From contig JBMNJJ010000002.1 of assembly GCA_050951605.1 (NCBI GenBank), forward strand, positions 274,394 to 338,393: a DNA stretch of 64,000 nt. The letters run 5' to 3'. This DNA comes from Peptococcia bacterium. Its GTDB lineage: Bacteria; Bacillota; Peptococcia; DRI-13; DTU073. The notes beneath the pieces are model-generated. The model was not told the origin of the DNA, searched no databases, and was given only the letters and a program-made list of their open reading frames with translations. Of this stretch, positions 1 through 64,000 are shown one piece after another (within the stretch, counting starts at the first letter, position 1; every line of letters begins with the position of its first letter). The position numbers were made by a program, and so were the translations under genes.

Positions 1-1
1 A

Positions 2-1345
2 AAAATTGCGGCACTAGGTATTTTTGCTTCTTCTGAAGCAGAAAGAGTTATTGATGCCGAGGGGAAATATGTATTGCCGGGTGTGATTGAAGCTCACATG
101 CATTGCATGGCCCCATTCCAAGGTTGTTTGGGAGCAAACGACTTTTTTGAACAAAGTGTCAGTGCAGCTTTTGGCGGTGTGACGATGTACATGGATTTTG
201 CCAATATGGGAAAAGGGGATTCTCCTTATAAGCAGGCTTTGGCTAGAGCTGAAGAAATGAAGGATACTGCTATTGATTATAGTGTGCATGGTAAATTTGT
301 AGAATCTACTCCGGAAGCGATTGCTGATATTGACAAAATGGTTGAAGCTGGGATACCGACTTTCAAAATGTTTATGACTTATAAGAAAGAAGGTGTGATG
401 TCTGATGATGAAACTCTGCTGAAGGTGTTCGAAAAAGCTAAGGAGGTAAACGGTCTTCCTTTGCTCCATTGTGAAAGTAATGCGATTGCTGAAACAAATA
501 TTGAAAAATGCAGAGAAGCCGATGACCTGAGTTGGGTGAATTTTGCTAAATGTAAACCTGTCTTGTGTGAAGCAGAAGCCTTTGCGCGTGCCGTTCATTT
601 TGCAGAGTATGTCGGTAATGGACTTTTAGTGGTTCATACTACAAATGGCGATGCCTTGGAGATAGCTAGAAAAGCACACCAAAAGGGATTTCCCTTGTAT
701 TTAGAAACAGGTCCTCATTATTTGACTTTATTTGATGACTTGTATGAAGGGGAAAACGGACATTTAGCTATTTGTTCTCCTCCTTTAAGGACACCGAAAG
801 AAGCGGCTGAATTGTGGGAAGGTATTCAGGATGGGACAATTTTACTGACCGGATCCGATGATTGTACTTTTGATGTAGATGAAAAGTCTTGTTTTTTGGA
901 AAAGAAGGCAGATGGTACGTGGAAACAGGATTTCACAAAAGTTGTTAATGGTATGTCGGGGATTGAAATTAGATTGCCAATATTGTTATCAGAAGGTGTA
1001 TCGAAAGGCAGAATTTCTCTTAACAAGGTTTGTGCACTGACCAGTACAAACATTGCCAAAATATATGGTTGCTACCCACAGAAGGGGATTATTGCCCCCG
1101 GAGCAGATGCGGATGTTGTTATTGTCGATATGGACAAGGAAGTAACCTTATCTAAAGATACACTGCATAACAATATCAGCTATTGCTTGCATGAAGGGAT
1201 GAAGGTTAAGGGCTATCCGGTAATGACCATCGCTAACGGCAATATTATTGTAGAAGATGGCGAGTTTAAAGGGGAAAAAGGGAAAGGGCGTTTTATCAAG
1301 AGAAAAATTAATCCGGAATACCTAAAACGTTATGCTCTAGATTAA
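2..1345 (+). CDS. D-hydantoinase/dihydropyrimidinase-family cyclic amidohydrolase; 5' end lies outside the window
   Basis: The frame is open from the window edge (...AEGKYVLPGVIEAHMH precedes the listed Met at 74). It has the AHMH metal motif, the FKMFMTYK carboxylated-Lys context, and GADADVVIVD near the C-terminus. It is a paralogue of 3664-5043. Confidence 0.85.
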   Translation, partial: KIAALGIFASSEAERVIDAEGKYVLPGVIEAHMHCMAPFQGCLGANDFFEQSVSAAFGGVTMYMDFANMGKGDSPYKQALARAEEMKDTAIDYSVHGKFVESTPEAIADIDKMVEAGIPTFKMFMTYKKEGVMSDDETLLKVFEKAKEVNGLPLLHCESNAIAETNIEKCREADDLSWVNFAKCKPVLCEAEAFARAVHFAEYVGNGLLVVHTTNGDALEIARKAHQKGFPLYLETGPHYLTLFDDLYEGENGHLAICSPPLRTPKEAAELWEGIQDGTILLTGSDDCTFDVDEKSCFLEKKADGTWKQDFTKVVNGMSGIEIRLPILLSEGVSKGRISLNKVCALTSTNIAKIYGCYPQKGIIAPGADADVVIVDMDKEVTLSKDTLHNNISYCLHEGMKVKGYPVMTIANGNIIVEDGEFKGEKGKGRFIKRKINPEYLKRYALD

Positions 1346-1375
1346 TCATATTAAGTAGAGAATGGAGAGGAAAAA

Positions 1376-2854
1376 ATGAGCAAATATCAAAAGCAAATAG
1401 GCGACATGGTGGAATTGACCGAGGAAGGTGTCGCTGCGATTCACGCACATGATAATAATTATACGGAATCTACGCGTCCGATTTTTGCCAAAGAAAGAGA
1501 CTGGAAAGTCTGGGATATGGCTAATTTATGGATCGGGATGTTGGTTTCTATTGCTGTCTATCAAGTTGCCAGTGGTTTGATTGTCTCCGGTATGTCTTGG
1601 TATCAGGCTCTATTCACTATTGTCTTAGGCCATACTTTAGTCATGGTCTTCGCGGTTATTTTAGGTCATTTCGGGACAAAATACGGTGTTAATTTCCCCA
1701 TGCTCTGTAAGATGGCGTTTGGGACAAAAGGTATCGTCGTGCCTTCGCTTGTCAGAGGTGCACTTGGTTGCTTTTGGTTTGGTGTACAGGCCTGGATTGG
1801 CGGACAAGCAGTAAATGCAATCCTGGCAGTATTTATACCGGCCTGGAAGGGTCTGGGTTTTACCGGATATTTTATTTCCTTTATGATCTTTTGGTTAATG
1901 AATGTCTATATTGCCGCTTCCGGTTCGACAGCGGTTAAAAAACTTGAAGGTTTTGCTGCTCCGGTACTTGTGGGATTAAGTTTAGTAGTAATTCTTTGGG
2001 GGCTTTCCACAGCAGGATGGAGTTTAAGTAATTTGCTTTCCGAACCTTCTCTGCAGGGGGACCCCACTAAAAACTTCTGGACTTTGTTTTTCCCGGCACT
2101 TTCGGCAATGATTGCCTTTGATGGAGGGATAGCCCTTTCTATGGCCGATTTTACGCGGCATTGTACGAGCCAAAAGGCTCAGATTGTGGGTCAGGTAGCA
2201 GGTGCTCCCTTAATGACAGCCTATATTTCTTTTGTGGGAATTTGTGGTACAGCAGGTGCGGCTTTTGCTTTTCATGAAGCAATTTGGGAACCGGCGATTT
2301 TAGTAAGTAAATTCAGTAATCCCTTTGTTGTTGTATTCTTTTCCTTGTTCATTATTATGGCGGTCTTAACCACTAATGTTGCTGCTAATTTGGTACCACC
2401 CACTAATGTATTGTCTACATTATTTGCCAAAAAACTTTCTTATAAACAGGCAGCTTTTATTGCAGCTATTTTAGCTCTATTTGCCCAGCCGTGGAATGCT
2501 TTATCTAGTGCCTATACTTTGATTTTCGAAGTTTGCGGTATCTTAGGTGCACTGTTGGGACCCATTTCAGGTTTGTATGTGACGGCTTACCTTTTTGAAC
2601 ATCGTACTAAGGTGGATTTAGTATCTTTGTATCGTCTCGATGGAGGCAAGTATCACTATACAAATGGTTGGAACGTCGGGATCATTGCTATATTTTTAGT
2701 AGCTACTGCAATTATTTTGCTGGGTAAATTTGTGCCATCTATGAAGTTCATTTTCGATAATTCGTATGTCATTGGTAGTATTGGCGCAGGAGTAGTTTAT
2801 TATATCTATTTAAAGCTAATTCATAGAGATGAAAAAATGGCTCAGGAGGTATAA
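1376..2854 (+). CDS. NCS1-family (nucleobase/hydantoin/allantoin:cation symporter) permease
   Basis: 492-aa polytopic membrane protein. The N-terminal segment (RPIFAKERDWKVWDMANLWIGM) is typical of NCS1/Mhp1-like transporters. RBS GGAGAGG lies upstream of the ATG. Confidence 0.85.
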   Translation: MSKYQKQIGDMVELTEEGVAAIHAHDNNYTESTRPIFAKERDWKVWDMANLWIGMLVSIAVYQVASGLIVSGMSWYQALFTIVLGHTLVMVFAVILGHFGTKYGVNFPMLCKMAFGTKGIVVPSLVRGALGCFWFGVQAWIGGQAVNAILAVFIPAWKGLGFTGYFISFMIFWLMNVYIAASGSTAVKKLEGFAAPVLVGLSLVVILWGLSTAGWSLSNLLSEPSLQGDPTKNFWTLFFPALSAMIAFDGGIALSMADFTRHCTSQKAQIVGQVAGAPLMTAYISFVGICGTAGAAFAFHEAIWEPAILVSKFSNPFVVVFFSLFIIMAVLTTNVAANLVPPTNVLSTLFAKKLSYKQAAFIAAILALFAQPWNALSSAYTLIFEVCGILGALLGPISGLYVTAYLFEHRTKVDLVSLYRLDGGKYHYTNGWNVGIIAIFLVATAIILLGKFVPSMKFIFDNSYVIGSIGAGVVYYIYLKLIHRDEKMAQEV

Positions 2855-2857
2855 ATT

Positions 2858-3583
2858 ATGAAACGGTTACTAATAATTAATCCGAATACTTCTGTAGAAA
2901 TGACAGAAGATGTGCGGGTAACAGTGGAAAAAATTAAGGACCAAGATGTAGAAGTAACGGTGACGAAGCCGGATTTCGGTGCGCGGTCATTAGAATCATT
3001 TTATGACTATTATCTAGCCGGATTTGGCATGTTTCGGATGGTGGAAAAAGTCGGAAAAGATTATGATGGCATTTTAGTGGCCTGTTTTGGTGACCCCGGA
3101 CTGTATGCGATGAAGGAAATTGTGGATTATCCGGTCGTTGGTATTGCGGAGGCTTCGATGGCGCTATCATTGCTGATGGGGCAGAAATTTAGCCTTTTGG
3201 TAGCTTCTGCGAAGGCTGTGCCCATGATGCAGGATATGGTTAATCAATATGGCTTAAATTCTCGTTTGGCCTCTATAGAGCCACTGGGTATCAATGTCTT
3301 AGATGTTGAAAAAAACAAAGAAGAGAGTATTCGCCAATTAGCGGCTGTGGGTAAGAATGCCGTAGATAAAGGTGCCGAAGTGTTAATTTTGGGATGTGCA
3401 GGGATGACCGGGATGAAAGAAGGGGTAGAGGAAATCCTGGGCGTTCCGGTTATTGACCCGGTGGAATGTGGCTATAAAGTTTTGGAAATGATGGTCAAGA
3501 ATAATTTCCCGGTTTCGAAGATCGGTTTATATATGCAACCTTATGCCAAGGAAATCGTTAAGAAAGAGCTTCTAACTGATTAA
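2858..3583 (+). CDS. Asp/Glu/hydantoin racemase family protein (hydantoin racemase-like)
   Basis: 241 aa. It begins MKRLLIINPNTS and carries the two catalytic-Cys contexts VACFGDPG and ILGCAGM, which are characteristic of this racemase family. RBS AGGAGG. Confidence 0.8.
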   Translation: MKRLLIINPNTSVEMTEDVRVTVEKIKDQDVEVTVTKPDFGARSLESFYDYYLAGFGMFRMVEKVGKDYDGILVACFGDPGLYAMKEIVDYPVVGIAEASMALSLLMGQKFSLLVASAKAVPMMQDMVNQYGLNSRLASIEPLGINVLDVEKNKEESIRQLAAVGKNAVDKGAEVLILGCAGMTGMKEGVEEILGVPVIDPVECGYKVLEMMVKNNFPVSKIGLYMQPYAKEIVKKELLTD

Positions 3584-3663
3584 AGAAAGAGGGGATTGGA
3601 GAGCGGGTGTGGCTCATCCAATCCCTCCTTAGATATGTTAAAAGAGGGAAAGGAGGCTTTTTC

Positions 3664-5043
3664 ATGAGTACGATTATCAAAAAGGGAACAATTGCCACGG
3701 AAAATGTAGTATATCAGGCGGATGTGTTAATTGAAAAGGGAAAAATTGCGGCCATTGGGAATGAAATTAATAGTGATCAGGCTAAGATAATTGACGCCAC
3801 AGGGAAATATGTAATACCTGGGGCAGTGGATGCTCATACTCATCTGGATTTGGATGCCGGTATTGCTCGTGCTGTCGATGACTTTTACTCGGGTACAGTG
3901 GCTGCTGCTTGTGGTGGCACAACAACAATTATCGATCATTTGGCCTTTGGGCCCAAAGGATGTAATCTTCATCATCAGATAGAAGAATATCATCGACTGG
4001 CAGACGGAAATGCGGTGGTCGATTACGGTTTCCACGGTGTCGTGCAACAGGTTAATGAGAGCATTTTGCGGGAAATGGAAGAATTGGTGGAGGCAGGTAT
4101 TCCCAGCTTTAAAATATATCTTACTTATGACTATAAATTAAATGACGCTGAAGTTATGCGGGTCTTAGCTAAAATGAAAGAGCTGGGTGGTGTTACGGCT
4201 GCCCATGCAGAAAATAATGACGTCATTAATTACTTAAGAAAAACATTTGTCGAAAAGGGAAAGACAGAGCCTATTTATCATGCCTTGAGCAGACCTTCTG
4301 AATGTGAGGCAGAAGCAGTGGAGCGGATGCTGCATCTTGCTAGATTAGTTGGGGATGCTCCCCTCTATATTGTTCATCTTTCGACAGCAGAAGGCTTACA
4401 AGCCGTAGAGAAGGCCAGAGAAAATGGTCAGCAGAATATCTATGTAGAAACATGTCCCCAGTATCTTACTTTGACTGAGGAAAAATATTTAGGGGCCAAT
4501 GGTGCAGGTCTAAAATATATCATGTCTCCACCACTGCGAAAGAAAAAAGATTGTGAAATGTTGTGGCAAGGTGTGGCGGAGCAGCAAATTGAAGTTATTG
4601 CTACCGACCATTGCCCTTTTCATTTTCGGAAAGAAAAGCAGCTAGGTAAAGATGACTTTACCCAATGTCCTAATGGTGCCCCCGGTATAGAGGAACGGGT
4701 ACGAGTTATCTTTTCTGAAGGTGTGATGAAAAAACGGATATCATTAGAACAGTTTGTAGCTGTAATGTGTACTAATCCAGCCAAAATTTATGGATTGTAT
4801 CCTCGGAAAGGAACAATTTTACCGGGTTCAGATGCGGATATTGTGATTATTAATCCGCAAAAACGGGAGATATTGACTAAAGAGCGAATAAAGGGTGCGG
4901 TGGATTATACCGTTTATGAAGGCTTAGAAGTACAAGGTGTAATTGACCTCGTTATGCAAAGAGGAAAAATAATTGTTGAGGACCATACTTTCTTAGGTCA
5001 AAGGGGCGACGGATTATTTTTGCAAAGAAAAGCAGAGAGGTAA
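3664..5043 (+). CDS. D-hydantoinase/dihydropyrimidinase
   Basis: Motifs PGAVDAHTHLD, SFKIYLTYD and GSDADIVIINP. I prefer the ATG at 3664 (MSTIIKKG...) because GGAAAGGAGG lies 6-7 nt upstream. The listed ORF start at 3607 has no RBS. Confidence 0.85.
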   Translation: MSTIIKKGTIATENVVYQADVLIEKGKIAAIGNEINSDQAKIIDATGKYVIPGAVDAHTHLDLDAGIARAVDDFYSGTVAAACGGTTTIIDHLAFGPKGCNLHHQIEEYHRLADGNAVVDYGFHGVVQQVNESILREMEELVEAGIPSFKIYLTYDYKLNDAEVMRVLAKMKELGGVTAAHAENNDVINYLRKTFVEKGKTEPIYHALSRPSECEAEAVERMLHLARLVGDAPLYIVHLSTAEGLQAVEKARENGQQNIYVETCPQYLTLTEEKYLGANGAGLKYIMSPPLRKKKDCEMLWQGVAEQQIEVIATDHCPFHFRKEKQLGKDDFTQCPNGAPGIEERVRVIFSEGVMKKRISLEQFVAVMCTNPAKIYGLYPRKGTILPGSDADIVIINPQKREILTKERIKGAVDYTVYEGLEVQGVIDLVMQRGKIIVEDHTFLGQRGDGLFLQRKAER

Positions 5044-5111
5044 TGAAAAATTAGACAAATAATCGCTGAAAGGAGTAGGGCTTTTCAGGGAGAAAAGTCC
5101 GTAAATCGAAG

Positions 5112-6698
5112 ATGAAAAAATTGATTAAAAATGGGTTGATTGTGGATGGTAGCGGTAAAGCTTCTTTTACAGGCGATATTTTACTGGAAAATGACCGGAT
5201 AGCCAAAATTGGAGTAATAGAGCCTAGTGAAGAGATGGCAGTAATTGATGCTACCGGTTTGGTGGTAGCCCCCGGCTTTATCGATACCCACAGTCATAGT
5301 GACTTGATGGTACTCTTAGAGCCAAAGTTGGAAGCCAAGATTTATCAAGGTATTACTACAGAAGTATTAGGACAGGATGGTATCTCTATGGCACCACTTC
5401 CTCCTAAATATATTAGTCCTTGGAGAAAAAATTTAGCCGGTTTGGATGGGGACAGTGAGGAGATCAATTGGCATTATGAGACTACTGATGGCTACCTGAA
5501 AATGATTGAGCAGGCTAAGCCCGGTCTCAATGAATGTTATCTGGTGCCACATGGTAATATCCGTATGGAAGCGATGGGTTTAGAGAATCGTAAAGCGACT
5601 AAAGAGGAAAGAGAGAAGATGCGAGAGATTACCCGGAGAGAAATGGAAGCCGGCGCTTTTGGGCTTTCCACAGGGTTAATCTATATTCCTTGTGCCTATA
5701 GTGACTCTCACGAAATCATTGAAATGTGCAAAGTTGTCGCGGAATATGATGGCTTATTTGTGATTCATCAGCGGAGTGAAGCTGATACCATCCTCGATTC
5801 GATGGAAGAAGTTATTAAAATTGGTAGGGAATCCGGTGTGCGTGTTCATTTTTCTCATTTCAAAGTATGTGGTAAAAAGAACTGGGATAAAATTGACCGG
5901 GTCATAGAATTATTAGAAAAAGCCCAGCAGGAAGGTATTAGTGTTTCCTTTGACCAGTATCCCTATGTAGCAGGCAGTACAATGCTAAGTGTAATCCTGC
6001 CACCGTGGGCCCATGATGGTGGTAGTGATCAATTACTGGAACGCTTGGCTGACCCGGAAGCACGCCGGAAAATGATCTATGATATTGAACATGGTATTCA
6101 TGGTTGGGATAATTTTGTTGACTTTGCCGGGCTTGACCAGATTTTTATCACCAGTGTCAAGACCGAGAAAAATATGGATGCGGTAGGGCTTAGTCTCGTG
6201 CAGTTGGGGGAATTACGTCATAAAGACCCTTATCAAGCTACTTTTGATTTATTGTATGAGGAAAAAAATGCAGTAGGCATGGTAGATTTTTATGGGACAG
6301 AAGAGCATGTCCGGCTTTTCATGAAACGGCCTGAAATGAATGTGTGTACAGATGGTTTGTTAGGTGGTAAACCTCATCCTAGGGTTTTTGGTGCTTTTCC
6401 CAGAGTTTTAGGCAAATATGTCCGGGAAGACAAGGCTCTTAAATTAGAGGAAGCAGTTTATAAGATGACTTCTAAGCCTGCCCATACTTTTCGGATTAAG
6501 GAAAGAGGGCTTTTAAAGGAAGGCAATTTTGCCGATATTACGATTTTTAATGCCCAAACGATTATCGATAAAGGAACATTTACAGACCCTATTCAGTACC
6601 CGGAAGGGATCGAGTATGTGTTTATCAATGGTGAACTTATAGTTGAAAAAGGTCAGCATACAGGAAAATTGAAGGGTAGAGTGCTGAGGAAAAAATAG
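5112..6698 (+). CDS. N-acyl-D-amino-acid deacylase (D-aminoacylase) family amidohydrolase
   Basis: 528 aa. The N-terminus IKNGLIVDGSG...APGFIDTHSHSD and the overall length and architecture are typical of the D-aminoacylase family. Confidence 0.8.
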   Translation: MKKLIKNGLIVDGSGKASFTGDILLENDRIAKIGVIEPSEEMAVIDATGLVVAPGFIDTHSHSDLMVLLEPKLEAKIYQGITTEVLGQDGISMAPLPPKYISPWRKNLAGLDGDSEEINWHYETTDGYLKMIEQAKPGLNECYLVPHGNIRMEAMGLENRKATKEEREKMREITRREMEAGAFGLSTGLIYIPCAYSDSHEIIEMCKVVAEYDGLFVIHQRSEADTILDSMEEVIKIGRESGVRVHFSHFKVCGKKNWDKIDRVIELLEKAQQEGISVSFDQYPYVAGSTMLSVILPPWAHDGGSDQLLERLADPEARRKMIYDIEHGIHGWDNFVDFAGLDQIFITSVKTEKNMDAVGLSLVQLGELRHKDPYQATFDLLYEEKNAVGMVDFYGTEEHVRLFMKRPEMNVCTDGLLGGKPHPRVFGAFPRVLGKYVREDKALKLEEAVYKMTSKPAHTFRIKERGLLKEGNFADITIFNAQTIIDKGTFTDPIQYPEGIEYVFINGELIVEKGQHTGKLKGRVLRKK

Positions 6699-6729
6699 AG
6701 AGAGAAAATGAAGAAGGGAATGATTAGCC

Positions 6730-7105
6730 ATGAAGAATGTTATCGCGGCAGAGAATGCTCCCCAAGCAATAGGTCCATATGTACAAGCAATTGAGACAAA
6801 AGGGATGTTATATGGTTCCGGGCAGTTGGGGATTGATCCTGTAACAGGTGAATTAGGTAAGGATATTATCGAACAGACCCATCTTTCCATGAAAAACATC
6901 GGTGCTATTTTGCAAAAGGCGGGCGGCGACTATAAAAACATTGTTAAAACGACCATCTTCTTGTCCGATTTGGCCAACTTTGGTGTTGTCAACGATATTT
7001 ATCAAAGCTATTTCGAGGGGAGAATTTCCGGCTCGTTCCTGTTTTGAGGTAGCGAAATTGCCTAAGAATGGTTTGGTAGAAATCGAATTTATTGCTGTCT
7101 TGTAA
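6730..7105 (+). pseudogene. ridA: RidA/YjgF-family reactive-intermediate deaminase interrupted by a +1 frameshift near 7017-7024
   Basis: ORF 6730-7047 encodes the RidA N-terminal two-thirds (APQAIGPYVQA...KTTIFLSDLANF). The conserved C-terminus (EFPARSCFEVAKLPKNGLVEIEFIAVL) is in the +1 frame (ORF 6902-7105). Deleting one nt after the GGGG run at 7017-7020 restores YFEGEFPARS. Confidence 0.75.
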
Positions 7106-7135
7106 ATGTTAAATAATTGACGCTATGGGTCAAGA

Positions 7136-7594
7136 ATGATATTGCCCTTACTTATTAATGACCGTGTAGACCTTGCTTTAGCGGTAGAGGCAGCAGGAGT
7201 ACATGTAGGGCAAAGTGACCTTCCGGCACGAGTTGTACGTCGCCTTATTGGTAATGATAAAATTCTAGGTGTTTCCGTTTCTACATTACAGGAAGCTATC
7301 AAGGCTGAAGAGGATGGTGCAGATTACCTTGGTGTAGGGGCGATGTTTGCTACAGGAACAAAAACTGATGCAGTATTGGTGACTATGAATGAATTAAAGA
7401 AAATTAGAGCCGCTGTTTCTGTACCAATTGTGGTCATCGGGGGGATTAATAAAACGACAATACCGCAATTTGTAGATACAGGCATTGATGGAATTGCTGT
7501 TATTTCTGCTCTGATTGCAGAAAAGGATATTGCGTTAGCAGCAAGACAGCTGAAGAAGTTATTTTGTCAGACTATGAGGTGTGAAGAGTATTAA
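7136..7594 (+). pseudogene. thiE: Thiamine-phosphate synthase remnant lacking about 70 N-terminal residues
   Basis: The product begins at the family's internal ...[26 protein letters not shown] segment and continues to the C-terminus ([25 protein letters not shown]). Only 30 nt separate it from the ridA stop, so no room exists for the missing N-terminal domain. Confidence 0.7.
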
Positions 7595-7613
7595 AATTAA
7601 GGTTATTATTTTG

Positions 7614-7655
7614 AAAAGCAAGAGAAGGACATTTTTTGTCCTTCTCTTGCTTTTT
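7614..7655. terminator. Bidirectional rho-independent terminator between convergent genes
   Basis: 13-bp perfect stem GCAAGAGAAGGAC / GTCCTTCTCTTGC with loop ATTTTTT, flanked by an A-run upstream and TTTTT downstream. Confidence 0.75.
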
Positions 7656-7696
7656 GGCTATTCCTATGGCGGTTTGCAATATTTTCAGTTATTGCT

Positions 7697-8023
7697 TTAA
7701 CCTTTTTTCTTGGAATCTTTTTGCCCAGTTTTCTTAATTTTATCAGTATTAAATTCCATACCTGCTTCTTCATCCATATCCGGTATAATATATCCGGAAC
7801 GATTTTTGTTTGTTCGCTTAGTATTTAGAAAGTCTTGAGCCATCTCTTGCTGATATTGATTAGGCTTTTGTTGTGCCTTAGTGGTGGCTTGCCGTAGATT
7901 TTGATTAGCTTTAGTTAGTTCTTCGGCAGCTTCTTGTTGATATCGATTAGCTTTTTGTTGATTTTGTTTTGCTTTCTGTTGATAATTTTTGTCTGTGTTT
8001 TTGTTTTTAAGATTATCTGGCAT
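7697..8023 (-). CDS. Small Gln/Lys-rich protein with internal QQKxNxYQQE repeats (function unknown; possibly spore-associated)
   Basis: 108-aa ORF with strong RBS GGGAGG 9 nt upstream of the ATG. It has low-complexity repeats QQKANRYQQEAAEE and QQKPNQYQQEMAQD. Confidence 0.55.
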   Translation of the reverse strand: MPDNLKNKNTDKNYQQKAKQNQQKANRYQQEAAEELTKANQNLRQATTKAQQKPNQYQQEMAQDFLNTKRTNKNRSGYIIPDMDEEAGMEFNTDKIKKTGQKDSKKKG

Positions 8024-8243
8024 TTGTTAAACCTCCCAGTTTTTTTAATTTAACTTAAGCTTAACCGCCATCTGGATGTTTTAATTTATGTGTATTAGCC
8101 TCCTTTCTATAGGTATTTTCCCCTTTTTTCTTTAAGTTATCCCCATTTTCTTTAATAGATATGATAAAATTATAATAATTATTAGGAACTTTTATTTAGT
8201 TTTGTGTTAATAATGGGGTATTTATGGAGGGAGGCGGGCGATT

Positions 8244-8882
8244 GTGTATAGTGATGAGGAATTAGTGAGGCAAAGTAAAAACGGTGATCTACAAGCTTTT
8301 GAAGAGCTAATTTGTCGTTATGAACGTAAAATCTATACTATAGCCTATCGGATGATGGGTAATTTTGAGGATGCTAATGATTTAGCTCAGGAAGCATTTT
8401 TAAGGGCTTTTCGAGCTATTGGTGGTTTTCGTGGTGACTCTTCTTTTTCAACTTGGCTGTGCCATATTGTTACCAATCTTTGCCGTGATGAGTTACGCAA
8501 ACGTTATCGCCTTTCTGTGGAATCCTTAGATGAAGAGATTTGTCTTGGTGAAGGAGAAGTGAAAAAACAGATACCTTCGTCAAATCCCGGACCGGAGGAA
8601 ATATATGAAAAGCAAGAATTGCAGCAAAAATTACAGGAATTATTAATGACTCTTTCCCCGGAATTTCGAGTTGCTGTAGTTTTGCGAGATATACACGGGT
8701 TTACTTATCGAGAGATTGCTGAACAAATGGAATGTTCATTAGGTACAGTAAAATCCAGAATAAGTAGGGGAAGAAACTATTTGAAAGAAAAGTTATTGGC
8801 CAGGCAGGAGCAAAATCAGCAATGGGAACAAAAGTCTTCATCTGAGCGTCTACATAAAGTGAAAGGGGGGGGAAGCCAATGA
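8244..8882 (+). CDS. ECF-type RNA polymerase sigma-70 family factor
   Basis: Region 2 (FEELICRYERKIYTIAYRMMGNFEDANDLAQEAFLRAF) and region 4 HTH (FTYREIAEQMECSLGTVKSRISRGR). GTG start. Its end overlaps the anti-sigma gene start by 4 nt. Confidence 0.9.
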   Translation: MYSDEELVRQSKNGDLQAFEELICRYERKIYTIAYRMMGNFEDANDLAQEAFLRAFRAIGGFRGDSSFSTWLCHIVTNLCRDELRKRYRLSVESLDEEICLGEGEVKKQIPSSNPGPEEIYEKQELQQKLQELLMTLSPEFRVAVVLRDIHGFTYREIAEQMECSLGTVKSRISRGRNYLKEKLLARQEQNQQWEQKSSSERLHKVKGGGSQ

Positions 8883-10183
8883 AATGCAAAGAAGTGCAAG
8901 AAAATTTATCGCTTTATTTGGATCATGAATTATCAGCAGAGGAAAGGGTTTTATTACGAAATCATTTAGTTAATTGTTCTATTTGCCAAGGAGAATTGGC
9001 GGCACTTCAGGAAACTATTTCACAGCTTTCTTCCTTGGAGGAAGTAAATCCACCAGCGAGTTTTCGTCGTGAACTTTATACTAAACTGGAAAAAAGTATT
9101 GCTCAAGAGACTGTAAGGAAGAAAAAGGGTTTTTGGGGGGGTGGTTTAATGACTAGCTTTAAGACATGGAAACATCGTACTGTTTTTTTGCCTGTGGCGA
9201 TATCTTTGGTTTTATTAGTTTTACTTGTTCCTGTTTTTCTTGATGAGGTTCGTTTTGATGATAGTAGTAAGCTTACTGAAAAAAGCAGTGAGCCGGAAAT
9301 GATGTTTTATGGTGTTAGTATGGACCAAAATAGTGTGAGCCAAGAGAATGTAGCTAAAAGTATGGCTCCGGAAATGGCAGCGGTTAATTTGGGAAGAGGA
9401 GTAGCTCCGGAGATAATGACTACAACTACAACCGGAAATGTAGTGAAGCAGTCGGTAGAGGAAAGCAAATCTGCAATTAAGCCAATGGAGAGAAAGCTAA
9501 TTAAAAATGCGGAGATACATCTTTTAGCAGATGATTATAATAGTGCTGTGGAATCACTGAAGAGTAAAGTGAGTGCCTTAGATGGCTATATTACTAATGA
9601 AACGGTTAATGTCATTGATTCACGTGGGAGTAAAAGAGGTTATCTTGAGGTTAGGGTTCCTCAACTTAGGTTTGATGAATTTTTTGCAGGGGTAAATAAT
9701 TTAGGTAAACTTAAAAATAGTAATATCTATACCCAAGATGTTACCGAGGAATATATTGATGTAGAAAGTCGTCTAAATGTCATGCGTACTAAGGAAGAAA
9801 GGCTTTTAGCTATTTTGAATCAGTCGGGTGAACTTAGTGATGTTTTGGCTGTAGAAAATGAATTGGCTAATACGCGGGCTCAGTTAGAATCTTTAGAAGG
9901 TAGATTGCGTTATCTTAGTAATCAGACGGAGTTTTCTACGTTTAATCTGACGATTGAACAGGTTGTAGTTTCAACACAACAGGTTTCTGCTAGTGGGTTA
10001 CAAGGAGTGGGAGTTCGAGCTAAAGAAGCTTTTGTGAAGGCAATTAATAATATTGTTTTGGGTATAGGTCTGACTTTAGTTTTTATCAGTGCGGCGATTC
10101 CTTATTTAGTTGTAGTAGCTGTTGTCGTAGGGCTAATATGGCGAATTTGGCGTAGTATGCAAAGAAGAAAAAAGCAGGGTTAA
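8879..10183 (+). CDS. Anti-sigma factor: N-terminal zf-HC2 domain, one TM helix, extracytoplasmic DUF4349-like domain, C-terminal TM anchor
   Basis: H-x3-C-x2-C motif (NHLVNCSICQ) after CKEVQENLSLYLD. It is translationally coupled (ATGA) to the sigma gene. The C-terminal coiled-coil region and terminal TM segment match the DUF4349 architecture. Confidence 0.8.
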   Translation: MKCKEVQENLSLYLDHELSAEERVLLRNHLVNCSICQGELAALQETISQLSSLEEVNPPASFRRELYTKLEKSIAQETVRKKKGFWGGGLMTSFKTWKHRTVFLPVAISLVLLVLLVPVFLDEVRFDDSSKLTEKSSEPEMMFYGVSMDQNSVSQENVAKSMAPEMAAVNLGRGVAPEIMTTTTTGNVVKQSVEESKSAIKPMERKLIKNAEIHLLADDYNSAVESLKSKVSALDGYITNETVNVIDSRGSKRGYLEVRVPQLRFDEFFAGVNNLGKLKNSNIYTQDVTEEYIDVESRLNVMRTKEERLLAILNQSGELSDVLAVENELANTRAQLESLEGRLRYLSNQTEFSTFNLTIEQVVVSTQQVSASGLQGVGVRAKEAFVKAINNIVLGIGLTLVFISAAIPYLVVVAVVVGLIWRIWRSMQRRKKQG

Positions 10184-10213
10184 GAAGTAGAGACGAACAA
10201 ATAGGAATTCAAA

Positions 10214-10250
10214 CGGTGTACAAGATATTTCTCTTGTGCACCGAATTTTT
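10214..10250 (+). terminator. Rho-independent terminator after the anti-sigma gene
   Basis: Stem CGGTGTACAAGA / TCTTGTGCACCG (one G.U), loop TATTTC, then AATTTTTA. Confidence 0.6.
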
Positions 10251-10370
10251 ATATAGTATTTTTATAATTAATGCAGGAAAAACAAGGCTAATAGGATAAG
10301 GTATACTAGTATGGAAAATTATTAATGAATAATGATAAAAATAGAACGTATAAAAATTGGGGTGAATAAT

Positions 10371-13025
10371 TTGTCGGATAAATTTGTAATTATTGACGGG
10401 AATAGCTTAGCACACAGAGCTTTTTATGCTCTTCCTCTGCTTTCGAATTCGCAAGGTTTTGTCACCAATGCTATTTTTGGTTTTTATAAGATGTTGGCTA
10501 AGGTAATTGAGGATGAAAAACCGACTTATTTGGCGGTAGCTTTTGATAAGGGGAAAACAGTTTTTCGGCATCAGTATTATGCTGATTATAAAGGGACAAG
10601 AAAAGGCACACCAGAGGAGCTTAAACCTCAATTTTCCGTGATAAAGGACTTATTAAAGGCGATGAAGATTGCTTTTTTTGAAATTGAGGGTTATGAAGCT
10701 GATGATATTATAGGGACTTTAGTTAAGGAGGGAGAAAAGGCAGGATTAGTTAATCTTATTGTCACCGGAGATCGAGATGCTTGGCAGTTAATTTCACCTC
10801 AAACTAAAGTGCTATTGACTCGTAAAGGAATTAGCGAATTAGAAATTTACGACGTTCAGGCTTTGGCAGAAAAATATGGGCTAAAACCTAAGCAGGTAAT
10901 TGATGTAAAGAGTTTAATGGGTGATTCAGCTGATAATATTCCCGGTATTCCCGGAGTAGGCGAAAAGACAGCACTTAAATTAATTAGGAAATATGAAAAT
11001 TTAGAAAACGTTTTGGCTCATCAAGAGGACTTTCAAGGCAAAAAACTAGGGGAATCTTTAGTTAATTATGGTCAGCAAGCTCTTTTGAGTAAAAAACTAG
11101 CGACAATTGTGTCTGCTGTTCCTTTGCCCATAGATTTAAAACAATGTCAAAAAGAAGAACCTGATTATTCACATTTTCTTGCTTTATTAGAAAAACTAGA
11201 GTTTAAAAGTATTTTACAAAGTATTATGCAGGAGAGGGGAGATTCTAAAGAGTATCCGACTGGAGGTGGTTTCTCTGTTTCTTCTTCTCTCACGCTTACT
11301 AATCAAAAGGATCTTGTGGATTATCTTTCGCGATGTAACGATAATTTAGTTCTTTATTTAGAAACAGTTAAGAAGGGACCGCGTGATTTGCAAATTATTG
11401 CTTTAGGGATAAAACTTCCGGAACAAGAAGTAGCTCTTTGTGCTTGGCAGAAAGAGGAAGAGTTAAGTACTTATTTGCAAGTATTAAAACCATATTTAGA
11501 AGATGAAAAAATTAAAAAAACTGTCTATGATGCTAAAACTGTAATGTTAGCGTTAGCTTTTTATGAGATTAAACCTCAAGGGGTAGTAAAGGATATTTTG
11601 CTGATGGCTTATCTTTTAAATCCTTCGCGTTCTAAAAATGACTTACTTTCTTTAGTACAAGAAAAGTGTGGCTGTTTGGTACTTCCGGAAGGAGAGGAGC
11701 AAGTTCCCTTTTATGTGGAGGCTTTAGAAAAATTAGGGGAAAGTTTATCAGCGGAATTAGCTCAGCAAGAGATGTTAGGCTTATATCAAGATGTAGAATT
11801 ACCTTTAGTTGCTGTGTTGGCTGAAATGGAAAAGACAGGGGTTAAATTAGACCTGACAATTTTAGAAAAGATAGGAGAGGATCTTAATAGTTGGATTGTC
11901 CGTCTTACGGAGGATATTTATCGTTTAGCAGGTGAGGAGTTTAATATTAATTCACCTAAACAGCTGGGGATAATTCTTTTTGAAAAATTAGGTTTACCCC
12001 CAAGCAAAAAGACAAAAACCGGTTATTCTACTAATGCCGAAGTACTGGAAAATTTAGCACTTGAGCATGAGATTGCTGCAAAAATTCTTTTTTATCGGCA
12101 GATGGTGAAATTGAAGAGCACCTATATTGATGGTTTGAGTGCTTTGACTGAGCCACATACTTCGCGAGTATATACTAGTTTTAATCAAACGGTAACAGCA
12201 ACAGGACGTCTTTCCAGCACTGAACCTAATTTACAAAATATCCCCATCCGCATGGAAGAGGGGCGGCAAATTCGGCGGGCTTTTTTACCGTCGCCCGGGA
12301 AGTTACTTCTTTCGGCTGATTATTCGCAAATTGAATTGCGAGTTTTAGCTCATGTTGCTCGGGATGAAGTAATGATTGAGGCTTTTAATAAAGACCAGGA
12401 CATTCATTTGCGGACTGCGGCAGAGGTGTTTGATGTACCGCTGGAAAAGGTAACAAAAGAGATGCGGCAAGCGGCTAAAGCAGTAAATTTTGGGATCGTC
12501 TACGGTATAAGTGATTTTGGGTTAAGTCGTGATTTGGGTATAGCTCGTTCTGAAGCTAAACAGTATATTGATAAATATTTCACTCGTTATTATGGGGTGC
12601 GAGATTATTTAAGGAGGACAATTGCGGAGGCTAAGAAAAAGGGTTATGTGACGACATTATTAAAGAGACGTCGTTATCTTCCGGACCTTCGGAGTCGTAA
12701 TTACCATGTAAGGAGTTTTGCGGAACGAGCAGCAATGAATACTCCTATTCAGGGGAGTGCCGCTGATATCATTAAATTAGCTATGCTTAAACTTTATCAG
12801 GTATTGCAAGAAGGTAAATGGGGAGAAACAAAGATAATTTTACAGGTGCATGATGAATTAATCCTTGATGTGCCGAAGGAAAGGGTAGCTGAAGTAGGTT
12901 CTTTGGTTAAAGAAATTATGAGTAATGCTTATCCTCTTACTGTTCCTTTGCAAGTAGATTTACAGGTAGGACCTAATTGGTATGATCTTGAAAAGTTAGG
13001 TGAAGAAAATGCCGGAATTACCTGA
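10371..13025 (+). CDS. polA: DNA polymerase I
   Basis: 5'-nuclease N-terminus (FVIIDGNSLAHRAFYAL) and polymerase motifs DYSQIELRVLAH and QVHDELI. I prefer the TTG at 10371 (RBS GGGGTGA 5 nt upstream). The listed ORF opens at ATG 10332. Confidence 0.93.
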   Translation: MSDKFVIIDGNSLAHRAFYALPLLSNSQGFVTNAIFGFYKMLAKVIEDEKPTYLAVAFDKGKTVFRHQYYADYKGTRKGTPEELKPQFSVIKDLLKAMKIAFFEIEGYEADDIIGTLVKEGEKAGLVNLIVTGDRDAWQLISPQTKVLLTRKGISELEIYDVQALAEKYGLKPKQVIDVKSLMGDSADNIPGIPGVGEKTALKLIRKYENLENVLAHQEDFQGKKLGESLVNYGQQALLSKKLATIVSAVPLPIDLKQCQKEEPDYSHFLALLEKLEFKSILQSIMQERGDSKEYPTGGGFSVSSSLTLTNQKDLVDYLSRCNDNLVLYLETVKKGPRDLQIIALGIKLPEQEVALCAWQKEEELSTYLQVLKPYLEDEKIKKTVYDAKTVMLALAFYEIKPQGVVKDILLMAYLLNPSRSKNDLLSLVQEKCGCLVLPEGEEQVPFYVEALEKLGESLSAELAQQEMLGLYQDVELPLVAVLAEMEKTGVKLDLTILEKIGEDLNSWIVRLTEDIYRLAGEEFNINSPKQLGIILFEKLGLPPSKKTKTGYSTNAEVLENLALEHEIAAKILFYRQMVKLKSTYIDGLSALTEPHTSRVYTSFNQTVTATGRLSSTEPNLQNIPIRMEEGRQIRRAFLPSPGKLLLSADYSQIELRVLAHVARDEVMIEAFNKDQDIHLRTAAEVFDVPLEKVTKEMRQAAKAVNFGIVYGISDFGLSRDLGIARSEAKQYIDKYFTRYYGVRDYLRRTIAEAKKKGYVTTLLKRRRYLPDLRSRNYHVRSFAERAAMNTPIQGSAADIIKLAMLKLYQVLQEGKWGETKIILQVHDELILDVPKERVAEVGSLVKEIMSNAYPLTVPLQVDLQVGPNWYDLEKLGEENAGIT

Positions 13026-13839
13026 AGTAGAGACTGTGAAAAGAAGTTTAGCACCATGTCTTAAAGGTAAAAAGATCGAAAATGTAAAAATATTTTTTGA
13101 TGGGATTATTAAATATCCAACTTCTACTTTGTTTAGAGAAACAATTATAGGAAGAACGATTGTTGATTTAGAAAGAAGAGGGAAGTATCTTCTTTTTGTG
13201 CTGGATAAAAGTTTTACTTTGGTGATTCATTTGCGGATGACGGGGCAATTAACTGTGTGTAGTCAAAGTCTTCCTATAAATAAACATACGCATTTAATTT
13301 TTTCTCTTTCTTCAAAACAAGAGTTGCGCTTTACTGATATACGAAAATTTGGGCTTGTTTATCTCGTTCCCACAGGTGATTGGAAATGTATTAAGGGGTT
13401 ATGGAATCTTGGTTATGAACCTTTAGGGGAAGATTTTACCTTGCAAGTTTTTACGGAATTATTAAAAGGAAAGAAAGGAAAGTTAAAGTCTTTTTTATTA
13501 GATCAAAGTAAAATTGCCGGAATTGGTAATATTTATGCTGATGAAATTCTTTTTCAAGCAGGGCTACACCCCGAACGGACTATAAAAACATTAAAGACAG
13601 CTGAAGTTAAAAAATTATACCAAGCGATTAGGTTAACGTTAGAGGAAGCAGTTATTTATCGTGGTACTTCTTTACGGGATTATGTGGATGGACACGGTGA
13701 AAAAGGTGGTTTTCAAGAACGGTTACAGGTGTATGGTCGTAGAGGAGAGCCTTGTTATAGATGTCAAACACCTTTGGAGAGAATAGTTGTAGCGGGTCGC
13801 GGAACGGTATTTTGCCCACGCTGTCAAGGTAAGCAATAG
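13009..13839 (+). CDS. mutM: Formamidopyrimidine-DNA glycosylase
   Basis: The MPELPEVE N-terminus (catalytic Pro2) fixes the start at 13009. A C-terminal zinc finger CYRC...CPRC is present. It overlaps the polA end. Confidence 0.9.
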   Translation: MPELPEVETVKRSLAPCLKGKKIENVKIFFDGIIKYPTSTLFRETIIGRTIVDLERRGKYLLFVLDKSFTLVIHLRMTGQLTVCSQSLPINKHTHLIFSLSSKQELRFTDIRKFGLVYLVPTGDWKCIKGLWNLGYEPLGEDFTLQVFTELLKGKKGKLKSFLLDQSKIAGIGNIYADEILFQAGLHPERTIKTLKTAEVKKLYQAIRLTLEEAVIYRGTSLRDYVDGHGEKGGFQERLQVYGRRGEPCYRCQTPLERIVVAGRGTVFCPRCQGKQ

Positions 13840-13940
13840 TGAAGCTAGGTATACTTTGTTTCATTCGAAAGTTGGGGCTTGTCATTAGATTTGTAAATGG
13901 GTATGATAGAAATAATCTTGTGGAAAGGGGCTTGGGATAG

Positions 13941-14558
13941 GTGCTTGTTGTTGGTTTGACTGGGGGGATTGCCTCTGGCAAAAGCACGGTGTCTTGTTAT
14001 TTACGAGAATTAGGTGCGAAAATTATTGATGCTGATGTTTTAGCTCGAGAATTAGTTCTTCCGCATAGCCCTGCTTGGCAAGAGATAGTTAATCATTTTG
14101 GTGCTGAAATTCTTACTAAAGATGGTTTTTTGCAAAGGAAAAAGTTAGGGGAGATTATTTTTCAATCTCCTACGGAAAGAAAAGTATTAAATAAGATTTT
14201 ACATCCTAAAATTAAGGATAAAACTATTGAATTAATTAAGTTATTCCGTCAAAAAAAAGACTTTCCTCTTTTAGTTATTGATGCCCCTCTTTTAATTGAG
14301 GCGGAGATGACGGAAATGGTTGATGAAGTTTGGGTTGTAGCTATCCCTGAAGAATTGCAGTTACAGCGTTTAAAGGCGAGAGATAATTTATCTACACTTG
14401 AAGCTCAAAAAAGAATAGCCACTCAGATGTCCTTACAGGAAAAATTAAAATTTGCTTCTAGGGTAATTGATAATAGTGGTTCAAGAGAAGAAACTAGAAG
14501 AAAAGTTTTTATTTTATGGAAACAGATAATATTAAATAAAAGCACTGAAATTCCATAA
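13941..14558 (+). CDS. coaE: Dephospho-CoA kinase
   Basis: VVGLTGGIASGKST P-loop at the N-terminus, about 200 aa, in the conserved polA-mutM-coaE order. GTG start. Confidence 0.88.
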   Translation: MLVVGLTGGIASGKSTVSCYLRELGAKIIDADVLARELVLPHSPAWQEIVNHFGAEILTKDGFLQRKKLGEIIFQSPTERKVLNKILHPKIKDKTIELIKLFRQKKDFPLLVIDAPLLIEAEMTEMVDEVWVVAIPEELQLQRLKARDNLSTLEAQKRIATQMSLQEKLKFASRVIDNSGSREETRRKVFILWKQIILNKSTEIP

Positions 14559-14628
14559 CTTTTAGCATAAAATAAGATTACAGGTCATAAGATTATTGTT
14601 ATTATAAACTTTTTGGGGAGGAACGGGA

Positions 14629-15192
14629 TTGTGGTATAAGTTCTTGAAAAAAATTGCTTTGCTCCTCCTGTTAGGCTTTATCTGTATTCTTTTGTTTACT
14701 AGTTCTTGGTTTTTGCAGCGATTTTTCCCTTATCCCCACCAAGAATTAATTAGAGAAAATTGTTATACATATGAGGTAGATCCTTATCTTGTTTTAGCAA
14801 TTATAAAAACTGAAAGTCGTTTCTATTCTCGTGCTTATTCTCGAGTGGGAGCGATAGGTTTAATGCAGATTATGCCGGAGACTGGGAAGTGGATCGCTCA
14901 GCAAATGGGGCTGGAGGATTTTGAGGAAGTTAAACTTTTTGAGCCGAGATATAATATACCTATGGGTATTTGGTATCTTGCATATCTTTATGAAGGTTTT
15001 GACAAAAACACAGTGAAAGCATTGGCTGCTTATAATGCGGGTACAACTAAGGTAAAAAAGTGGTTAAGAGAAGGACTTTGGACAGGAGAATTACAAGACC
15101 TTGAACAAATTCCTTATCAGGAAACCAGAAAGTATGTAAATCGTGTTTTGTTTAATTATCAAGTATATAAATATATTTATCAAAAAAGCTAA
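14629..15192 (+). CDS. Lytic transglycosylase (SLT domain) with N-terminal membrane anchor
   Basis: Catalytic context AIIKTESRF, plus GLMQIMPETG and AYNAG motifs. N-terminal TM helix. TTG start with RBS GGGGAGG. Confidence 0.82.
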   Translation: MWYKFLKKIALLLLLGFICILLFTSSWFLQRFFPYPHQELIRENCYTYEVDPYLVLAIIKTESRFYSRAYSRVGAIGLMQIMPETGKWIAQQMGLEDFEEVKLFEPRYNIPMGIWYLAYLYEGFDKNTVKALAAYNAGTTKVKKWLREGLWTGELQDLEQIPYQETRKYVNRVLFNYQVYKYIYQKS

Positions 15193-15244
15193 AAATGTAG
15201 TGTAGATAATTGTTAGTACTTAAACAAATAACGGGAGGAAGAAA

Positions 15245-16282
15245 ATGGAAGAAAAATTAATGACATTGGCACAGGTGAATGCTTTTCAACCGAGTAAGGA
15301 AAGAAAATTATTTTCGGCACAACATGAAGAGATTATTCAAGGCGCAACTACTGATGTTTATTTTGTGAAGACGCAGGAAATTTTGGAAAAGTGTGGTTTA
15401 AATGAGACGGTGATTACTGCGGAAATTTTTGCTCGTCGGGGAGGGATATTGGCAGGCGTTCCTGAAGTATTAGGGCTTTTTGCAAATAGTCCGGTAGAAA
15501 TATGTTCTTTACAGGAAGGACAAGCATTTTCTCCTAAAGAGGTAGTGATGCAAATACGAGGAAAATATAGTGATATTGGGATCTATGAAACACCTTTATT
15601 AGGAATTTTGGCTAGTTCTAGTGGTTGGGCTAGTGCGGCGAAGGAAGCAAAGGAAGCAGCAGGTGAAAAGTCAGTGTTATGTTTTGGGGCAAGGCATGTT
15701 CATCCTGCGGTAGCTCCTGTGATGGAGAGAGCAGCTGTGATTGGTGGGGCTGATGGGGCTAGTTGTATTCTTGGAGCAAAATTGCTTAGTAGAGAACCGG
15801 CCGGTACTGTTCCCCATGCTGTATTTTTAATTATGGGGGATTCGGTGAAGGTGGCGAAGGCTTATCATGAAATTATGCCTTCCGGTGAACCGCGAACTGT
15901 TTTGGTAGATACTTTTAAAGATGAAGCTGAAGAAGCTTTGAGAGTAGCGGAAGCTTTAGGTTCTAATTTACAGGGAATCCGCTTAGATACACCTAGTGAA
16001 CGGGGCGGAGTTACACCAGAATTGGTTAAGGAAATACGGGGACGTTTAAGTCAAAAAGGTTTTTCTCATGTACAGATTTTTGTTTCCGGTGGCTTGACTC
16101 CGGAAAAAATTAGTTTACTTAAAGATGCCGGTGCTGATGCTTTTGGTGTAGGGAGCTATATTTCAGCTGCTGCTCCTATTGATATGACTATGGATATTAA
16201 AGAAGTAGCAGGTAAACCTGTGGCTAAACGTGGTCGAATTCCCGGTCTTAGACCTAATGATCGTTTGTGTAAAATGAAATAA
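15245..16282 (+). CDS. Nicotinate phosphoribosyltransferase (short, archaeal/clostridial type)
   Basis: 345 aa of the type II phosphoribosyltransferase fold family. The segments TDVYFVKT..., GARHVHP, and IRLDTPSERGG / FVSGGL are typical of the short NaPRTase/QPRTase-like group. Confidence 0.75.
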   Translation: MEEKLMTLAQVNAFQPSKERKLFSAQHEEIIQGATTDVYFVKTQEILEKCGLNETVITAEIFARRGGILAGVPEVLGLFANSPVEICSLQEGQAFSPKEVVMQIRGKYSDIGIYETPLLGILASSSGWASAAKEAKEAAGEKSVLCFGARHVHPAVAPVMERAAVIGGADGASCILGAKLLSREPAGTVPHAVFLIMGDSVKVAKAYHEIMPSGEPRTVLVDTFKDEAEEALRVAEALGSNLQGIRLDTPSERGGVTPELVKEIRGRLSQKGFSHVQIFVSGGLTPEKISLLKDAGADAFGVGSYISAAAPIDMTMDIKEVAGKPVAKRGRIPGLRPNDRLCKMK

Positions 16283-16287
16283 AGATC

Positions 16288-16314
16288 AAAAAACCACCTT
16301 AAGGTGGTTTTTTA
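16288..16314 (+). terminator. Rho-independent terminator
   Basis: AAACCACC-TTAA-GGTGGTTT followed by TTT. Confidence 0.8.
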
Positions 16315-16317
16315 GTC

Positions 16318-16346
16318 TTGACAAAAGAATAAATTGGAATTAAGAT
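16318..16346 (+). promoter_or_regulatory. Sigma-A-type promoter of the tetR-efflux operon
   Basis: TTGACA (16318-16323), 17-nt spacer, TAAGAT (16341-16346). Confidence 0.65.
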
Positions 16347-16347
16347 G

Positions 16348-16369
16348 TAAGTAACTAGTTGGTTACTTA
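16348..16369. promoter_or_regulatory. Palindromic operator 1 (TAAGTAAC-N6-GTTACTTA), putative TetR-family site
   Basis: Perfect 8-bp inverted repeat immediately downstream of the -10 element. Its core AGTAAC-N5-GGTTACT is repeated at 16995-17012. Confidence 0.6.
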
Positions 16370-16381
16370 GAGGGGATAATA

Positions 16382-16981
16382 ATGCAAACAAGAAATCCGG
16401 ATGTGACAAAAAGGAATATTCTTTTAGCTGCGGAAGGGGAATTTGCAAAATTTGGTTTACATGGAGCCAGAATCAATCGCATTGCAGAAAAGTCAAAAGC
16501 AAACAAACGGATGATTTATCATTATTATGGTTCTAAAGAGAAATTGTATGAACGTGTTTTAGAATATAATTTTAAAAAATTGGCTCGTTTAGGAAGCCAT
16601 GAATTATTTTTAGGAGAAAAAGCAGAAACAGCAATTAGGGAGATTATTACTAGGTATTATAATTTTTTAGAAGAAAACCCTAATTTTGTAAAGATCATTG
16701 CGTGGGAAGAGGTTTTTACCAGTTCTTATAATAAGAAAACACTTTTTGAAACTTTAGCTCCGGCTTTTTATCAGATTTACGACTTTTATAAAAAAGGTTG
16801 TGAAGCGGGGACTTTTCGTAAAAACATTGATGTGGCCCAATTAATAATTAGTACTCATGCGATGAGTTTAATTAGTTTTACACAATGGGATATTCTTTCT
16901 GACCTTGACCCTCAAAATACTAAAGAAAAACGTTTAAAACATATTTGTGAGGTGGTGTTAAGAGCAATTAGAGTAGGATAA
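16382..16981 (+). CDS. TetR/AcrR-family transcriptional regulator
   Basis: N-terminal HTH (ILLAAEGEFAKFGLHGARINRIAEKSKANKRMIYHYYGSKEKLY), about 200 aa. Confidence 0.9.
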   Translation: MQTRNPDVTKRNILLAAEGEFAKFGLHGARINRIAEKSKANKRMIYHYYGSKEKLYERVLEYNFKKLARLGSHELFLGEKAETAIREIITRYYNFLEENPNFVKIIAWEEVFTSSYNKKTLFETLAPAFYQIYDFYKKGCEAGTFRKNIDVAQLIISTHAMSLISFTQWDILSDLDPQNTKEKRLKHICEVVLRAIRVG

Positions 16982-16994
16982 AATTATGTCCATG

Positions 16995-17012
16995 AGTAAC
17001 CGAATGGTTACT
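16995..17012. promoter_or_regulatory. Palindromic operator 2 (AGTAACC-GAAT-GGTTACT)
   Basis: Same half-sites as operator 1. It lies between the tetR stop (16981) and the HlyD-family start (17043). Confidence 0.55.
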
Positions 17013-17042
17013 AAAAAAATGATGATTTGAGGAGGTAAAATA

Positions 17043-18014
17043 ATGGGTAAAATCAAAAAAAATTTTCTAATAGGAATGATACTAATATCACTTTTGGCTA
17101 TTTCCGGTTGTGCTAAAACAGCAAATTCCGTAGAACAAAAGGAAACTACCATCTTAGGTACTGTAGAGGCAAACGAAGTTAAGATAGCTTCTAAAGTTCC
17201 CGGTAGAATTGCCGAGGTTTTAGTAAAAGAGGGGGAAGAGGTTAAGACTGGACAAATTTTGTTGAAGTTGGAAACAATAGAATTAGAGGCCAAAAAGAAG
17301 CAGGCTGAAGGAGCTTTATTAGCTGCCCAGGCTGTTTATAATAAAGCTAAAAACGGGGCTAGACCGCAAGAAATTCAATTAGCGAAAGCAAATGTGCAAA
17401 TGGCGGAAGCTAAGGCTCAACTTTTAGAGGATACATATCAAAGGCTAAAAAATTTGCATGAGGCCGGAGCTTATACAACACAAGAATTACAGAAAACAGA
17501 AACAGAGCTTATTGCTGCTAAAGCTCAAGCGGAACAAGCGAATGAACAATTGAACCTGATTTTAGAAGGGGCAAGGGAAGAAGATGTTTTGGCGGCTCAA
17601 GCAAATGTTCTTCGTGCACAGGGAGCTTTAGAGGAAATTAATAATGCTTTAGCCGAAGCTATTATTAAAGCACCTAGTGAGGGCACGGTAAATACGGTAG
17701 TCCATTATGAAGGAGAGCTTATTGCTACGGGGACGCCGCTATTTTCACTTACTAATTATAATGATATGTGGGTGGAATTAAATCTTAAAGATCGAGAAAT
17801 CACTGAGATGCAAATAGGAAACAAGGTACAGATAGAATTTGCCGGGAATGTTTCTCCGGGGACTGTGACTAATATTAATCGTAACCCTGATTTTGCCGTA
17901 ATTAAATCTACAAATGAGATGACAGAAAAAGATGTAATGACTTATTTAGTAAAGGTAAAATTATTAGAACCAAAATCTTTCTTTCCGGGGATGAGGGTTA
18001 ACGTTACATTTTAA
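17043..18014 (+). CDS. HlyD-family periplasmic adaptor / membrane-fusion lipoprotein
   Basis: Lipobox LLAISGC. Lipoyl-like segment (KVPGRIAEVLVKEGEEVKTGQILLKLE), long coiled coil, and C-terminal beta-barrel segment. Confidence 0.85.
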   Translation: MGKIKKNFLIGMILISLLAISGCAKTANSVEQKETTILGTVEANEVKIASKVPGRIAEVLVKEGEEVKTGQILLKLETIELEAKKKQAEGALLAAQAVYNKAKNGARPQEIQLAKANVQMAEAKAQLLEDTYQRLKNLHEAGAYTTQELQKTETELIAAKAQAEQANEQLNLILEGAREEDVLAAQANVLRAQGALEEINNALAEAIIKAPSEGTVNTVVHYEGELIATGTPLFSLTNYNDMWVELNLKDREITEMQIGNKVQIEFAGNVSPGTVTNINRNPDFAVIKSTNEMTEKDVMTYLVKVKLLEPKSFFPGMRVNVTF

Positions 18015-18038
18015 AAAGGCAGGAAGGGATCAGAAGTT

Positions 18039-19247
18039 ATGAAAAGTTTAAAAAGTTTAATGGCAATTATTATACGAGAATTTAAATATATTATTTCTAA
18101 CAAACGACTTTTAGCAATTCTTTTAATTATACCTGCCTTTTATACATCTCTTTTTGGTTTGCTTTATTGTGAGCAGGTTGTTAATGGAATAAAAACTGTG
18201 GTTGTAGATATGGATAAGACTCCAATGAGTAGAACGGTTATTGAAGCTTTTAATAAGTCTGTTAAATATGACTTAGTAGCTTCTTTGCAATCAGAACAAG
18301 AAATAGGGGAGTACATAGAAAGTGAACGAGCAGATGCAGCTATTGTTATTCCCAAGAATTTTTCTACGAATGTTTACAAAGAAGAAGAATCTCCTATTCT
18401 GATTATTGTTAATGGTAGTAATATGATTATTAGCAATAGTGTTACGGTAAGTGCTTTGCAAATTATTCAATCTATTTCTACGGGAATAGCGGCTACTAAA
18501 GTAGAAACTGCCGGAGGTGTAGCTTTTAATCAAGCAATTACTCAAGTCAATCCTTTATCTTTTCGGATTCGGGCTTGGTATAATCCTAGCTATAATTATA
18601 CCAACTTTTTACTTTTAGGTCTTGTGTCGACAGCTTTACAACAGGTTACACTTCTTTATGTAGCAGTAGCTATGGTCAGGGAAATTGAGAAGGGGACTTT
18701 GCCTGAATTAAGGCAAATGAAAGGTGGAGCATTTATTAAAGTATTGGGAAAAAATATTCCGTATCTCCTTTGTGCTTTCTTTTCTCTTTCTGCTTCTACG
18801 GCAATAGCAAGATTTGTTTTTGATGTACCTTTTAGTGGTAGCATTTTTGCCTTGTTTGTTTTATTTTTACTCTTTTTATTTTGTATTGTTTCCTTGGGAA
18901 TATTCCTTTCTTTGATTTGTCGTACAGAATTAGAAGCAACGCAAATATCAATGTTAGTGGCTGTTCCTTCTTTCCTTTTCTCAGGGTTTACATGGCCTCT
19001 TCAGGCAATGCCTTTACCCTGTAAATTATTAGCTTCTGTTCTTCCCCTTACTTATTTTGCCCCCGCTTATCGTAAACTTTCTATTATGGGGCTGGGGTTA
19101 AGTGGGATTCAACATGAATTAATAGGGCTTGCCATCTTGTCCTTGGTTTTAGTACCTTTGTCTATTCTTGTTTTTAAATGGAAATATGAAAAAGGATATC
19201 AGTTGCGTGAGGTTATTTTTAAGAAAAAGGAGGAAATAGTATCATGA
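18039..19247 (+). CDS. ABC-2-type transporter permease (YhhJ/YbhS-like)
   Basis: N-terminal TM helix, large extracytoplasmic loop, then five or six C-terminal TM helices. No nucleotide-binding domain is present in the protein or the operon. Confidence 0.8.
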   Translation: MKSLKSLMAIIIREFKYIISNKRLLAILLIIPAFYTSLFGLLYCEQVVNGIKTVVVDMDKTPMSRTVIEAFNKSVKYDLVASLQSEQEIGEYIESERADAAIVIPKNFSTNVYKEEESPILIIVNGSNMIISNSVTVSALQIIQSISTGIAATKVETAGGVAFNQAITQVNPLSFRIRAWYNPSYNYTNFLLLGLVSTALQQVTLLYVAVAMVREIEKGTLPELRQMKGGAFIKVLGKNIPYLLCAFFSLSASTAIARFVFDVPFSGSIFALFVLFLLFLFCIVSLGIFLSLICRTELEATQISMLVAVPSFLFSGFTWPLQAMPLPCKLLASVLPLTYFAPAYRKLSIMGLGLSGIQHELIGLAILSLVLVPLSILVFKWKYEKGYQLREVIFKKKEEIVS

Positions 19248-20503
19248 AAAAAACGGTTGCTCTTTTAACGATATTTTGTTTACTCATAGGAGTTGTTCCC
19301 GTTTCCGCTGTTGATTCTGTGACTAAGGATAAGAATAGTAATGAAATTTATACGTTAACAATGAAAGAAGCAGTTGATTTAACGCTAAAAAACAGCCCTG
19401 ATTTACAGATGGTTGATGTCTATGTTGGATTTACCGAACGTTCCATGATCGATTCACGTGATATGCGTGATGATATTAGAGAGGGAATTAGTGCTACTCT
19501 GCAAGGGGCTCATCAGCAGATTAGAGCTTTAGAAATGCAGAAACAAGCTGTAGAGAATTTTGAACCGGATCCAATTATGAAGGCGGCAAAAGTTGCAGGT
19601 CTAGAGGTAGCGCGTCAAGGTGTAGTTTATTCCATGGGTGTTGTAGATTTAATGCAGGAAACAATGGAAAATATTAAAACTCTTTCTGAAAGAGCTGAAG
19701 AAGGTTATGATGATGCTCAACGAGCCCGTCAGGATGCAGGAAAAAAAGTGGCTTTTGGTGTTGAAAAGCTTTATTTAGCGATGCTGATTCTGGATGACTT
19801 TATTTTATTGCAGGAAGATAATATTGATTTACAGCGGGAATTAACAAGGATTGAACGTTTGAAATATCAGAATGGATTGAGTACGGCTGTAGAAGTAGAT
19901 AAAGTGGCTCAAAAAGTATTGGAAGAGGAACAACGTCTTCACGACTTAGAAAATACGCGTTTATTACTAACTTACCAGATGAATAGAAATATTGGTAGAG
20001 AGTGGAATGCTCCTTTACAACTTACTCCTGTAGGTTTTCAACCTGTTAAAATTAGTGATGTGGAAACTGCTTATCATAAGGCTGTAGATTCTGCTTTAGT
20101 TATTCTTCAACATAATCGTACTATTGATAATAAAAAGGATGATTTAAGAAAAGCCGAAAGTAATTCTGCTGAATTAGAAAGAATTAAATTAGAAATAAGA
20201 AAAACACAAATTGATTTACAAGAAGAACAATTTAAGATGAAGAAAAACCTAGAAGATTTAAATAGTAAGATAATCATAGCCAAGAAAAATCTTATGGAAC
20301 GTAAACAGAAATATGAAACAGCGAAAGCTGATTATGAACATGCTCAAGTTGCTTATCAGCAAGGAATTGGTTTAAAGATTCAAGTTGATGGATGCAAATT
20401 AATTATGGCTAAAGAGCATAATAACTATATTAAGGCTGTAAATGATTACTATTCGGCAGTACGTGAATTTCAGTTGGGGGAAGAAGGAATTTTCTTGGAG
20501 TAA
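19244..20503 (+). CDS. TolC-like outer-membrane efflux protein family member
   Basis: Signal peptide (LLIGVVPVSA-VD) followed by two-fold repeated long coiled-coil segments typical of the OEP family. The start overlaps the permease stop (ATGA). Confidence 0.7.
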   Translation: MKKTVALLTIFCLLIGVVPVSAVDSVTKDKNSNEIYTLTMKEAVDLTLKNSPDLQMVDVYVGFTERSMIDSRDMRDDIREGISATLQGAHQQIRALEMQKQAVENFEPDPIMKAAKVAGLEVARQGVVYSMGVVDLMQETMENIKTLSERAEEGYDDAQRARQDAGKKVAFGVEKLYLAMLILDDFILLQEDNIDLQRELTRIERLKYQNGLSTAVEVDKVAQKVLEEEQRLHDLENTRLLLTYQMNRNIGREWNAPLQLTPVGFQPVKISDVETAYHKAVDSALVILQHNRTIDNKKDDLRKAESNSAELERIKLEIRKTQIDLQEEQFKMKKNLEDLNSKIIIAKKNLMERKQKYETAKADYEHAQVAYQQGIGLKIQVDGCKLIMAKEHNNYIKAVNDYYSAVREFQLGEEGIFLE

Positions 20504-20529
20504 ATTTTTGTGTAATGTAAATAAGAGAA

Positions 20530-20558
20530 TTGAAATAAAGGAATAAAATTGTTATACT
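20530..20558 (+). promoter_or_regulatory. Sigma-A-type promoter upstream of htrA
   Basis: TTGAAA, 17-nt spacer ending in TGT (extended -10), TATACT. Confidence 0.55.
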
Positions 20559-20609
20559 ATATTATTAAGATGTAAATAAGTAAAAAGCTTTTCGGTTGGG
20601 GGTATGAAC

Positions 20610-21794
20610 ATGAAACACTTAAAAATTAATAAAATGCTTGTACTTTATACGTTATTAATTTTTTTAGGGGGAGTGTTTTGTGGTGGATTTTATCTTACGG
20701 TAAAGGGCTATGATGTACCCTGGAGTATGCAAAAACCAATAGGTGCTGAATTAGAATCAAACGAGCAAAATGCTTTTGCTCGTTTAGATACGGTGGTAGG
20801 AACAAAGAGTATTGAAAAAATTGTGGAGGAAGCAGGTCCTGCCGTAGTAAAAATTGAAACTATTGCTCAAGTGAAGAGTCGTTCTAATGATTTCTTTTTA
20901 GATCCTTTTGATGACCCTTTTTTCCGTCATTTTTTTGGCGATAGTTTTCAAATGGAACCTCAACCTAGACAAACACAAGGCTTAGGTTCAGGCTTTATTA
21001 TTTCTAAAGATGGCTATATCTTAACAAATAATCATGTTGTAGAAGGTGCAGATGAAATTAAAGTTTACTTAACTAGTCGTCAAGAACCTTATAAGGCGAA
21101 AATCATAGGTGCTGATGCGGATCTGGATTTGGCAGTTATAAAGATTAATGCCGGTTTAAATTTACCTATGTTAAAAATGGGGGATTCTCATAAAACGAAA
21201 GTAGGAAATTGGGTGATTGCGATTGGTAATCCTTATGGACTTGACCATACGGTTACGGTAGGTGTGATTAGTGCTAAAGGTAGACCTTTAGTGATTGAAG
21301 GAAGGGAGTTTAAAGATTTAATTCAGACAGATGCTTCAATTAATCCCGGGAATAGTGGAGGACCTCTTTTAAATCTCAATGGTGAAGTAGTAGGAATTAA
21401 TACAGCGATTAATGCTCAAGCACAGGGAATTGGGTTTGCCATCCCCAGTTCTTCTGTTTTACAAGTGTTAGATGATTTATTAGTAAAAGGAAAAGTTATA
21501 CGACCTTGGTTAGGCGTCTATATGCAGCCTGTAACTAAAGAATTAGCAGATTATTTTGGATTGAAAAAAGCGGAAGGGGCTCTTGTTAATTCAGTACAAG
21601 AAGACTCCCCTGCAAGTAAAGCTGGTATACAAAGAGGCGATATTATTTTAGAATTTAATAAGAAAAAGATTGTTGAGCCGAAAGATCTCCAAGAAGCAGT
21701 AAAAGCAACAAAAGTAGGAGATAAGGCGATTATCTTAATTTATCGGCAAAATCAAACTTTATATGTAACGGTAAAAATTGAAGAAAGGAAATAA
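20610..21794 (+). CDS. htrA: HtrA/DegP-family serine protease with one PDZ domain and N-terminal membrane anchor
   Basis: Catalytic-triad contexts TNNHVV, DLAVIKI and GNSGGPLLN, plus a C-terminal PDZ domain (GALVNSVQEDSPASKAGIQRGDIILEFN). The ATG at 20610 has better RBS spacing than 20604. Confidence 0.9.
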   Translation: MKHLKINKMLVLYTLLIFLGGVFCGGFYLTVKGYDVPWSMQKPIGAELESNEQNAFARLDTVVGTKSIEKIVEEAGPAVVKIETIAQVKSRSNDFFLDPFDDPFFRHFFGDSFQMEPQPRQTQGLGSGFIISKDGYILTNNHVVEGADEIKVYLTSRQEPYKAKIIGADADLDLAVIKINAGLNLPMLKMGDSHKTKVGNWVIAIGNPYGLDHTVTVGVISAKGRPLVIEGREFKDLIQTDASINPGNSGGPLLNLNGEVVGINTAINAQAQGIGFAIPSSSVLQVLDDLLVKGKVIRPWLGVYMQPVTKELADYFGLKKAEGALVNSVQEDSPASKAGIQRGDIILEFNKKKIVEPKDLQEAVKATKVGDKAIILIYRQNQTLYVTVKIEERK

Positions 21795-21800
21795 AGCAAA

Positions 21801-21825
21801 AGGCACTTAAACGAGTGCCTTTTTT
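21801..21825 (+). terminator. Rho-independent terminator
   Basis: AGGCACT-TAAACG-AGTGCCT followed by TTTTT. Confidence 0.75.
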
Positions 21826-21906
21826 ACCGGATAAAAATATTTTTAAGCAGGTAATTTACTAGCTGGTGTTGAATGAAAATACAAACTGAAAGTGGGGTAG
21901 ACATTT

Positions 21907-22632
21907 TTGGAAGACAAATTATCGGAAAACGTAAAAGGAACGTTAATTGTAATTGAGGCACCAGATGGTAGTGGCAAGAAAACTCAATCTGAATTACTTT
22001 TTAATCGGTTAAAGAAAGAGGAGTATCCGGTAAAAAAAGTAGAATTTCCTAATTATCATAGTCCATCGTCAAGTTTAGTGAAAATGTATTTGCGAGGAGA
22101 ATTTGGTAAAAATCCGAATGAGGTGAACCCTTATGCGGCTTCCGCTTTTTATGCGGTAGATCGCTTTGCTTCTTTTAAGAAGGAGTGGCAAAGTTTTTAT
22201 GCTGAAGGTGGTATTATAATTGCGGATAGATATACTACTTCTAATCTGATTCATCAAGCGGTAAAGTTTACAGATGAAAAAGAGAAGGAGAAATATTTAG
22301 ATTGGTTATGGGACTTTGAGTTTAATCTTCTTGCTTTACCAGTACCTGATGTAGTTTTTTTCTTAAATATGCCGTCTAATTTTAGTGAAAAACTAATTAC
22401 TGCAAGAAAAAATAAATTTACAGGTAAGGCTCAAAAAGATATTCATGAAATAAATAAAGATTATTTAAGAAAGTCATATGAAAATGCTTGTTGGATAGCT
22501 GAAAAATACAACTGGGTAAAAATAGAATGTGTGCAAAACAATGAGGTTAAGCCAATTGCAGAGATTCATGAAAACCTTTATTGGGAATTTATTCAGGTTA
22601 TAGAAGGTGGAAAACAGACGAAGACGGTTTAA
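21907..22632 (+). CDS. Thymidylate (dTMP) kinase-family protein
   Basis: LIVIEAPDGSGKKTQ P-loop and ADRYTTSNLIHQ, typical of the Tmk family. TTG start with an RBS. Confidence 0.7.
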   Translation: MEDKLSENVKGTLIVIEAPDGSGKKTQSELLFNRLKKEEYPVKKVEFPNYHSPSSSLVKMYLRGEFGKNPNEVNPYAASAFYAVDRFASFKKEWQSFYAEGGIIIADRYTTSNLIHQAVKFTDEKEKEKYLDWLWDFEFNLLALPVPDVVFFLNMPSNFSEKLITARKNKFTGKAQKDIHEINKDYLRKSYENACWIAEKYNWVKIECVQNNEVKPIAEIHENLYWEFIQVIEGGKQTKTV

Positions 22633-22744
22633 AATTAAGAAGATTTAAAGCTGGTGAAAAAGTCACCGGCTTTTTTGGGGCATAATTTTTTCTTTTTAGG
22701 AAGATACTATCCTTAAACTAATTTTATTTAAGGAGGTATGCTTT

Positions 22745-23224
22745 GTGAATAATAAAAGAAAAATTCTCTTTATCTTATTTACTGTAATTTTTATGTTTAG
22801 TGTGGTGGTAGCAACTGCTTGTAATCCTGCTAGAAGACCGGGACCGACACAGCCTGCTCCAACTCCACCTGCTCCTGTTGCTCCAACAGAAGATACTACT
22901 AAAGCACGGGCTTTAGCTGAAAAAATTAGTGATCTGAAAAACATTAATTCAGCTACTGTTGTTGTTTCAGGGAATAAGGCTTGGGTGGGTGTAGATTTAG
23001 CGGCTAAAATGGAAAATAAAATGACTAATGCGATGAAAAATGAAATCACTAAACTGGTAAAAAAAGAGGACAAGAATATTACTACCGTATATGTAACTGC
23101 AGATGCGGATACTGTTACACGACTGCGCAATATTGCTAAGGATATTGCTGCCGGGAAACCGATATCCGGTTTTATCAATGAATTAAATGAAATCGGTAGG
23201 CGAATTACTCCTTCAGCTAAGTAG
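22745..23224 (+). CDS. YhcN/YlaJ-family sporulation/germination lipoprotein
   Basis: Lipobox VVATAC, Pro-rich linker, and C-terminal YhcN/YlaJ segment (NSATVVVSGNKAWVGVDL...ITTVYVTADADTVTRLR). GTG start 8 nt after AAGGAGG. Confidence 0.8.
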   Translation: MNNKRKILFILFTVIFMFSVVVATACNPARRPGPTQPAPTPPAPVAPTEDTTKARALAEKISDLKNINSATVVVSGNKAWVGVDLAAKMENKMTNAMKNEITKLVKKEDKNITTVYVTADADTVTRLRNIAKDIAAGKPISGFINELNEIGRRITPSAK

Positions 23225-23252
23225 AGTAAGTAAAAAACAAATAGGCATAAAT

Positions 23253-23280
23253 AAAAGGGAGGTGTTTGCCTCCCTTTTAT
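23253..23280 (+). terminator. Rho-independent terminator
   Basis: AAAAGGGAGG-TGTTTG-CCTCCCTTTT. Confidence 0.8.
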
Positions 23281-23290
23281 TTATTAAGCG

Positions 23291-23325
23291 ATAAATGTTG
23301 ACAAAACATTTATCAATATTATAAT
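23291..23325 (+). promoter_or_regulatory. Promoter (TTGACA-16-TATAAT) overlapped by a perfect 23-bp palindrome
   Basis: ATAAATGTT-GACAA-AACATTTAT (23291-23313) spans the -35 hexamer (23298-23303). The -10 TATAAT is at 23320-23325. Confidence 0.6.
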
Positions 23326-23377
23326 TTTAGACAAGAGCGCCAATTTATTGAATATATTAAAAAAGGAGGCTGAGTTT

Positions 23378-25186
23378 ATGGGCAAAGAGAAAAGGAAAAT
23401 ATTATTTTTAGTTGTTTTTTCATTGTTTGTTTCCCTTATATTTACTTCGTTAGTATATGCAACAGCAGGTCCTATCGGTTTATGGAAATTAGATGGTAAT
23501 GGCTTGGATTCTAGTGGAAATGGGAATGACGGGTCTGTTAGTGATGTTACTTGGGTGCAAGAAGGTAAAAATGGAACAGCGGGGACTTCAGCAAGCTTTC
23601 GTGGTACACGTAGTTGTGTTGTAATACCACATAATTCAATATTTAATGTGGATGCTTTAACTATTGAGACCTGGATTAATACAGGGAGTTCCTATACTTT
23701 TATGCCTGCTGGTAGAGTTGTCTTATTTAAAGGACGTGCCGGTTATGACGGGCATCCCAATGTTATTCCCGGCGATTATGATTTTCGCGTAGTGAATAAT
23801 TCTTTAGGGTATATTGATCAAATAGTTTTTAATTCGATTTTTGGGAATTTATCTGTGAAGGTAGATTATAAAAAAAACACCTGGCATCACATCGCAGTAA
23901 CGGTCACTAAAGAAGGTTTAATAACACTATATTCTGATGGTAAAGCCATCGCCACAAAACAGGGGAAGTCGGGAGTTTGCAAAAATAGTGAGCCAATTGC
24001 TATTGGTAATTTAATTGGTGTTAATGATTGGTATTGTCATACGATGGATGGCTTAATTGATGAGGTAGCGTTATATAATCGAGCCCTTAGTGCTGAAGAA
24101 ATAAAACAAAATTATCAAAAGAGTGTTTTTCTGGAGAATATCAAAATAACGAATAGAGAGAATGAAGAAACAGCAGTTTCTTATATTTTAGATAAACATT
24201 TAAGTAAAATGGAGTTTGATTTAAAGAAAGCAGTTAATGAATTAGTTTTAGAGTTGGATTTACCTAGTATTATTAAAATAGCCAGTATAGAAAACATTTA
24301 CAAAGATGGTGTAAAAATAGAGCATGAAGCTATTGTTGATGATCATAAAATTGTAATTGAACAAGCTTTGACAGCAGGGCATTATAAGATAGAGTTTACA
24401 TTTGGCATAGAGGGTGAGCTAATGATCAAAACCAAGTCTTACCAAAATGAGGAAAATAAATTTGAGGTCGCTCATGAAAGTGGAGAATTCAAGTTTAAGT
24501 TTATAAATTTAGAATCTCTGCCGGTTAATTTTCTTGACTTTTCGAATGAGGCTAAAAATAGTTCATTAGAGTATAATGGTAGTGCCCAAATTGAGGATAA
24601 TGTTTTGCAACTTACACCTTGCTTAGAGGGTAAGGTAGGAAGCGCTTTTACTAAAGAGAAAATAGCGCTAGGAAAAGAGCGCAGTTTTAGTACATATTTT
24701 ACTTTTAGAATCTCCGGTGAAGCTGATGGATTGTGTTTTGTGCTGCAGGAAAGTTCGAGTGAAGCTCTTGGTGCCGCCGGTAGTGGTTTAGGTGTTAGGA
24801 ATATCCCTTCGCCTGTTGTTGCAGTTGAATTTGATACCTGGGCAGAAGCAGAAAAATATGATTCACCTCATGTCGGCATAGATATAAATCCGCAAGGAGA
24901 AGGTCGGCTTTTGGCTTTAGAATCTGTTACTGCGGAAAGCATTCCTTGGGAGATAGGAAATGGTGAAGTTTATCATGTTTGGATTGATTATAATGGAATT
25001 AGTAAGTACCTGGATGTAAGGATGGGTACTAGTAACAATCGGGCTTTAAGTAACTTATTATTACATCATCAAATAGACTTAGCAAGTATTATATCCCAAG
25101 ATGTTTATATGGGATTTACTGCTGCAACGGGGATGGCGTATGCCAAACACGAAATTTTGAGCTGGTTAGTGGCAGGAGGGAATTAG
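23378..25186 (+). CDS. Secreted protein with N-terminal LamG (concanavalin-A-like) domain and C-terminal legume-type lectin domain
   Basis: Signal peptide, then a LamG signature (LDSSGNGNDGS...WHHIAVT...IDEVALYNRALSAEEI). The C-terminal L-type lectin signature is ADGLCFVLQ...VAVEFDTW...HVGIDIN...YMGFTAATG...HEILSW. ATG at 23378 lies 8 nt after AGGAGG. Confidence 0.8.
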   Translation: MGKEKRKILFLVVFSLFVSLIFTSLVYATAGPIGLWKLDGNGLDSSGNGNDGSVSDVTWVQEGKNGTAGTSASFRGTRSCVVIPHNSIFNVDALTIETWINTGSSYTFMPAGRVVLFKGRAGYDGHPNVIPGDYDFRVVNNSLGYIDQIVFNSIFGNLSVKVDYKKNTWHHIAVTVTKEGLITLYSDGKAIATKQGKSGVCKNSEPIAIGNLIGVNDWYCHTMDGLIDEVALYNRALSAEEIKQNYQKSVFLENIKITNRENEETAVSYILDKHLSKMEFDLKKAVNELVLELDLPSIIKIASIENIYKDGVKIEHEAIVDDHKIVIEQALTAGHYKIEFTFGIEGELMIKTKSYQNEENKFEVAHESGEFKFKFINLESLPVNFLDFSNEAKNSSLEYNGSAQIEDNVLQLTPCLEGKVGSAFTKEKIALGKERSFSTYFTFRISGEADGLCFVLQESSSEALGAAGSGLGVRNIPSPVVAVEFDTWAEAEKYDSPHVGIDINPQGEGRLLALESVTAESIPWEIGNGEVYHVWIDYNGISKYLDVRMGTSNNRALSNLLLHHQIDLASIISQDVYMGFTAATGMAYAKHEILSWLVAGGN

Positions 25187-25278
25187 TCAATGGACTAGAA
25201 GAGGCAACTACCTTTTTAGTAGTGCCTCTTTATTTTTTATGTAGATTGCGAGAGTAAAGAGTGAAAATAGTACAGATA

Positions 25279-25307
25279 TTGACATGGTTTAGGGCTAATC
25301 TTATAAT
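25279..25307 (+). promoter_or_regulatory. Consensus sigma-A promoter TTGACA-17-TATAAT
   Basis: Exact hexamers. The predicted transcription start is within a few nt of the ATG at 25316, so the transcript may be leaderless or near-leaderless. Confidence 0.65.
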
Positions 25308-25315
25308 GTAGAAGG

Positions 25316-26065
25316 ATGACATGTGATTGCAAGTATCTTCTAGGGGTGGTTTTTATATCTATTTATTTATTAAGCTTAATTGCCGGTTTGTTAACGGGGG
25401 TCGGGGCACTTATTACTATTTTAATTAAAAATCCTTCGAACAAACTTCTTTCGCTCTCTTTAGGATTTGCCTCCGGTATAATGTTAGGGATATCCACCTT
25501 TAGTTTAATTCCGGAAAGTTTGGTTTTAGGGAATATTTATTTTTGTGCTGTGGGTTTTGTTAGTGGAGCCGCTTTTTTGGCTCTTCTTGATTTTGTATTA
25601 CCTCATATTCATAAAAGTGAAATGAAATGTGATGAATATAGGAGAATGGGGTATTTTATTGCTATTGGCATAGCAGTGCATAATTTACCGGAAGGTATTG
25701 CCATTGGGGTAAGTAATGAAGTTTCGATCACGTTAGGTTTTTATACAGCTTTATCTATAGGTATTCATAATATTGCGGAGGGGCTTAGTGTGGCGATGCC
25801 CTTGTGTTTGAGTCCTAATATAAAGAAAACGAGAATTGTTTTTATTACTACGGCTACCGGTTTGGCTACACTTTTAGGCACTTTAATTGGTACGGCTATT
25901 ATTAATATTTCTTCATTTTTTATTTCGGCTTCTTTAGCTTTTGCAGCAGGGGCAATGATTTATATTATAAGTGCGGAGCTTATTCCTAAGAGTCATCGTT
26001 CACATAGTAATTATGCAAATATAGGAATCATTATGGGAATTTTAGTAGCTTTATTTTTGGGTTAA
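25316..26065 (+). CDS. ZIP-family (ZupT-like) divalent metal transporter
   Basis: Eight predicted TM helices with conserved HNLPEGIA and HNIAEGLS motifs. Confidence 0.85.
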   Translation: MTCDCKYLLGVVFISIYLLSLIAGLLTGVGALITILIKNPSNKLLSLSLGFASGIMLGISTFSLIPESLVLGNIYFCAVGFVSGAAFLALLDFVLPHIHKSEMKCDEYRRMGYFIAIGIAVHNLPEGIAIGVSNEVSITLGFYTALSIGIHNIAEGLSVAMPLCLSPNIKKTRIVFITTATGLATLLGTLIGTAIINISSFFISASLAFAAGAMIYIISAELIPKSHRSHSNYANIGIIMGILVALFLG

Positions 26066-26109
26066 AAGTGGTTAAGATATTAGTTACAGAAGTGAGGGAG
26101 GTAATAATT

Positions 26110-26832
26110 TTGTTACAATTGAAAAATGTTTGCTATTTCCCAGAAGGTGAAAAAGGAGCTATTCCTGTTTTACGTGATATTAATCTTACGCTAGAACAAG
26201 GCCGATTTTATGTAATTACCGGTCCTAATGGAGGCGGTAAATCTTCTTTAGCTAAGATTATTATGGGGATATATAAGCCTACTTCAGGCAAGATTTTTTT
26301 TGCAGGGGAAGATATTACTGACTTTAGTATCACTGAGCGAGCCCGTTTAGGTATTGGTTATGCTTTTCAGCAACCACCTCGTTTTAAAGGGATCACTGTA
26401 GGGGAATTACTTAGCTTGTCTGGTGGGCAGAAATGTAGGGGTTCTAATTGTAATTATTTATTTGATGTAGGTTTATGTCCTAAAGATTATGTGCAGAGGG
26501 AAGTGAATGCTAGTCTTTCCGGTGGAGAATTGAAACGGATTGAAATTGCTTCTCTTTTAAGTAGAAATTGTCGCTTGGCTATTTTTGATGAGCCTGAGGC
26601 AGGAATAGATTTGTGGAGTTTTAGTCGCTTGACGGATATCTTTAAAAGAATTAAGCGAAAGGAAGAGGTTAGTACTGTAATTATTTCTCATCAAGAGAGA
26701 ATTCTTAAACTAGCTGATGAAGTAATTATTTTGGCGGAAGGAAGTATTCAGGAAAAAGGTGATAAAGAAGACCTTTTAGAAAAGATAGTTAATAAATGTG
26801 ATTGTCGTCAAGATTGTATAGAAAGGGTTTGA
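26110..26832 (+). CDS. ABC ATPase, SufC-like
   Basis: Walker A GPNGGGKSS, signature LSGGELKR, Walker B LAIFDEPEAGID. The TTG at 26110 lies 7 nt after GAGGGAGG. The listed ORF opens at 26068. Confidence 0.75.
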   Translation: MLQLKNVCYFPEGEKGAIPVLRDINLTLEQGRFYVITGPNGGGKSSLAKIIMGIYKPTSGKIFFAGEDITDFSITERARLGIGYAFQQPPRFKGITVGELLSLSGGQKCRGSNCNYLFDVGLCPKDYVQREVNASLSGGELKRIEIASLLSRNCRLAIFDEPEAGIDLWSFSRLTDIFKRIKRKEEVSTVIISHQERILKLADEVIILAEGSIQEKGDKEDLLEKIVNKCDCRQDCIERV

Positions 26833-26840
26833 AGATAAAG

Positions 26841-27758
26841 ATGGAGACAAGAGATAAAAATTTATTATTAAAAATCGCTGATTTGCATGAAATTCCGCAG
26901 GGAGCTTATAACCTTAGAAAAAATGGTGAAGGAGTAGCTAGACATTCTACAGCAAATATTGAGATTAAACCGAAGGTGGATCAGCCCGGTATTGATGTAA
27001 TTGTTAAACCGGGAACACGAGGAGAAAGTGTTCATATACCGGTAATTATCACGGCTGAAGGGCTGGATGATTTAGTTTATAATACTTTTTATATTGGCGA
27101 AAATGCTGATGTATTGATCGTTGCCGGTTGTGGCATTCATAATCCCGGGTCGGCAAAGTCTGAGCATAATGGGGTGCATAAGTTTATTATTGAAAAAGGA
27201 GCCTCTGTTCGCTATGTTGAAAAACATTACGGTGAGGGTGAAGGCACAGGAGAAAGAGTCCTTAATCCTCAAACTATTTTAGAACTGGCGGAAGGTTCTT
27301 CTGCTGAATTAGAAATGGTACAGATTCGTGGTGTTGACTCTACAAAAAGAGAGACTAAAGCTGTGCTGAGCCGGGGTTCTCATCTTTTAATTATGGAAAG
27401 GATGCTTACTCATGGCCGGCAGAAGGCTGAGTCTGAAATACAAGTAGAACTCGAGGGAGAAAATTCTACGGTACAAATTATTTCGCGATCGGTTGCTCAA
27501 GAAAAGTCAAAACAAGTTTTTTATCCGCGGGTGGCGGGGTTTAATAAATGTCGAGGTCATGTGCAGTGTGATGCGATTATTATGGATCAGGCTACGGTAA
27601 GGGCTATCCCTGAAATTACAGCTCATCATGCTGATGCTCAGCTTGTTCATGAAGCAGCGATAGGGCGTATTGCCGGAGAACAGATTATTAAGTTAATGAC
27701 TTTGGGGCTTTCCGCTAAAGAAGCGGAAGAAACTATTTTGCAGGGGTTTATGAAGTAA
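26841..27758 (+). CDS. Short SufB/SufD-family (UPF0051) Fe-S assembly scaffold-like protein
   Basis: C-terminal family signature ...CRGHVQCDAIIMDQATVRAIPEI...AQLVHEAAIGRIAGEQIIKLMTLGLSAKEAEETILQGF. The probable start is ATG 26841 (METRDKN). Confidence 0.75.
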   Translation: METRDKNLLLKIADLHEIPQGAYNLRKNGEGVARHSTANIEIKPKVDQPGIDVIVKPGTRGESVHIPVIITAEGLDDLVYNTFYIGENADVLIVAGCGIHNPGSAKSEHNGVHKFIIEKGASVRYVEKHYGEGEGTGERVLNPQTILELAEGSSAELEMVQIRGVDSTKRETKAVLSRGSHLLIMERMLTHGRQKAESEIQVELEGENSTVQIISRSVAQEKSKQVFYPRVAGFNKCRGHVQCDAIIMDQATVRAIPEITAHHADAQLVHEAAIGRIAGEQIIKLMTLGLSAKEAEETILQGFMK

Positions 27759-27783
27759 GCTGGAAAGCTAAATAGTAAAATAA

Positions 27784-27821
27784 AAAGGCTGTCTCAGAAT
27801 TTAACGCTGGGACAGCCTTTT
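27784..27821 (+). terminator. Rho-independent terminator of the ZIP-suf-like operon
   Basis: 14-bp stem AAAGGCTGTCTCAG / CTGGGACAGCCTTT (one G.U), 9-nt loop, T-run. Confidence 0.7.
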
Positions 27822-27830
27822 AAAAACTAA

Positions 27831-27866
27831 GAGGCAGTTTCAAAACTAGAGTTTTGAAACTGCCTC
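27831..27866 (-). terminator. Perfect 17-bp hairpin downstream of nifJ
   Basis: GAGGCAGTTTCAAAACT-AG-AGTTTTGAAACTGCCTC. It is related in sequence to the hairpin at 53076-53109. Confidence 0.65.
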
Positions 27867-27889
27867 TGTTGAAGAAAGAGAGAATTAAA

Positions 27890-30800
27890 TTATTCTTGTG
27901 AAGCTAAACGTTTGTAAGTTTCGAGCCGTTCTTTAGCTTCCTTTTCCGCCTGTGCAAACAGCTTATCGGCTGCTTCAGGGAAAGTTTTTAAGAGGGAAGC
28001 ATAGCGTACTTCACCGAGAATAAAGTCTTGGAAATCTTTTGTCGGTTCTTTAGAATCAAGTACAAAAGGATTCTTGTTTTCTTCTTTTAGTTGTGGATTA
28101 TAGCGATAGAGTTGCCAATATCCGGATTCCACAGCTTTCTTTTCTTCTAATTGTGTATATTTCATGCCGGCTTTAATCCCATGGTTAATACAGGGAGCAT
28201 AAGCAATGATTAGGGATGGTCCTTTGTAAGCTTCAGCTTCAGCAAAGGCTTTGACTAGTTGATTTTGATTTGCGCCCATAGCTACTTGAGCCACATAAAC
28301 ATAACCATAAGTGGCAGCAATCATGCCTAGGTCTTTTTTCTTAATTCTCTTTCCGGCAGCAGCAAATTTTGCTACAGCTCCAGTAGGAGTAGATTTAGAA
28401 GATTGACCACCTGTATTGGAATAAACTTCTGTGTCAAAGACTAAGACATTAATATCTTCGCCGGAGGCGAGAACATGATCCAGTCCGCCATAGCCGATAT
28501 CATAAGCCCAACCGTCACCACCAAGAATCCAGTTAGAAGGTTTAACTAAGAAGTCTTTTTTGGCAACAATTTCTTTAACTACTGCGAGGTCCGCATATTT
28601 AGTAAGAAGAGGACGAATTATAGCAGCAGCTTCTTTAGAAGCAGAACCATCATCTTTACCTGTGAGCCACTTCTGGAAAGCATCTTTTAATTCAGCAGGA
28701 AGGTTTTGAGTTAAAGCTTCTTCCATCAGAGCAGCAATTTTATTGCGCATTTGCTTGGCGGCAATAGCCATACCGAAACCATATTCAGCATTATCTTCAA
28801 AGAGAGAGTTTGCCCAAGCAGGTCCTTGCCCCTTAGCATTTTTACAATAGGGGATACTAGGGGCAGAGCCACCCCAAATAGAAGAGCATCCTGTAGCATT
28901 AGCAATTACTAATCTGTCTCCAAAGAGTTGAGTAAGCAGTTTGGCATAAGGTGTCTCACCACAACCTGCACATGCACCGGAGAATTCAAGCAAGGGTTGA
29001 GCAAATTGACTTCCTTTAACGCTGTGCAGATTCCAAAGACCTTCTTTTGTGGGAACCTGAACGCTAAAGTTCCAGTTATTACTTTCTTTAGCAATCATGT
29101 CTTCCACAGGTTTCATGACGAGTGCTTTTTCTTTTGCCGGACAGATTTCTACACAATTACCACAACCGGTACAGTCATAGGGACTAACTTGCATCCGGAA
29201 AGATAAGCCTGCCAATTGTTTTCCAAGCGCTTTTTTCGTGACAAATCCTTCAGGAGCATTGTTCTTTTCTTCATCATTAACCAGAACAGGTCTGATGGCA
29301 GCATGAGGACAGACATATGAACACTGGTTACATTGGATACAGTTATCAGGCAACCAATCTGGTACATTTACAGCCACACCACGTTTTTCATAAGCCGTAA
29401 TACCGAGAGGGAAGGCGCCGTCTTCTTTACCTACAAAAGTACTTACAGGTAATTTGTCACCTTGTTGTGCATTCATTGGTTCTACTACTTTTTTAATAAA
29501 CTCAGGTATATCACAGTCGCAAGAAGCCGCGGCTTCGTCTATACAAGAGGCCCATTCTTTAGGTACATCTATTTTTGTAAGAGCTTTTAGCCCTTCGTCT
29601 ACAGCTTGATGGTTCATGGCTACTACTTTTTCACCTTTACGACCATAAGTTTTAACGATAGCTTCTTTTAATAAAACAACAGCTTTATCCAAGGGGATAA
29701 CATTAGCTAGTTTAAAGAAGGCAGCTTGCATAATCATATTGATACGGCTGCCGAGACCGATTTTAGCCCCAATGTCAACGGCATCAATAATATAGAAATC
29801 AATGTCGTTTTCCGCCAAGTATTTTTTCATTTCAGCCGGCAGTTTTTCCTCAAGTTCTTCCGGTTTCCAGGTACAGTTCAGGAGGAAAGTACCACCTTTC
29901 TTTAAACCTTCTAACACTTTGTATTGGTTAACATAGGCTTGTTTATGACAAGCAATAAAGTCTGCTTCATCAATAAGATAGGTTGATTTAATAGGCTTTT
30001 TACCAAAACGTAGGTGGGACATAGTGACACCACCTGATTTTTTAGAGTCATAGGCAAAATAAGCTTGAGCATACATATCCGTATTATCACCGATAATTTT
30101 AATGGCATCTTTATTAGCACCAACCGTACCATCAGAGCCAAAGCCCCAGAACTTACAGCGAGTAGTTCCTGCTGGAGCAGTAGAGACAACACCTTTAACA
30201 GGTAATGATTTATTGGTAACGTCATCAACAATGCCAATTGTAAATTGATCTTTAGGTGTATCTGCTTGCAAGTTAGCAAAGACAGCTAAAATCTGTGCCG
30301 GAGTTGTATCTTTAGAACCGAGACCATAACGACCACCCACAATGATAGGGGTATTTTTCTGGTCATAGAACAAGTTACGTACGTCTAAATAAAGAGGTTC
30401 ACCCATAGCACCTGGTTCTTTAGTTCTGTCTAAGACTGCAATTTTCTTCACGGTTTTTGGTAAAACATTAAAGAAGTATTTAGCGGAGAAAGGTCTATAA
30501 AGATGAACCTTAATTGCACCTACTTTTTCTCCTTTAGCTAAGAGATAGTCAATAGTTTCTTCAATAGTTTCACAGACAGACCCCATGGCTACAATTACCC
30601 GTTCAGCATCAGGTGCACCATAATAGTTGAAGGGATGGTATTCCCGACCGGTAAGTTTACTTATTTCTGCCATATAGTCTTCGACAATATCAGGTACTTG
30701 GTCATAAAAAGGATTGGAAGCTTCTCTGGCTTGGAAATAGACATCCGGGTTTTGAGCTGTACCTTTTAAATAAGGACGTTCAGGATTGAGCGCTCTGTTA

Positions 30801-31411
30801 CGAAAATCTTCAATAGCTTGCCAATCAACTAATTTAGCAAACTCTTCATAATCTATTACTTCGATTTTTTGAATTTCGTGAGAAGTTCTAAAGCCATCAA
30901 AGTAATTAAGGAAAGGAACTCTTGATTTAATTGCTGCTAAATGAGCAACACCAGCTAGGTCCATAACTTCTTGCACACTACCTTCGGCAAGGAGAGCAAA
31001 CCCTGTTTGACGGCAAGCCATGACATCAGAATGGTCACCGAAGATGGAGAGCGCATGTGTGGCTAATGCTCGTGCAGTTACATGAAAGACGCCAGGTAAT
31101 AACTCACCAGAAATTTTATACATGTTAGGTATCATCAGGAGTAATCCTTGTGATGCTGTATAGGTAGTGGTGAGAGCCCCTGCCGATAGTGAACCGTGAA
31201 CGGCACCAGCGGCACCTGCTTCTGACTGCATGGTAACAACCTTTACTGTTTGACCAAAGATGTTTTTTAGACCATGGGCACTCCATTCATCAACAAGTTC
31301 TGCCATTGGTGACGAAGGGGTGATGGGATAGATCGCTGCAACATCTGTAAAGGCATATGAGACATGAGCCGCAGCTGTATTTCCATCCATGGTTTTCATT
31401 TTTCTACTCAT
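27890..31411 (-). CDS. nifJ: Pyruvate:ferredoxin (flavodoxin) oxidoreductase, single-polypeptide type
   Basis: 1173 aa. N-terminus MDGNTAAAHVSYAFTDVAAIYPITPSS, two ferredoxin motifs (CIQCNQCSYVCPH, CTGCGNCVEICP), and the TPP-binding region GGDGWAYDIG. Confidence 0.95.
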   Translation of the reverse strand: MSRKMKTMDGNTAAAHVSYAFTDVAAIYPITPSSPMAELVDEWSAHGLKNIFGQTVKVVTMQSEAGAAGAVHGSLSAGALTTTYTASQGLLLMIPNMYKISGELLPGVFHVTARALATHALSIFGDHSDVMACRQTGFALLAEGSVQEVMDLAGVAHLAAIKSRVPFLNYFDGFRTSHEIQKIEVIDYEEFAKLVDWQAIEDFRNRALNPERPYLKGTAQNPDVYFQAREASNPFYDQVPDIVEDYMAEISKLTGREYHPFNYYGAPDAERVIVAMGSVCETIEETIDYLLAKGEKVGAIKVHLYRPFSAKYFFNVLPKTVKKIAVLDRTKEPGAMGEPLYLDVRNLFYDQKNTPIIVGGRYGLGSKDTTPAQILAVFANLQADTPKDQFTIGIVDDVTNKSLPVKGVVSTAPAGTTRCKFWGFGSDGTVGANKDAIKIIGDNTDMYAQAYFAYDSKKSGGVTMSHLRFGKKPIKSTYLIDEADFIACHKQAYVNQYKVLEGLKKGGTFLLNCTWKPEELEEKLPAEMKKYLAENDIDFYIIDAVDIGAKIGLGSRINMIMQAAFFKLANVIPLDKAVVLLKEAIVKTYGRKGEKVVAMNHQAVDEGLKALTKIDVPKEWASCIDEAAASCDCDIPEFIKKVVEPMNAQQGDKLPVSTFVGKEDGAFPLGITAYEKRGVAVNVPDWLPDNCIQCNQCSYVCPHAAIRPVLVNDEEKNNAPEGFVTKKALGKQLAGLSFRMQVSPYDCTGCGNCVEICPAKEKALVMKPVEDMIAKESNNWNFSVQVPTKEGLWNLHSVKGSQFAQPLLEFSGACAGCGETPYAKLLTQLFGDRLVIANATGCSSIWGGSAPSIPYCKNAKGQGPAWANSLFEDNAEYGFGMAIAAKQMRNKIAALMEEALTQNLPAELKDAFQKWLTGKDDGSASKEAAAIIRPLLTKYADLAVVKEIVAKKDFLVKPSNWILGGDGWAYDIGYGGLDHVLASGEDINVLVFDTEVYSNTGGQSSKSTPTGAVAKFAAAGKRIKKKDLGMIAATYGYVYVAQVAMGANQNQLVKAFAEAEAYKGPSLIIAYAPCINHGIKAGMKYTQLEEKKAVESGYWQLYRYNPQLKEENKNPFVLDSKEPTKDFQDFILGEVRYASLLKTFPEAADKLFAQAEKEAKERLETYKRLASQE

Positions 31412-31706
31412 TTTTTCACACTCCTAATATAAAATTTAATAATAAATATAACTTTTAAAAAGTTATAAACATAAACAAATTATAACATATTTAGGCAAAC
31501 CTAGTACCGATTCTTTAAAAACTTTAAAACATTTCAGTAGTTCTTATTTTAGTTTATAAAGATAAATAATGCAAAGGAGAAAAGATTTTCACGGTGTTTT
31601 TAAATCATATGCGCTAATCAATGTAAATATTTGTAAAGTATATTTATAAAAAATGCTTTACTAGTTTTCTTTAGTGAAAACCGTAAAGCTTTTTTAAATG
31701 TTAATT

Positions 31707-31790
31707 TGGTGCGGAAGGCGGGACTTGAACCCGCATGGATATACCACACGCCCCTCAAACGTGCGCGTCTGCCAATTCCGCCACTTCCGC
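31707..31790 (-). tRNA. tRNA-Leu (anticodon GAG), CCA encoded
   Basis: The reverse complement is GCGGAAGTGGCGGAATTGGCAGACGCGCACGTTTGAGGGGCGTGTGGTATATCCATGCGGGTTCAAGTCCCGCCTTCCGCACCA. Acceptor stem GCGGAAG/CTTCCGC. Anticodon stem CACGT/GCGTG with loop TTGAGGG. Long variable arm (type II). T-arm GCGGG-TTCAAGT-CCCGC. Confidence 0.9.
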
Positions 31791-31825
31791 AGGTTTAATG
31801 CTTAAGTAAGAATTAAGCATTAAAT

Positions 31826-31854
31826 ATATTATCACGCGTCATAGATAATGTCAA
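31826..31854 (-). promoter_or_regulatory. Sigma-A-type promoter for tRNA-Leu
   Basis: The minus strand reads TTGACA, 17-nt spacer, TAATAT, about 35 nt upstream of the mature tRNA 5' end. Confidence 0.55.
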
Positions 31855-31889
31855 GAAATACGCCGAAAAAGTATGGGAACTTCTAACCT

Positions 31890-33473
31890 CTAATCTTGCA
31901 CTTTGATATGGGGTGAGGCTTGCCTAATTTCTTCCGGTATATCTGTAAATTTCTCAAAGTTTTTTCTAAAACCTAAAGCTAATTTATGTGCTTGAGCTTG
32001 GTAGTTTTCAGGATTAGGCCATGTTTTTTGGGGAGTAAAGATTTCTTCGGGAACATGAGGACAAGAGAGTGGTACTTTGAAGCCGAAAAGCGGATCGATA
32101 CGTGAAGGGAGTTCTTCTAATGTTCCTTTTAAGGCGGCTTTAATAAGGGCTCGTGTGTATGGTATTTTGAATCGTTCCCCTACACCATAAGGGCCTCCGG
32201 TCCAGCCTGTATTAATTAGGTAAACACGAGTACCGTGTTTGCTCATTTTATCGCCGAGAAGTTTAGCATATTTTACAGGAGAAAGTGGTAGAAAAGGGGC
32301 ACCAAAGCAGGCGGAAAAAGTTGCTTGGGGTTCTTTAATCCCTCTTTCTGTTCCGGCTAGTTTACTTGTATATCCTGAGAGAAAATGATACATAGCCTGG
32401 TTTTTATTAAGGATAGCTACAGGAGGAAGAACACCAAAAGCATCTGCGGTTAAAAAGAAGATTACTTTCGGATGTCCCGTAATACTTGGTATTAGGGAAT
32501 CCGGAATATAATCCATGGGATAAGCTGCTCTGGTGTTTTCAGTTATCTCGGCACTAGCGAAATCAACTTTGCGAGTAGTTTCTTCCATAATCACATTTTC
32601 TAAAACGGCACCAAAGCGCAAAGCTTCATAGATTTGAGGTTCATGTTCCGGGTTGAGTCCAATACATTTAGCATAACAGCCACCTTCTATGTTAAAGATG
32701 CCTTCCTCAGACCAGCCATGTTGGTCATCACCTACTAAACGTCTTTCTGGGTCTGTAGAAAGAGTAGTTTTTCCGGTGCCGGAAAGTCCAAAGAATAGAG
32801 CAGCATTACCATTAGTGTCAACATTAGCCGAACAATGCATGGAAAGCATATTTTGGAGAGGAAGTAAATAATTCATAAGTGTAAAGACAGATTTTTTGAT
32901 TTCACCGGCATAAGATGTTCCGGCAATTAAAATTAATTTTTCTGTGATATTAAGGGCAACAACTACTTCAGAATTTGTGCCATGTCTTGCCGGGTCTGCT
33001 TTAAATCCAGGTGCAGCAATAATGTGATAATCCGGAGCAAAATTTTGTAGTTCTTTCTTTGTAGGACGAATGAACAGGTGGCGAGCAAAAATGTTTTGCC
33101 AAGCCTGTTCATTAATAAAGCGTAAATTTAAACGATGCTGTGGATCTGCTCCACCAAAACCGTCAAAAACAAAAAGCTCTTTACCTTTTAAATAAGTCAT
33201 TATATCAGAAAAAAGCTTTTGAAAATTTTCTGTTGAGAGGGGGTTGTTTATTTTACCCCAATTAATGAGTTCGTTAGTAGTTTCGTCTTTTACGAAAAAT
33301 TTATCATGTGGTGACCGCCCGGTATATTTACCTGTAGTGACACGTAAAGAACCTCTATTTGTGAGAACGCCTTCCTCACGTTTAATTGCCTTTTCCATTA
33401 ATTCGGGTAGGGAAAGATTAAAATTAACTTTTGATTTTTGTAAAATTTGCGTAATTTCTTTTTCCAATAACAT
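31890..33473 (-). CDS. pckA: Phosphoenolpyruvate carboxykinase (ATP)
   Basis: 527 aa. Kinase-1a motif FFGLSGTGKTTLS, plus GRSPHDKF and IGDDQHGW-type segments. RBS GGAGG. Confidence 0.93.
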   Translation of the reverse strand: MLLEKEITQILQKSKVNFNLSLPELMEKAIKREEGVLTNRGSLRVTTGKYTGRSPHDKFFVKDETTNELINWGKINNPLSTENFQKLFSDIMTYLKGKELFVFDGFGGADPQHRLNLRFINEQAWQNIFARHLFIRPTKKELQNFAPDYHIIAAPGFKADPARHGTNSEVVVALNITEKLILIAGTSYAGEIKKSVFTLMNYLLPLQNMLSMHCSANVDTNGNAALFFGLSGTGKTTLSTDPERRLVGDDQHGWSEEGIFNIEGGCYAKCIGLNPEHEPQIYEALRFGAVLENVIMEETTRKVDFASAEITENTRAAYPMDYIPDSLIPSITGHPKVIFFLTADAFGVLPPVAILNKNQAMYHFLSGYTSKLAGTERGIKEPQATFSACFGAPFLPLSPVKYAKLLGDKMSKHGTRVYLINTGWTGGPYGVGERFKIPYTRALIKAALKGTLEELPSRIDPLFGFKVPLSCPHVPEEIFTPQKTWPNPENYQAQAHKLALGFRKNFEKFTDIPEEIRQASPHIKVQD

Positions 33474-33676
33474 AAAATGCCTCCATAAAAATTTTTATAT
33501 GAAAAATATTATATCACAATTGTTTTATTTGTTAAAAGAGAAAATTCTTTTATAGAATTATTTTTAATTATAAGGGATTGTGTTTAGAGTATTCTAAAAT
33601 AGTTTCTTCTTACATAAATATGAAAAGGTACTATCGGCTGTGCTTGTAGAGAGAAAAATTTAAAGGAGCGGGAATC

Positions 33677-34792
33677 TTGATGACTACAGCTAAAATTAGA
33701 AAAATGTTCCCGGGGAATAATACAAGTGAAGGTTTTTATTCTTTTTATGATTATATGATTAATTTCCCCGCAGTTAGGGTGTTTATTCTAAAAGGAGGAC
33801 CTGGTACAGGAAAATCCACGTTGATGAAAAAAATCGGTTCGGTAATAGTTAGACAAGGATATGAAGTGGAATATCATTATTGTTCTTCTTCTCCTACTTC
33901 TTTAGACGGTTTGGTTATTCCTTTTTTACGGATAGCAATCGTTGATGGTACTGAACCTCATGTTGTTGAACCTAAATACACTGGGGCAGTGGAGGAAATT
34001 GTTAACTTAGGTGATTTTTGGGATAAAAAACCACTACTTCAAAATAAAGAAAAAATTATAGAGTTAAAAAAACAGAAAGTACGGATGTTTCAGTTAGCAT
34101 ACAACCATTTACGCGAAGGGCAGGTAGTTCAAGAAGAGTTAGTAAGTTACTATCAAGAAGCTGTTGATTTAGTTGGGATTAGACAACTATTTTATGAAGT
34201 TTCGCAGAAAGCATTTAAGGATGTAAGTCCACAGTTTGTTAGACCGGCTATAGTAAGACGGCTTTTTGCCAGTGCTAATACCCCTCAAGGTTATGTAACT
34301 CATCTTGAAAATATTTTACAAGATGCACATAATTTATACTTTTTTACAGGAACATTAGATCAGGGGAAAGAAGAATTTTTAGAAGCTATTTATCGTTTGG
34401 GTATCAGTTGGGGTATTGATTGTCAATTATATCATTGCCCGTTTAACCCGGTTAAGCTTGAGTTGGTATATTTCCCTAAGCTGGCAGTGGGTTTTCTTCG
34501 TTCAAATGACTCTCTCTTGTTTTCCCCGAGTGTTCTTACTAAATTAAAAAGTTGTCAGGAGATAAATTTCGATCAATATCTGGATATAAAAATCATGCAA
34601 ATTTATGAACAAGAAATAAAGGAAGCAAAAAAAAGGCTCTTTTTTTTAAAAAAAAGAGCTTGGGGAAAATTAAAAGCAGCGCAAAAATTTCATGACCAAT
34701 TAGAGGAATTATATTTTCCAGCCATAGATTTCACCGCGGTTAATAAGAAAAGTGAAGAACTATTAAATAGGATTTTAGCGGAGCAAACTTAA
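33677..34792 (+). CDS. P-loop NTPase of unknown function (PRK06851-like family, as recalled)
   Basis: Walker A GGPGTGKST near residue 40. 371 aa. TTG start. Its stop codon overlaps the stop of the convergent SDR gene (TTAA). Confidence 0.6.
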   Translation: MMTTAKIRKMFPGNNTSEGFYSFYDYMINFPAVRVFILKGGPGTGKSTLMKKIGSVIVRQGYEVEYHYCSSSPTSLDGLVIPFLRIAIVDGTEPHVVEPKYTGAVEEIVNLGDFWDKKPLLQNKEKIIELKKQKVRMFQLAYNHLREGQVVQEELVSYYQEAVDLVGIRQLFYEVSQKAFKDVSPQFVRPAIVRRLFASANTPQGYVTHLENILQDAHNLYFFTGTLDQGKEEFLEAIYRLGISWGIDCQLYHCPFNPVKLELVYFPKLAVGFLRSNDSLLFSPSVLTKLKSCQEINFDQYLDIKIMQIYEQEIKEAKKRLFFLKKRAWGKLKAAQKFHDQLEELYFPAIDFTAVNKKSEELLNRILAEQT

Positions 34793-35559
34793 ATGCCGAA
34801 AGCGGAAAAACCACCATCTATCATGAGGGTATGTCCTGTAATAAAATTAGCTAGGTCTGAAGCAAGGAAAAGTACACCTGCGGCTACTTCTTCCGGTTCA
34901 CCACAGCGACCGGCCGGCGTTCTGTATTGGAGATTTTGAACAAACTCTTTATTTTTCAGGGTTTCTTTGACTAGCTCTGTTTTAATATAGGCCGGACCGA
35001 CAGCATTTACTTGAATATTATATTTAGCCCATTCACAGCCAAGAACTTTAGTCATAAGAACTACACCGCCTTTGCTGGAACAATAGGCAGCTGATCTAAC
35101 GATCGCATTTTGTCCACCGATGGAAGCTAAATTTATAATTTTACCTGCACTTTGGGGAATCATAAATTCTCGTGCGGCAGCAGATGATAAGAAGAAATAT
35201 GACTTTAGGTTTGTATTCAGCGTAATGTCCCAGTCTTCTTCCTTGTAAGTCTCACTAGCACGTTTAATATTAGCGCCATGATTATTAACAAGTATATCTA
35301 GTCGTGGTGTTTTTTCTTTTATTTGGGCCATCAGTTTATTAATTTCTTCAACTTTAGATAAGTCAGCATAAAGGGGTGTTGCATTTCCACCTGTTTTTAT
35401 AATTTCTGCAGCGGTATTTTCTAATTGTTTTATATTACGACTAACTAAAAAAACATGAGCTCCTAAGGAACCAAAACCTAGTGCAATACTTTTGCCAATA
35501 CCTCTTCCGGCACCTGTTACACAGACAATTTTGTTGGAAAAATTCAGTTGATAGTTCAT
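34789..35559 (-). CDS. Short-chain dehydrogenase/reductase (FabG/gluconate-5-dehydrogenase-like)
   Basis: TGAGRGIG cofactor motif, NNHG, and the catalytic YCSSK (YxxxK). Confidence 0.85.
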   Translation of the reverse strand: MNYQLNFSNKIVCVTGAGRGIGKSIALGFGSLGAHVFLVSRNIKQLENTAAEIIKTGGNATPLYADLSKVEEINKLMAQIKEKTPRLDILVNNHGANIKRASETYKEEDWDITLNTNLKSYFFLSSAAAREFMIPQSAGKIINLASIGGQNAIVRSAAYCSSKGGVVLMTKVLGCEWAKYNIQVNAVGPAYIKTELVKETLKNKEFVQNLQYRTPAGRCGEPEEVAAGVLFLASDLANFITGHTLMIDGGFSAFGI

Positions 35560-35681
35560 TGTTTTGTTTGCCCCTTTCTTTTATCTTTTTGTTATATTTT
35601 ATTATATTTCTGAAAACATTCGTCGTAAAGAGGGAAGAATCCTTCTCCAACAGCCGGTATAATTTGTTTTATTTAAGATAA

Positions 35682-35725
35682 AAGCTGAGAATACTTGCTA
35701 ATTTATTTACGAGCATTCTCAGCTT
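35682..35725 (-). terminator. Hairpin terminator downstream of glnA
   Basis: 11-bp perfect arms AAGCTGAGAAT / ATTCTCAGCTT, followed by a T-rich tract on the minus strand. Confidence 0.5.
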
Positions 35726-35746
35726 AGAAAAATTTATTTCGCATTT

Positions 35747-37081
35747 TTAATACACGGTAAGGTATTTATCTATTTCCCATTGATGAACTTTGGTCATATA
35801 TTCTCGCCATTCTTGTTGTTTTGCATCTAGATAGCGATTTAATATATGAGAACCAAGTGCTTTTTTAACAACTTCATCAGTTAATAAAGCTTTAAGAGCT
35901 TCGTCAAGTGTACTAGGCAATGTTTTAATGCCTTGTTCTTTTCTATCTGTTGCGGTCATTGTATAAATATTGCGATTACAGGGCTTGGGTGGTTGAATTT
36001 TATTTTTAATTCCGTCTAATCCGGCCATTAAAACAACCGCTAAGGCGAGATATGGATTACAAGTAGGATCCGGGCTTCTTAATTCAATTCTGGTAGAAGA
36101 ACCTCGTTTAGCAGGTATACGAACTAAGGGACTACGATTTTGGGTAGACCAAGCAATATATACCGGAGCTTCGTAACCGGGGACGAGGCGTTTATAAGAA
36201 TTTACGGTAGGATTGGTTATAGCAGTGATTGCACTGGCATGTTTAAGGATACCTCCAATATAAAATAAAGCATTATCACTTAATTGATTTGGTTTTTCTT
36301 GATCCCAAAAAATATTGTTTTCACCTTGAAAAAGAGATTGATTCATATGCATACCATTACCAGCTTTTTCGAAAATAGGCTTAGCCATGAATGTGGCATG
36401 CAAGCCATGACGTTGGGCCACTGTGCGGACGACCATTTTGAAAGTGATGACTTTATCGGCAATATCCAAAGCATCAGCATATTTGAAATCTATTTCGTGT
36501 TGTCCGGGAGCAACTTCATGATGTGAAGCCTCAATTTCAAAACCAAATTTCTCCAAAGTCAAAATCATTTCTCGGCGTGCGTTTTCACCTAAATCCACCG
36601 GAGAAAGGTCAAAATATCCGGCCTTATCGTGAGTAAGTGTCGTAGCTGAGCCATCCGGTGCTGTGTGAAAAAGAAAAAACTCAGCTTCAGGTCCCACTTT
36701 AAATGTATAACCCATTTCCTGTGCTGCTTGGAGAGCACGTCGTAGTACATAGCGAGGGTCACCCGCAAAAGGCGTCCCATCAGTGTTATAGATATCACAA
36801 ATAAGTCTAGCCACAGCACCTTCTTCAGCAGTACGCCAGGGATAAATAATAAAAGTATTAGGATCGGGATGAAGATACATATCTGATTCTTCAATTCTGA
36901 CAAATCCTTCAATAGAGGAGCCGTCAAACATTAGTTCATTATTTAAGGCTTTTTCCAGTTGTTTGACGGTAATAGATACATTTTTAGGTATACCTAAGAT
37001 GTCTGTAAATTGTAGCCGAATAAATCTAACGTTATGTTTAGCAACAAGGCGTAAAATTTCTTCTCGAGAAATAGTGGACAA
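35747..37081 (-). CDS. glnA: Glutamine synthetase, type I
   Basis: [11 protein letters not shown], the EAEFFLF-type segment, and NGMHMNQS. About 444 aa. I prefer the TTG at 37081 ([10 protein letters not shown], 9 nt after AAAGGGG) over the TTG at 37090. Confidence 0.93.
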
Positions 37082-37117
37082 AAAAAACAACCCCTTTACA
37101 GTTTAACTATTTTCATT

Positions 37118-37147
37118 ATTGTAGCAACTTTCTCCTCGCTTTGGCAA
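37118..37147 (-). promoter_or_regulatory. Candidate glnA promoter
   Basis: The minus strand reads TTGCCA, 18-nt spacer, TACAAT, in the 80-nt gap between DUF1540 and glnA. Confidence 0.45.
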
Positions 37148-37161
37148 GTTTTTATTTCTAT

Positions 37162-37557
37162 TTATTCATTTCTCTTGGCAAAGGTTTGACAATTGGTATC
37201 TTGGCATTCACGAGAATCATGCCCGGTAACTTCTATGGTATCGGCAATACAGATATCTCTTTGGCCCCAGTATTTACAGGTATCAACAATACAGGTGACC
37301 GTAGGAGTAATTTGTGGACCGGGTTTAAAAGCGGAAACGAGCCCGCCCCAGTTTTTGTTATCTAAAGTGCCGAGATAATTAGCCACACCACTTTTTTGGG
37401 CAAATGTTTTACACATAGTTTGTTCTGCATTTTGGGACATGTGATTGACTTCTTCATTTAAGATATCAATGCTTTCAGCGACACACTTATCTCCGGGTAG
37501 ATAGTGATTACAAGTATTAACAATACATTTTACTATGGGATTTGTTCTTTGCGTCAT
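37162..37557 (-). CDS. Tandem DUF1540-domain protein
   Basis: Two copies of the Cys-rich unit (CIVNTCNHYLPGDKCVAESIDI and CIVDTCKYWGQRDICIADTIEV). The ATG at 37557 lies 8 nt after AGGAG. Confidence 0.75.
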   Translation of the reverse strand: MTQRTNPIVKCIVNTCNHYLPGDKCVAESIDILNEEVNHMSQNAEQTMCKTFAQKSGVANYLGTLDNKNWGGLVSAFKPGPQITPTVTCIVDTCKYWGQRDICIADTIEVTGHDSRECQDTNCQTFAKRNE

Positions 37558-37623
37558 TTTTATCACTCCTTTTAAGGTTTTTTTTAGCTTTTCACCTTAA
37601 AAGAAGATTTATACATCAATATT

Positions 37624-38343
37624 TTACTTAAATCGATCCAAACAAGAGGAAGCGAGATGACAATAACGACAGGTATAGGCACTGCGACATGGTTTTTTAG
37701 CTGGTTCTCTAGTAGAAGAAGGAGAGGCATAACTTCTTTCTAGGGGAATATTACTCCAGCCTAGAGCGGCGGTAACTGACTTGCACGGTTGAAGAAGAAA
37801 ATAGGGGGTTGTCGTAATGCCGATTTTTTTACAGTCTAGGCTGATTAAGAATTCTTTTTGCCAGTTAAGTGGCCAGTCACCATAACCTGGGCTAAAGCGA
37901 GCTGTAGGGAAATAACCTTTACGTCTAATTTGGGTAGAAAGGTAACAGTCTAGTTGTTCGGTCAAAGATTCAATAGCTGTAGAAGCTACACCATCGGCAA
38001 TGAGGGCATGGACCGGATTACGCGGACTTAAATGAGCGAGAAGGTGATCGATTTTTGGTCCCAGTGTTGTCGCTAAGAGGGTGATTTGGTTACAGGTTTT
38101 GAAATGTTGGGCGGTATTATTTCCTTCTAAAAGAAGTGGAGAACCTTCTAAGATAATTTTTTCCGCTTCCCAAGACTTAACGGGAAAGGTTTTCCACACA
38201 CCTATAGGTCGAGCCTTTTGTTTAATTTCTATCAAGTAATGTTCAATCAGTTCTCTTTCTTGAGGTGAAGGTTCTTTATTCATACCTAGAAAGGGTAAAA
38301 CTTCTTGATATGTTAGGGTTAAAGGAATTTTAAAAAGATTCAT
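37624..38343 (-). CDS. Stand-alone vitamin-B12-dependent methionine synthase activation (AdoMet-binding) domain protein
   Basis: 239 aa. FSPGYGDWPL motif typical of the MetH reactivation domain. It lies immediately downstream of the truncated metH. RBS AAGGAGGG. Confidence 0.75.
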   Translation of the reverse strand: MNLFKIPLTLTYQEVLPFLGMNKEPSPQERELIEHYLIEIKQKARPIGVWKTFPVKSWEAEKIILEGSPLLLEGNNTAQHFKTCNQITLLATTLGPKIDHLLAHLSPRNPVHALIADGVASTAIESLTEQLDCYLSTQIRRKGYFPTARFSPGYGDWPLNWQKEFLISLDCKKIGITTTPYFLLQPCKSVTAALGWSNIPLERSYASPSSTREPAKKPCRSAYTCRYCHLASSCLDRFK

Positions 38344-38359
38344 TTAAAACCCTCCTTAG

Positions 38360-40786
38360 TCAGTCTATATTTAAGAGCTTTTCGACTATCTTAACCGTTT
38401 CCACAGCATCTTTTCCATAGCCGTCAGCCCCTATTTGGTGAGCATAGTCTTTGGTTACAACAGCTCCACCAACGAGAACTTTGACCGGTAGTTTTTCTTT
38501 TTTGACTTCCCGAATAACTTTTTCCATTTCGATCATAGTTGTAGTCATTAAAGCACTTAAGCCAATTATTTGTGCTTTTTCTTTTTTAGCAGTATTAATA
38601 AAATTGGAAGTAGGTACATTTTTACCCAAATCAATAATTTTATAGCCGTGGTTTTCTAAGAGTGCCTTAACGATATTTTTGCCAATATCGTGGATATCTC
38701 CCTTGACTGTGCCGAGAACAATTGTACCTTTATTTTCGAAGATAGTAGTAGGGAGTTGTTTTTGCAGGTAAGAAAAGGCTACTTTGACGGCTTCACTAGT
38801 TAGTAGTAATTGAGGTAGAAAAATTTCTCCTTTGCCAAAGAGGTCACCTATTTTTTCCAAAGGGGGAATGATTCCTTGTTTAATAATGGTTAAAGGGTCT
38901 GCATTTTTAGTAGTAAGCAGTTCTTTAAGTAGAGGGATTATTGGTTCTTTTTGTCCTTGCAAGATATAGTTGTGGAAAGTGGTAAGGAAATTTGTTTGAT
39001 CGGTAGTTGTGTTTGGGGGAGGAGAAGAAGGGGATAACTTAGTAGTTTTTCCTGTTACTTGCAGATAATTTCTTGCTCCGGGGTCACGTCCGCTAAGAAG
39101 AGCACCGGCGGCTAAAGTTTCGCCGATTCTAGAGTCATGTGGATTAGCAATAGCAGCGTCCAATCCGGCTCCTAGTGCTAAGGACAGAAAAGTATTGTTA
39201 AGCCAAGAACGTTGGGGTAAACCGTGGGAAACATTGCTTAAACCTAAAATGCAGCTGACTCCTAAATGTTTTTTTACTAAATGAATTGTCTTTATTGTTT
39301 CGAGGCAAAGGCTAGAATCGGTCGCTGCTGTTAGTACTAAGCAGTCAATAAGTAAATCTTCTTTAGCAAGACCTATTTCTAGACCGCGGTTAATAATTTT
39401 TTCGGCAATTTTAAATCTGTCTTCGGCTTTGGCCGGAATACCTTTTTCATCAAGGGTTAGCCCTAAGACGGCAGCCCCATATTTTTTGGCCAAAGGTAGA
39501 ATGGTTGATAGGCTTTTTTCTTCACCATTAACCGAATTAATGAGGGCTTTTCCTTGGTATTCTTGGAGTCCCTTTTCCAAAGCTGTCGGATTAGTGCAGT
39601 CTAAGACGAGGGGGATATCTAAGGCCATTTGTAGTTGTCTGATGCCTGCAATTAATAAATCGCCTTCATCGAATCCTGGTAGTCCGACATTTAAATCTAA
39701 AAGGTCTGCTCCTTTTTCTACTTGTTCAAAAGCTTCCTGTAAAATTAAATCCCATTTATTTTCTCGAAAAGCTTGGGCAATACTTTTACGTGCTGTAGGA
39801 TTAATTCTTTCACCAATAAGCCGTGGTAATTCGCTTGTACCCATAGTAATAATCTTTGTTCGGCTAGCCAAACGGGTAGGGAAACTTTTTTTTGTTAAGG
39901 TACTATCTTGTTTGGACGGAGAGAGCATGGATAGCTTTTCACTTATAGCTCGGATATGTTCTGGCGTACTTCCACAACAAGCTCCAATAAATTTAACACC
40001 TAGTTGTAGAAAACCTTCTACAAAGCTAGCCATCATTTCCGGAGTTTCATGGTAAACTGTTTTTCCCTTAATTAATTCCGGCATCCCGGCATTAGGTTCT
40101 ACTAATAAAGGTAAGTTAGTGGCTTTACTATAGGCTTTGATAATGGGCAGTAGTTCTTGAGGTCCACTAGAGCAGTTAGCACCGATAAGATCAGCTCCCA
40201 TAGCTTCCAGGACAATGGCGGCTGTTTCGGGGGAGGTACCGGTTAGGGTTCGTCCTTGGGTATAAGTTAAGGAACAGGCTACCGGAAGGGTGGTAAAGTT
40301 TTTGGCTGCATAAAGAGCAGCACGAGCTTCTCCTAAATCAGAAAAGGTCTCTAGAAAGATAAAATCCACTCCTCCTGCTTGTAGTGCTTCCATTTGTTCG
40401 CGGAAAACCTCTACTAATTGAACCCAAGTGTACTCACTAAGCGGAGCGGGGAAATAACCGGTAGGTCCAACTATTCCAGCTATAAAAGCTTTTTCGCCGA
40501 CTACTTCTTTAACTAATCCCGCTGCCGTTAAATTAATTTTTTTGACTTGGGATGAAGCTTGGTACTCTTTAAGTTTTAAACGATTAGCTCCAAAAGTATT
40601 TGTTTGGATTACTTGTGCCCCGACCTTAAGGTAAGCTTGATGAATTATTTTAAGCTTTTCCGGGTGGGAAAGCATCCATAGTTCAGGGCTTTCCCCTGGT
40701 GGAAGTCCTGCTTGGGTAAGCATTGTTCCTAGTGCCCCATCACCCAGAAGCACTTTTCTTTTTAAGGAAGATAAAAATTTAGACAA
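38360..40786 (-). CDS. metH: Methionine synthase lacking the C-terminal activation domain (Hcy S-methyltransferase + pterin-binding + B12-binding modules)
   Basis: LGDGALGT...GANCS...GACCG (Hcy domain), a pterin-binding module, and the cobalamin motif GDIHDIGKN. Probable TTG start at 40786; the listed ORF opens at GTG 40795. Confidence 0.9.
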   Translation of the reverse strand: MSKFLSSLKRKVLLGDGALGTMLTQAGLPPGESPELWMLSHPEKLKIIHQAYLKVGAQVIQTNTFGANRLKLKEYQASSQVKKINLTAAGLVKEVVGEKAFIAGIVGPTGYFPAPLSEYTWVQLVEVFREQMEALQAGGVDFIFLETFSDLGEARAALYAAKNFTTLPVACSLTYTQGRTLTGTSPETAAIVLEAMGADLIGANCSSGPQELLPIIKAYSKATNLPLLVEPNAGMPELIKGKTVYHETPEMMASFVEGFLQLGVKFIGACCGSTPEHIRAISEKLSMLSPSKQDSTLTKKSFPTRLASRTKIITMGTSELPRLIGERINPTARKSIAQAFRENKWDLILQEAFEQVEKGADLLDLNVGLPGFDEGDLLIAGIRQLQMALDIPLVLDCTNPTALEKGLQEYQGKALINSVNGEEKSLSTILPLAKKYGAAVLGLTLDEKGIPAKAEDRFKIAEKIINRGLEIGLAKEDLLIDCLVLTAATDSSLCLETIKTIHLVKKHLGVSCILGLSNVSHGLPQRSWLNNTFLSLALGAGLDAAIANPHDSRIGETLAAGALLSGRDPGARNYLQVTGKTTKLSPSSPPPNTTTDQTNFLTTFHNYILQGQKEPIIPLLKELLTTKNADPLTIIKQGIIPPLEKIGDLFGKGEIFLPQLLLTSEAVKVAFSYLQKQLPTTIFENKGTIVLGTVKGDIHDIGKNIVKALLENHGYKIIDLGKNVPTSNFINTAKKEKAQIIGLSALMTTTMIEMEKVIREVKKEKLPVKVLVGGAVVTKDYAHQIGADGYGKDAVETVKIVEKLLNID

Positions 40787-40920
40787 GATGAACACCTCCT
40801 AATTTAACTAATTCTAGCTGAGAATGTGTTTTAAAGTCAATAATACTTTTAGATTCATTCTGTCATAATCCTGCTTAAAGGACAATATATTTTAGTTAAA
40901 CGAGAAAAGGAGGGCAAGTT

Positions 40921-41646
40921 ATGGGTGGATTATGGGAGCCACGAGAGCAGTATTATTTTCGAAGCTCTAAACATAAATTATGGTCGTTACGAGAAAAACA
41001 ATGGACTCGGGCTCGCTTGTTGAAGATATTACGGCAAACTTTTGCATCACTGTTAATCTTTATGCTTATTTGGGGTGTTTTTTGTTTTGAAGCTCCAGCA
41101 ATGGTTCCTGTTCAAACGAAAATAAAGGAATGGTTTACGCAAGATTATGATCTGGAACCGGTAATAAAATTTTTTAGTAGTGTCGGTCTTTGGGGCAATA
41201 CTTTAGATAGAGCTGCTTTTGAAGTTGTCTCAACTACGGAAGTTACGGAGCCTTTAACAGTTCCGGTTTCAGGACAAATTGGTAAGCCGTTTGGTTGGTT
41301 GGTACAACCTGACCAGTCACGAGTTTTTCATGATGGAATTACAATTATAGCGAGGGAAGGAACCCCTATTAAAGCTGCTTTAGGGGGAACTGTATCGCGC
41401 ATAGGTAATGAGGAGGAATTAGGTAGGATTATTGTCATTTGTAGTGAGGGAGGAATTATTACCAGATATGCTTATTGCAAAGAAATATTGGTTAATCTAA
41501 ATGATGAAGTGCAAGAAGGGCAGGTTATTGCTCGGGTAGGGAAAACGGGAACGGCGACTTATCCTCAGCTTTTTTTTAGTGTTTCGGTAAAAGGGCAGCC
41601 GACAGACCCGACTAAGTTTTTTATGCCTGCAGCGAGTCGTCTATAA
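40921..41646 (+). CDS. Membrane-anchored degenerate M23/LytM-domain protein (SpoIVFA-like)
   Basis: One TM helix (LLIFMLIWGVFCF) and a C-terminal LytM fold. The canonical metal ligands are replaced: HxxxD becomes HDGIT, and HLHFE becomes QLFFS. Confidence 0.7.
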   Translation: MGGLWEPREQYYFRSSKHKLWSLREKQWTRARLLKILRQTFASLLIFMLIWGVFCFEAPAMVPVQTKIKEWFTQDYDLEPVIKFFSSVGLWGNTLDRAAFEVVSTTEVTEPLTVPVSGQIGKPFGWLVQPDQSRVFHDGITIIAREGTPIKAALGGTVSRIGNEEELGRIIVICSEGGIITRYAYCKEILVNLNDEVQEGQVIARVGKTGTATYPQLFFSVSVKGQPTDPTKFFMPAASRL

Positions 41647-41647
41647 G

Positions 41648-42094
41648 GAAAATATGCTGTACCGTTTCCCGTTCCGTGCTTCATCCAGAACAGACTAGTA
41701 CTTGATTCGGGAGAAAGCAAACCACCTTCAACAGTACCTCCTTGTCCTGATTCAGGTTGATTCTGCCGTCCTGTCAGTCTCATTGCTTTCTCGACCTCAT
41801 CTTCATAAGTCTGTTTAGCTGCACTTCGCAAAGGAACGTTAAACGGTACAGCATATTTTCTGTGGGGGAGGAAGAGGAGGTTTCCCGTTCCGTGCTTCAT
41901 CCAGAACAGACTAGTACTTGATTCGGGAGAAAGCAAACCACCTTCAACAGTACCTCCTTGTCCTGATTCAGGTTGATTCTGCCGGCCTGTCAGTCTCATT
42001 GCTTTCTCAACCTCATCTTCATAAGTCTGTTTAGCTGCACTTCGCAAAGGAACGTTAAATGGTACAGCATATTTTCTGTGGGGGAGGAAGAGGA
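41648..42094. repeat. Two tandem 216-bp units (41664-41879, 41880-42094; 3 mismatches) plus a 20-bp inverted repeat closing unit 1
   Basis: Direct comparison at a 216-nt offset gives differences only at 41769/41985, 41793/42009 and 41844/42060. GAAAATATGCTGTACCGTTT (41648-41667) is the exact reverse complement of 41841-41860. Confidence 0.9.
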
Positions 42095-42184
42095 ACTTTT
42101 TGTTGCTTAGTTAGGAAAAGCAATATATTATAAATGTAGCAATTAATGATTATCTAGTAATTATTTTGAGGGGGATTAATAGGT

Positions 42185-44062
42185 TTGCAGCAATTCAAAC
42201 AAGTATTAGTAGAAGAAATTCTGCCTAAAGTAAAAAAACCGTTGCGTTACTTAGGAAATGAATATAATGCAGTTAAAAAAGATTGGAAGGCAGTTAAACT
42301 GCGTTCTCTTTTTGCTTTTCCTGATGTTTATGAGGTAGGGATGTCTCATTTGGGGTTACAGATTCTCTATGGTTTAGTTAATGCACAAGCAGATTATTTA
42401 ATGGAACGAGTTTTTGCTCCTTGGCCTGATATGGAGGAGGAATTACGTACTCGAGGGTTACCGCTTTATAGTTTAGAGTCTTTAAGACCACTTACTGATT
42501 TTGATTGTATTGGTTTTACTTTGCAATATGAAATGAGCTATACTAATATTCTTAATATCTTGGATTTAGGAGGTATTTCTCTTCAGGCTGAGGAGAGGGG
42601 TAATGAAGAACCTATAGTTATGGCCGGTGGTCCTTGTGCTTATAATCCCGAGCCTTTAGCTGATTTTATTGATTTTTTTGTTTTAGGTGAGGGAGAAGAA
42701 GTTCTTTTAGAAATTTTAGAGGTGATGGCTAAACATCGAGCTGTCAGGCAGGGGAAACAGGATAAAAAAGTATTATTAAAAGAATTAGCTCGGCTTAAGG
42801 GAGTATATGTACCTGCATTTTATGAAGCTTTTTATGATGTTCAGGGGAAGTTTTCTGGGGTTAAAGTAAAAGAAGCTGAGGTCGCACCACGAGTTGTGAA
42901 GAGGGTTGTTAAAGACTTTGAACATATTTATTTCCCTTTAAAACCTATTGTTCCTTATTTGGAAGTAGTACATGACCGGATGATGTTGGAGGTTTTAAGA
43001 GGTTGTACGAGAGGTTGTCGTTTTTGTCAAGCCGGGTTTCTTTATCGACCAGTACGGGAACGTAGTAAAGAGTTGCTTTTACAACAGGCGGAGAAAATTA
43101 GTGAAGAGACAGGTCATAATGAAATTTCTCTTACTTCCCTAAGTACGAGTGATTATTCTTGTGTGGAATCTTTGTTGCAGGAAACCTTAAATCGCTTTGC
43201 GGGAAAAAATATTGGGGTATCTTTACCTTCTTTACGTGTAGATTCTTTTTCGGTGAATTTAGCCAAAGAGGTGCAAAGGGTTAGAAAAACAGGGCTAACT
43301 TTTGCCCCGGAAGCCGGAACTCAGCGTTTACGGGATGTTATTAATAAGAATGTAACAGAGGAAAATTTAATGGAGGTAGTAGAGGCGGTTTTTACAGAAG
43401 GTTGGACGCAGTTAAAGTTATATTTTATGTTGGGTTTACCTACAGAAACTTATGCTGACTTGGATGGGATTGCTGATCTTGCGGCTAAGGTTTTATTTAG
43501 AGCACGGGAAATCTTGCGGGAAAAAGGGAGTAGACGGAGACCACAAGTTACGGTAAGTGTGTCCTCTTTTGTGCCTAAACCCCATACTCCTTTTCAGTGG
43601 GAACCCCAAGACCCGATAAAAGTATTGCAGGCAAAACAAAAATATTTAAGGAATAAAATTAAAGAAAAAGGGATTATTTATAATTATCATGAGGCTGAAT
43701 TAAGTTTTCTGGAGGCTGTGTTTGCTAAAGGTGACAGGCGTTTAGGACCGGTATTATTGGAGGCTTGGTGTTTAGGTTGTCGTTTTGATGGTTGGTCAGA
43801 ACACTTTCGTTATGACCTTTGGTGTGAGGCGTTTCAGAAAACAGGCACTGTGCCAGAAGAGATTGCCAATCAGCCTTTAACTTATGAAGATGCTCTGCCT
43901 TGGGACCATTTAGATACGGGGGTAAAAAAAGAGTATCTTTGGCAAGAAAGAGAGAAGGCATATCGGTTAGTTACAACTGAAGATTGTAGGTTTGCTACTT
44001 GTTCTGTTTGCGGTATTTGTCAGAACCTAGATGTAGCAACTTGTTTAAAGAAAGGTGAATAA
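42185..44062 (+). CDS. Radical SAM protein with N-terminal B12-binding-like domain (TIGR03960-type, conserved upstream of rng in Firmicutes)
   Basis: CTRGCRFCQAG radical-SAM cluster motif. 625 aa. TTG start. Confidence 0.8.
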   Translation: MQQFKQVLVEEILPKVKKPLRYLGNEYNAVKKDWKAVKLRSLFAFPDVYEVGMSHLGLQILYGLVNAQADYLMERVFAPWPDMEEELRTRGLPLYSLESLRPLTDFDCIGFTLQYEMSYTNILNILDLGGISLQAEERGNEEPIVMAGGPCAYNPEPLADFIDFFVLGEGEEVLLEILEVMAKHRAVRQGKQDKKVLLKELARLKGVYVPAFYEAFYDVQGKFSGVKVKEAEVAPRVVKRVVKDFEHIYFPLKPIVPYLEVVHDRMMLEVLRGCTRGCRFCQAGFLYRPVRERSKELLLQQAEKISEETGHNEISLTSLSTSDYSCVESLLQETLNRFAGKNIGVSLPSLRVDSFSVNLAKEVQRVRKTGLTFAPEAGTQRLRDVINKNVTEENLMEVVEAVFTEGWTQLKLYFMLGLPTETYADLDGIADLAAKVLFRAREILREKGSRRRPQVTVSVSSFVPKPHTPFQWEPQDPIKVLQAKQKYLRNKIKEKGIIYNYHEAELSFLEAVFAKGDRRLGPVLLEAWCLGCRFDGWSEHFRYDLWCEAFQKTGTVPEEIANQPLTYEDALPWDHLDTGVKKEYLWQEREKAYRLVTTEDCRFATCSVCGICQNLDVATCLKKGE

Positions 44063-44759
44063 AACGATGCTTTTATGTTTGCAATATAGTAAAGGAGAAG
44101 AGGCTAGGTTTTTGTCACATTTGGATTTAATGAGAGCTATGGAAAGAGCTTTGCGGCGGGCCCATTTGCCATTGGCTTTTTCCGAAGGTTATAGTCCTCA
44201 TCCTCGTGTTGCTTATGCTTCGGCTTTAGCGGTTGGAGTTACTAGTGAGGGGGAGTATCTTGATTTAGAGTTGGAGGAAGATTTACCGGCACGAGAAGTT
44301 GTTGAGCGTTTAAATTTTATTCTCCCGCCCGGATTAAAGGTTTTAGGCGCTGTTCCAGTAACGAAAAGAAAAAAAAGTTTGATGGCTATAATTAATATGG
44401 CTCGTTATCGGGTATCAATTTTTCCTTTTCGGGTTTTAGAGCAGGAGGATGTGGAACAAATGATTGCTCCAGTACTTTCTTATTCGACTTATGTAGTATC
44501 TCGTCAAGGTAAAAAAGGAGTACGACAAGTGGACATTCGTCCTGGTTTGTTTCAACTACAAGGAAAGCTTATTAAGCATAAATTGATTTTGCAAATGGAT
44601 GTGCAAACAGGTAGTGGTGGCAATGTTAGACCCGAGGAAGTAGTAGAAATGGTTAAAGCAACAAGACCTTTTACTGGGAAGGAAATTTTACAGATTCATC
44701 GACTAGGTTTATATATTCGCGAAAAAGAAAAAATTTGGTCACCACTAGAAAAAACATAG
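44055..44759 (+). CDS. Radical-SAM-linked protein (DUF2344 / TIGR03936-type)
   Basis: 234 aa. FLSHLDLMRAMERALRRA N-terminal signature. It overlaps the preceding radical SAM gene. The alternative start is ATG 44067. Confidence 0.75.
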   Translation: MNKTMLLCLQYSKGEEARFLSHLDLMRAMERALRRAHLPLAFSEGYSPHPRVAYASALAVGVTSEGEYLDLELEEDLPAREVVERLNFILPPGLKVLGAVPVTKRKKSLMAIINMARYRVSIFPFRVLEQEDVEQMIAPVLSYSTYVVSRQGKKGVRQVDIRPGLFQLQGKLIKHKLILQMDVQTGSGGNVRPEEVVEMVKATRPFTGKEILQIHRLGLYIREKEKIWSPLEKT

Positions 44760-44783
44760 GGGTTTTTATGAGGAGTGACTTTA

Positions 44784-46484
44784 ATGTATCGAGAAATTTT
44801 GGTTCAGGTAGCTAAAAATGAAACAAAAGTGGCTGTTCTTGAAGAAGGGCAATTAACGGAAATATATGTAGAAAGAGGACAGGACCAGCGCTTAGTAGGT
44901 AATATTTATAAAGGTGTTGTAAAGAATGTATTGCCCGGAATGCAGGCAGCGTTTGTAGATATAGGTTTAGGAAAAAATGCATTTCTTTATGTAGAGGATG
45001 TTTTAGTTAATGTTTTTTGGCAGGGTGAAGAAATACAGCTAAATAATATGGAGGCAAGACAGCCTAATATTCGCGATTTAGTGAAAGAAGGGCAAGAAAT
45101 TGTTGTACAAATAGCAAAGGAGCCGGTAGGGACTAAAGGTGCACGTATCACGACTAAACTTACATTACCGGGCAGATATTTAGTGTTGATGCCTAAGGTA
45201 GATTATGTCGGAATTTCTCGACGGATTGAAGATGAAGTAGAACGGGAGAGGTTGAAAAAAATTGCAGAACAGTTAAAACCGGAAAAAGCAGGGCTTATTG
45301 TGCGCACGGTAGCTGAAAATGCCCCTAAAGAAGTTTTCTGTCAGGATATACAAAGCCTCCTCAAGATGTGGGAGAGAATTATGTTACGAGCGAAAAATAC
45401 TTCGGGACCGGCACTTTTGCATAAGGATTTGGAGCTTGTGCAAAGAGTTTTACGAGATGTTTTTAATGATGATATTCAAAAATTAAGTATTAACTCTCGA
45501 ACAGTAATGGAAAAGATAATAGACTATTTGGATGTTGTAGATGAAAGTTTAAAAAACAGAGTTTTTTTAAGTGACACAAGTAAGCTTTTTGAAAAATATG
45601 CTGTGGATCAGGAAATTATCCAGGCCTTAAAAAGAAAGGTCTGGTTAAAAAATGGTGGATATATTATTATTGACCAGACAGAAGCTTTGACAGCAATTGA
45701 TGTCAATACGGGTAAGTTTATTGGAGCTACGGATTTAGCGGACACTGTTTTACGAACTAATTGTGAAGCTGCTCGGGAAATTGCTCGACAGTTGAGGTTA
45801 AGAAATATTGGTGGTATTATTATTATTGATTTTATTGATATGAATACAGAGGAACATCGTCAAAAGGTTTTAACTGTTTTAGATGGGGAATTAAAAAAAG
45901 ATAAAGTTAAAACACATATTTTAGGAATTACTTCTTTGGGTTTTGTGGAAATGACCAGAAAAAAAGTAAGACAGTCTCTATCTAGTACTTTAGAAAAGAA
46001 TTGTCCTTATTGTGCAGGAAAAGGAATGATTCTGTCAGAGCAAACGGTGTACCTTATGTTAAAAGAAGAATTACGCAAAGTTGTTGCTCGGACTTCGGCG
46101 ACTCACATTGTCATTGAGGCTCATCCTTTAGTAGCGGCTTTAATTATTGGTGTGGGCGGAATCGAGCAGTATAAATTAGAAAACGAACTAGGCAAGACAA
46201 TTATTATTAAAGGAAAAGAACAGTATCATCTTACGGAATATTTAATTAGACCTGTTTATAATAGTGGTGATTTGTCTCAGAGGCAAATTCCTGTAGAAGA
46301 GGGTCAGATTATAAAAGGGGTTATCGCTGAAAAACATATACATTCCCTAGAAGATGGCATTGTACGTTTAGGTGGTTATGTAGTGCAAGTGGAAAATGGT
46401 GCAGCACAGTTAGGGGAAAATGTTTTTTTAGAGATACAAAAAGTTTTCCGTACTTATGCAAAGGCTAGAATATTATCGGAATGA
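44784..46484 (+). CDS. rng: Ribonuclease G/E family (Rng)
   Basis: S1 domain (GNIYKGVVKNVLPGMQAAFVDIG) and catalytic core (EALTAIDVNTG, IIIIDFIDM). The ATG at 44784 lies 8 nt after GAGGAG. Confidence 0.9.
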   Translation: MYREILVQVAKNETKVAVLEEGQLTEIYVERGQDQRLVGNIYKGVVKNVLPGMQAAFVDIGLGKNAFLYVEDVLVNVFWQGEEIQLNNMEARQPNIRDLVKEGQEIVVQIAKEPVGTKGARITTKLTLPGRYLVLMPKVDYVGISRRIEDEVERERLKKIAEQLKPEKAGLIVRTVAENAPKEVFCQDIQSLLKMWERIMLRAKNTSGPALLHKDLELVQRVLRDVFNDDIQKLSINSRTVMEKIIDYLDVVDESLKNRVFLSDTSKLFEKYAVDQEIIQALKRKVWLKNGGYIIIDQTEALTAIDVNTGKFIGATDLADTVLRTNCEAAREIARQLRLRNIGGIIIIDFIDMNTEEHRQKVLTVLDGELKKDKVKTHILGITSLGFVEMTRKKVRQSLSSTLEKNCPYCAGKGMILSEQTVYLMLKEELRKVVARTSATHIVIEAHPLVAALIIGVGGIEQYKLENELGKTIIIKGKEQYHLTEYLIRPVYNSGDLSQRQIPVEEGQIIKGVIAEKHIHSLEDGIVRLGGYVVQVENGAAQLGENVFLEIQKVFRTYAKARILSE

Positions 46485-46540
46485 AAGAATTCATTAATAA
46501 ATATGTTTTTACGGATGATTATTTTAAGGAGTTGATTTGA

Positions 46541-47929
46541 ATGCTAACAGTAGAAAAAATTGGTGGCACTTCCATGTCCCGGTTTCGTCATGTTTTAGAA
46601 AATATTATTCATCTTCCACATGAGAAAGAATTTAGATATGGAAGAGTATTTGTTGTTTCTGCTTATGGTGGAGTTACCAATTTGCTTTTAGAGGATAAAA
46701 AAACTAAGGCTCCAGGCATTTATGCTCAATTTATAGAACAACAAGATTATGAGAGTGGTATTAATGAGTTATTTGAAAAATTGCAGAAAATCAACGAACA
46801 ATTTGTGGATATTGGTTTAAATTTAGCAGAAGCTAATGCCTTTCTTACGGAAAGAATTGAGCTTACGAAATCTTATCTAAATAGTATGGATAAAGTTATT
46901 TCTTCGGGGTATGTAGATAAAAGGAACATTTTTTTAGCGGCGCGAGAGCTTTTGGCTTCTTTAGGAGAGGCGCATTCCGCCTATAATACGGTAAACATTT
47001 TACAAAACAATGGGATTAATGCTCAATTAGTAGATTTAACAGGTTTTCACGACCCTTCTAATTGTACAATTGACCAAAGAATCAGCAGTTCTTTTAGTTC
47101 TGTTGATTATACGAAAAATATTGTAGTAGCTACCGGGTATACTCGTGGTATTGAAGGAATTATGCGTGAGTTTGATCGAGGTTATTCGGAAATTACCTTT
47201 TCTAAAATTGCAGTATTGTTAAAAGCTGATGAAGCCATTATTCATAAGGAATTTCATTTGTCATCGGCAGATCCGCAAATAGTTGGACAGGAAAACATAA
47301 TTATTGTTGGTAATACAAATTATGATGTTGCTGATCAGTTGGCAGATGTAGGTATGGAGGCGATACATCCCAAGGCCTCAAAACCTTTAGAAAGGGCCGG
47401 GATTAATTTACGGATAAAAAACACGTTTGATCCTTTACATCCGGGGACTTTGATTACTAAAGATTATGTGGGGAAAGAGTCTAAAATTGAAATTATTACA
47501 GGGTCAGATAAAGTTGTCGTAATTGAAATTCATGATGCTTCTATGGTAGGACAGGTTGGTTTTGATTTTGAGATTATGAAAATTTTTAAGGAACATCATA
47601 TTAGTTATATTATGAAAGCTACTAATGCGAATAGTATTTCTCTAGTTATTTGGGAAAATGCGTTGTGTGAGGATTTAATATGGGATTTAGAAAAGGAATT
47701 TGAGACAGTAAGAGTAGAGTATGTGGCTGTTGTCTTTTTAATTGGGTCGAATATTGCAAAACCTGGTGTACTGGCAAAAGCAGCAACAGTACTTGCGGAA
47801 AAAGGGATAAACATTCATTGTATTTCGCAATCATTACGACAAGTTAACATTCAATTTGTTATTGAGCGAGATTTATATATGGAGGCGGTAACTTGTTTAA
47901 ATAGGGAATTGTGCTGTAATAACAGATAG
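46541..47929 (+). CDS. Aspartate kinase (monofunctional, with C-terminal ACT domains)
   Basis: VEKIGGTSM N-terminus, amino-acid-kinase fold, and C-terminal ACT-like segments (VAVVFLIGSNIAKPGVLAKAATVLAEKGINI). Confidence 0.75.
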   Translation: MLTVEKIGGTSMSRFRHVLENIIHLPHEKEFRYGRVFVVSAYGGVTNLLLEDKKTKAPGIYAQFIEQQDYESGINELFEKLQKINEQFVDIGLNLAEANAFLTERIELTKSYLNSMDKVISSGYVDKRNIFLAARELLASLGEAHSAYNTVNILQNNGINAQLVDLTGFHDPSNCTIDQRISSSFSSVDYTKNIVVATGYTRGIEGIMREFDRGYSEITFSKIAVLLKADEAIIHKEFHLSSADPQIVGQENIIIVGNTNYDVADQLADVGMEAIHPKASKPLERAGINLRIKNTFDPLHPGTLITKDYVGKESKIEIITGSDKVVVIEIHDASMVGQVGFDFEIMKIFKEHHISYIMKATNANSISLVIWENALCEDLIWDLEKEFETVRVEYVAVVFLIGSNIAKPGVLAKAATVLAEKGINIHCISQSLRQVNIQFVIERDLYMEAVTCLNRELCCNNR

Positions 47930-47956
47930 TACAGTGCTCAAGGGGCGTGGTGGTTC

Positions 47957-48110
47957 TTGACTTTTGCTTCAGAATATGGTATCCTTTTTCTGTTGTGGGC
48001 GTCGTGTGCCTACCAAACCGCTCAACTCGGGCATTTAAAAGTAAAAATTGATAAAGGTAATAATTACTGCCTGGAGATGGCGAGTCTAGGTTAGGGGAGG
48101 TGTAATTTAA
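47957..48110 (+). promoter_or_regulatory. Promoter (TTGACT-17-TGgTATCCT) plus a ~120-nt rplU 5' leader; candidate L21 ribosomal-protein leader
   Basis: The promoter hexamers were read directly. The long GC-richer leader (GTGGGCGTCGTGTGCCTACC...) sits in an otherwise AT-rich genome. The L21-leader identity rests on position only. Confidence 0.4.
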
Positions 48111-48428
48111 GTGTATGCGATTATAGAAACTGGCGGAAAACAGTATAAAGTTGAAGAAGGCGACGTATTTAATGTAGAAAAAGTTCCGATTAAGGAAGGC
48201 GAAACATTTGAAGCTACTCAAGTGTTAGCTGTTGTAGATGGAGAAAATGTTTCTTTAGGAACTCCTTTTGTGGAAGGTGCTAGCGTTACTTTAAAGGTTT
48301 TGGAACATGGTAAAGGTGATAAAATCGTTATTTTTAAGCATAAACCCAAGAAACATTACCGTAAAACGCGTGGGCATCGGCAACCGTATACTAAAGTTAC
48401 CGTGGAAACAATTATTGTCAATGGTTAA
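48111..48428 (+). CDS. rplU: 50S ribosomal protein L21
   Basis: MYAIIETGGKQYKVEEGD... 105 aa. GTG start after GGGGAGG. Confidence 0.95.
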   Translation: MYAIIETGGKQYKVEEGDVFNVEKVPIKEGETFEATQVLAVVDGENVSLGTPFVEGASVTLKVLEHGKGDKIVIFKHKPKKHYRKTRGHRQPYTKVTVETIIVNG

Positions 48429-48771
48429 GGTGGAAATTTATTATGAGGGTAAGCAAGTAAAAGGTTTTGTAGCCCGAGGTCATGCAGGGGCTGCTCCACC
48501 GGGAGAAGATTTGGTTTGTGCAAGTATCTCGGCACTTACCCAAACAGCTCTTTTAGGGTTGGATACTTTTTTGGAAGTTAAACCTCTATGGAAAATGGAG
48601 AATGATGGTTATTTAGAGTGTTGGTTACCGGAAAATTTATCAGCGGCGGAATTTAAAAAGGCTGAAATAATTATAGGTACATTAGAATTAGGGCTTATGT
48701 CGATTGCGGAAAGTTATGGACAGTATCTTCAAGTTAGGAAGAGGAGGTGGACAACATGCTGTTCAAAATGA
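48421..48771 (+). CDS. prp: Ribosomal-processing cysteine protease Prp
   Basis: Conserved GHAG...[10 protein letters not shown] catalytic His/Cys contexts. The ATG at 48421 overlaps the rplU end. It sits between rplU and rpmA. Confidence 0.88.
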
Positions 48772-49046
48772 ATTTACAATTATTTGCTCAGAAAAAAGGG
48801 GTAGGTAGTTCTCGGAATGGACGGGACAGTCAAGCAAAACGTCTTGGCTTAAAACGTTCTGATGGTCAATTAGTGAGTGCGGGAAGTATATTGGTAAGAC
48901 AAAGAGGAACAAAAATTCATCCGGGTAATAATGTTGGTTTGGGAAAAGATGATACCTTGTTTGCCCTTACTGATGGTTATGTAAAATTTGAAAGAAAAAG
49001 TAAAGATAAAAAACAAGTTAGTGTTTATTCCACAGCAGTTATGTAA
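48756..49046 (+). CDS. rpmA: 50S ribosomal protein L27 with Prp-cleavable N-terminal extension
   Basis: [11 protein letters not shown]|[14 protein letters not shown]. The ATG at 48756 lies 8 nt after AGGAGG. Confidence 0.93.
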
Positions 49047-49056
49047 AAGATGTTAA

Positions 49057-49090
49057 AGTCCCGGGCAAAGATTCCGGGGCTTTTCTTTTC
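49057..49090 (+). terminator. Hairpin plus T-tract after rpmA
   Basis: AGTCCCGG-GCAAAGATT-CCGGGGCT followed by TTTCTTTTC. Confidence 0.6.
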
Positions 49091-49148
49091 TATCTTTTGT
49101 GTGAATTTTTGCTAATATCTTTGTTTTAATTTAAGGAGGGTGAGGAAT

Positions 49149-49676
49149 TTGGAGAGAGATTTAATAAATAAAATGTTGACAGTACATAGAATTCAACGAC
49201 ATGACTTTATGAATCATTTACAAGTGATTTATGGCTATTTACAATTAGGGAATCTTGAGAAAGCTAAAATATATTTATTAAAAGCAGTAGAAAGCGTGCA
49301 AAGTTATGGGCAACTTGGTAAAATTCCTCTTCCTTTTTTACAAAGTTTTTTACTTTGGGTAATGATCCAATTTGAGAATCCTTATGATGTTTTTGAATTT
49401 AGTTTACACGGTGACTGGCAAAAATGGCGGGATGTTGATTTGGAATTAACAAAATTCTTGATGGAATTATTGTCATCTGCTCAAGAGAGGTTGAGTGATA
49501 ATCGCTTAAAGTGTAGATTAGGATTTTTAGTTAATTCTTCAGATTTTAGCCTGGTTTTTACAGGGCAAGAAGAGAACCTTAATTTCTTACTTGGGCAAAA
49601 GATTACTTCCAATTCTCTAGTTGTAGATTATGAAAAAGTAAGTTTGGAAAAACTAGTTGTGATAATTAAGGGATAA
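49149..49676 (+). CDS. spo0B: Spo0B-like sporulation phosphorelay phosphotransferase
   Basis: The helical hairpin with the phospho-acceptor His context QRHDFMNHLQVIYGYLQLGNLEKA resembles B. subtilis Spo0B (ERHDWMNKLQ, as recalled). It occupies the syntenic position between rpmA and obg. No ATP-binding motifs. Probable TTG start at 49149. Confidence 0.65.
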   Translation: MERDLINKMLTVHRIQRHDFMNHLQVIYGYLQLGNLEKAKIYLLKAVESVQSYGQLGKIPLPFLQSFLLWVMIQFENPYDVFEFSLHGDWQKWRDVDLELTKFLMELLSSAQERLSDNRLKCRLGFLVNSSDFSLVFTGQEENLNFLLGQKITSNSLVVDYEKVSLEKLVVIIKG

Positions 49677-49706
49677 AAACAATTTGAGTGAGGTTTGGTG
49701 AGTTAA

Positions 49707-50981
<1,275 letters not shown>

Positions 50982-51087
50982 TGGAAAAAGGTACCTGTTA
51001 ATTGAGTTATTGGGTCATGCTATAATAATGCCGTATGTAGTCTAAGCAACATACGGCATTATTATATAGAGTGGGGGTTGAAGGGTT

Positions 51088-52026
51088 ATGGACCCTGTTA
51101 CACATGGCTTAGTAGGAATGGCTTTAGGAATAAAAGGGGGAGGTTCCCTTTCCCTTACTAACGGGTTAATGGTAGCTTCAGTAGTAGGAAGTCTTTTGCC
51201 AGATTTAGATATTGTTTTTCAATTATGGGGTGATTATACTTATTTAAAGCAACATCGTGGCATTTCTCATTCTTTACCTAGTGCAGTAGTGATGTCTAGT
51301 ATAGGAGCCTTGTTCTTAAGCCTTTTTTATACAGGATATAATTTTTTTGTTCTTTTACCTTGGGTTTTGTTAGGTTTTTTATCACATTTATTTCTAGATT
51401 TATCAAATTCTTATGGGGTAAAAATTTTTTGGCCTTTGAGGGCTAAAAAATATACGTTTAATTTACTACCTCTTTTTGATCCAGTACTAGTTTTGTTTAG
51501 TTTATTTAGTTTATGGTGTAATAGTCAAGGGGTTAATGACTACTTGCTCCTGTTGATGTGTGTTTTGTATTTTCTGCTCCGCTGGAGTTTGTGTTTGTGG
51601 GCTAAACATATTATTAAGAATAGATTTTTTAAGGGGAAAACTCCGTTGAAAGTAAGTGTATTACCTTCTAGTATTAATTTATTATCTTGGGATTTTATTA
51701 TTGAGTACCCTAAGAAGAATCTTGTCGGAAGTCTTAATCTTGGCAAAGGTAGTTACAAAATATTTCAACGACTTTATCGTGAAAGTGAAGAAGTAATAAA
51801 TATTTTAAGTGAGACTGTGCTGGGGCAAGTTTTTCGTGAATTTACACCTTTTTTTCATATGAATTTTGAAAAAAGAGGAGATAAGCTTATTTGTCATTTT
51901 ATGGACTTGAGATATCGTGTGCAAGATAGATTCTTGCATAACGGAACCTTAGTTTTAAATCAAAAAGGTGAAGTGGAAGAAGCGATATTTCAGCCGTATA
52001 GTCTGTCCCACTGTATCTATTTATAG
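51088..52026 (+). CDS. Membrane-bound metal-dependent hydrolase family protein (YdjM/DUF457-like)
   Basis: MDPVTHGLVG N-terminus, HRGISHS motif, and multiple TM helices. Confidence 0.7.
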   Translation: MDPVTHGLVGMALGIKGGGSLSLTNGLMVASVVGSLLPDLDIVFQLWGDYTYLKQHRGISHSLPSAVVMSSIGALFLSLFYTGYNFFVLLPWVLLGFLSHLFLDLSNSYGVKIFWPLRAKKYTFNLLPLFDPVLVLFSLFSLWCNSQGVNDYLLLLMCVLYFLLRWSLCLWAKHIIKNRFFKGKTPLKVSVLPSSINLLSWDFIIEYPKKNLVGSLNLGKGSYKIFQRLYRESEEVINILSETVLGQVFREFTPFFHMNFEKRGDKLICHFMDLRYRVQDRFLHNGTLVLNQKGEVEEAIFQPYSLSHCIYL

Positions 52027-52131
52027 ACCTTTATTTTTAATTTCGAGTTTTAAACTTCAAGAATGGTTGAAAAAGTAGTTTCCCGGTTAGACTGTTTTTA
52101 AAGGATTGGTTTAAGCGGGGGAGTATTTTTT

Positions 52132-53067
52132 ATGAAGTACCAACAAGGGATAAGTTATAGAATAAAACAGAAAATAAAAAGAAAATGGCAAAAAGCTCAA
52201 AACAATCGATTATTAATGGATTATTATCGTCGTCAGAATTTAGTAGAAGCAAGAGCCCCACGTTTTTTTCGTGATATTTTTATTTATTTTACGATATCAT
52301 TACTTTTTTTTTGGTTTGCACCAACGTTGAAGATAGTTTTGGGAGGAATGATTGTTGTTTTTGTTGTGATGATTTTCTGGCGCTATTCTAGACAACAAAG
52401 AGAATCTTTATGGCTAAAAAAAGCTTGTTTTCAAAAAGTAGCTAACAGAGAATATCTAAGGCGTTTAGAAAAAATATCTCCTGAGGTTCTTCTGAAAATA
52501 TTACAAGAAGAGATCTGTAAAAAGTTTAAGGTAAAAAGTTTAGAAATAAGGGACGGTTTTTTGGAAGGAAGCTTATGGGGTAAAAAATTAGCAGTTGTGT
52601 ATCTTGATGTACATGGGGAGGAATTTGTTACTACACGGAAAGCTTTATCGGTAGCTAGACAATGTTTACAACAAGGTATTTCTCAATTATTAATTTTTAC
52701 CAATGGAGAATTTGATTCTGCTTTAAGAGATGAAGAGTACTTTGTTTCTTTACTACCTTTTGCAGTTAATATAAGGCTGTATAATGGAGAAAAGTTACAA
52801 CAGTTATTGAAACACACACTCCTTTTTCCGTCTGTTTCAGAGATAAAAGAGATCATTGATTGTGAAAAGTTACAGCGCCAAAAAAAACTGTTTATAATCA
52901 AAAAAGAGGTCTTGAAGAAAAAGAGGATTACCGGTTATCTTTTATATAGCTGTGTACTTTTTTTTATGGCGTGGTTGCGTTTAGGTGCTGTTTATTTAAA
53001 TGTATTTGTGGGGTTAATTTTGTTAGGATTTGCTTTAATAGCTACGTTAAAAAGTTTTCAGATTTAG
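52132..53067 (+). CDS. Membrane protein with a central restriction-endonuclease-like (Mrr_cat-like, apparently degenerate) domain
   Basis: TM helices at both ends. The central segment (EVLLKILQEEICKKF...DGFLEGSLWGKKLAVVYLD...LLIFTNGEFDSA) follows the Mrr_cat pattern, but the QxK catalytic context is not evident. Confidence 0.35.
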   Translation: MKYQQGISYRIKQKIKRKWQKAQNNRLLMDYYRRQNLVEARAPRFFRDIFIYFTISLLFFWFAPTLKIVLGGMIVVFVVMIFWRYSRQQRESLWLKKACFQKVANREYLRRLEKISPEVLLKILQEEICKKFKVKSLEIRDGFLEGSLWGKKLAVVYLDVHGEEFVTTRKALSVARQCLQQGISQLLIFTNGEFDSALRDEEYFVSLLPFAVNIRLYNGEKLQQLLKHTLLFPSVSEIKEIIDCEKLQRQKKLFIIKKEVLKKKRITGYLLYSCVLFFMAWLRLGAVYLNVFVGLILLGFALIATLKSFQI

Positions 53068-53075
53068 AAAAAAAA

Positions 53076-53109
53076 GGGCAATTTCAAAACTAAAATTTTG
53101 AGATTGCCC
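53076..53109. terminator. Bidirectional terminator hairpin between convergent genes
   Basis: GGGCAATTTCAAAA...TTTTGAGATTGCCC, flanked by an A-run and a T-run. Confidence 0.7.
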
Positions 53110-53134
53110 TTTTTAAAAAATTGTTTTTCTTTAT

Positions 53135-53407
53135 TTAAATTTCAGTTGTGTTCATTTTTTCCTGTTGATTTTCTTGCTGAATTCCCTGTTGAATGGCATT
53201 ATCAAAAACTTTATATTGGGGTTCTTGCTGCTCAATATAATCACATCTAGCTTTAACACCTTGGCAAATAGAATCAAGTTGTTGTGAATACTCCGCAAAC
53301 ATTTTCTTAGCAGTTTTATCTTCAGTTTCTAAAGCAAAAGTTTTTAAATTAGCACAGGCAGATTCTAGAGAAGCTAGAGTCTGATGCATTTGGGTTCCTA
53401 CTGTCAT
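53135..53407 (-). CDS. DUF1657-family protein (spore-associated family)
   Basis: 90 aa. The pattern TVGTQMHQTLASLESACANLKTFALETEDKTAKKMF is typical of DUF1657. RBS AAGGAGG. Confidence 0.7.
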   Translation of the reverse strand: MTVGTQMHQTLASLESACANLKTFALETEDKTAKKMFAEYSQQLDSICQGVKARCDYIEQQEPQYKVFDNAIQQGIQQENQQEKMNTTEI

Positions 53408-53488
53408 TTTGCACCTCCTTGTTTTTTAAAAATATATGCTGGATAGTATTTATCCATAGTTTATTGTGTGTAAGAAGAAAGATATTAT

Positions 53489-53770
53489 TCACATTTTATT
53501 AATTCCGAAAAAAATTAAAACAACTCCACATAAAATAATCAGCATTTTTTCTAAAGAGACACTACCGGCAATTCCTATTAAACCTAGTGATGTTACGATA
53601 ATCATCATCATAGGACCAATTAAAGCGAGGAGAGCATTTATTTTTAAAGCAGTTTCAACATTATGAAAATAAATCATCATTATTCCTGCTGATATTTCAA
53701 TAAAACCAGAGAAAAGTCTTATTAGTCCCATGCATAAAGCGATAGACCAAATCTTAGGCACAATTTTCAC
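53489..53770 (-). CDS. Small membrane protein, YqhV/DUF2619-like
   Basis: About 90 aa with three TM helices (LIRLFSGFIEISAGIMMIY...). The alternative GTG start at 53761 has better RBS spacing. Confidence 0.5.
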   Translation of the reverse strand: MKIVPKIWSIALCMGLIRLFSGFIEISAGIMMIYFHNVETALKINALLALIGPMMMIIVTSLGLIGIAGSVSLEKMLIILCGVVLIFFGINKM

Positions 53771-53864
53771 CCCCAGAATAAAAATTTATGCCTAAGAATA
53801 GGTTTTAGGACTACGATTTTCTGCATAGATTTTTATTAGATGCTTGCCACAGGAGGTATTGGTG

Positions 53865-54317
53865 ATGTGGGGGGAAACGACACTAATTGTTTTAATTATT
53901 ATAGGAATAATCGGTAAAGCTCCGCTTATAGCTACCTCGGCATGTATTTTAATGGTAATAAAATTATCTAATTTGACACATTATTACCCTTTAATTGAAC
54001 GACGCGGACTAGAATTAGGGTTACTTTTTTTGATGCTTTCTGTTTTAACACCTTTGGCTAAGGGTAAGTTTTCTTTAGATGAATTAAAAGGAGGACTTTT
54101 TTCTTGGGCAGGGTTTTTTGCTTTTTTAGGAGGTATTTTAGCTACTCATTTGAATGATGAGGGGTTAGATTTATTAAAAAATTATCCTGAATTACTACTT
54201 GGTTTAATTATTGGGTCAATTATTGGTATTGCTTTTTTTGGTGGCATTCCTGTGGGACCTTTGATGGCAGCTGGTTTGGCTGCTTTTTTTTTAAAAATAT
54301 TAAATTTTTTTCGATAA
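53865..54317 (+). CDS. DUF441 (UPF0756) family membrane protein
   Basis: About 150 aa with four TM helices. The ATG at 53865 lies 8 nt after AGGAGG; the listed ORF opens at TTG 53844. Confidence 0.6.
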   Translation: MWGETTLIVLIIIGIIGKAPLIATSACILMVIKLSNLTHYYPLIERRGLELGLLFLMLSVLTPLAKGKFSLDELKGGLFSWAGFFAFLGGILATHLNDEGLDLLKNYPELLLGLIIGSIIGIAFFGGIPVGPLMAAGLAAFFLKILNFFR

Positions 54318-54380
54318 ATAAATACTTCTTAGGAGATACTATTGATATTGAATTAGAGCAATAGAGGAGAGGGTTAATTC

Positions 54381-55583
54381 TTGTCCGATCAAAAGATTAT
54401 GCCGATCTTAGTTTTATGTGGAGTTCCTTTGATTATGGTTCTTGGTAATTCCATGTTAATTCCTATTTTGCCCCAAATGAAACAAGCTCTTGCTCTTTCG
54501 CAGTTTAAAGTAAGTTTGGCGATTACACTTTTTTCTATTCCCGCGGGAGTAGTGATCCCTTTTTTTGGTTTTTTGTCTGACCGGATGAGACGTAAACCCA
54601 TTATTATTACTTCTTTGTTGATTTATGCTTCCGGAGGGGTACTCGCAGGTCTTGCTGCTATTTTTGGGCAAAAATCCGCCTATCTTTTGATTATGGTAGG
54701 GAGAATTATTCAGGGCATTGGTGCAGCAGGGACAGCTCCTTTAGCGATGGCTCTTGCCGGTGACCTTTATAGGGATAAAGCCAGAAGTAAAGTATTAGGT
54801 TTTTTAGAAGCTGCTAATGGTTTAGGGAAAGTAATTAGCCCGATTTTGGGCTCATTAATAGGACTCTTGGCATGGTGGGCAGTTTTCTTTCTTTTCCCCG
54901 TGCTTTGTATTCCTATTGCTATTGGTTTAGGGCTAGGAGTAAAAGAACCTGCACTTAAAAAAGAAGCGCCATCTTTTGTTCAATATACGAGGGCTTTAAA
55001 AAAAGTTTTTCAACAAAAAGGGCTTTCTTTTCTTTCTGCTTTTTTAGCTGGAGCTACAGTATTGTTTGTTTTATTTGGTTTGCTTTTTTATCTCTCTGAT
55101 CATTTGGAAGTCAAACATGGTTTGGAAGGAGTTGTTAAAGGTTTAATTATTGCTATTCCTGTTTTAGCGATGGCTTTAACTTCATCTGTTGTTGGTGTTT
55201 TCGCTACTCAAAGGACAAGCTTTTATAAAATATTAATTGTGGGTGGTTTAAGTTTAGTAGCTTTATCCACAGCTCTTATTTCGTTTTTTTATCATAATAC
55301 ATATATATTGATAGGATTATTAGTTATTGCCGGGGTGGGTACGGGGATGGCTTTAACTAGCTTGAACACAATTATTACCAGTTCGTGTAGGAGGGAGGAA
55401 CGAGGGATGATTACATCTTTATATGGTAGTGTACGTTTTTTTGGCGTTGCCGGTGGGCCCCCTTTTTTTGGTTTTTTAATGGAAAAAAATATTTTTTGGA
55501 CTTTTATGTTACCGGCATTGTGGGCGCTACTAGTAGGAATTATTAATTTGTTTTTTTTACATAAAAATATAACTCAAACTTAA
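54381..55583 (+). CDS. MFS transporter
   Basis: 400 aa, about 12 TM helices. The loop 2-3 motif GFLSDRMRRKP is typical of the major facilitator superfamily. TTG start after GAGGAGAGGG. Confidence 0.85.
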   Translation: MSDQKIMPILVLCGVPLIMVLGNSMLIPILPQMKQALALSQFKVSLAITLFSIPAGVVIPFFGFLSDRMRRKPIIITSLLIYASGGVLAGLAAIFGQKSAYLLIMVGRIIQGIGAAGTAPLAMALAGDLYRDKARSKVLGFLEAANGLGKVISPILGSLIGLLAWWAVFFLFPVLCIPIAIGLGLGVKEPALKKEAPSFVQYTRALKKVFQQKGLSFLSAFLAGATVLFVLFGLLFYLSDHLEVKHGLEGVVKGLIIAIPVLAMALTSSVVGVFATQRTSFYKILIVGGLSLVALSTALISFFYHNTYILIGLLVIAGVGTGMALTSLNTIITSSCRREERGMITSLYGSVRFFGVAGGPPFFGFLMEKNIFWTFMLPALWALLVGIINLFFLHKNITQT

Positions 55584-55919
55584 TTTAAATTAAGGTATGT
55601 TTTAAGTTTAAGCAATATAATCTTTTTGTAGGAAAAAGCAGGTATTTTAAGGGGCGGATTAGGGAAAAAGGGCGGTTAGTGAAATTTCTTTTGCTATTTT
55701 GTAGGAAAATCTTGACCCTAAGTCGAAGGAACGATATATTAAAAGTATAAATAATTAATCTATAATTAAAAAAATATGGTTGCATTTAATTATTTATAAT
55801 TTAGAGCAGTGGTGTGATGTCAAGTAGGTAACCGGAAAAATTTTTAGATTGGTTGCTGCCAAGGAGGGATTTAGCTGAAAAAGGAACTCAGCTTTACATA
55901 TTATGTAAAAGCAGTTGTT

Positions 55920-57875
55920 TTGCTAACCCTTATTTTTTCTGCAATTATAGGGGGATTTATCTCTATTTTTCTATTTTTTAAAAAGAGTTATTTATTATTT
56001 TTAATGATTATTATTTTAATAATTTTTTTAATGTTTTATATTAAGGAAATGTTATTCCGGAGAGTTGTTTCCCCTTTAATTCAACTTAATCAAGCTAGTA
56101 AAGAATTAGCAGCAGGTAATTTTTCTTATCGGGTAGATTTAACAAAGAAAAAAATTCCCCAGGAAATAAGTGAATTAGGTCAAAGATTTAACACAATTAC
56201 TTTAAATCTGGAAAAAGCGAAATTTTCTCTCCATAGGCATGGCGGCATTTTAGAAAAACAAGCTCAAAAATATAAGCGAGAGCTTTTGATGAGAAATAAG
56301 GAAATGGTAGCTCTTTACGCTGTGGCTACTTCTGCTAGTAATACTTATGAACTTTCCGATATTTTAAACGAAGTTTTTAATGAAATTATAGACCTGTTTG
56401 AGGTGGAATTTGTTACAATTTATTTTTTACAGACAGATGACCATGACCAAGAATATATTCATACGATTTGGCAGACAGATTACTCAGAGAAGGAAAAAGA
56501 TATTTTTACAAAATATACAAGTAATTATAATAAGTTAGTTGTGGAAAAAGAGGAAATATTGGTTATTGAAGACCTACAAGAAAGTAATGTTGATGTTCCT
56601 TTAGTATTAAGGCAGAGTAATTTGAAATCTTTAGTTAGTATTCCTATCTATTATCAAAATATTGTTTTAGGTGCGATAACTTTGACGAGCTGTTGTCCAC
56701 AACGCTTTGGACAGCAGGAATTAGTTATTTTAGAAGCTGTTTGTAATCAATTGGGAATAATTATTAGTAATTTTGTTTTATTAAATATAATTAGTGAAAA
56801 ACATCAAACTTTGTTAGCTATTATCAATAGTATGCATGAAGGCTTAATTCTCTTAAATCACAAGGGAAAAGTAATTTATGCTAACCCTTTATTTTTTGAG
56901 ATATTTCATCTTAAAAAGGTGGAGGGACAGAGGGAAATATTTATCTCTGAATTAAAAAAAGAAATAAATCCAGAAGTGAAAGTTGTTTTACCTTATGAGG
57001 AACTAAAGGAACGCTTTCTTAACCAAGAGGTACTTGGCTATGGGGAACTTTCCGTGACTTATCGAGATAAGATTAGATATTATTTAATTCAAGGCTTCCC
57101 GGTGAGCATGAGTGGTCATTTTCTTGGTTATGGGTATGTTGTACGTGATATCACTAGAGAAAAGGAAATTGATAACTTGAAAAATTCGCTTCTTTCTACG
57201 GTATCTCATGAATTACGTTCACCTCTTACTACAATTTATGGTAGTGCGGAATCACTTTTAAGAAAAGATGTGGTTTGGTCACAGGAGGAAGAGAATGAGT
57301 TTATCAAAGCTATTGTAGAGGAAAGCCAACGTTTAAGTGAGTTAATTAATAATATTATGGATATGTCTAAAATTAAAGCGGGAGTATTTACATTAGATTT
57401 ATACATTGTTGATTTAGGAAAAGTTATTGAACGAGTAGTAAAAAGGTTTAGAAATAAGTTCCCGGAAAATAACTTTATAGTAGACATTCCTGAGAAAAGA
57501 CCCAATGTACTTATTGATGAAAAGAGAATTGACCAAGTTTTAAATAATCTTTTAGAAAATGCAATCAAGTATTCTCCTGTTTATAAAACTATTCGTATTG
57601 AGGCGACTTATCTACAACGGGAGAAGTTGATTAAGGTAGGGGTAATAGATCGTGGTATAGGGATAGCCTTTCAAGACCAACAGGCTATTTTTGGAAGATT
57701 TTGTCGTCTGGAAAAGGCTCGTTGTATACAAGCCAAAGGTAGCGGAGTTGGTCTTTCTATTGCTAAAGGAATTATAGAGAATCATGGTGGTAAGTTATGG
57801 GTGGAAAGTGAATTAGGTCAAGGAAGTAAATTTTACTTTACTTTACCTGTAAAAAAGGAGGAGGAAAGAAAATGA
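55920..57875 (+). CDS. Sensor histidine kinase (TM-HAMP-GAF-PAS-HisKA-HATPase), KdpD-C-terminal-like
   Basis: H-box [17 protein letters not shown]-box [12 protein letters not shown]-boxes DRGIGI and [10 protein letters not shown]. An alternative CTG start at 55875 lies 6 nt after AAGGAGGG and would add [15 protein letters not shown]. Confidence 0.88.
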
Positions 57876-58573
57876 AAAAACCAATTGCTCTTGTTGTAGA
57901 TGATGAATCTAATATTTTACGCTTTATTCGGGCGAATTTGAGGGCAAGTGGCTTTGAAGTTGCTTCTGCAATGACCGGGACAGAGGCATTAGTTCAATTT
58001 AAAGTAGCAGATCCTGATATTATTATCTTGGACTTAATGTTACCGGAATTAGATGGGCTAGAGGTATGTCGACGTATTCGGCAAGAGTCAGATGTACCTA
58101 TTGTTATAATTACTGCTAAAGGAGATTTACGAGATGCGGTAGAAGGTTTAAATGCCGGAGCAGATGATTATATTACGAAGCCTTTTGCTGTAGAGGAATT
58201 ATTAGCTCGTGTCAATGCGGTCATGCGTAGAATTAAAAATAATTTCGCACAGTCTTCACCAGATCAAATAAAATTAGGAAATTTAGTCATAGACCTTGCT
58301 CAAAGGCGAGTGTTTGTCAATGGGGAGGCAACTCATCTTACTCCAACAGAGTTTAAGTTATTAATTTATTTAGCAAATCATGTGGACAAAGTAGTTTCAC
58401 ATGATGAAATATTAGAATCAATTTGGGGAGAAGAATATCGAGAATGTACTCATTATCTTAGGGTAAGTATTGGTCGTTTAAGGCAAAAAATAGAAACTGA
58501 TCCCGGAAACCCCGAATATATTGTTACTTGTAGTGGTGTGGGTTATATGATTAGAAATCTTTGTATAAGTTAG
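57872..58573 (+). CDS. OmpR-family response regulator, KdpE-like
   Basis: Receiver domain (VVDDE...[14 protein letters not shown]...ITAKG). The winged-helix segment [33 protein letters not shown] resembles KdpE. It is coupled to the kinase gene (ATGA). Confidence 0.88.
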
Positions 58574-58691
58574 TACATAAAGTTGATTTGTAAGTTTCTA
58601 ATTATTTATTGTATAATGAAAGAGTATTTATAAGGTGTAGTTTCGGTTGTTTAAGATCTGAATGGGCAAAGGAGTGAAAGGAGAATTATTT

Positions 58692-59150
58692 ATGGTTGAG
58701 CATCAGTTTATTGTTTTTTCACTTAATAATGAGGAGTTTGGACTCGCGATTAATACTGTTCGTGAAATTGTTCAACTGCAGAAAATAATTAATCTCCCTC
58801 AAGAATCTGAATTGATCGAAGGAATTATGAGTTTGCGGAAGGAAATACTTCCCGTTGTTGATTTAAAGAAACGTTTTTATGGTATGGCTGCGGGAGACGT
58901 AGAAACAAATCGAATAATTGTAGTTGACATTGGTGGTTGGTTGGTTGGAATTATTGTTGATGAGGTTTTAGAAGTATTAAGTTTGCAGGAAAAAGATATT
59001 GTGCCCTTGCCACCTTTTGTACAACGGGTTACAGCTGACTGTGGTTTGCAAGGCGTGGGTAGATTTAGTGGTCGGCTAGTGATTTTGCTGGATTTATCAC
59101 AGGCTTTTAGTGGTGATGAGAAGAGCTTATTGCAAGAAGCGGTGAATTAA
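58692..59150 (+). CDS. CheW-like coupling-domain protein
   Basis: FIVFSLNNEEFGLAINTVREIV...IMSLRKEILPVVDLKKRF...VGIIVDEVLEVL. The ATG at 58692 lies 8 nt after AAAGGAG. Confidence 0.85.
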   Translation: MVEHQFIVFSLNNEEFGLAINTVREIVQLQKIINLPQESELIEGIMSLRKEILPVVDLKKRFYGMAAGDVETNRIIVVDIGGWLVGIIVDEVLEVLSLQEKDIVPLPPFVQRVTADCGLQGVGRFSGRLVILLDLSQAFSGDEKSLLQEAVN

Positions 59151-59155
59151 ATAAT

Positions 59156-59590
59156 ATGGATAAAACAGGGCAGAAGAATACATTAATTATGGCTTTCCCG
59201 ATTGAACCGGGGAATTTTAAGGATGCAGGAGAGGCTAGTTCAAAAATTAAAAGTAGGTTGTTGCAGCTTGGTTTTCCGGGAACACTTATTAGGCGTGTGG
59301 CTATTGCTACTTATGAAGCAGAAATGAATTTAGTGATTCACTCCGAGGGTGGAACGATTGAAGCAGAAATTAATCCGGGGTCAGTAAATATTTTAGTTGT
59401 TGATGAGGGACCTGGTATACTTGATTTAAATAAGGCTATGCAAGAAGGATTTTCTACAGCGCCGGAACATGTACGTGAGATGGGCTTTGGAGCGGGAATG
59501 GGTTTACCTAATATGCGTAGTTGTACAAGCGAATTTACTATTACTTCAGAATTCGGTAAAGGAACAACAATTAAAATGGTTATTAGTTGA
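59156..59590 (+). CDS. Small GHKL ATPase of the anti-sigma-factor/serine-kinase (RsbW/SpoIIAB-like) type
   Basis: 144 aa. N-box-like YEAEMNLVIH, G1 VVDEGPGI, G2 GFGAGMGLPN. Confidence 0.75.
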   Translation: MDKTGQKNTLIMAFPIEPGNFKDAGEASSKIKSRLLQLGFPGTLIRRVAIATYEAEMNLVIHSEGGTIEAEINPGSVNILVVDEGPGILDLNKAMQEGFSTAPEHVREMGFGAGMGLPNMRSCTSEFTITSEFGKGTTIKMVIS

Positions 59591-59604
59591 TAAAGGAGTG
59601 AAGT

Positions 59605-60912
59605 TTGGTGAACTCATATTTTCACTCAGTTACCTTGGATAAAGAATTGTGTATGGGTTGTACTAATTGTATTAAACGTTGCCCTACTGAAGCGATTCGT
59701 GTTCGTGAGGGTAAGGCAAAAATAATTGATGAACGATGTATTGATTGTGGTGAATGTATTAGAATTTGCCCACATCATGCCAAGTTAGCTCTTACAGATA
59801 CTTTAGATAGTATTAAAAAATATAAATATCCGATAGCTCTTCCGGCACCCAGTTTGTATGCTCAATTTAATTCTAAGGTGACGATTAATCATATTCTTGC
59901 CGGTTTACTGGAATTAGGGTTCTATAAGGTTTGGGAAGTGGCTTATGGGGCGGAATTTGTTAGTCGGGCCATGAATCAGTTTTTTCAAAAAAACACTTTT
60001 TCTAAACCTGCAATTTCTTCGGCTTGTCCGGCTGTTTTAAAATTAATTCAGGTTAAATTTCCGGAATTGATTAATCAAGTAATCCCCATTAAGTCACCCA
60101 TGGAGGCAACAGCTTTACTAGCTCGTGAAATAATGGCAAAGGAAGGTTATCCTCCTGATGAGGTGGGCATCTTTTTTATTTCTCCTTGTGCAGCTAAAGT
60201 GACAGCGGTAAAAAACCCTCTTGGGATGTTGAAATCTGCTGTAGATGGAGTTATTGGAATTTCTAGTATCTATGGTTCTTTGCGGAATAAAGTAGAAAAG
60301 CTACAAAAGGTTCCCGAATTACAAAAAGCTACTGAAGCCGGAGTGGGTTGGGCTGTACCCGGGGGAGAAAGCAATTTGCTTACGGGTGTTCGTCGGTTAG
60401 CTGTTGATGGAATTGCTAATGTCAGTAAAGTTTTAGAGGAAGTGGTGATGGGGAAGTTAAAAGAAGTAGACTTTATTGAGGGCTTAGCTTGTATAGGTGG
60501 ATGTGTTGGTGGTCCACTGACGGTGGAAAACCCTTTTATGGCTAAGGAACGTATTATTAGTTTAGTAAATTATAGGCAAAAAGAATTACCCAAACTTCCG
60601 GATGTTCTAAATTGGGAAGACTTAACTTGGGAAAAGAAGGTGCATCCTTTGGGTGTTTTGCGACTCGATGAAGATATGGTTATGGCTTTGCAAAAGCTAG
60701 AGACAATGGAATTTTTGCAGAAAGATTTGCCGGGATTAGATTGTGGCTCGTGTGGTGCTCCTACTTGTCGTGCTCTAGCAGAAGATATTGTTCGTGGGCA
60801 AGCGGATGAGGTTGATTGTGTATTTAAATTAAGGGAAAAAGTAACTGATTTAGCGGAAAAGATGGTACAGATATCTAGCAAAATGCCTCCTTCGATTGGT
60901 AAAAAGGAGTGA
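59605..60912 (+). CDS. [FeFe]-hydrogenase-like Fe-S protein (2x[4Fe-4S] ferredoxin + H-domain-like + C-terminal C-x2-C-x4-C-x16-C), putative sensor
   Basis: CMGCTNCIKRCP and CIDCGECIRICP. H-cluster-motif-like SSACPA, SPCAAK and ACIGGCVGGP. C-terminal CGSCGAPTC-x16-C. Confidence 0.8.
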   Translation: MVNSYFHSVTLDKELCMGCTNCIKRCPTEAIRVREGKAKIIDERCIDCGECIRICPHHAKLALTDTLDSIKKYKYPIALPAPSLYAQFNSKVTINHILAGLLELGFYKVWEVAYGAEFVSRAMNQFFQKNTFSKPAISSACPAVLKLIQVKFPELINQVIPIKSPMEATALLAREIMAKEGYPPDEVGIFFISPCAAKVTAVKNPLGMLKSAVDGVIGISSIYGSLRNKVEKLQKVPELQKATEAGVGWAVPGGESNLLTGVRRLAVDGIANVSKVLEEVVMGKLKEVDFIEGLACIGGCVGGPLTVENPFMAKERIISLVNYRQKELPKLPDVLNWEDLTWEKKVHPLGVLRLDEDMVMALQKLETMEFLQKDLPGLDCGSCGAPTCRALAEDIVRGQADEVDCVFKLREKVTDLAEKMVQISSKMPPSIGKKE

Positions 60913-61170
60913 TTAAATACAAAGTATTTAGATCCATTAGAAGCAGCAAAAAAAGAGGGTCCTAGAAGGGGATTATATGCTCAGGGTGAGTATAAATTAG
61001 TTTCGCAAAAAGACAAAGGTGAATATTCAGGGACAGGGGAAGCTGTAGTATGGCATACGTATAAAAATGCTTCTTGTGAAATACTGTTAATCCAACCTGT
61101 GAAGGTTGGTTCCGGAGGGATTTGGGTGATTAACAGTATTCAAGAAGATTTTTTAGGTAAAGGTTCATAA
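60913..61170 (+). other. Start-less 85-codon open frame directly continuing the reading frame of 59605-60912 past its TGA
   Basis: Hand translation gives LNTKYLDPLEAAKKEGPRRGLYAQGEYKLVSQKDKGEYSGTGEAVVWHTYKNASCEILLIQPVKVGSGGIWVINSIQEDFLGKGS*. There is no ATG/GTG/TTG in the first 62 codons. Confidence 0.3.
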
Positions 61171-61258
61171 AAAAATATGCAACAATATGCAGGACTTAAA
61201 GGAGGGGGCGAAGAATAAAAACAACATGGTTTTTTAAATAAGCTGGGGGCATATTGGT

Positions 61259-61750
61259 ATGACCAGTAAAGATAGGCTTTTTTGGGAACATGTAAAGGAT
61301 AGTACTTTATTTGAGATAGTGATAGTACTAATAATGCTTGCTATAGTTTTGTTGACGAGTGTTTTTGAATTATGGCAAGTTCAAGTTCAAGCAGCCTGGG
61401 AAGCTGATTCTATCACTCTAAAAAACATAGCGAAAATAGCACAATTATATGCGCTTTCGGAAAATAAAATAGGAGAAGGTGTCTCTGTACGGGAGCTAAT
61501 TGATGAAAATTTGATCGAAGATCAACCTTTAAATCGAAGATGCTTTTATAGAACAACGGGTACTTGGAAGTCCTATAGAAATAGCCAAGGCAAGAAATTA
61601 AGTGAAGTTTGCCTAGAGGAACGTCCTCCTAAAATTATTTTTAATCAGTCTACGGGAAGTGTATCTAATTTTAAAATTTTTGTAATCACCTTAATTGGTC
61701 ATCCACCGTATGTTAGAGATGTGGATGAATATCTAGAAAAACTAAAGTAG
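61259..61750 (+). CDS. Hypothetical protein with a single N-terminal TM helix (weakly pilin-like N-terminus)
   Basis: 163 aa. The hydrophobic segment LFEIVIVLIMLAIVLLTSVF contains a Glu in a pilin-like context, but no G|F prepilin cleavage motif is present. Confidence 0.5.
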   Translation: MTSKDRLFWEHVKDSTLFEIVIVLIMLAIVLLTSVFELWQVQVQAAWEADSITLKNIAKIAQLYALSENKIGEGVSVRELIDENLIEDQPLNRRCFYRTTGTWKSYRNSQGKKLSEVCLEERPPKIIFNQSTGSVSNFKIFVITLIGHPPYVRDVDEYLEKLK

Positions 61751-62005
61751 GGTTTTGACTGGGCGATGATAAGAAAAGAGATGATTCATAGATAAAGAGA
61801 GTGGATGATATTGTCTACTCTCTTTACTTTATTCTTCTCACTTATAGAAGCAATCTGACTCTATTTGTATTTTTACAAAAAATCTGTATTATTTTATAAA
61901 TTAATAGAGGAAATTCGTAAAATAAGGCGAAATTAATAAATAGACACTATTGTGAAGAATAATAATTAAAGCCACGTGAACTTTTTACAAAAGGGGGATA
62001 TAGAG

Positions 62006-63919
62006 TTGGGCGAATTAGTGAAAGTTATTGGTATAAAAGAAGAAAATTGTATTAATTGTCACAGGTGTATACAAGTGTGTCCTGTTAAGTTTTGTAATGA
62101 TGGTAGTGGGGACAATGTTGAATTAGATGATGATTTATGTATCGGTTGTGGCGCTTGTATTGAGGCTTGTATTGAGGCTCATGATGGTAATGAGGAAAAA
62201 ATTGCCCGTTATCCTCTTGATGACATTGAACAATTTAAAAGAGCTTTAGCTTCCGGCCAGGAAATAGCCGCTCTTGTTGCTCCTTCGGCTTATTGTAATT
62301 TTGATGCGCCACGCTTGATTACCGCTTTGAAAAAATTGGGAGTAAAAGCAGTTTTTGATGTATCTTTGGGTGCTGAGATTACTATAGCGGCTTATCATAA
62401 TGCTCTGGTTTCAGGAGAAGTTACTACACCGATTATTGCTCAGCCTTGTCCGGCTATTGTTAAGTATATAGAGATTATGCATCCCAATTTAATTAAACAT
62501 TTAGCTCCGAGCGGTAGTCCTGCACATGATGCTGCTGTTTATATTAAATCTAAATATCCCCATTATACCCTGGCTTTCATTTCCCCTTGTTTAGCTAAAA
62601 AGCGCGAGTTTCTTGATAGTCAGAGCGTTAAATATAATGTTACATATAAAACTTTGGAGAAATTATTTCGAAAAAATGGTATTCATGTAGAAGCTATGGA
62701 AAAAGGAAGTTTTGATGATATTGTAGGAGCGGAAATTGCGGCCAATTTCTCTACTCCTGGTGGTTTAAAAGAATCTTATTTACATTGGTATCCTGAGACA
62801 AAGTCTCAAATGATTACAAAAATTGAAGGTCCCTTGGTTTATGAAAAATATTTAGCTGATTTGGAAAAGGATATAAAATTGAATAAGGCTTATTTGCCAC
62901 TAGTTGTGGATATTCTTAACTGTGAAAAAGGTTGTAATATGGGTCCGGGAACGATTAATCATTATGAATCTATAGATCGGGTTGAGGGGCAAATTGCGGA
63001 ACGGGTTGATAGAAATAAGAGTGACCTTAAAAATAAACGAGCTTTACGTAAATTTTTGAAAAAGGTAATTGCAGAACATGACTTTAGTTATACTTTTTAT
63101 GAGGATTTGTCAGAAAATGTCAAAATCAAAAAACCAACAGAAAGTGAATTGCGTGAAGTCTATGCCAAAATGCATAAAGAAAGCGATAATGATATGCGAA
63201 ATTGTAGATCTTGCGGCTATCGTTCCTGTTATGAAATGGCCGTAGCTGTTTTTAATGGCTTAAACAAACCGGATAATTGTTACTTATATCGTGAAAAAGA
63301 AATTTTACAAGAGAAAAAGATGATTGAAGAATCAATAGCTTTAGCTGAAAAAAACAAACGGCTCTTTGAAGAAAAATCGATAGAAGCAGAAGATAGTGCT
63401 AGAAAAATTAAAGATATTCTTTATCAGGTTTCAGAAATATTTAAGGAAATAACAAAGAATGTAGGGGAAATTTCCTCCAGTTCCGAAATTACCTTTGAGA
63501 AGTTTTCTTCAATTATTGATAACATTAGTAAATTTGAACAAATATCTAATGAAGTTGTATTACGGACACAAAATCTGATTCCTATTGTCAATACAATTGG
63601 TGAAGTTGCTGACCAAACTAATCTCTTGGCTCTTAATGCGGCAATTGAAGCGGCACGTGCTGGAGAAAAAGGACGAGGTTTTGCTGTTGTTGCTGAAGAA
63701 ATTAGAAAACTTGCTGATAAAACTAATGAAGAATTAAAGAAGATTAAGCCTTTTGTCGAAGAAATTATTCATCGGGTAAATATGCAAAATCAAGAAACGA
63801 CAAAGGTTAAAGATCAATCTGAAGAATCGAAGAGAGTTACAGAATTAATGAATGCGGCTATCCAGACTCTGGAAAGTCAAATGGAGGATGTTTTTGATAA
63901 AATTGAGCAATTAGAATAA
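62006..63919 (+). CDS. Soluble chemoreceptor: [FeFe]-hydrogenase-like sensor domain fused to a methyl-accepting chemotaxis signalling domain
   Basis: [12 protein letters not shown] and [11 protein letters not shown]; [14 protein letters not shown] and [11 protein letters not shown]; CRSCGYRSC-x16-C. The C-terminal MCP hairpin tip is [34 protein letters not shown]. No TM helix. Probable TTG start at 62006 (8 nt after GGGGG); the listed ORF opens at GTG 61976. Confidence 0.85.
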
Positions 63920-63951
63920 GGCTAAGATATAAAGGTAATTATTTAAAAAAT

Positions 63952-63987
63952 AAAAAAATGCTGCTTGAAATGTGCAGCATTTTTTTA
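63952..63987 (+). terminator. Rho-independent terminator
   Basis: AAAAAAATGCTGC-TTGAAATGT-GCAGCATTTTTTT. Confidence 0.8.
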
Positions 63988-64000
63988 ATCGTACGTTTTC

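What the first reader, a model, noticed from the sequence alone, without database searches (positions are those of the whole stretch)
41648..42094. Tandem 2 x 216-bp element with a 20-bp closing inverted repeat, nested helices, and substitutions only at silent third-codon positions
Seen directly: unit 1 (41664-41879) and unit 2 (41880-42094) differ at only three positions (41769 T/41985 G, 41793 G/42009 A, 41844 C/42060 T).

Two signals point in different directions.

(a) RNA or hairpin-like structure. GAAAATATGCTGTACCGTTT (41648-41667, starting 2 nt after the stop of the M23 gene) is the perfect reverse complement of 41841-41860. Inside this 20-bp helix are four further nested, colinear complementary pairs: 41670-75/41833-38, 41676-79/41821-24, 41689-95/41809-15 and 41711-20/41783-92. 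They leave a roughly 15/16-nt internal bubble (41696-41710 versus 41793-41808) and a 62-nt apical region. The result is a rod of about 213 nt with a central bubble. Unit 2 carries only the right-hand arm (42057-42076, one C-to-T change).

(b) Coding. 216 is 72 x 3, and only one of the six frames (minus strand, listed ORF 41565-42047) stays open through both units. All three inter-copy differences fall on third codon positions of that frame and are synonymous (GGA/GGC, GTC/GTT, CCG/CCA). However, that ORF would run 82 nt antisense into the M23 gene and has only a TTG start.

The element is not a recognisable riboswitch, CRISPR, tRNA or IS end. Candidate identities are a structured ncRNA (a 6S-like rod is one speculative option), a MITE-like hairpin element that duplicated, or a 72-aa-repeat protein.
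Basis: seen in the sequence. Interest (0 to 1): 0.7.

Follow-up and report, generated by a model that had tools for sequence, protein, structure and literature searches.

The report
Tandem TwoAYGGAY-family RNA hairpin element
The repeat is two head-to-tail copies of a long hairpin-shaped RNA element from a known but functionally unexplained bacterial RNA family (TwoAYGGAY); it is not a protein gene, and its loops look like docking sites for the regulator protein CsrA.

Summary
There are 2 x 216 bp in tandem (four differences, not three), a perfect 20-bp closing inverted repeat, and a roughly 213-nt rod that folds far better than shuffled sequence.

The element belongs to Rfam family TwoAYGGAY (RF01731), in the same clan as CsrB. 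The window units score below threshold on the minus strand (28.5 and 21.5 bits; threshold 43). Paralogues in the same genome reach 45.8 and 45.2 bits. Six distinct copies show covariation (9 doubly changed pairs against 3.4 in shuffles).

The element recurs at five or more intergenic loci in an uncultured Peptococcia lineage. It is always antisense to its co-directional neighbours, usually starts 0-5 nt after the upstream stop codon, and is often in tandem arrays whose copy number varies.

The 72-codon open frame is an artefact:
- It has no start codon or ribosome-binding site.
- Copies carry frame-shifting indels.
- The orthologue pair shows no codon periodicity.
- One paralogue has stops in all six frames.

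6S is not supported, and a classical MITE is only partly supported.

The best functional guess, inferred and not tested, is that the minus-strand RNA displays GGA hairpin loops (CAAGGAGG or CAAGGAUG) identical to the flagellin-leader motifs and binds CsrA. The genome encodes fliW-csrA, and two paralogues lie in that gene cluster. The transcribed strand and the promoter remain unproven.

The parts
41648..41667 (-). Outer arm of the closing stem P1. It occurs once, at the M23-gene end of the array, and starts 2 nt after the M23 stop codon. In the TwoAYGGAY sense it is the 3' arm, followed by UUUUCCUUAU.
   Evidence: Perfect 20-nt complement of 41841-41860, extending to 28 nt at 93%. The outer stem covaries between loci: ATATGC/GCATAT, AGATGC/GCATCT, ATATAAC/GTTATAT.
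41664..41879 (-). Unit 1 (216 nt): rod core, right P1 arm and purine-rich linker. This is the only unit with a complete P1.
   Evidence: Tandem Repeats Finder, the repeat finder D1, fold z = -6.4.
41880..42095 (-). Unit 2 (216 nt), which differs from unit 1 at 4 positions. It lacks its own outer P1 partner.
   Evidence: Single-unit alleles of the same locus occur in other samples (L002, L003) and in the orthologue L016.
41676..41831 (-). Rfam TwoAYGGAY (RF01731) match in unit 1, over the full model length 1-168.
   Evidence: 28.5 bits, gathering score 43, E = 0.045 in a 1-kb search. Paralogues reach 45.8, 45.2 and 43.3 bits.
41892..42047 (-). Rfam TwoAYGGAY match in unit 2.
   Evidence: 21.5 bits, E = 1.7.
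41763..41777 (-). Hairpin A of unit 1. On the minus strand it reads CUGAC-AGGAC-GGCAG, a GGA loop with one A.G mismatch in the stem.
   Evidence: Other copies have a perfect stem of 5-9 bp, with the compensatory change GGUAC/GUACC versus GGAAC/GUUCC.
41979..41993 (-). Hairpin A of unit 2. The loop GGA has mutated to GGC (41985 G).
41732..41749 (-). Hairpin B of unit 1. On the minus strand it reads CAGGAC-AAGGAG-GUACUG. The 12-mer GGACAAGGAGGU matches the CsrA SELEX consensus RUACARGGAUGU at 10 of 12 positions, with ACA and GGA intact.
   Evidence: consensus from PMC4347634. ACA-N-GGA is kept in all eight copies of the window's subfamily where hairpin B is available (L026); the flgL paralogue's hairpin B reads GCACGGAUGC, without the ACA.
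41948..41965 (-). Hairpin B of unit 2, with the same sequence as in unit 1.
41841..41860 (-). P1 arm of unit 1 (the 5' arm in the TwoAYGGAY sense), which pairs with 41648-41667.
42057..42076 (-). Orphan P1 arm of unit 2, with a C-to-T change at 42060. It could only pair with 41648-41667, in competition with the unit 1 arm.
   Evidence: I2, 89%.
41861..41879 (-). Linker 1. It is purine-rich on the plus strand (TGTGGGGGAGGAAGAGGAG), so C/U-rich in the TwoAYGGAY sense. Its composition, but not its sequence, is conserved at all loci.
   Evidence: Alignment. It is partly complementary to the hairpin B loop region (I3, 13 nt at 85%).
42077..42095 (-). Linker 2, at the end of the array.
41565..42047 (-). 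Spurious 160-codon ORF with a TTG start, running 82 nt antisense into the M23 gene. The JGI pipeline called it a hypothetical protein.
42103..42131 (+). Promoter-like TTGCTT-17-TATTAT for the downstream radical-SAM gene. It is conserved in the orthologue and marks the right-hand limit of the element.
   Evidence: Read directly from the sequence; conservation shown.
42127..42156 (-). The only candidate promoter for a minus-strand transcript (TAGATA-18-TATAAT, 10 of 12). It is weak: the -35 box is not conserved in the orthologue, and the -10 box overlaps the plus-strand promoter.
   Evidence: 2 sites found, 1.8 expected; comparison with L016.

Best explanation
The finding is two tandem modules of a TwoAYGGAY-class structured RNA element (Rfam RF01731, the clan that also holds CsrB). 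It belongs to a small paralogous family in an uncultured Peptococcia (Firmicutes) genome.

**Anatomy (shown).** Each module is a rod of about 76 base pairs. Its apex splits into two adjacent hairpins that display GGA in their loops on the window's minus strand.

**How it most likely works (inferred, not shown).**
- The minus strand is the functional RNA.
- Hairpin B (C-AAGGAG-G here, C-AAGGAU-G in paralogues) and hairpin A (C-AGGAC-G), whose GGA motifs lie 30 nt apart, form a dual site for one CsrA dimer.
- Hairpin B copies the GGA hairpins of the organism's own flagellin leader.
- The RNA therefore acts as a decoy or dock for CsrA. Tandem amplification adds binding capacity, as in the repeat-built CsrB/Rsm RNAs.

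**Supporting steps.**
- The tandem duplication itself is a recent, population-variable expansion, probably by unequal recombination.
- The open reading frame is a by-product of the conserved, purine-rich sequence.
- The two window modules look partly degenerate: hairpin A has a stem mismatch in unit 1, and its GGA has become GGC in unit 2.
For: **Family membership**
- cmscan places both window units on the full TwoAYGGAY model, on the minus strand only (28.5 and 21.5 bits).
- Paralogues 86% identical to the window unit exceed the gathering score of 43: L011 at 45.8 bits twice, L024 at 43.3.
- A diverged paralogue on the same 846-kb contig scores 45.2 bits.
- The original description notes that the closing P1 stem is 'often very large (e.g., 24 base pairs)' (PMC2864571 supplement).

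**Structure is selected**
- 96.3% of cells are paired.
- 9 pairs have changes on both sides, against 3.4 +/- 1.3 in shuffles (0 of 500 reach it) and 1-3 in slid controls.
- The orthologous copy in a related MAG is 92.0% identical. The neighbouring radical-SAM gene is 88.6% identical (78% at third codon positions) and the adjacent intergenic DNA is 83%.

**Strand**
- The Rfam model matches the minus strand only.
- The minus-sense fold is more stable in 5 of 6 copies, by 4.5 to 17 kcal/mol.

**Link to CsrA**
- CsrB is in the same Rfam clan, CL00106.
- TwoAYGGAY has been proposed as a CsrA-binding sRNA of Clostridia (PMC4333381).
- Hairpin B keeps ACA-N-GGA in all eight copies of the window's subfamily where it could be read, and the SELEX consensus is RUACARGGAUGU with ACA and GGA invariant (PMC4347634). 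The flgL paralogue keeps ACA-N-GGA in hairpin A only.
- The L011/L016 version, GACAAGGAUGU, equals the predicted BS1 of the C. difficile fliC leader, TGACAAGGATGT (PMC8523840).
- The flagellin leader of this same genome has hairpins UUCUUC-AAGGAU-GAAGAA and AAUUC-AAGGAG-GAAUU. Their octamers equal the hairpin B loops.
- The genome encodes fliW and csrA.
- Two of the five or more copies lie in that gene cluster: one heads it in the CodY-ComF spacer, and one sits about 800 nt upstream of fliW-csrA.

**Array dynamics**
- Both 1-unit and 2-unit alleles occur at the M23 locus and at the CodY locus.
- The two units of the CodY array are 100% identical.
Against: - **No expression evidence.** Nothing shows that either strand is transcribed.
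- **No convincing minus-strand promoter.** The window candidate is no better than chance and its -35 box is not conserved. At the SpoIID-QueA locus there is no room for one.
- **Orientation.** At all five loci with co-directional neighbours, the TwoAYGGAY sense is antisense to them. At the CodY locus, and also at L024 (whose flanking genes are not known), a plus-sense terminator lies beyond the array. The plus strand is therefore probably transcribed as a 3' UTR at those loci.
- **Wobble test undecided.** The count of G-U versus A-C pairs across copies is roughly even.
- **Loop motif not universal.** The GGA of hairpin A is lost in unit 2 (GGC) and in the orthologue L016 (GAA).
- **No strand-specific GGA enrichment.** There are 10 on the plus strand and 11 on the minus strand.
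- **Dispensable.** A related species has reduced both flagellar-cluster copies to 35-nt and about 70-nt remnants.
- **Known antagonist is a protein.** In Firmicutes the established CsrA antagonist is FliW (bioRxiv 10.1101/2020.07.02.184341 abstract). The CsrA link of TwoAYGGAY has never been tested.
- **Thin sampling.** Covariation rests on only six related sequences.
Confidence: 0.45

Rival explanations
1. The element is a selfish or near-neutral palindromic intergenic repeat, similar to MITE, ERIC or Correia elements. It spreads to spots just after stop codons, amplifies and decays locally, and is transcribed only passively in the plus sense as part of the upstream gene's 3' UTR. There the long hairpin may act as a 3'-end stabiliser, a processing site or a partial terminator. 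On this view the GGA loops have no protein partner.
For: - It has 20-28-bp terminal inverted repeats.
- There are five or more dispersed copies, plus remnants.
- Assemblies break inside it in 6 of 10 contigs.
- It sits 0-5 nt after the stop codon at four loci.
- It is co-oriented in the plus sense with neighbouring genes at all five loci.
- Plus-sense terminators follow the arrays in L011 and L024.
- Copy number is polymorphic, and a related species has deleted copies, at the CodY locus between CTGTAC direct repeats.
- TwoAYGGAY is itself multi-copy in Psychromonas, with conserved flanks.
Against: - There are no target-site duplications at any locus (sequence inspection).
- The conserved linker and partial units lie outside the inverted repeat.
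- No filled-versus-empty site has clean boundaries.
- There is no match in plasmids, phages or viral contigs.
- Copies are old and sit at orthologous sites, yet they evolve more slowly than synonymous sites.
- Compensatory changes maintain pairing.
- The loop GGA of hairpin B is invariant while its neighbouring bases vary.
- The minus-sense fold is the more stable one.
Confidence: 0.33
2. The plus-strand RNA is the active species. Its loops (CAUCCUUG, CCUCCUUG, GUCCU) are anti-Shine-Dalgarno sequences. They pair with GGA- or GGAGG-containing ribosome-binding sites, such as the flagellin leader, or with the adjacent GGAGG-rich linker. This would regulate translation or the fate of the mRNA.
For: - Plus-sense transcription from the upstream genes is almost certain at three or four loci.
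- The plus-sense loops are exact complements of the flagellin-leader octamers.
- The linker is SD-like and partly complementary to the hairpin B region (I3).
- Plus-strand GGA is enriched: 10 against 5.2 +/- 2.0 expected.
Against: - The CCUCC loop is specific to the window copy. Other copies have AUCCUU or GUCCUU.
- Rfam matches only the opposite strand.
- The family-wide loop consensus AYGGAY is not complementary to a canonical SD.
- The plus-sense fold is less stable in 5 of 6 copies.
Confidence: 0.07
3. The minus-strand frame encodes a protein built of 72-residue repeats.
For: - It is the only frame open through both units.
- The three internal inter-unit differences are synonymous.
- Third codon positions vary somewhat more across paralogues: 25 variable columns against 16 and 16 at positions 1 and 2. 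This is not significant.
- Gene callers predict the ORF.
Against: - There is no ATG and no ribosome-binding site.
- The ORF ends at a different depth inside whichever antisense gene lies upstream.
- 1- and 2-nt indels change the N-terminal frame between copies.
- A stop occurs in the partial copy.
- The orthologue pair shows differences at codon positions 1, 2 and 3 in the ratio 4:4:4, against 29:19:85 in the neighbouring gene.
- Only 4 hits were found among 5.8 billion proteins. An exhaustive profile search of 1.84 billion representatives returned 6 hits: 3 element-derived ORFs and 3 spurious eukaryotic repeat proteins.
- The flgL paralogue has stops in all six frames.
Confidence: 0.02
4. The element is a 6S-like RNA, a rod with a central bubble that mimics an open promoter.
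For: It is a rod of about 213 nt, with an internal loop of about 15/16 nt in the single-sequence fold.
Against: - No 6S family matched at E <= 10.
- The 'bubble' is partly paired in the consensus fold, and the apex is a two-hairpin fork.
- The element is multi-copy and tandem, and has been deleted in a related species. This is unlike a housekeeping 6S gene.
Confidence: 0.01

Closest known systems
TwoAYGGAY RNA motif (Rfam RF01731; Weinberg et al. 2010, PMC2864571)
   Same: - Two adjacent terminal hairpins carry A-N-GGA-N loops and are enclosed by a very long closing stem P1.
- The match covers the full model length.
- Paralogues score above the gathering threshold (45.8, 45.2 and 43.3 bits).
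- It occurs in Clostridia-type Firmicutes, is multi-copy within a genome, and is not placed consistently as a 5' leader.
   Different: - The window units themselves score only 28.5 and 21.5 bits.
- Hairpin A has a 5-nt AGGAC loop (no Y), and hairpin B has AAGGAG rather than AYGGAY.
- Three things I found no mention of in the parts of the family description I read (part 1 of 41 of the alignment file):
  - head-to-tail arrays with a 19-22-nt C/U-rich linker;
  - anchoring at the upstream stop codon;
  - a consistent antisense orientation.
CsrB/CsrC/RsmX/Y/Z RNAs that sequester CsrA/RsmA (Rfam clan CL00106)
   Same: - It is in the same Rfam clan.
- It is built from repeated hairpins with GGA in the loop (CAGGACG, CAAGGAKG).
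- Repeats can be added by amplification.
- The host genome encodes CsrA.
   Different: - There is no sequence homology to CsrB itself.
- Each module carries only two or three GGA sites inside a long rod.
- There is no identified promoter, terminator or regulator.
- The host is a Firmicute, where the known CsrA antagonist is the protein FliW.
- CsrA binding has not been tested.
CsrA binding sites BS1 and BS2 of the hag/fliC leader (B. subtilis, C. difficile; PMC8523840)
   Same: The loop-plus-closing-pair octamers CAAGGAUG and CAAGGAGG are identical to those of the flagellin leader of the same genome. GACAAGGAUGU equals the predicted C. difficile BS1.
   Different: The element's sites are not next to a start codon. 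They lie on the strand antisense to the neighbouring genes.
Palindromic intergenic repeats such as ERIC, Correia, BOX and RUP elements
   Same: - It is a dispersed 100-250-bp imperfect palindrome in transcribed intergenic spacers.
- It has terminal inverted repeats.
- It shows modular or tandem variation (as with boxB).
- It breaks assemblies.
   Different: - Copy number is very low (about five).
- There are no target-site duplications.
- It sits at orthologous positions and evolves more slowly than synonymous sites.
- Its loop motifs are conserved.

Membership tests
TwoAYGGAY RNA (RF01731) | Covariance-model score at or above the curated gathering score (43 bits) | tested here: inconclusive
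   The window units score 28.5 and 21.5 bits and do not meet it. Clear paralogues do: L011 45.8 twice, L024 43.3, and L028 12895-13050 at 45.2. L023 scores 39.2 and L013 36.7. The window unit is 86% identical to L011.
TwoAYGGAY RNA (RF01731) | Two adjacent terminal hairpins whose loops carry AYGGAY | tested here: inconclusive
   Two adjacent hairpins are present in every copy. Hairpin B loops read AAGGAG, AAGGAU, AAGGAC, or the canonical AUGGAC (L024, L026) and ACGGAU (flgL copy). Hairpin A reads AGGAC, with GGC in unit 2 and GAA in L016. GGA is kept, but the Y positions often are not.
TwoAYGGAY RNA (RF01731) | Long closing stem P1 ('often very large, e.g. 24 bp') | tested here: met
   The stem is 20 bp perfect, or 28 bp at 93%. 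Five of its pairs show compensatory changes between loci.
TwoAYGGAY RNA (RF01731) | Conserved secondary structure supported by covariation | tested here: met
   9 of 76 pairs change on both sides, against 3.4 +/- 1.3 in shuffles (0 of 500) and 1-3 in slid controls. Only 6 sequences were available.
CsrA/RsmA-sequestering RNA (CsrB/Rsm type) | Binds CsrA through multiple GGA motifs in hairpin loops | not testable with these tools
   The motif evidence is only indirect. ACA-N-GGA is kept in a hairpin loop in the eight subfamily copies where hairpin B could be read. It matches RUACARGGAUGU at 10-11 of 12 positions and is identical to the flagellin-leader octamers.
CsrA/RsmA-sequestering RNA (CsrB/Rsm type) | Host genome encodes CsrA | tested here: met
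   fliW (PF02623) and csrA (PF02599, 79 aa) lie on the same 846-kb contig, at L028 13852-14560.
CsrA/RsmA-sequestering RNA (CsrB/Rsm type) | Independent, abundant transcript with its own promoter and terminator | tested here: inconclusive
   The only minus-strand promoter-like site is weak and not conserved. P1 is flanked by A- and U-rich tracts on both strands. No expression data are available.
MITE (non-autonomous DNA transposon) | Terminal inverted repeats | tested here: met
   20-28 bp.
MITE (non-autonomous DNA transposon) | Target-site duplications flanking the inverted repeats | tested here: not met
   The junctions at five loci show no consistent direct repeat (sequences). The conserved linker and partial units lie outside the right-hand repeat.
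MITE (non-autonomous DNA transposon) | Many near-identical dispersed copies, and empty sites in relatives | tested here: not met
   There are about five loci, with 86-92% identity between them, at orthologous positions. The relative without the element carries internal-deletion remnants rather than a clean empty site.
6S RNA | Match to a 6S covariance model; a single-copy rod with a central open-promoter-like bubble | tested here: not met
   No 6S hit at E <= 10. The apex is forked, and the element is multi-copy and tandem.
Protein-coding gene (72-aa repeat) | Frame conserved among homologues, codon periodicity, start signal | tested here: not met
   Frame-shifting indels; stops; differences at codon positions in the ratio 4:4:4 in the orthologue pair; TTG start with no ribosome-binding site.

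The most novel reading that the evidence does not exclude
These TwoAYGGAY arrays would be RNA decoys for CsrA in a Firmicute that also has FliW. That would make them the first RNA antagonists of CsrA outside the Proteobacteria. They would be built from rod-shaped modules that copy the flagellin-leader binding sites, partly embedded in the flagellar fliW-csrA cluster, with binding capacity tuned by gain and loss of tandem units within the population.
Probability: 0.22. Interest if true: 0.75.

Novelty: new member of a known kind. Interest (0 to 1): 0.42.

Why it matters
TwoAYGGAY is an orphan RNA family whose role is still unknown more than fifteen years after it was described. Whether Firmicutes have RNA antagonists of CsrA, as Proteobacteria do, is an open question.

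This lineage offers an unusually direct test bed:
- The modules carry the same GGA hairpin octamers as the organism's own flagellin leader.
- Two paralogues sit inside the fliW-csrA flagellar cluster.
- Copy number varies between strains.
- A related species has lost copies.

Practically, the finding also flags recurrent false 'hypothetical protein' calls of 64-160 aa, and assembly breaks, that this element causes in metagenomes.

If the CsrA link fails, the result is ordinary: a low-copy palindromic intergenic repeat of a known family.

Tried and rejected
**Searches for further copies**
- Within the window, blastn, nhmmer and Rfam at E <= 1 over the whole window found nothing beyond the two units.
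- A 21-nt core pattern was scanned in three collections:
  - Species-representative genomes: the only true hits were two loci of one MAG, DUTO01 'Clostridia bacterium'.
  - JGI metagenome contigs: chance hits only.
  - Viral contigs: none.
- Plasmid and phage collections gave no match.

**Protein route**
- The ORF translation found 4 element-derived ORFs among 5.8 billion proteins.
- The exhaustive profile search added one true relative, P0006/L026. It also returned three spurious eukaryotic repeat proteins, P0005, P0007 and P0008; P0005 was traced to a 205-Mb chromosome.

**Strand tests**
- The G-U versus A-C count across copies was inconclusive.
- GGA counts per strand did not discriminate.
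- I looked for sigma-A, sigma-D and sporulation-sigma promoter matches upstream of the arrays in the minus sense by eye. None was convincing.
- P1 as a bidirectional terminator is plausible for the window's subfamily, where A- and U-rich tracts flank the stem. The flgL paralogue has no U-tract on either strand, so the idea is not general.

**Other ideas dropped**
- A circular or rolling-circle (viroid-like) reading of the tandem rod was rejected. The outer 16-nt arm lies outside the repeat unit, so a unit-length circle could not form P1.
- A regex search for CsrA in the window and the early loci found nothing. csrA was later located by walking from FlgN.
- L009, which joins M23 to queA, is a chimeric assembly across the shared 34 nt of the element. 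It is not a rearrangement.
Full report
**1. The observation**

- Tandem Repeats Finder reports one array at 41664-42094, with period 216, 2.0 copies and 98% matches.
They also differ at the final base, 41879 G against 42095 A.
- GAAAATATGCTGTACCGTTT (41648-41667) is the perfect complement of 41841-41860. With the next helix, the pairing extends to 28 nt at 93%.
- The 246-nt region folds at -92.2 kcal/mol on the minus strand (z = -6.4) and -83.8 kcal/mol on the plus strand (z = -5.2). No shuffle did as well.
- Only one frame, on the minus strand, is open through both units.
- The unit is 47% G+C in a 37% window, and there is no other copy in the 64 kb.

**2. Where else the element occurs**

*Source.* The window comes from an 846-kb metagenomic contig (JGI 3300053716). 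A source names an identical protein from this contig 'Peptococcia bacterium'.

*The same locus in other samples.* Contigs carrying the identical M23 protein show this locus with two or more units (L001, L010) or with one unit (L002, L003). Six of ten contigs stop inside the element.

*Orthologue.* The orthologous M23/radical-SAM spacer of a related MAG (DUTO01, locus L016) has one unit.

*Paralogous copies.*
- SpoIID to QueA: one unit, a linker and a 52-nt partial unit (L012-14, L018).
  - The window species also has this copy. It is seen in L009, which is a chimeric assembly across the shared 34 nt.
- CodY to ComF, on the same contig: two 219-nt units that are 100% identical, plus a partial unit. 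Another sample has one unit here.
- Two short contigs of unknown genomic position, L023 and L024. One unit in L024 carries an insertion of about 75 nt.
- A more distant relative next to leuC (L026).
- A strongly diverged copy between flgL and the DUF6470-fliW-csrA genes, on the same contig.

*Common pattern.*
- At every locus with co-directional neighbours, the window's plus strand is the sense strand of those genes.
- In four loci the stem base lies 0-5 nt from the upstream stop codon.

**3. What it is**

- In a 1-kb Rfam search, the only noteworthy match was TwoAYGGAY (RF01731). It lies on the minus strand, covers the full model length, and scores 28.5 and 21.5 bits against a gathering score of 43.
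- On its own that would be unconvincing. However, the paralogues score 45.8 (twice), 43.3, 39.2 and 36.7 bits, and the flgL copy scores 45.2.
- The original description of the family mentions exactly this anatomy: two terminal loops with AYGGAY, and a closing P1 that is 'often very large (e.g., 24 base pairs)'.
On the minus strand it holds two hairpins:
  - Hairpin A: CUGAC-AGGAC-GNCAG.
  - Hairpin B: CAGGAC-AAGGAK-GUACUG.
- On six distinct copies, 96.3% of cells pair. Nine of 76 pairs have changes on both sides, against 3.4 +/- 1.3 in shuffles (0 of 500) and 1-3 in slid controls.
- The covarying pairs include five in the outer stem, and GGUAC/GUACC versus GGAAC/GUUCC in hairpin A.
- Between orthologues the element is 92.0% identical. 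The adjacent radical-SAM gene is 88.6% identical (78% at third positions) and the neighbouring spacer is 83%. The sequence is therefore under constraint where it is present.

**4. Not a protein, not 6S, not a classical MITE**

*Protein.*
- The open frame has only a TTG start and no ribosome-binding site.
- It runs antisense into whichever gene lies upstream.
- Its upstream part changes frame between copies through 1- and 2-nt indels.
- It meets a stop in the partial copy.
- The orthologue pair shows no periodicity: differences at codon positions 1, 2 and 3 are 4:4:4, against 29:19:85 in the neighbouring gene.
- The flgL paralogue has stops in all six frames.
- Protein searches of 5.8 and 1.84 billion sequences found only ORFs called inside these elements.
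- The three synonymous differences are a small-sample coincidence.

*6S.* No 6S model matched.

*MITE.*
- Inverted repeats and dispersed copies exist.
- No target-site duplication is present.
- The conserved linker lies outside the inverted repeat.
- Copies are old and sit at orthologous positions.
- Nothing matched plasmids, phages or viral contigs.

**5. Which strand**

*For the minus strand.*
- Rfam matches only that strand.
- Its fold is more stable in 5 of 6 copies, by 4.5-17 kcal/mol.
- The array logic fits. In the minus sense every unit starts with a P1 5' arm, and a single 3' arm plus a U-rich tail closes the array next to the convergent gene.

*Against the minus strand.*
- I found no convincing minus-strand promoter.
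- The G-U versus A-C count is even.
- At the CodY locus the array sits between the stop codon and the gene's own terminator. A related species retains that terminator after deleting the array. The plus strand is therefore almost certainly transcribed there.

The functional strand is unresolved.

**6. How it most likely works (inferred)**

- Rfam places TwoAYGGAY in clan CL00106 with CsrB (verified). Gardner and Eldai proposed it as a CsrA-binding sRNA of Clostridia.
- Hairpin B keeps ACA-N-GGA in all eight copies of the window's subfamily where it could be read. The SELEX consensus is RUACARGGAUGU, with ACA and GGA invariant and GGA in a hairpin loop. The flgL paralogue carries ACA-N-GGA in hairpin A only; its hairpin B loop is the canonical ACGGAU.
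  - The window version, GGACAAGGAGGU, matches 10 of 12 positions.
  - The L011/L016 version, GGACAAGGAUGU, matches 11 of 12.
  - GACAAGGAUGU equals the predicted BS1 of the C. difficile fliC leader.
- The flagellin leader of this genome carries two hairpins, UUCUUC-AAGGAU-GAAGAA and AAUUC-AAGGAG-GAAUU, the second over the Shine-Dalgarno sequence. Their octamers CAAGGAUG and CAAGGAGG are the hairpin B octamers.
- The genome encodes fliW and csrA. One array heads the comF-flgM-flgK-flgL-fliW-csrA cluster, and the canonical paralogue lies about 800 nt upstream of fliW.
- I therefore favour a CsrA-docking or decoy RNA whose capacity changes with the number of tandem units.

*Weaknesses.*
- There is no expression or binding evidence.
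- The GGA of hairpin A is lost in unit 2 and in L016.
- GGA is not enriched on one strand only.
- A related species has reduced both flagellar-cluster copies to remnants.
- FliW is the known antagonist in Firmicutes.
- The window units, with their low Rfam scores, look like the most degenerate members.

**7. Tandem structure**

- The junction between the linker and GTTTCCCG is the same at every locus, and most arrays end in a partial unit of 19-52 nt.
- Units within an array are 98-100% identical, while loci differ by 8-14%.
- Arrays therefore expand and contract locally, probably by unequal recombination between a unit and the partial unit. They do not grow by repeated insertion.
- The sequence to the right of the arrays in L011 and L023 (TTTTAGCTGGGTACTGCCTCGGGTAT...) is homologous to the left end of the flgL-type paralogue. 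Composite arrays of two subfamilies therefore occur.

**8. Verdict**

- This is a real, structured element and a diverged member of a known orphan RNA family.
- The protein and 6S readings are rejected.
- The selfish-repeat reading remains a serious rival.
- The CsrA link is the most informative hypothesis to test.

Noticed in passing
window 48010-48097 (+): A near-threshold match to the ribosomal protein L21 leader (RF00559): 34.6 bits against a gathering score of 36, E = 0.0034 over the whole window. It is probably a genuine L21 leader just below the cut-off.
   Followed up: no
window 51021-51066 (both strands): The same 46 nt give weak mir-122 matches on both strands (27.7 and 26.3 bits). 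This suggests a near-perfect palindromic hairpin, perhaps a bidirectional terminator.
   Followed up: no
window 41565-42047 (-); L028 7561-7890 (-): Gene callers annotate 160-aa and 109-aa 'hypothetical proteins' inside these RNA elements. Related calls of 64-92 aa exist in public protein sets (P0001-P0004, P0006). All are probably spurious.
   Followed up: yes
L004-L008 and L010 (the M23 locus in other samples): Six of ten contigs carrying the identical M23 protein end inside the element. L009 is a chimeric join to the queA locus across 34 shared nucleotides. The element is an assembly breaker.
   Followed up: partly
L028 14640-14724: The flagellin leader has a sigma-D-like promoter (TAAA...TCGATAT) and two GGA hairpins (AAGGAU, and AAGGAG over the Shine-Dalgarno sequence). 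This is the classical CsrA BS1/BS2 layout, and it is conserved in the related species L031.
   Followed up: partly
L031 3295-3458 and 8029-8129: A related species (GCA_028684635.1) keeps only a 35-nt remnant in the CodY-ComF spacer and a left-arm remnant of about 70 nt in the flgL-DUF6470 spacer. The CodY-ComF copy was removed by an internal deletion between CTGTAC direct repeats.
   Followed up: yes
L024, about 215-290 (reverse complement): One unit carries an insertion of about 75 nt that replaces part of the right arm. The array is followed by a strong plus-sense terminator-like hairpin (GGGACGGGGTTGTTGACA...TGTCAACAACCCCGTCCC).
   Followed up: no
L026 1-200 (reverse complement): A distant relative next to leuC is preceded by three tandem 39-nt repeats of its own left part (GGGCAAATGTGTGTGTCTTCGCCGTTTCGTTCTTCATAA). 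Here the TwoAYGGAY sense points towards leuC, unlike at the other loci. The contig ends inside the element.
   Followed up: no
L011 3776-3790 and L023 148-162; L028 12862-12910: A conserved block to the right of two arrays (TTTTAGYTRGRTACTGCCTCGGGTAT) is homologous to the left end of the diverged flgL paralogue. It is therefore a remnant of a second subfamily and not a promoter module. Its role is unknown.
   Followed up: partly
P0005, P0007, P0008: The profile of the ORF translation hits repetitive proteins at E down to 4e-9; P0005 was traced to a 205-Mb eukaryotic chromosome, the other two look eukaryotic by sequence only. These are artefacts of repeats matching repeats, not relatives.
   Followed up: yes

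Follow-up and report, generated by a model that had tools for sequence, protein, structure and literature searches.

What kind of signalling system is encoded where a CheW adaptor gene lies beside a small GHKL ATPase gene and two genes for hydrogenase-like proteins, one of them fused to an MCP signalling domain? The initial annotation had read this arrangement as a non-canonical MCP-CheW-kinase core. The window, i.e., the whole stretch of DNA analysed, comprises 64,000 nt from an uncultured Peptococcia bacterium (GCA_050951605.1, contig JBMNJJ010000002.1, positions 274,394-338,393, forward strand). An ORF check placed all genes of the locus on the + strand, exactly where they had been drawn, and every gene and motif described earlier was found again (ORF check, Pfam and motif counts). 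The first hydrogenase (paralogue 1) is termed here HydD, or HydS, the second (paralogue 2) HydC2, or MCP-hydrogenase, and the ATPase GHKL. The features of the locus are as follows.

55920-57875, + strand: sensor histidine kinase (HK) with two TM segments, HAMP, GAF, PAS, HisKA and HATPase_c (Pfam)
57872-58573, + strand: OmpR-type response regulator (RR), receiver plus winged-helix DNA-binding domain (Pfam)
58588-58617, + strand: weak match to a sigma-70-like promoter (TTGTAA-18-TATAAT) between RR and CheW
58692-59150, + strand: CheW adaptor, 152 aa (Pfam CheW, 1e-29)
59156-59590, + strand: SpoIIAB/RsbW-type GHKL ATPase, 144 aa (HATPase_c, 2.6e-8; HATPase_c_2, 1e-7)
59605-60912, + strand: group D (M2e) putative sensory [FeFe]-hydrogenase HydD, 435 aa (two Fer4; Fe_hyd_lg_C, 3e-37; PF04060 FeS)
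60928-61167, + strand: remnant of a Germane-domain gene, C-terminal 80 codons alone
61259-61750, + strand: pilin-like ORF, 163 aa, with a hydrophobic N-terminus (NCBIfam ComGC, 3.5e-5, below cut-off)
61793-61826, + strand: terminator-like hairpin with a 15 bp stem and a T-rich stretch after it, downstream of the pilin-like ORF (pattern match only)
62006-63919, + strand: MCP-hydrogenase HydC2, 637 aa (two Fer4; Fe_hyd_lg_C, 2e-30; PF04060; MCPsignal, 1.9e-30)

All five genes of the locus are under purifying selection, as judged by dN/dS. Promoter matches of the TTGTAA-18-TATAAT kind showed no enrichment over shuffled sequences. When the window was searched with the locus's own sequences, no further copy of CheW, receiver, MCP, kinase or hydrogenase was detected, and in the window's ORFs of ≥110 aa outside the locus Pfam, which covered most of them (all but four), revealed housekeeping genes only. 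The earlier observation that the window holds no CheA or CheY was borne out: neither cheA and cheY nor flagellar or hydEFG genes were present in the window or in its ±10 kb flanks.

Among the putative sensory [FeFe]-hydrogenases, HydD is a textbook case of group D (M2e), a class assigned here from motifs, architecture and identity. It carries two [4Fe-4S] motifs, an H-domain, a C-terminal Cx2Cx4Cx16C cluster and a short helix, with no PAS domain; two N-terminal [4Fe-4S] motifs, an H-domain, the same C-terminal motif and the lack of PAS define the group (PMC8163306). Compared end to end with P0059, the Thermoanaerobacter M2e protein, HydD is 55% identical. In an alignment with the Desulfovibrio desulfuricans hydrogenase (DdHydAB), SSACPA corresponds to TS(C/A)CPG, ISPCAAK to MPCIAK and LACIGGCVGG to MACPGGCVCG; SSACPA, FISPCAAK and LACIGGC could also be aligned to the Thermoanaerobacter M2e protein. 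All four H-cluster cysteines are thus kept, the proton-relay cysteine (C299) is absent, and M353 is replaced by serine. The substitutions reported for TamHydS of Thermoanaerobacter mathranii, C299A, M353S (SPC) and M497L (LAC), are all matched by HydD (PMC8163306). HydD also shares with TamHydS the domain order and a histidine-kinase-like ATPase gene directly upstream (PMC8163306, PMC13104023), but its locus lacks the downstream DRTGG, PHP and HydCBA genes and has CheW and the HK-RR pair upstream instead. Furthermore, D107 and E281, conserved acidic residues in canonical group D members, are replaced. No gene for HydA, HydB or NuoE of a bifurcating hydrogenase was found in the window or within 7 kb downstream.

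The assignment of the 144-aa protein to the SpoIIAB/RsbW-type ATPases, like that of its neighbour to CheW, proved correct (Pfam, PDB and SpoIIAB matches, Foldseek). GHKL matched SpoIIAB at 7e-7 with the E/N box, DEGxGI and GMG retained, and its AF2 model (pLDDT 92.6) superposed on SpoIIAB over its full length (about 140 columns, TM 0.75-0.82, rmsd 2.2-2.6 Å). The model shows the Bergerat fold for ATP binding together with the N, G1 and G2 boxes, and at its N-terminus the strand and helix of dimerisation. With SpoIIAB, RsbW and RsbT the protein shares this fold (TM about 0.8), the N-box Glu/Asn, the DxGxG of G1, the GxG of G2 and a length of ~145 aa. Against the NCBIfam spoIIAB model TIGR01925 it scored 53.4 bits (cut-off 135), and by its sequence it is a subfamily distinct from the curated SpoIIAB equivalog, a putative Ser/Thr kinase or nucleotide switch. 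GHKL is a single domain without the P1 HPt, P3 dimerisation and P5 CheW-like parts, and CheA was matched neither by sequence at E<1 nor, as P4, among the top 50 fold matches. It also differs from SpoIIAB, RsbW and RsbT in its company: its invariant neighbour is a hydrogenase-like sensor, usually with DRTGG and PHP genes, and the partner-switching set is not adjacent, as no STAS-domain antagonist, cognate sigma factor or PP2C phosphatase gene lies near the locus. Elsewhere, a STAS gene was seen near HydD in L093 and, weakly, in L033 only. An ECF sigma/anti-sigma pair 50 kb from the locus is a self-contained zf-HC2 system.

The neighbourhoods of 153 non-identical HydD loci were then compared, with smaller denominators for the DRTGG, PHP and HydA counts. 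A GHKL gene lies within 1 kb upstream of HydD at every one of them (153/153), and nearly all of these loci are without CheW or MCP; GHKL is therefore the universal partner of HydD and not a chemotaxis core component. The usual context is DRTGG-GHKL-HydS-DRTGG-PHP-HydCBA: DRTGG was found upstream in 123/142 loci, and downstream DRTGG in 114/132, PHP in 107/132 and HydA in 56/96. DRTGG and GHKL are fused at three loci. One clade, forming a single group in the HydD tree (HydS identity 57-100%), has lost this context; most of its loci carry an HK-RR pair instead, and nine have CheW directly upstream. As the initial proposal required, the gene cluster is conserved beyond this strain, and synteny in the clade persists at 61-89% identity. 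Clade-specific substitutions are nearly absent, with one position in GHKL and two in HydD.

HydC2 is of another kind. From its start at 62006 it is 637 aa long (a GTG at 61976 would give 647 aa), and its orthologues measure 636-637 aa. Two [4Fe-4S] motifs are followed by an H-domain with QPCP, the C-terminal Cx2Cx4Cx16C, a long helix and an MCP hairpin of ~12 heptads per arm whose canonical tip is near-identical to that of Tsr; no transmembrane region was noted. The H-cluster motifs match those of HydD column for column, both proteins retain the Cys and Lys ligands of the [2Fe] site, and each contains Cx2Cx4Cx16C once and the ferredoxin-type CxxCxxCxxxC twice. Hence the sensory-type signature recognised earlier (four H-cluster cysteines kept, proton-relay cysteine replaced, additional C-terminal cluster motif) holds in both hydrogenases. 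They had been called paralogues, and they are indeed relatives with common motifs, but they fall into different subfamilies and share only 22% identity across some 420 aa, which indicates old family members and not recent duplicates. With sensor modules that are joined to HisKA-HATPase or to PAS-sigma54-AAA, that of HydC2 shares 50-58% identity, the QPCP, SPC, CEKGC and C-terminal cluster motifs and a conserved LYxEKE junction. HydDB distinguishes HK-linked (C1) from MCP-linked, 'chemotactic (putative)' (C2) [FeFe]-hydrogenases (PMC5037454). On the basis of its architecture and of its identity to the C1-like HK-fused sensors, HydC2 can be classed as C2-type, so that its description as a soluble MCP fusion of a recognised type stands. 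As in C2, an H-domain with a C-terminal cluster is joined to an MCP domain (an architecture seen in about 25 related clusters); what sets the HydC2 family apart is QPCP, with proline at the proton-relay position, and HydC2 itself is found beside a group D module in this sublineage only. No report of demonstrated H-cluster binding in the QPCP-type family was found in the literature. Relative to canonical MCP-CheW-CheA arrays, the HydC2 tip and the locus CheW are canonical by sequence, but the hairpin is short, a motif search found no methylation consensus sites in the MCP domain, the sensor domain is a cytoplasmic metalloprotein, and the locus is without CheA, CheY, CheR and CheB. Being so short and without methylation consensus, HydC2 may not act as a classical adapting receptor.

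The DNA between the two hydrogenase genes is not empty: it contains the Germane remnant, 87.5% identical to residues 210-289 of an intact gene in L087, and the pilin-like ORF. Among the loci searched, this ORF was present only in the 100%-identical contigs L001 and L002, with no counterpart in L087, and it is a lineage-specific insertion, probably outside the module. The corresponding spacer of L084 measures 228 nt. We conclude that the spacer is decaying, variable DNA. Since HydC2 orthologues of 63-67% identity stand alone among housekeeping genes, the four-gene unit is a juxtaposition specific to this lineage. CheW-GHKL-HydD also exists without HydC2, and HydC2 without CheW (L004, where it lies beside GHKL-HydD), which indicates two modules joined in one sublineage. 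We think it rather probable that two putative H2-sensing modules of separate evolutionary origin have come to lie side by side in this lineage, with CheW an ordinary adaptor and GHKL no substitute for CheA.

The initial annotation had called the HK-RR pair KdpDE-like and had left its membership undecided. Pfam revealed no KdpD domain in this HAMP-GAF-PAS-HisKA-HATPase kinase with its OmpR-type regulator, whose gene overlaps that of the kinase by 4 nt; the pair has been kept beside the group D module across the clade, and the regulator is 70-84% identical in related loci (dN/dS 0.10-0.18). It is possible, if doubtful, that this pair is the real output of group D, with HydS (and GHKL) controlling the PAS/GAF kinase in trans and the regulator changing transcription, as an [FeFe] analogue of HoxJ-HoxA and HupT-HupR. 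An HK orthologue lies upstream of GHKL-HydD in L004, L005, L007, L084, L089, L091 and L096-L098, likewise in L001, and HK-RR lies downstream of HydD in L006, so that the pair adjoins the module in most clade members; DRTGG, PHP and HydCBA were lost in exactly the same clade. In addition, direct fusion to HisKA-HATPase is seen among relatives of the other sensor type, which makes hydrogenase-to-kinase coupling a recurrent design. Against this, the kinase is eroding in the window's sublineage: it has 651 aa and no dCache_1, whereas orthologues have about 900 aa with an extra dCache_1, and in an 89% relative it is missing from its usual upstream place, with a 134-aa HATPase-domain ORF downstream of HydD only. 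L093 is CheW-DRTGG-GHKL-HydD with no HK-RR nearby, and the two could be neighbours simply because an unrelated signal controls transcription of the operon. The HoxBC-HoxJ-HoxA and HupUV-HupT-HupR systems (HydDB group 2b) likewise combine a low-turnover hydrogenase as H2 sensor with a PAS histidine kinase and a response regulator; metal site and protein family are unrelated, and the locus has an extra SpoIIAB-like ATPase and CheW.

CheW itself is unremarkable. It scored 103 bits against PF01584 (cut-off 23.5) and 85.6 against the NCBIfam E. coli-type equivalog (cut-off 260), matched the CheW of PDB 2qdl at 4e-24, and keeps the LR(G) motif as SLRK; an alternative start at 58662 would give 162 aa. 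CheW proteins from the same position in 8 other loci are 40-68% identical to it, a canonical CheW of Thermoanaerobacter is 39% identical, and its dN/dS is 0.25-0.31. Its position is less ordinary, since a gene that ends 5 nt before GHKL, and is kept without an MCP-hydrogenase nearby, is insufficiently explained as a purely 'ordinary' CheW; this counts against the reading that we favour. CheW might instead couple HydS/GHKL to chemoreceptor arrays, as Ser/Thr phosphorylation target of GHKL or as recruiter of GHKL-HydS, so that H2 detected by the group D protein would modulate chemotaxis independently of the MCP fusion. We consider this unlikely. CheW lies directly upstream of GHKL-HydD or DRTGG-GHKL-HydD in the nine non-identical loci (57-100% HydD identity), in at least three genomic backgrounds, several without an MCP gene nearby; the HydD tree suggests that it is ancestral to the clade, where it is under purifying selection; and it takes the place of a DRTGG protein that is itself fused to GHKL in three other loci. 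But CheW was lost at least three times in the clade (L004; L005/L096/L099; L097) with GHKL-HydD intact, no CheW-GHKL fusion occurs among the best 120 GHKL homologues, GHKL and HydD acquired only the few clade-specific substitutions noted above, and the CheW proteins of the clade look ordinary by sequence.

Low-activity catalytic enzymes, or ferredoxin/redox sensors acting through their FeS clusters, would be a further interpretation of the two hydrogenase-like proteins. TamHydS catalyses reversible H+/H2 conversion at a low rate (PMC8163306), and for both groups, C and D, all the literature consulted still describes sensing as a putative function. We hold little belief in this interpretation: the proton-relay cysteine is replaced in both proteins, the [2Fe]-site ligands are kept, HydC2-type modules occur in fusions with three kinds of signalling output, and group D always comes with a signalling ATPase.

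A non-canonical ternary core of MCP-hydrogenase, CheW and GHKL, with the small ATPase replacing CheA, would suit three genes within ≤5 kb on one strand, the 5-nt CheW-GHKL gap, the canonical MCP tip and the lack of CheA in window and flanks, but this original proposal is very improbable, given an ATPase tied to group D at every locus compared (153/153, hardly any of them with CheW or MCP), with a SpoIIAB fold, no HPt, dimerisation or P5 part and no CheA among its matches, an MCP-hydrogenase that occurs without CheW and GHKL or, in L004, without CheW, a CheW-GHKL-HydD set that occurs without MCP-hydrogenase nearby, and a decaying HydD-HydC2 spacer.

We return to the juxtaposition of two putative H2-sensing modules. 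Module 1 would be cheW-GHKL-hydS, preceded by the HK-RR pair. Its group D hydrogenase, which we take from its identity to the Thermoanaerobacter M2e protein to be of the TamHydS family, would bind H2 at a slow-turnover H-cluster and signal to the obligate SpoIIAB/RsbW-like ATPase, a pairing that the invariant adjacency demonstrates and whose mechanism is conjectural. In most Clostridia the GHKL-HydS pair has a DRTGG gene on either side, with a PHP phosphoesterase gene and then bifurcating HydCBA further downstream; the Peptococcia-centred clade has lost DRTGG, PHP and HydCBA, and there the pair is set among a canonical CheW and the two-component system, which probably gives the transcriptional output. 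Module 2 would be a soluble MCP that binds its ligand through a group C-type hydrogenase sensor, a module that other proteins carry in fusion with a histidine kinase or with a sigma-54 activator. Most likely, the HydC2 tip docks to CheW, here an ordinary adaptor for chemoreceptor arrays, and to a conventional CheA encoded elsewhere in the genome, giving H2-dependent taxis. The absence of cheA, cheY, flagellar and hydEFG genes from the window and its ±10 kb flanks counts against this scheme. So do the shortness of the MCP and its lack of methylation consensus, the failure to find a QPCP-type sensor with demonstrated H-cluster binding, and a 2026 study of TamHydS which reports that H2 does not reduce the C-terminal cluster (PMC13104023), so that any signal path within group D proteins is conjectural.

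The locus hints that hydrogen sensing feeds chemotaxis. The literature searched yielded no case of CheW associated with a sensor of group D, and CheW in this position is a new variant of the group D context; its presence at HydD offers a clue to the partners of group D sensors.

All open reading frames that the initial annotation had placed between 55920 and 63919 were confirmed on the + strand, and Pfam searches gave the following content:

55920-57875, + strand, sensor histidine kinase (HAMP-GAF-PAS-HisKA-HATPase_c)
57872-58573, + strand, OmpR-type regulator
58692-59150, + strand, CheW (1e-29)
59156-59590, + strand, GHKL ATPase (HATPase_c / HATPase_c_2)
59605-60912, + strand, paralogue 1 (HydD, or HydS): two Fer4, Fe_hyd_lg_C (3e-37) and a PF04060 FeS domain
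61976/62006-63919, + strand, paralogue 2 (HydC2): two Fer4, Fe_hyd_lg_C (2e-30), a PF04060 FeS domain and MCPsignal (1.9e-30)

The two-component system (HK-RR) had been called KdpDE-like, a label that was dropped because Pfam detected no KdpD domain. A search of the window with the locus sequences revealed no further copies of the CheW, receiver, MCP, kinase or hydrogenase. Most of the other window ORFs of ≥110 aa (all but four) were scanned, and those scanned have housekeeping functions (Obg, Spo0B, RNase G, PFOR, MetH, GlnA, PolA, ECF sigma/anti-sigma). The ECF sigma factor and its zf-HC2/DUF4349 anti-sigma protein (8244-10183, + strand) lie 50 kb from the locus and form a self-contained pair, without a link to the SpoIIAB-like ATPase. 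No Rfam match was found in the locus at E≤0.1. Promoter and terminator pattern matches in the locus were not enriched relative to shuffles, and operon boundaries are therefore only inferred. The identical locus is present on metagenomic contigs, where the genes 3′ of it (DUF1858, polysaccharide deacetylase and DUF1015) include no che gene, and a GHKL ATPase identical to that of the window is annotated in a Peptococcia MAG.

As had been read from the sequence, the C-x2-C-x4-C-x16-C motif is present in both hydrogenase-like proteins; it occurs exactly once in each, alongside two ferredoxin-type motifs. When paralogue 1 was aligned with the D. desulfuricans enzyme (HMMER), SSACPA fell on TS(C)CPG, ISPCAAK on MPCIAK, and LACIGGCVGG on MACPGGCVCG. 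Paralogue 2 aligns with paralogue 1 at all three H-cluster motifs. Since both proteins align across the three motifs, all four H-cluster cysteines are retained in each, and the proton-relay Cys is replaced by Ala in paralogue 1 and by Pro in paralogue 2, again as first described. The domain content and the sensory-type pattern of the active site are established. The two 'paralogues' share only 22% identity and come from different subfamilies, which rules out a recent duplication.

Paralogue 1 shares 55% identity with a Thermoanaerobacter M2e protein (P0059) along its entire length, and has every group D hallmark listed by Land et al. (PMC8163306): two N-terminal clusters, a Cx2Cx4Cx16C tail without PAS, and the replacements C299→Ala, M353→Ser and M497→Leu. 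The sensor part of paralogue 2 is 50-58% identical to Syntrophomonas proteins that bear the same module on other outputs, namely a HisKA-HATPase_c fusion of about 696 aa (e.g., S. wolfei P0275) and a PAS, sigma-54 AAA+ activator and HTH_8 fusion of about 897 aa; the MCP fusion accounts for about 25 clusters. Reuse of this module with three different outputs is established. Common to all three fusion types are the active-site motifs, the C-terminal cluster and a conserved LYxEKE helix start immediately after the fourth Cys. With its kinase and MCP fusions, the family fits the putative HydDB classes C1 (histidine-kinase-linked) and C2 (chemotactic) (PMC5037454). The MCP hairpin tip is canonical and nearly the same as the Tsr tip. 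The MCP part, in which no methylation consensus was found, is short: 83 residues (about 12 heptads) follow the tip. An AF2 model of the full-length fusion predicts a continuous helix that starts at the fourth Cys and extends through to the coiled coil, and puts the hairpin near residue 552; the pLDDT is just 65, and hence the model was used for secondary structure only.

The GHKL ATPase (144 aa) matches SpoIIAB by sequence (7e-7) and contains the catalytic Glu/Asn, DEGxGI and GMG motifs. Its AF2 model (pLDDT 92.6) aligned over the whole chain with SpoIIAB in Foldseek (TM 0.75-0.82), followed by RsbW. CheA was not recovered by sequence or among the top 50 Foldseek matches. A split CheA, with CheW as P5 and GHKL as P4, was rejected, because GHKL matches only SpoIIAB (sequence) and SpoIIAB/RsbW (fold). 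No CheW-GHKL fusion was found among the top 120 GHKL homologues. The locus CheW is an ordinary CheW (PDB 2qdl, 4e-24). CheWs of such loci are 40-68% identical among themselves and 38-46% identical to canonical Thermoanaerobacter CheW; nothing sets them apart as a specialised subfamily. The CheWs of E. coli and T. maritima served as no more than rough outgroups in this alignment.

To place HydD among its relatives, 165 non-identical group D loci were gathered from genomes and metagenomes, and their ORFs were searched with the window's proteins and the canonical neighbours. Denominators refer to loci having enough sequence. GHKL lies within 1 kb upstream of the group D gene in 153/153 loci, an invariant pairing. 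DRTGG was detected upstream in 123/142 and downstream in 114/132, the PHP phosphoesterase downstream in 107/132, and HydA further downstream in 56/96; CheW is upstream in 9/142. From these counts the canonical unit is DRTGG-GHKL-HydS-DRTGG-PHP-HydC-HydB-HydA, of which annotated examples exist. The canonical neighbourhood is strikingly uniform, reading DRTGG-GHKL-HydS-DRTGG-PHP-NuoE-(HATPase)-HydB-HydA (L094 8218-16505; L095 8214-16042; most of L009-L175). Taken together, the kinase-like ATPase, the PHP phosphoesterase and the two small DRTGG proteins are reminiscent of a partner-switching set made up of kinase, phosphatase and substrate. We found no paper on such a set at group D loci; Land et al. 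noted just a flanking 'histidine kinase-like ATPase' (PMC8163306). DRTGG and GHKL form a single ORF in three loci:

L045, 7083-7976, Clostridia MAG
L046, 7085-7966, Thermoanaerobacterium sp.
L062, 7019-7960, Tepidanaerobacter sp.

These fusions are Rosetta-stone evidence that, at canonical group D loci, the upstream DRTGG protein and the ATPase work together. DUF1015 is found just downstream of the window locus (63919 onward; L001 8540-11194) and of HydA in the canonical L095 (16097-17344), and SLT and QRPTase genes are located upstream not only here (window 14629-16282) but also at the Thermoanaerobacter locus; this sharing may reflect old synteny or coincidence.

In a neighbour-joining tree, loci with HydS about 59% or more identical to that of the window form one group, and L008/L093 (57%) falls outside it. 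The downstream DRTGG-PHP-HydCBA genes, the last encoding a bifurcating hydrogenase, are absent from every clade locus and likewise from L093. The gene orders were as follows; clade counts are lower bounds, with few close relatives among the metagenome matches listed:

window, L084: HK-RR-CheW-GHKL-HydS(-HydC2)
L087: RR-CheW-GHKL-HydS-...-HydC2
L089, L091, L007, L098: HK-RR-(x)-CheW-GHKL-HydS(-CN_hydrolase)
L006, L093: CheW-DRTGG-GHKL-HydS-CN_hydrolase
L004, L005, L096, L097, L099: HK-RR-GHKL-HydS, without CheW

Thus CheW, where present, is always directly upstream of [DRTGG-]GHKL-HydS; it was probably ancestral to the clade and then lost several times. HydC2 is downstream of HydS only in the window, L084, L087 and L004, and its orthologues (63-67% identity) stand alone, flanked by mgsA-like and thioredoxin genes and without related genes in the vicinity. 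The tie to CheW and HK-RR is specific to the clade, and the MCP fusion is an independent unit. All five genes are under purifying selection (dN/dS 0.08-0.31, window vs 89% and 76% relatives), CheW being the fastest-evolving.

A search for partner-specific substitutions gave little: at positions otherwise conserved in 150 canonical sequences, clade GHKL differs at just 1 and clade HydS at 2. HydD Asp107 (59923-59925) and Glu281 (60445-60447), conserved in >90% of 152 canonical group D proteins, are hydrophobic or small residues throughout the clade lacking DRTGG/PHP/HydCBA, and GHKL K121 is R. These replacements may mark a lost interface. In CheW-bearing loci without the MCP-hydrogenase, a carbon-nitrogen hydrolase gene (nitrilase superfamily) follows HydS (L089 11317-12096, after a 2-nt gap; L091 11336-12121; L093 11583-12362; also L006 and L007). 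In L093, 8 kb before CheW-DRTGG-GHKL-HydS on the upstream side, there is also a HAMP-MCP gene with a STAS-domain gene directly behind it (115-1829). Kinases of the SpoIIAB/RsbW type classically act on STAS proteins. Near the other loci no STAS gene was found save a weak match (E 1e-4) in L033.

The HydD-HydC2 interval contains a gene remnant followed by a probable insertion. The remnant, just past the HydD stop (60928-61167, + strand), consists of the last 80 codons of a 5′-truncated Germane-domain gene and is 87.5% identical to the complete copy in L087 (6770-7639), the 89% relative; about 1.6 kb of L087, comprising a histidine-kinase fragment and the Germane N-terminus, is absent from the window. 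A 163-aa ORF follows (61259-61750, + strand) with a pilin-like hydrophobic N-terminus (STLFE...), no Gly at -1, a weak, below cut-off ComGC match, and a 15-bp hairpin downstream (61793-61826). It was found only in 100%-identical contigs among the loci searched. Because it has no L087 counterpart and the L084 spacer is only 228 nt, it looks like a lineage-specific insertion. The window histidine kinase (651 aa) lacks the periplasmic dCache_1 of its ~900-aa orthologues (L084 5561-8275; L089 5123-7828). L087/L088, the 89% relative, has no kinase at the usual upstream position, and in L087 HydD is followed downstream by a 134-aa HATPase-domain ORF. Erosion of the kinase thus seems to be under way in the window's sublineage, with the regulator retained.

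The reading that we favor, and consider reasonably likely, is that of two separate modules, HydS/GHKL and the MCP-hydrogenase, lying side by side. HydS would sense H2 and control its own SpoIIAB-like ATPase, the output in the clade would have shifted from the HydCBA operon to the two-component regulator and/or chemotaxis, and the MCP fusion would signal via CheW to a conventional CheA encoded elsewhere. A less likely suggestion, which does not exclude this reading, is that HK-RR provides a HoxJ/HoxA-like output. The two-module reading leaves unexplained that cheW stays attached to GHKL-hydS even without an MCP-hydrogenase nearby, which leaves room for a direct link of CheW to the sensor-kinase pair, an unlikely one in our estimate. 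A bolder form, in which CheW connects the clade's group D H2 sensor and its SpoIIAB-like kinase to the chemoreceptor arrays, with the kinase perhaps phosphorylating or sequestering CheW in an H2-dependent manner, we regard as improbable. The MCP-CheW-GHKL core first proposed, with the small ATPase in place of CheA, is very improbable because both the clade gene contexts and the GHKL fold speak against it.

Group D hydrogenases next to an ATPase gene have been described previously, as have group C2 proteins fused to an MCP, in both cases as 'putative'. According to a 2026 study, the interaction partners of the one group D enzyme characterised so far have yet to be identified (PMC13104023). Our full-text literature searches found no paper in which group D hydrogenases are connected with CheW, DRTGG or a two-component system, so that the clade linked to CheW and HK-RR is, within the reach of those searches, an undescribed variation on a known type. 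Two leads emerge, both open to testing with a few recombinant proteins. First, the SpoIIAB-like ATPase, as the invariant neighbour, is a candidate universal partner, and because DRTGG is fused to it in three loci, the two are the first candidates for a group D complex. Second, one natural clade exchanged the DRTGG/PHP/HydCBA context for CheW and a two-component system, with the MCP-hydrogenase alongside in tip lineages, which suggests chemotaxis and transcription as outputs. If the CheW wiring were true, chemotaxis would receive input from a Ser/Thr kinase independently of CheA, group D [FeFe]-hydrogenases would gain their first identified signalling partner, and Clostridia their first known circuit for H2 taxis. 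H2-guided taxis in fermenting or syntrophic Clostridia, if real, would matter for the way in which producers and consumers of H2 meet.
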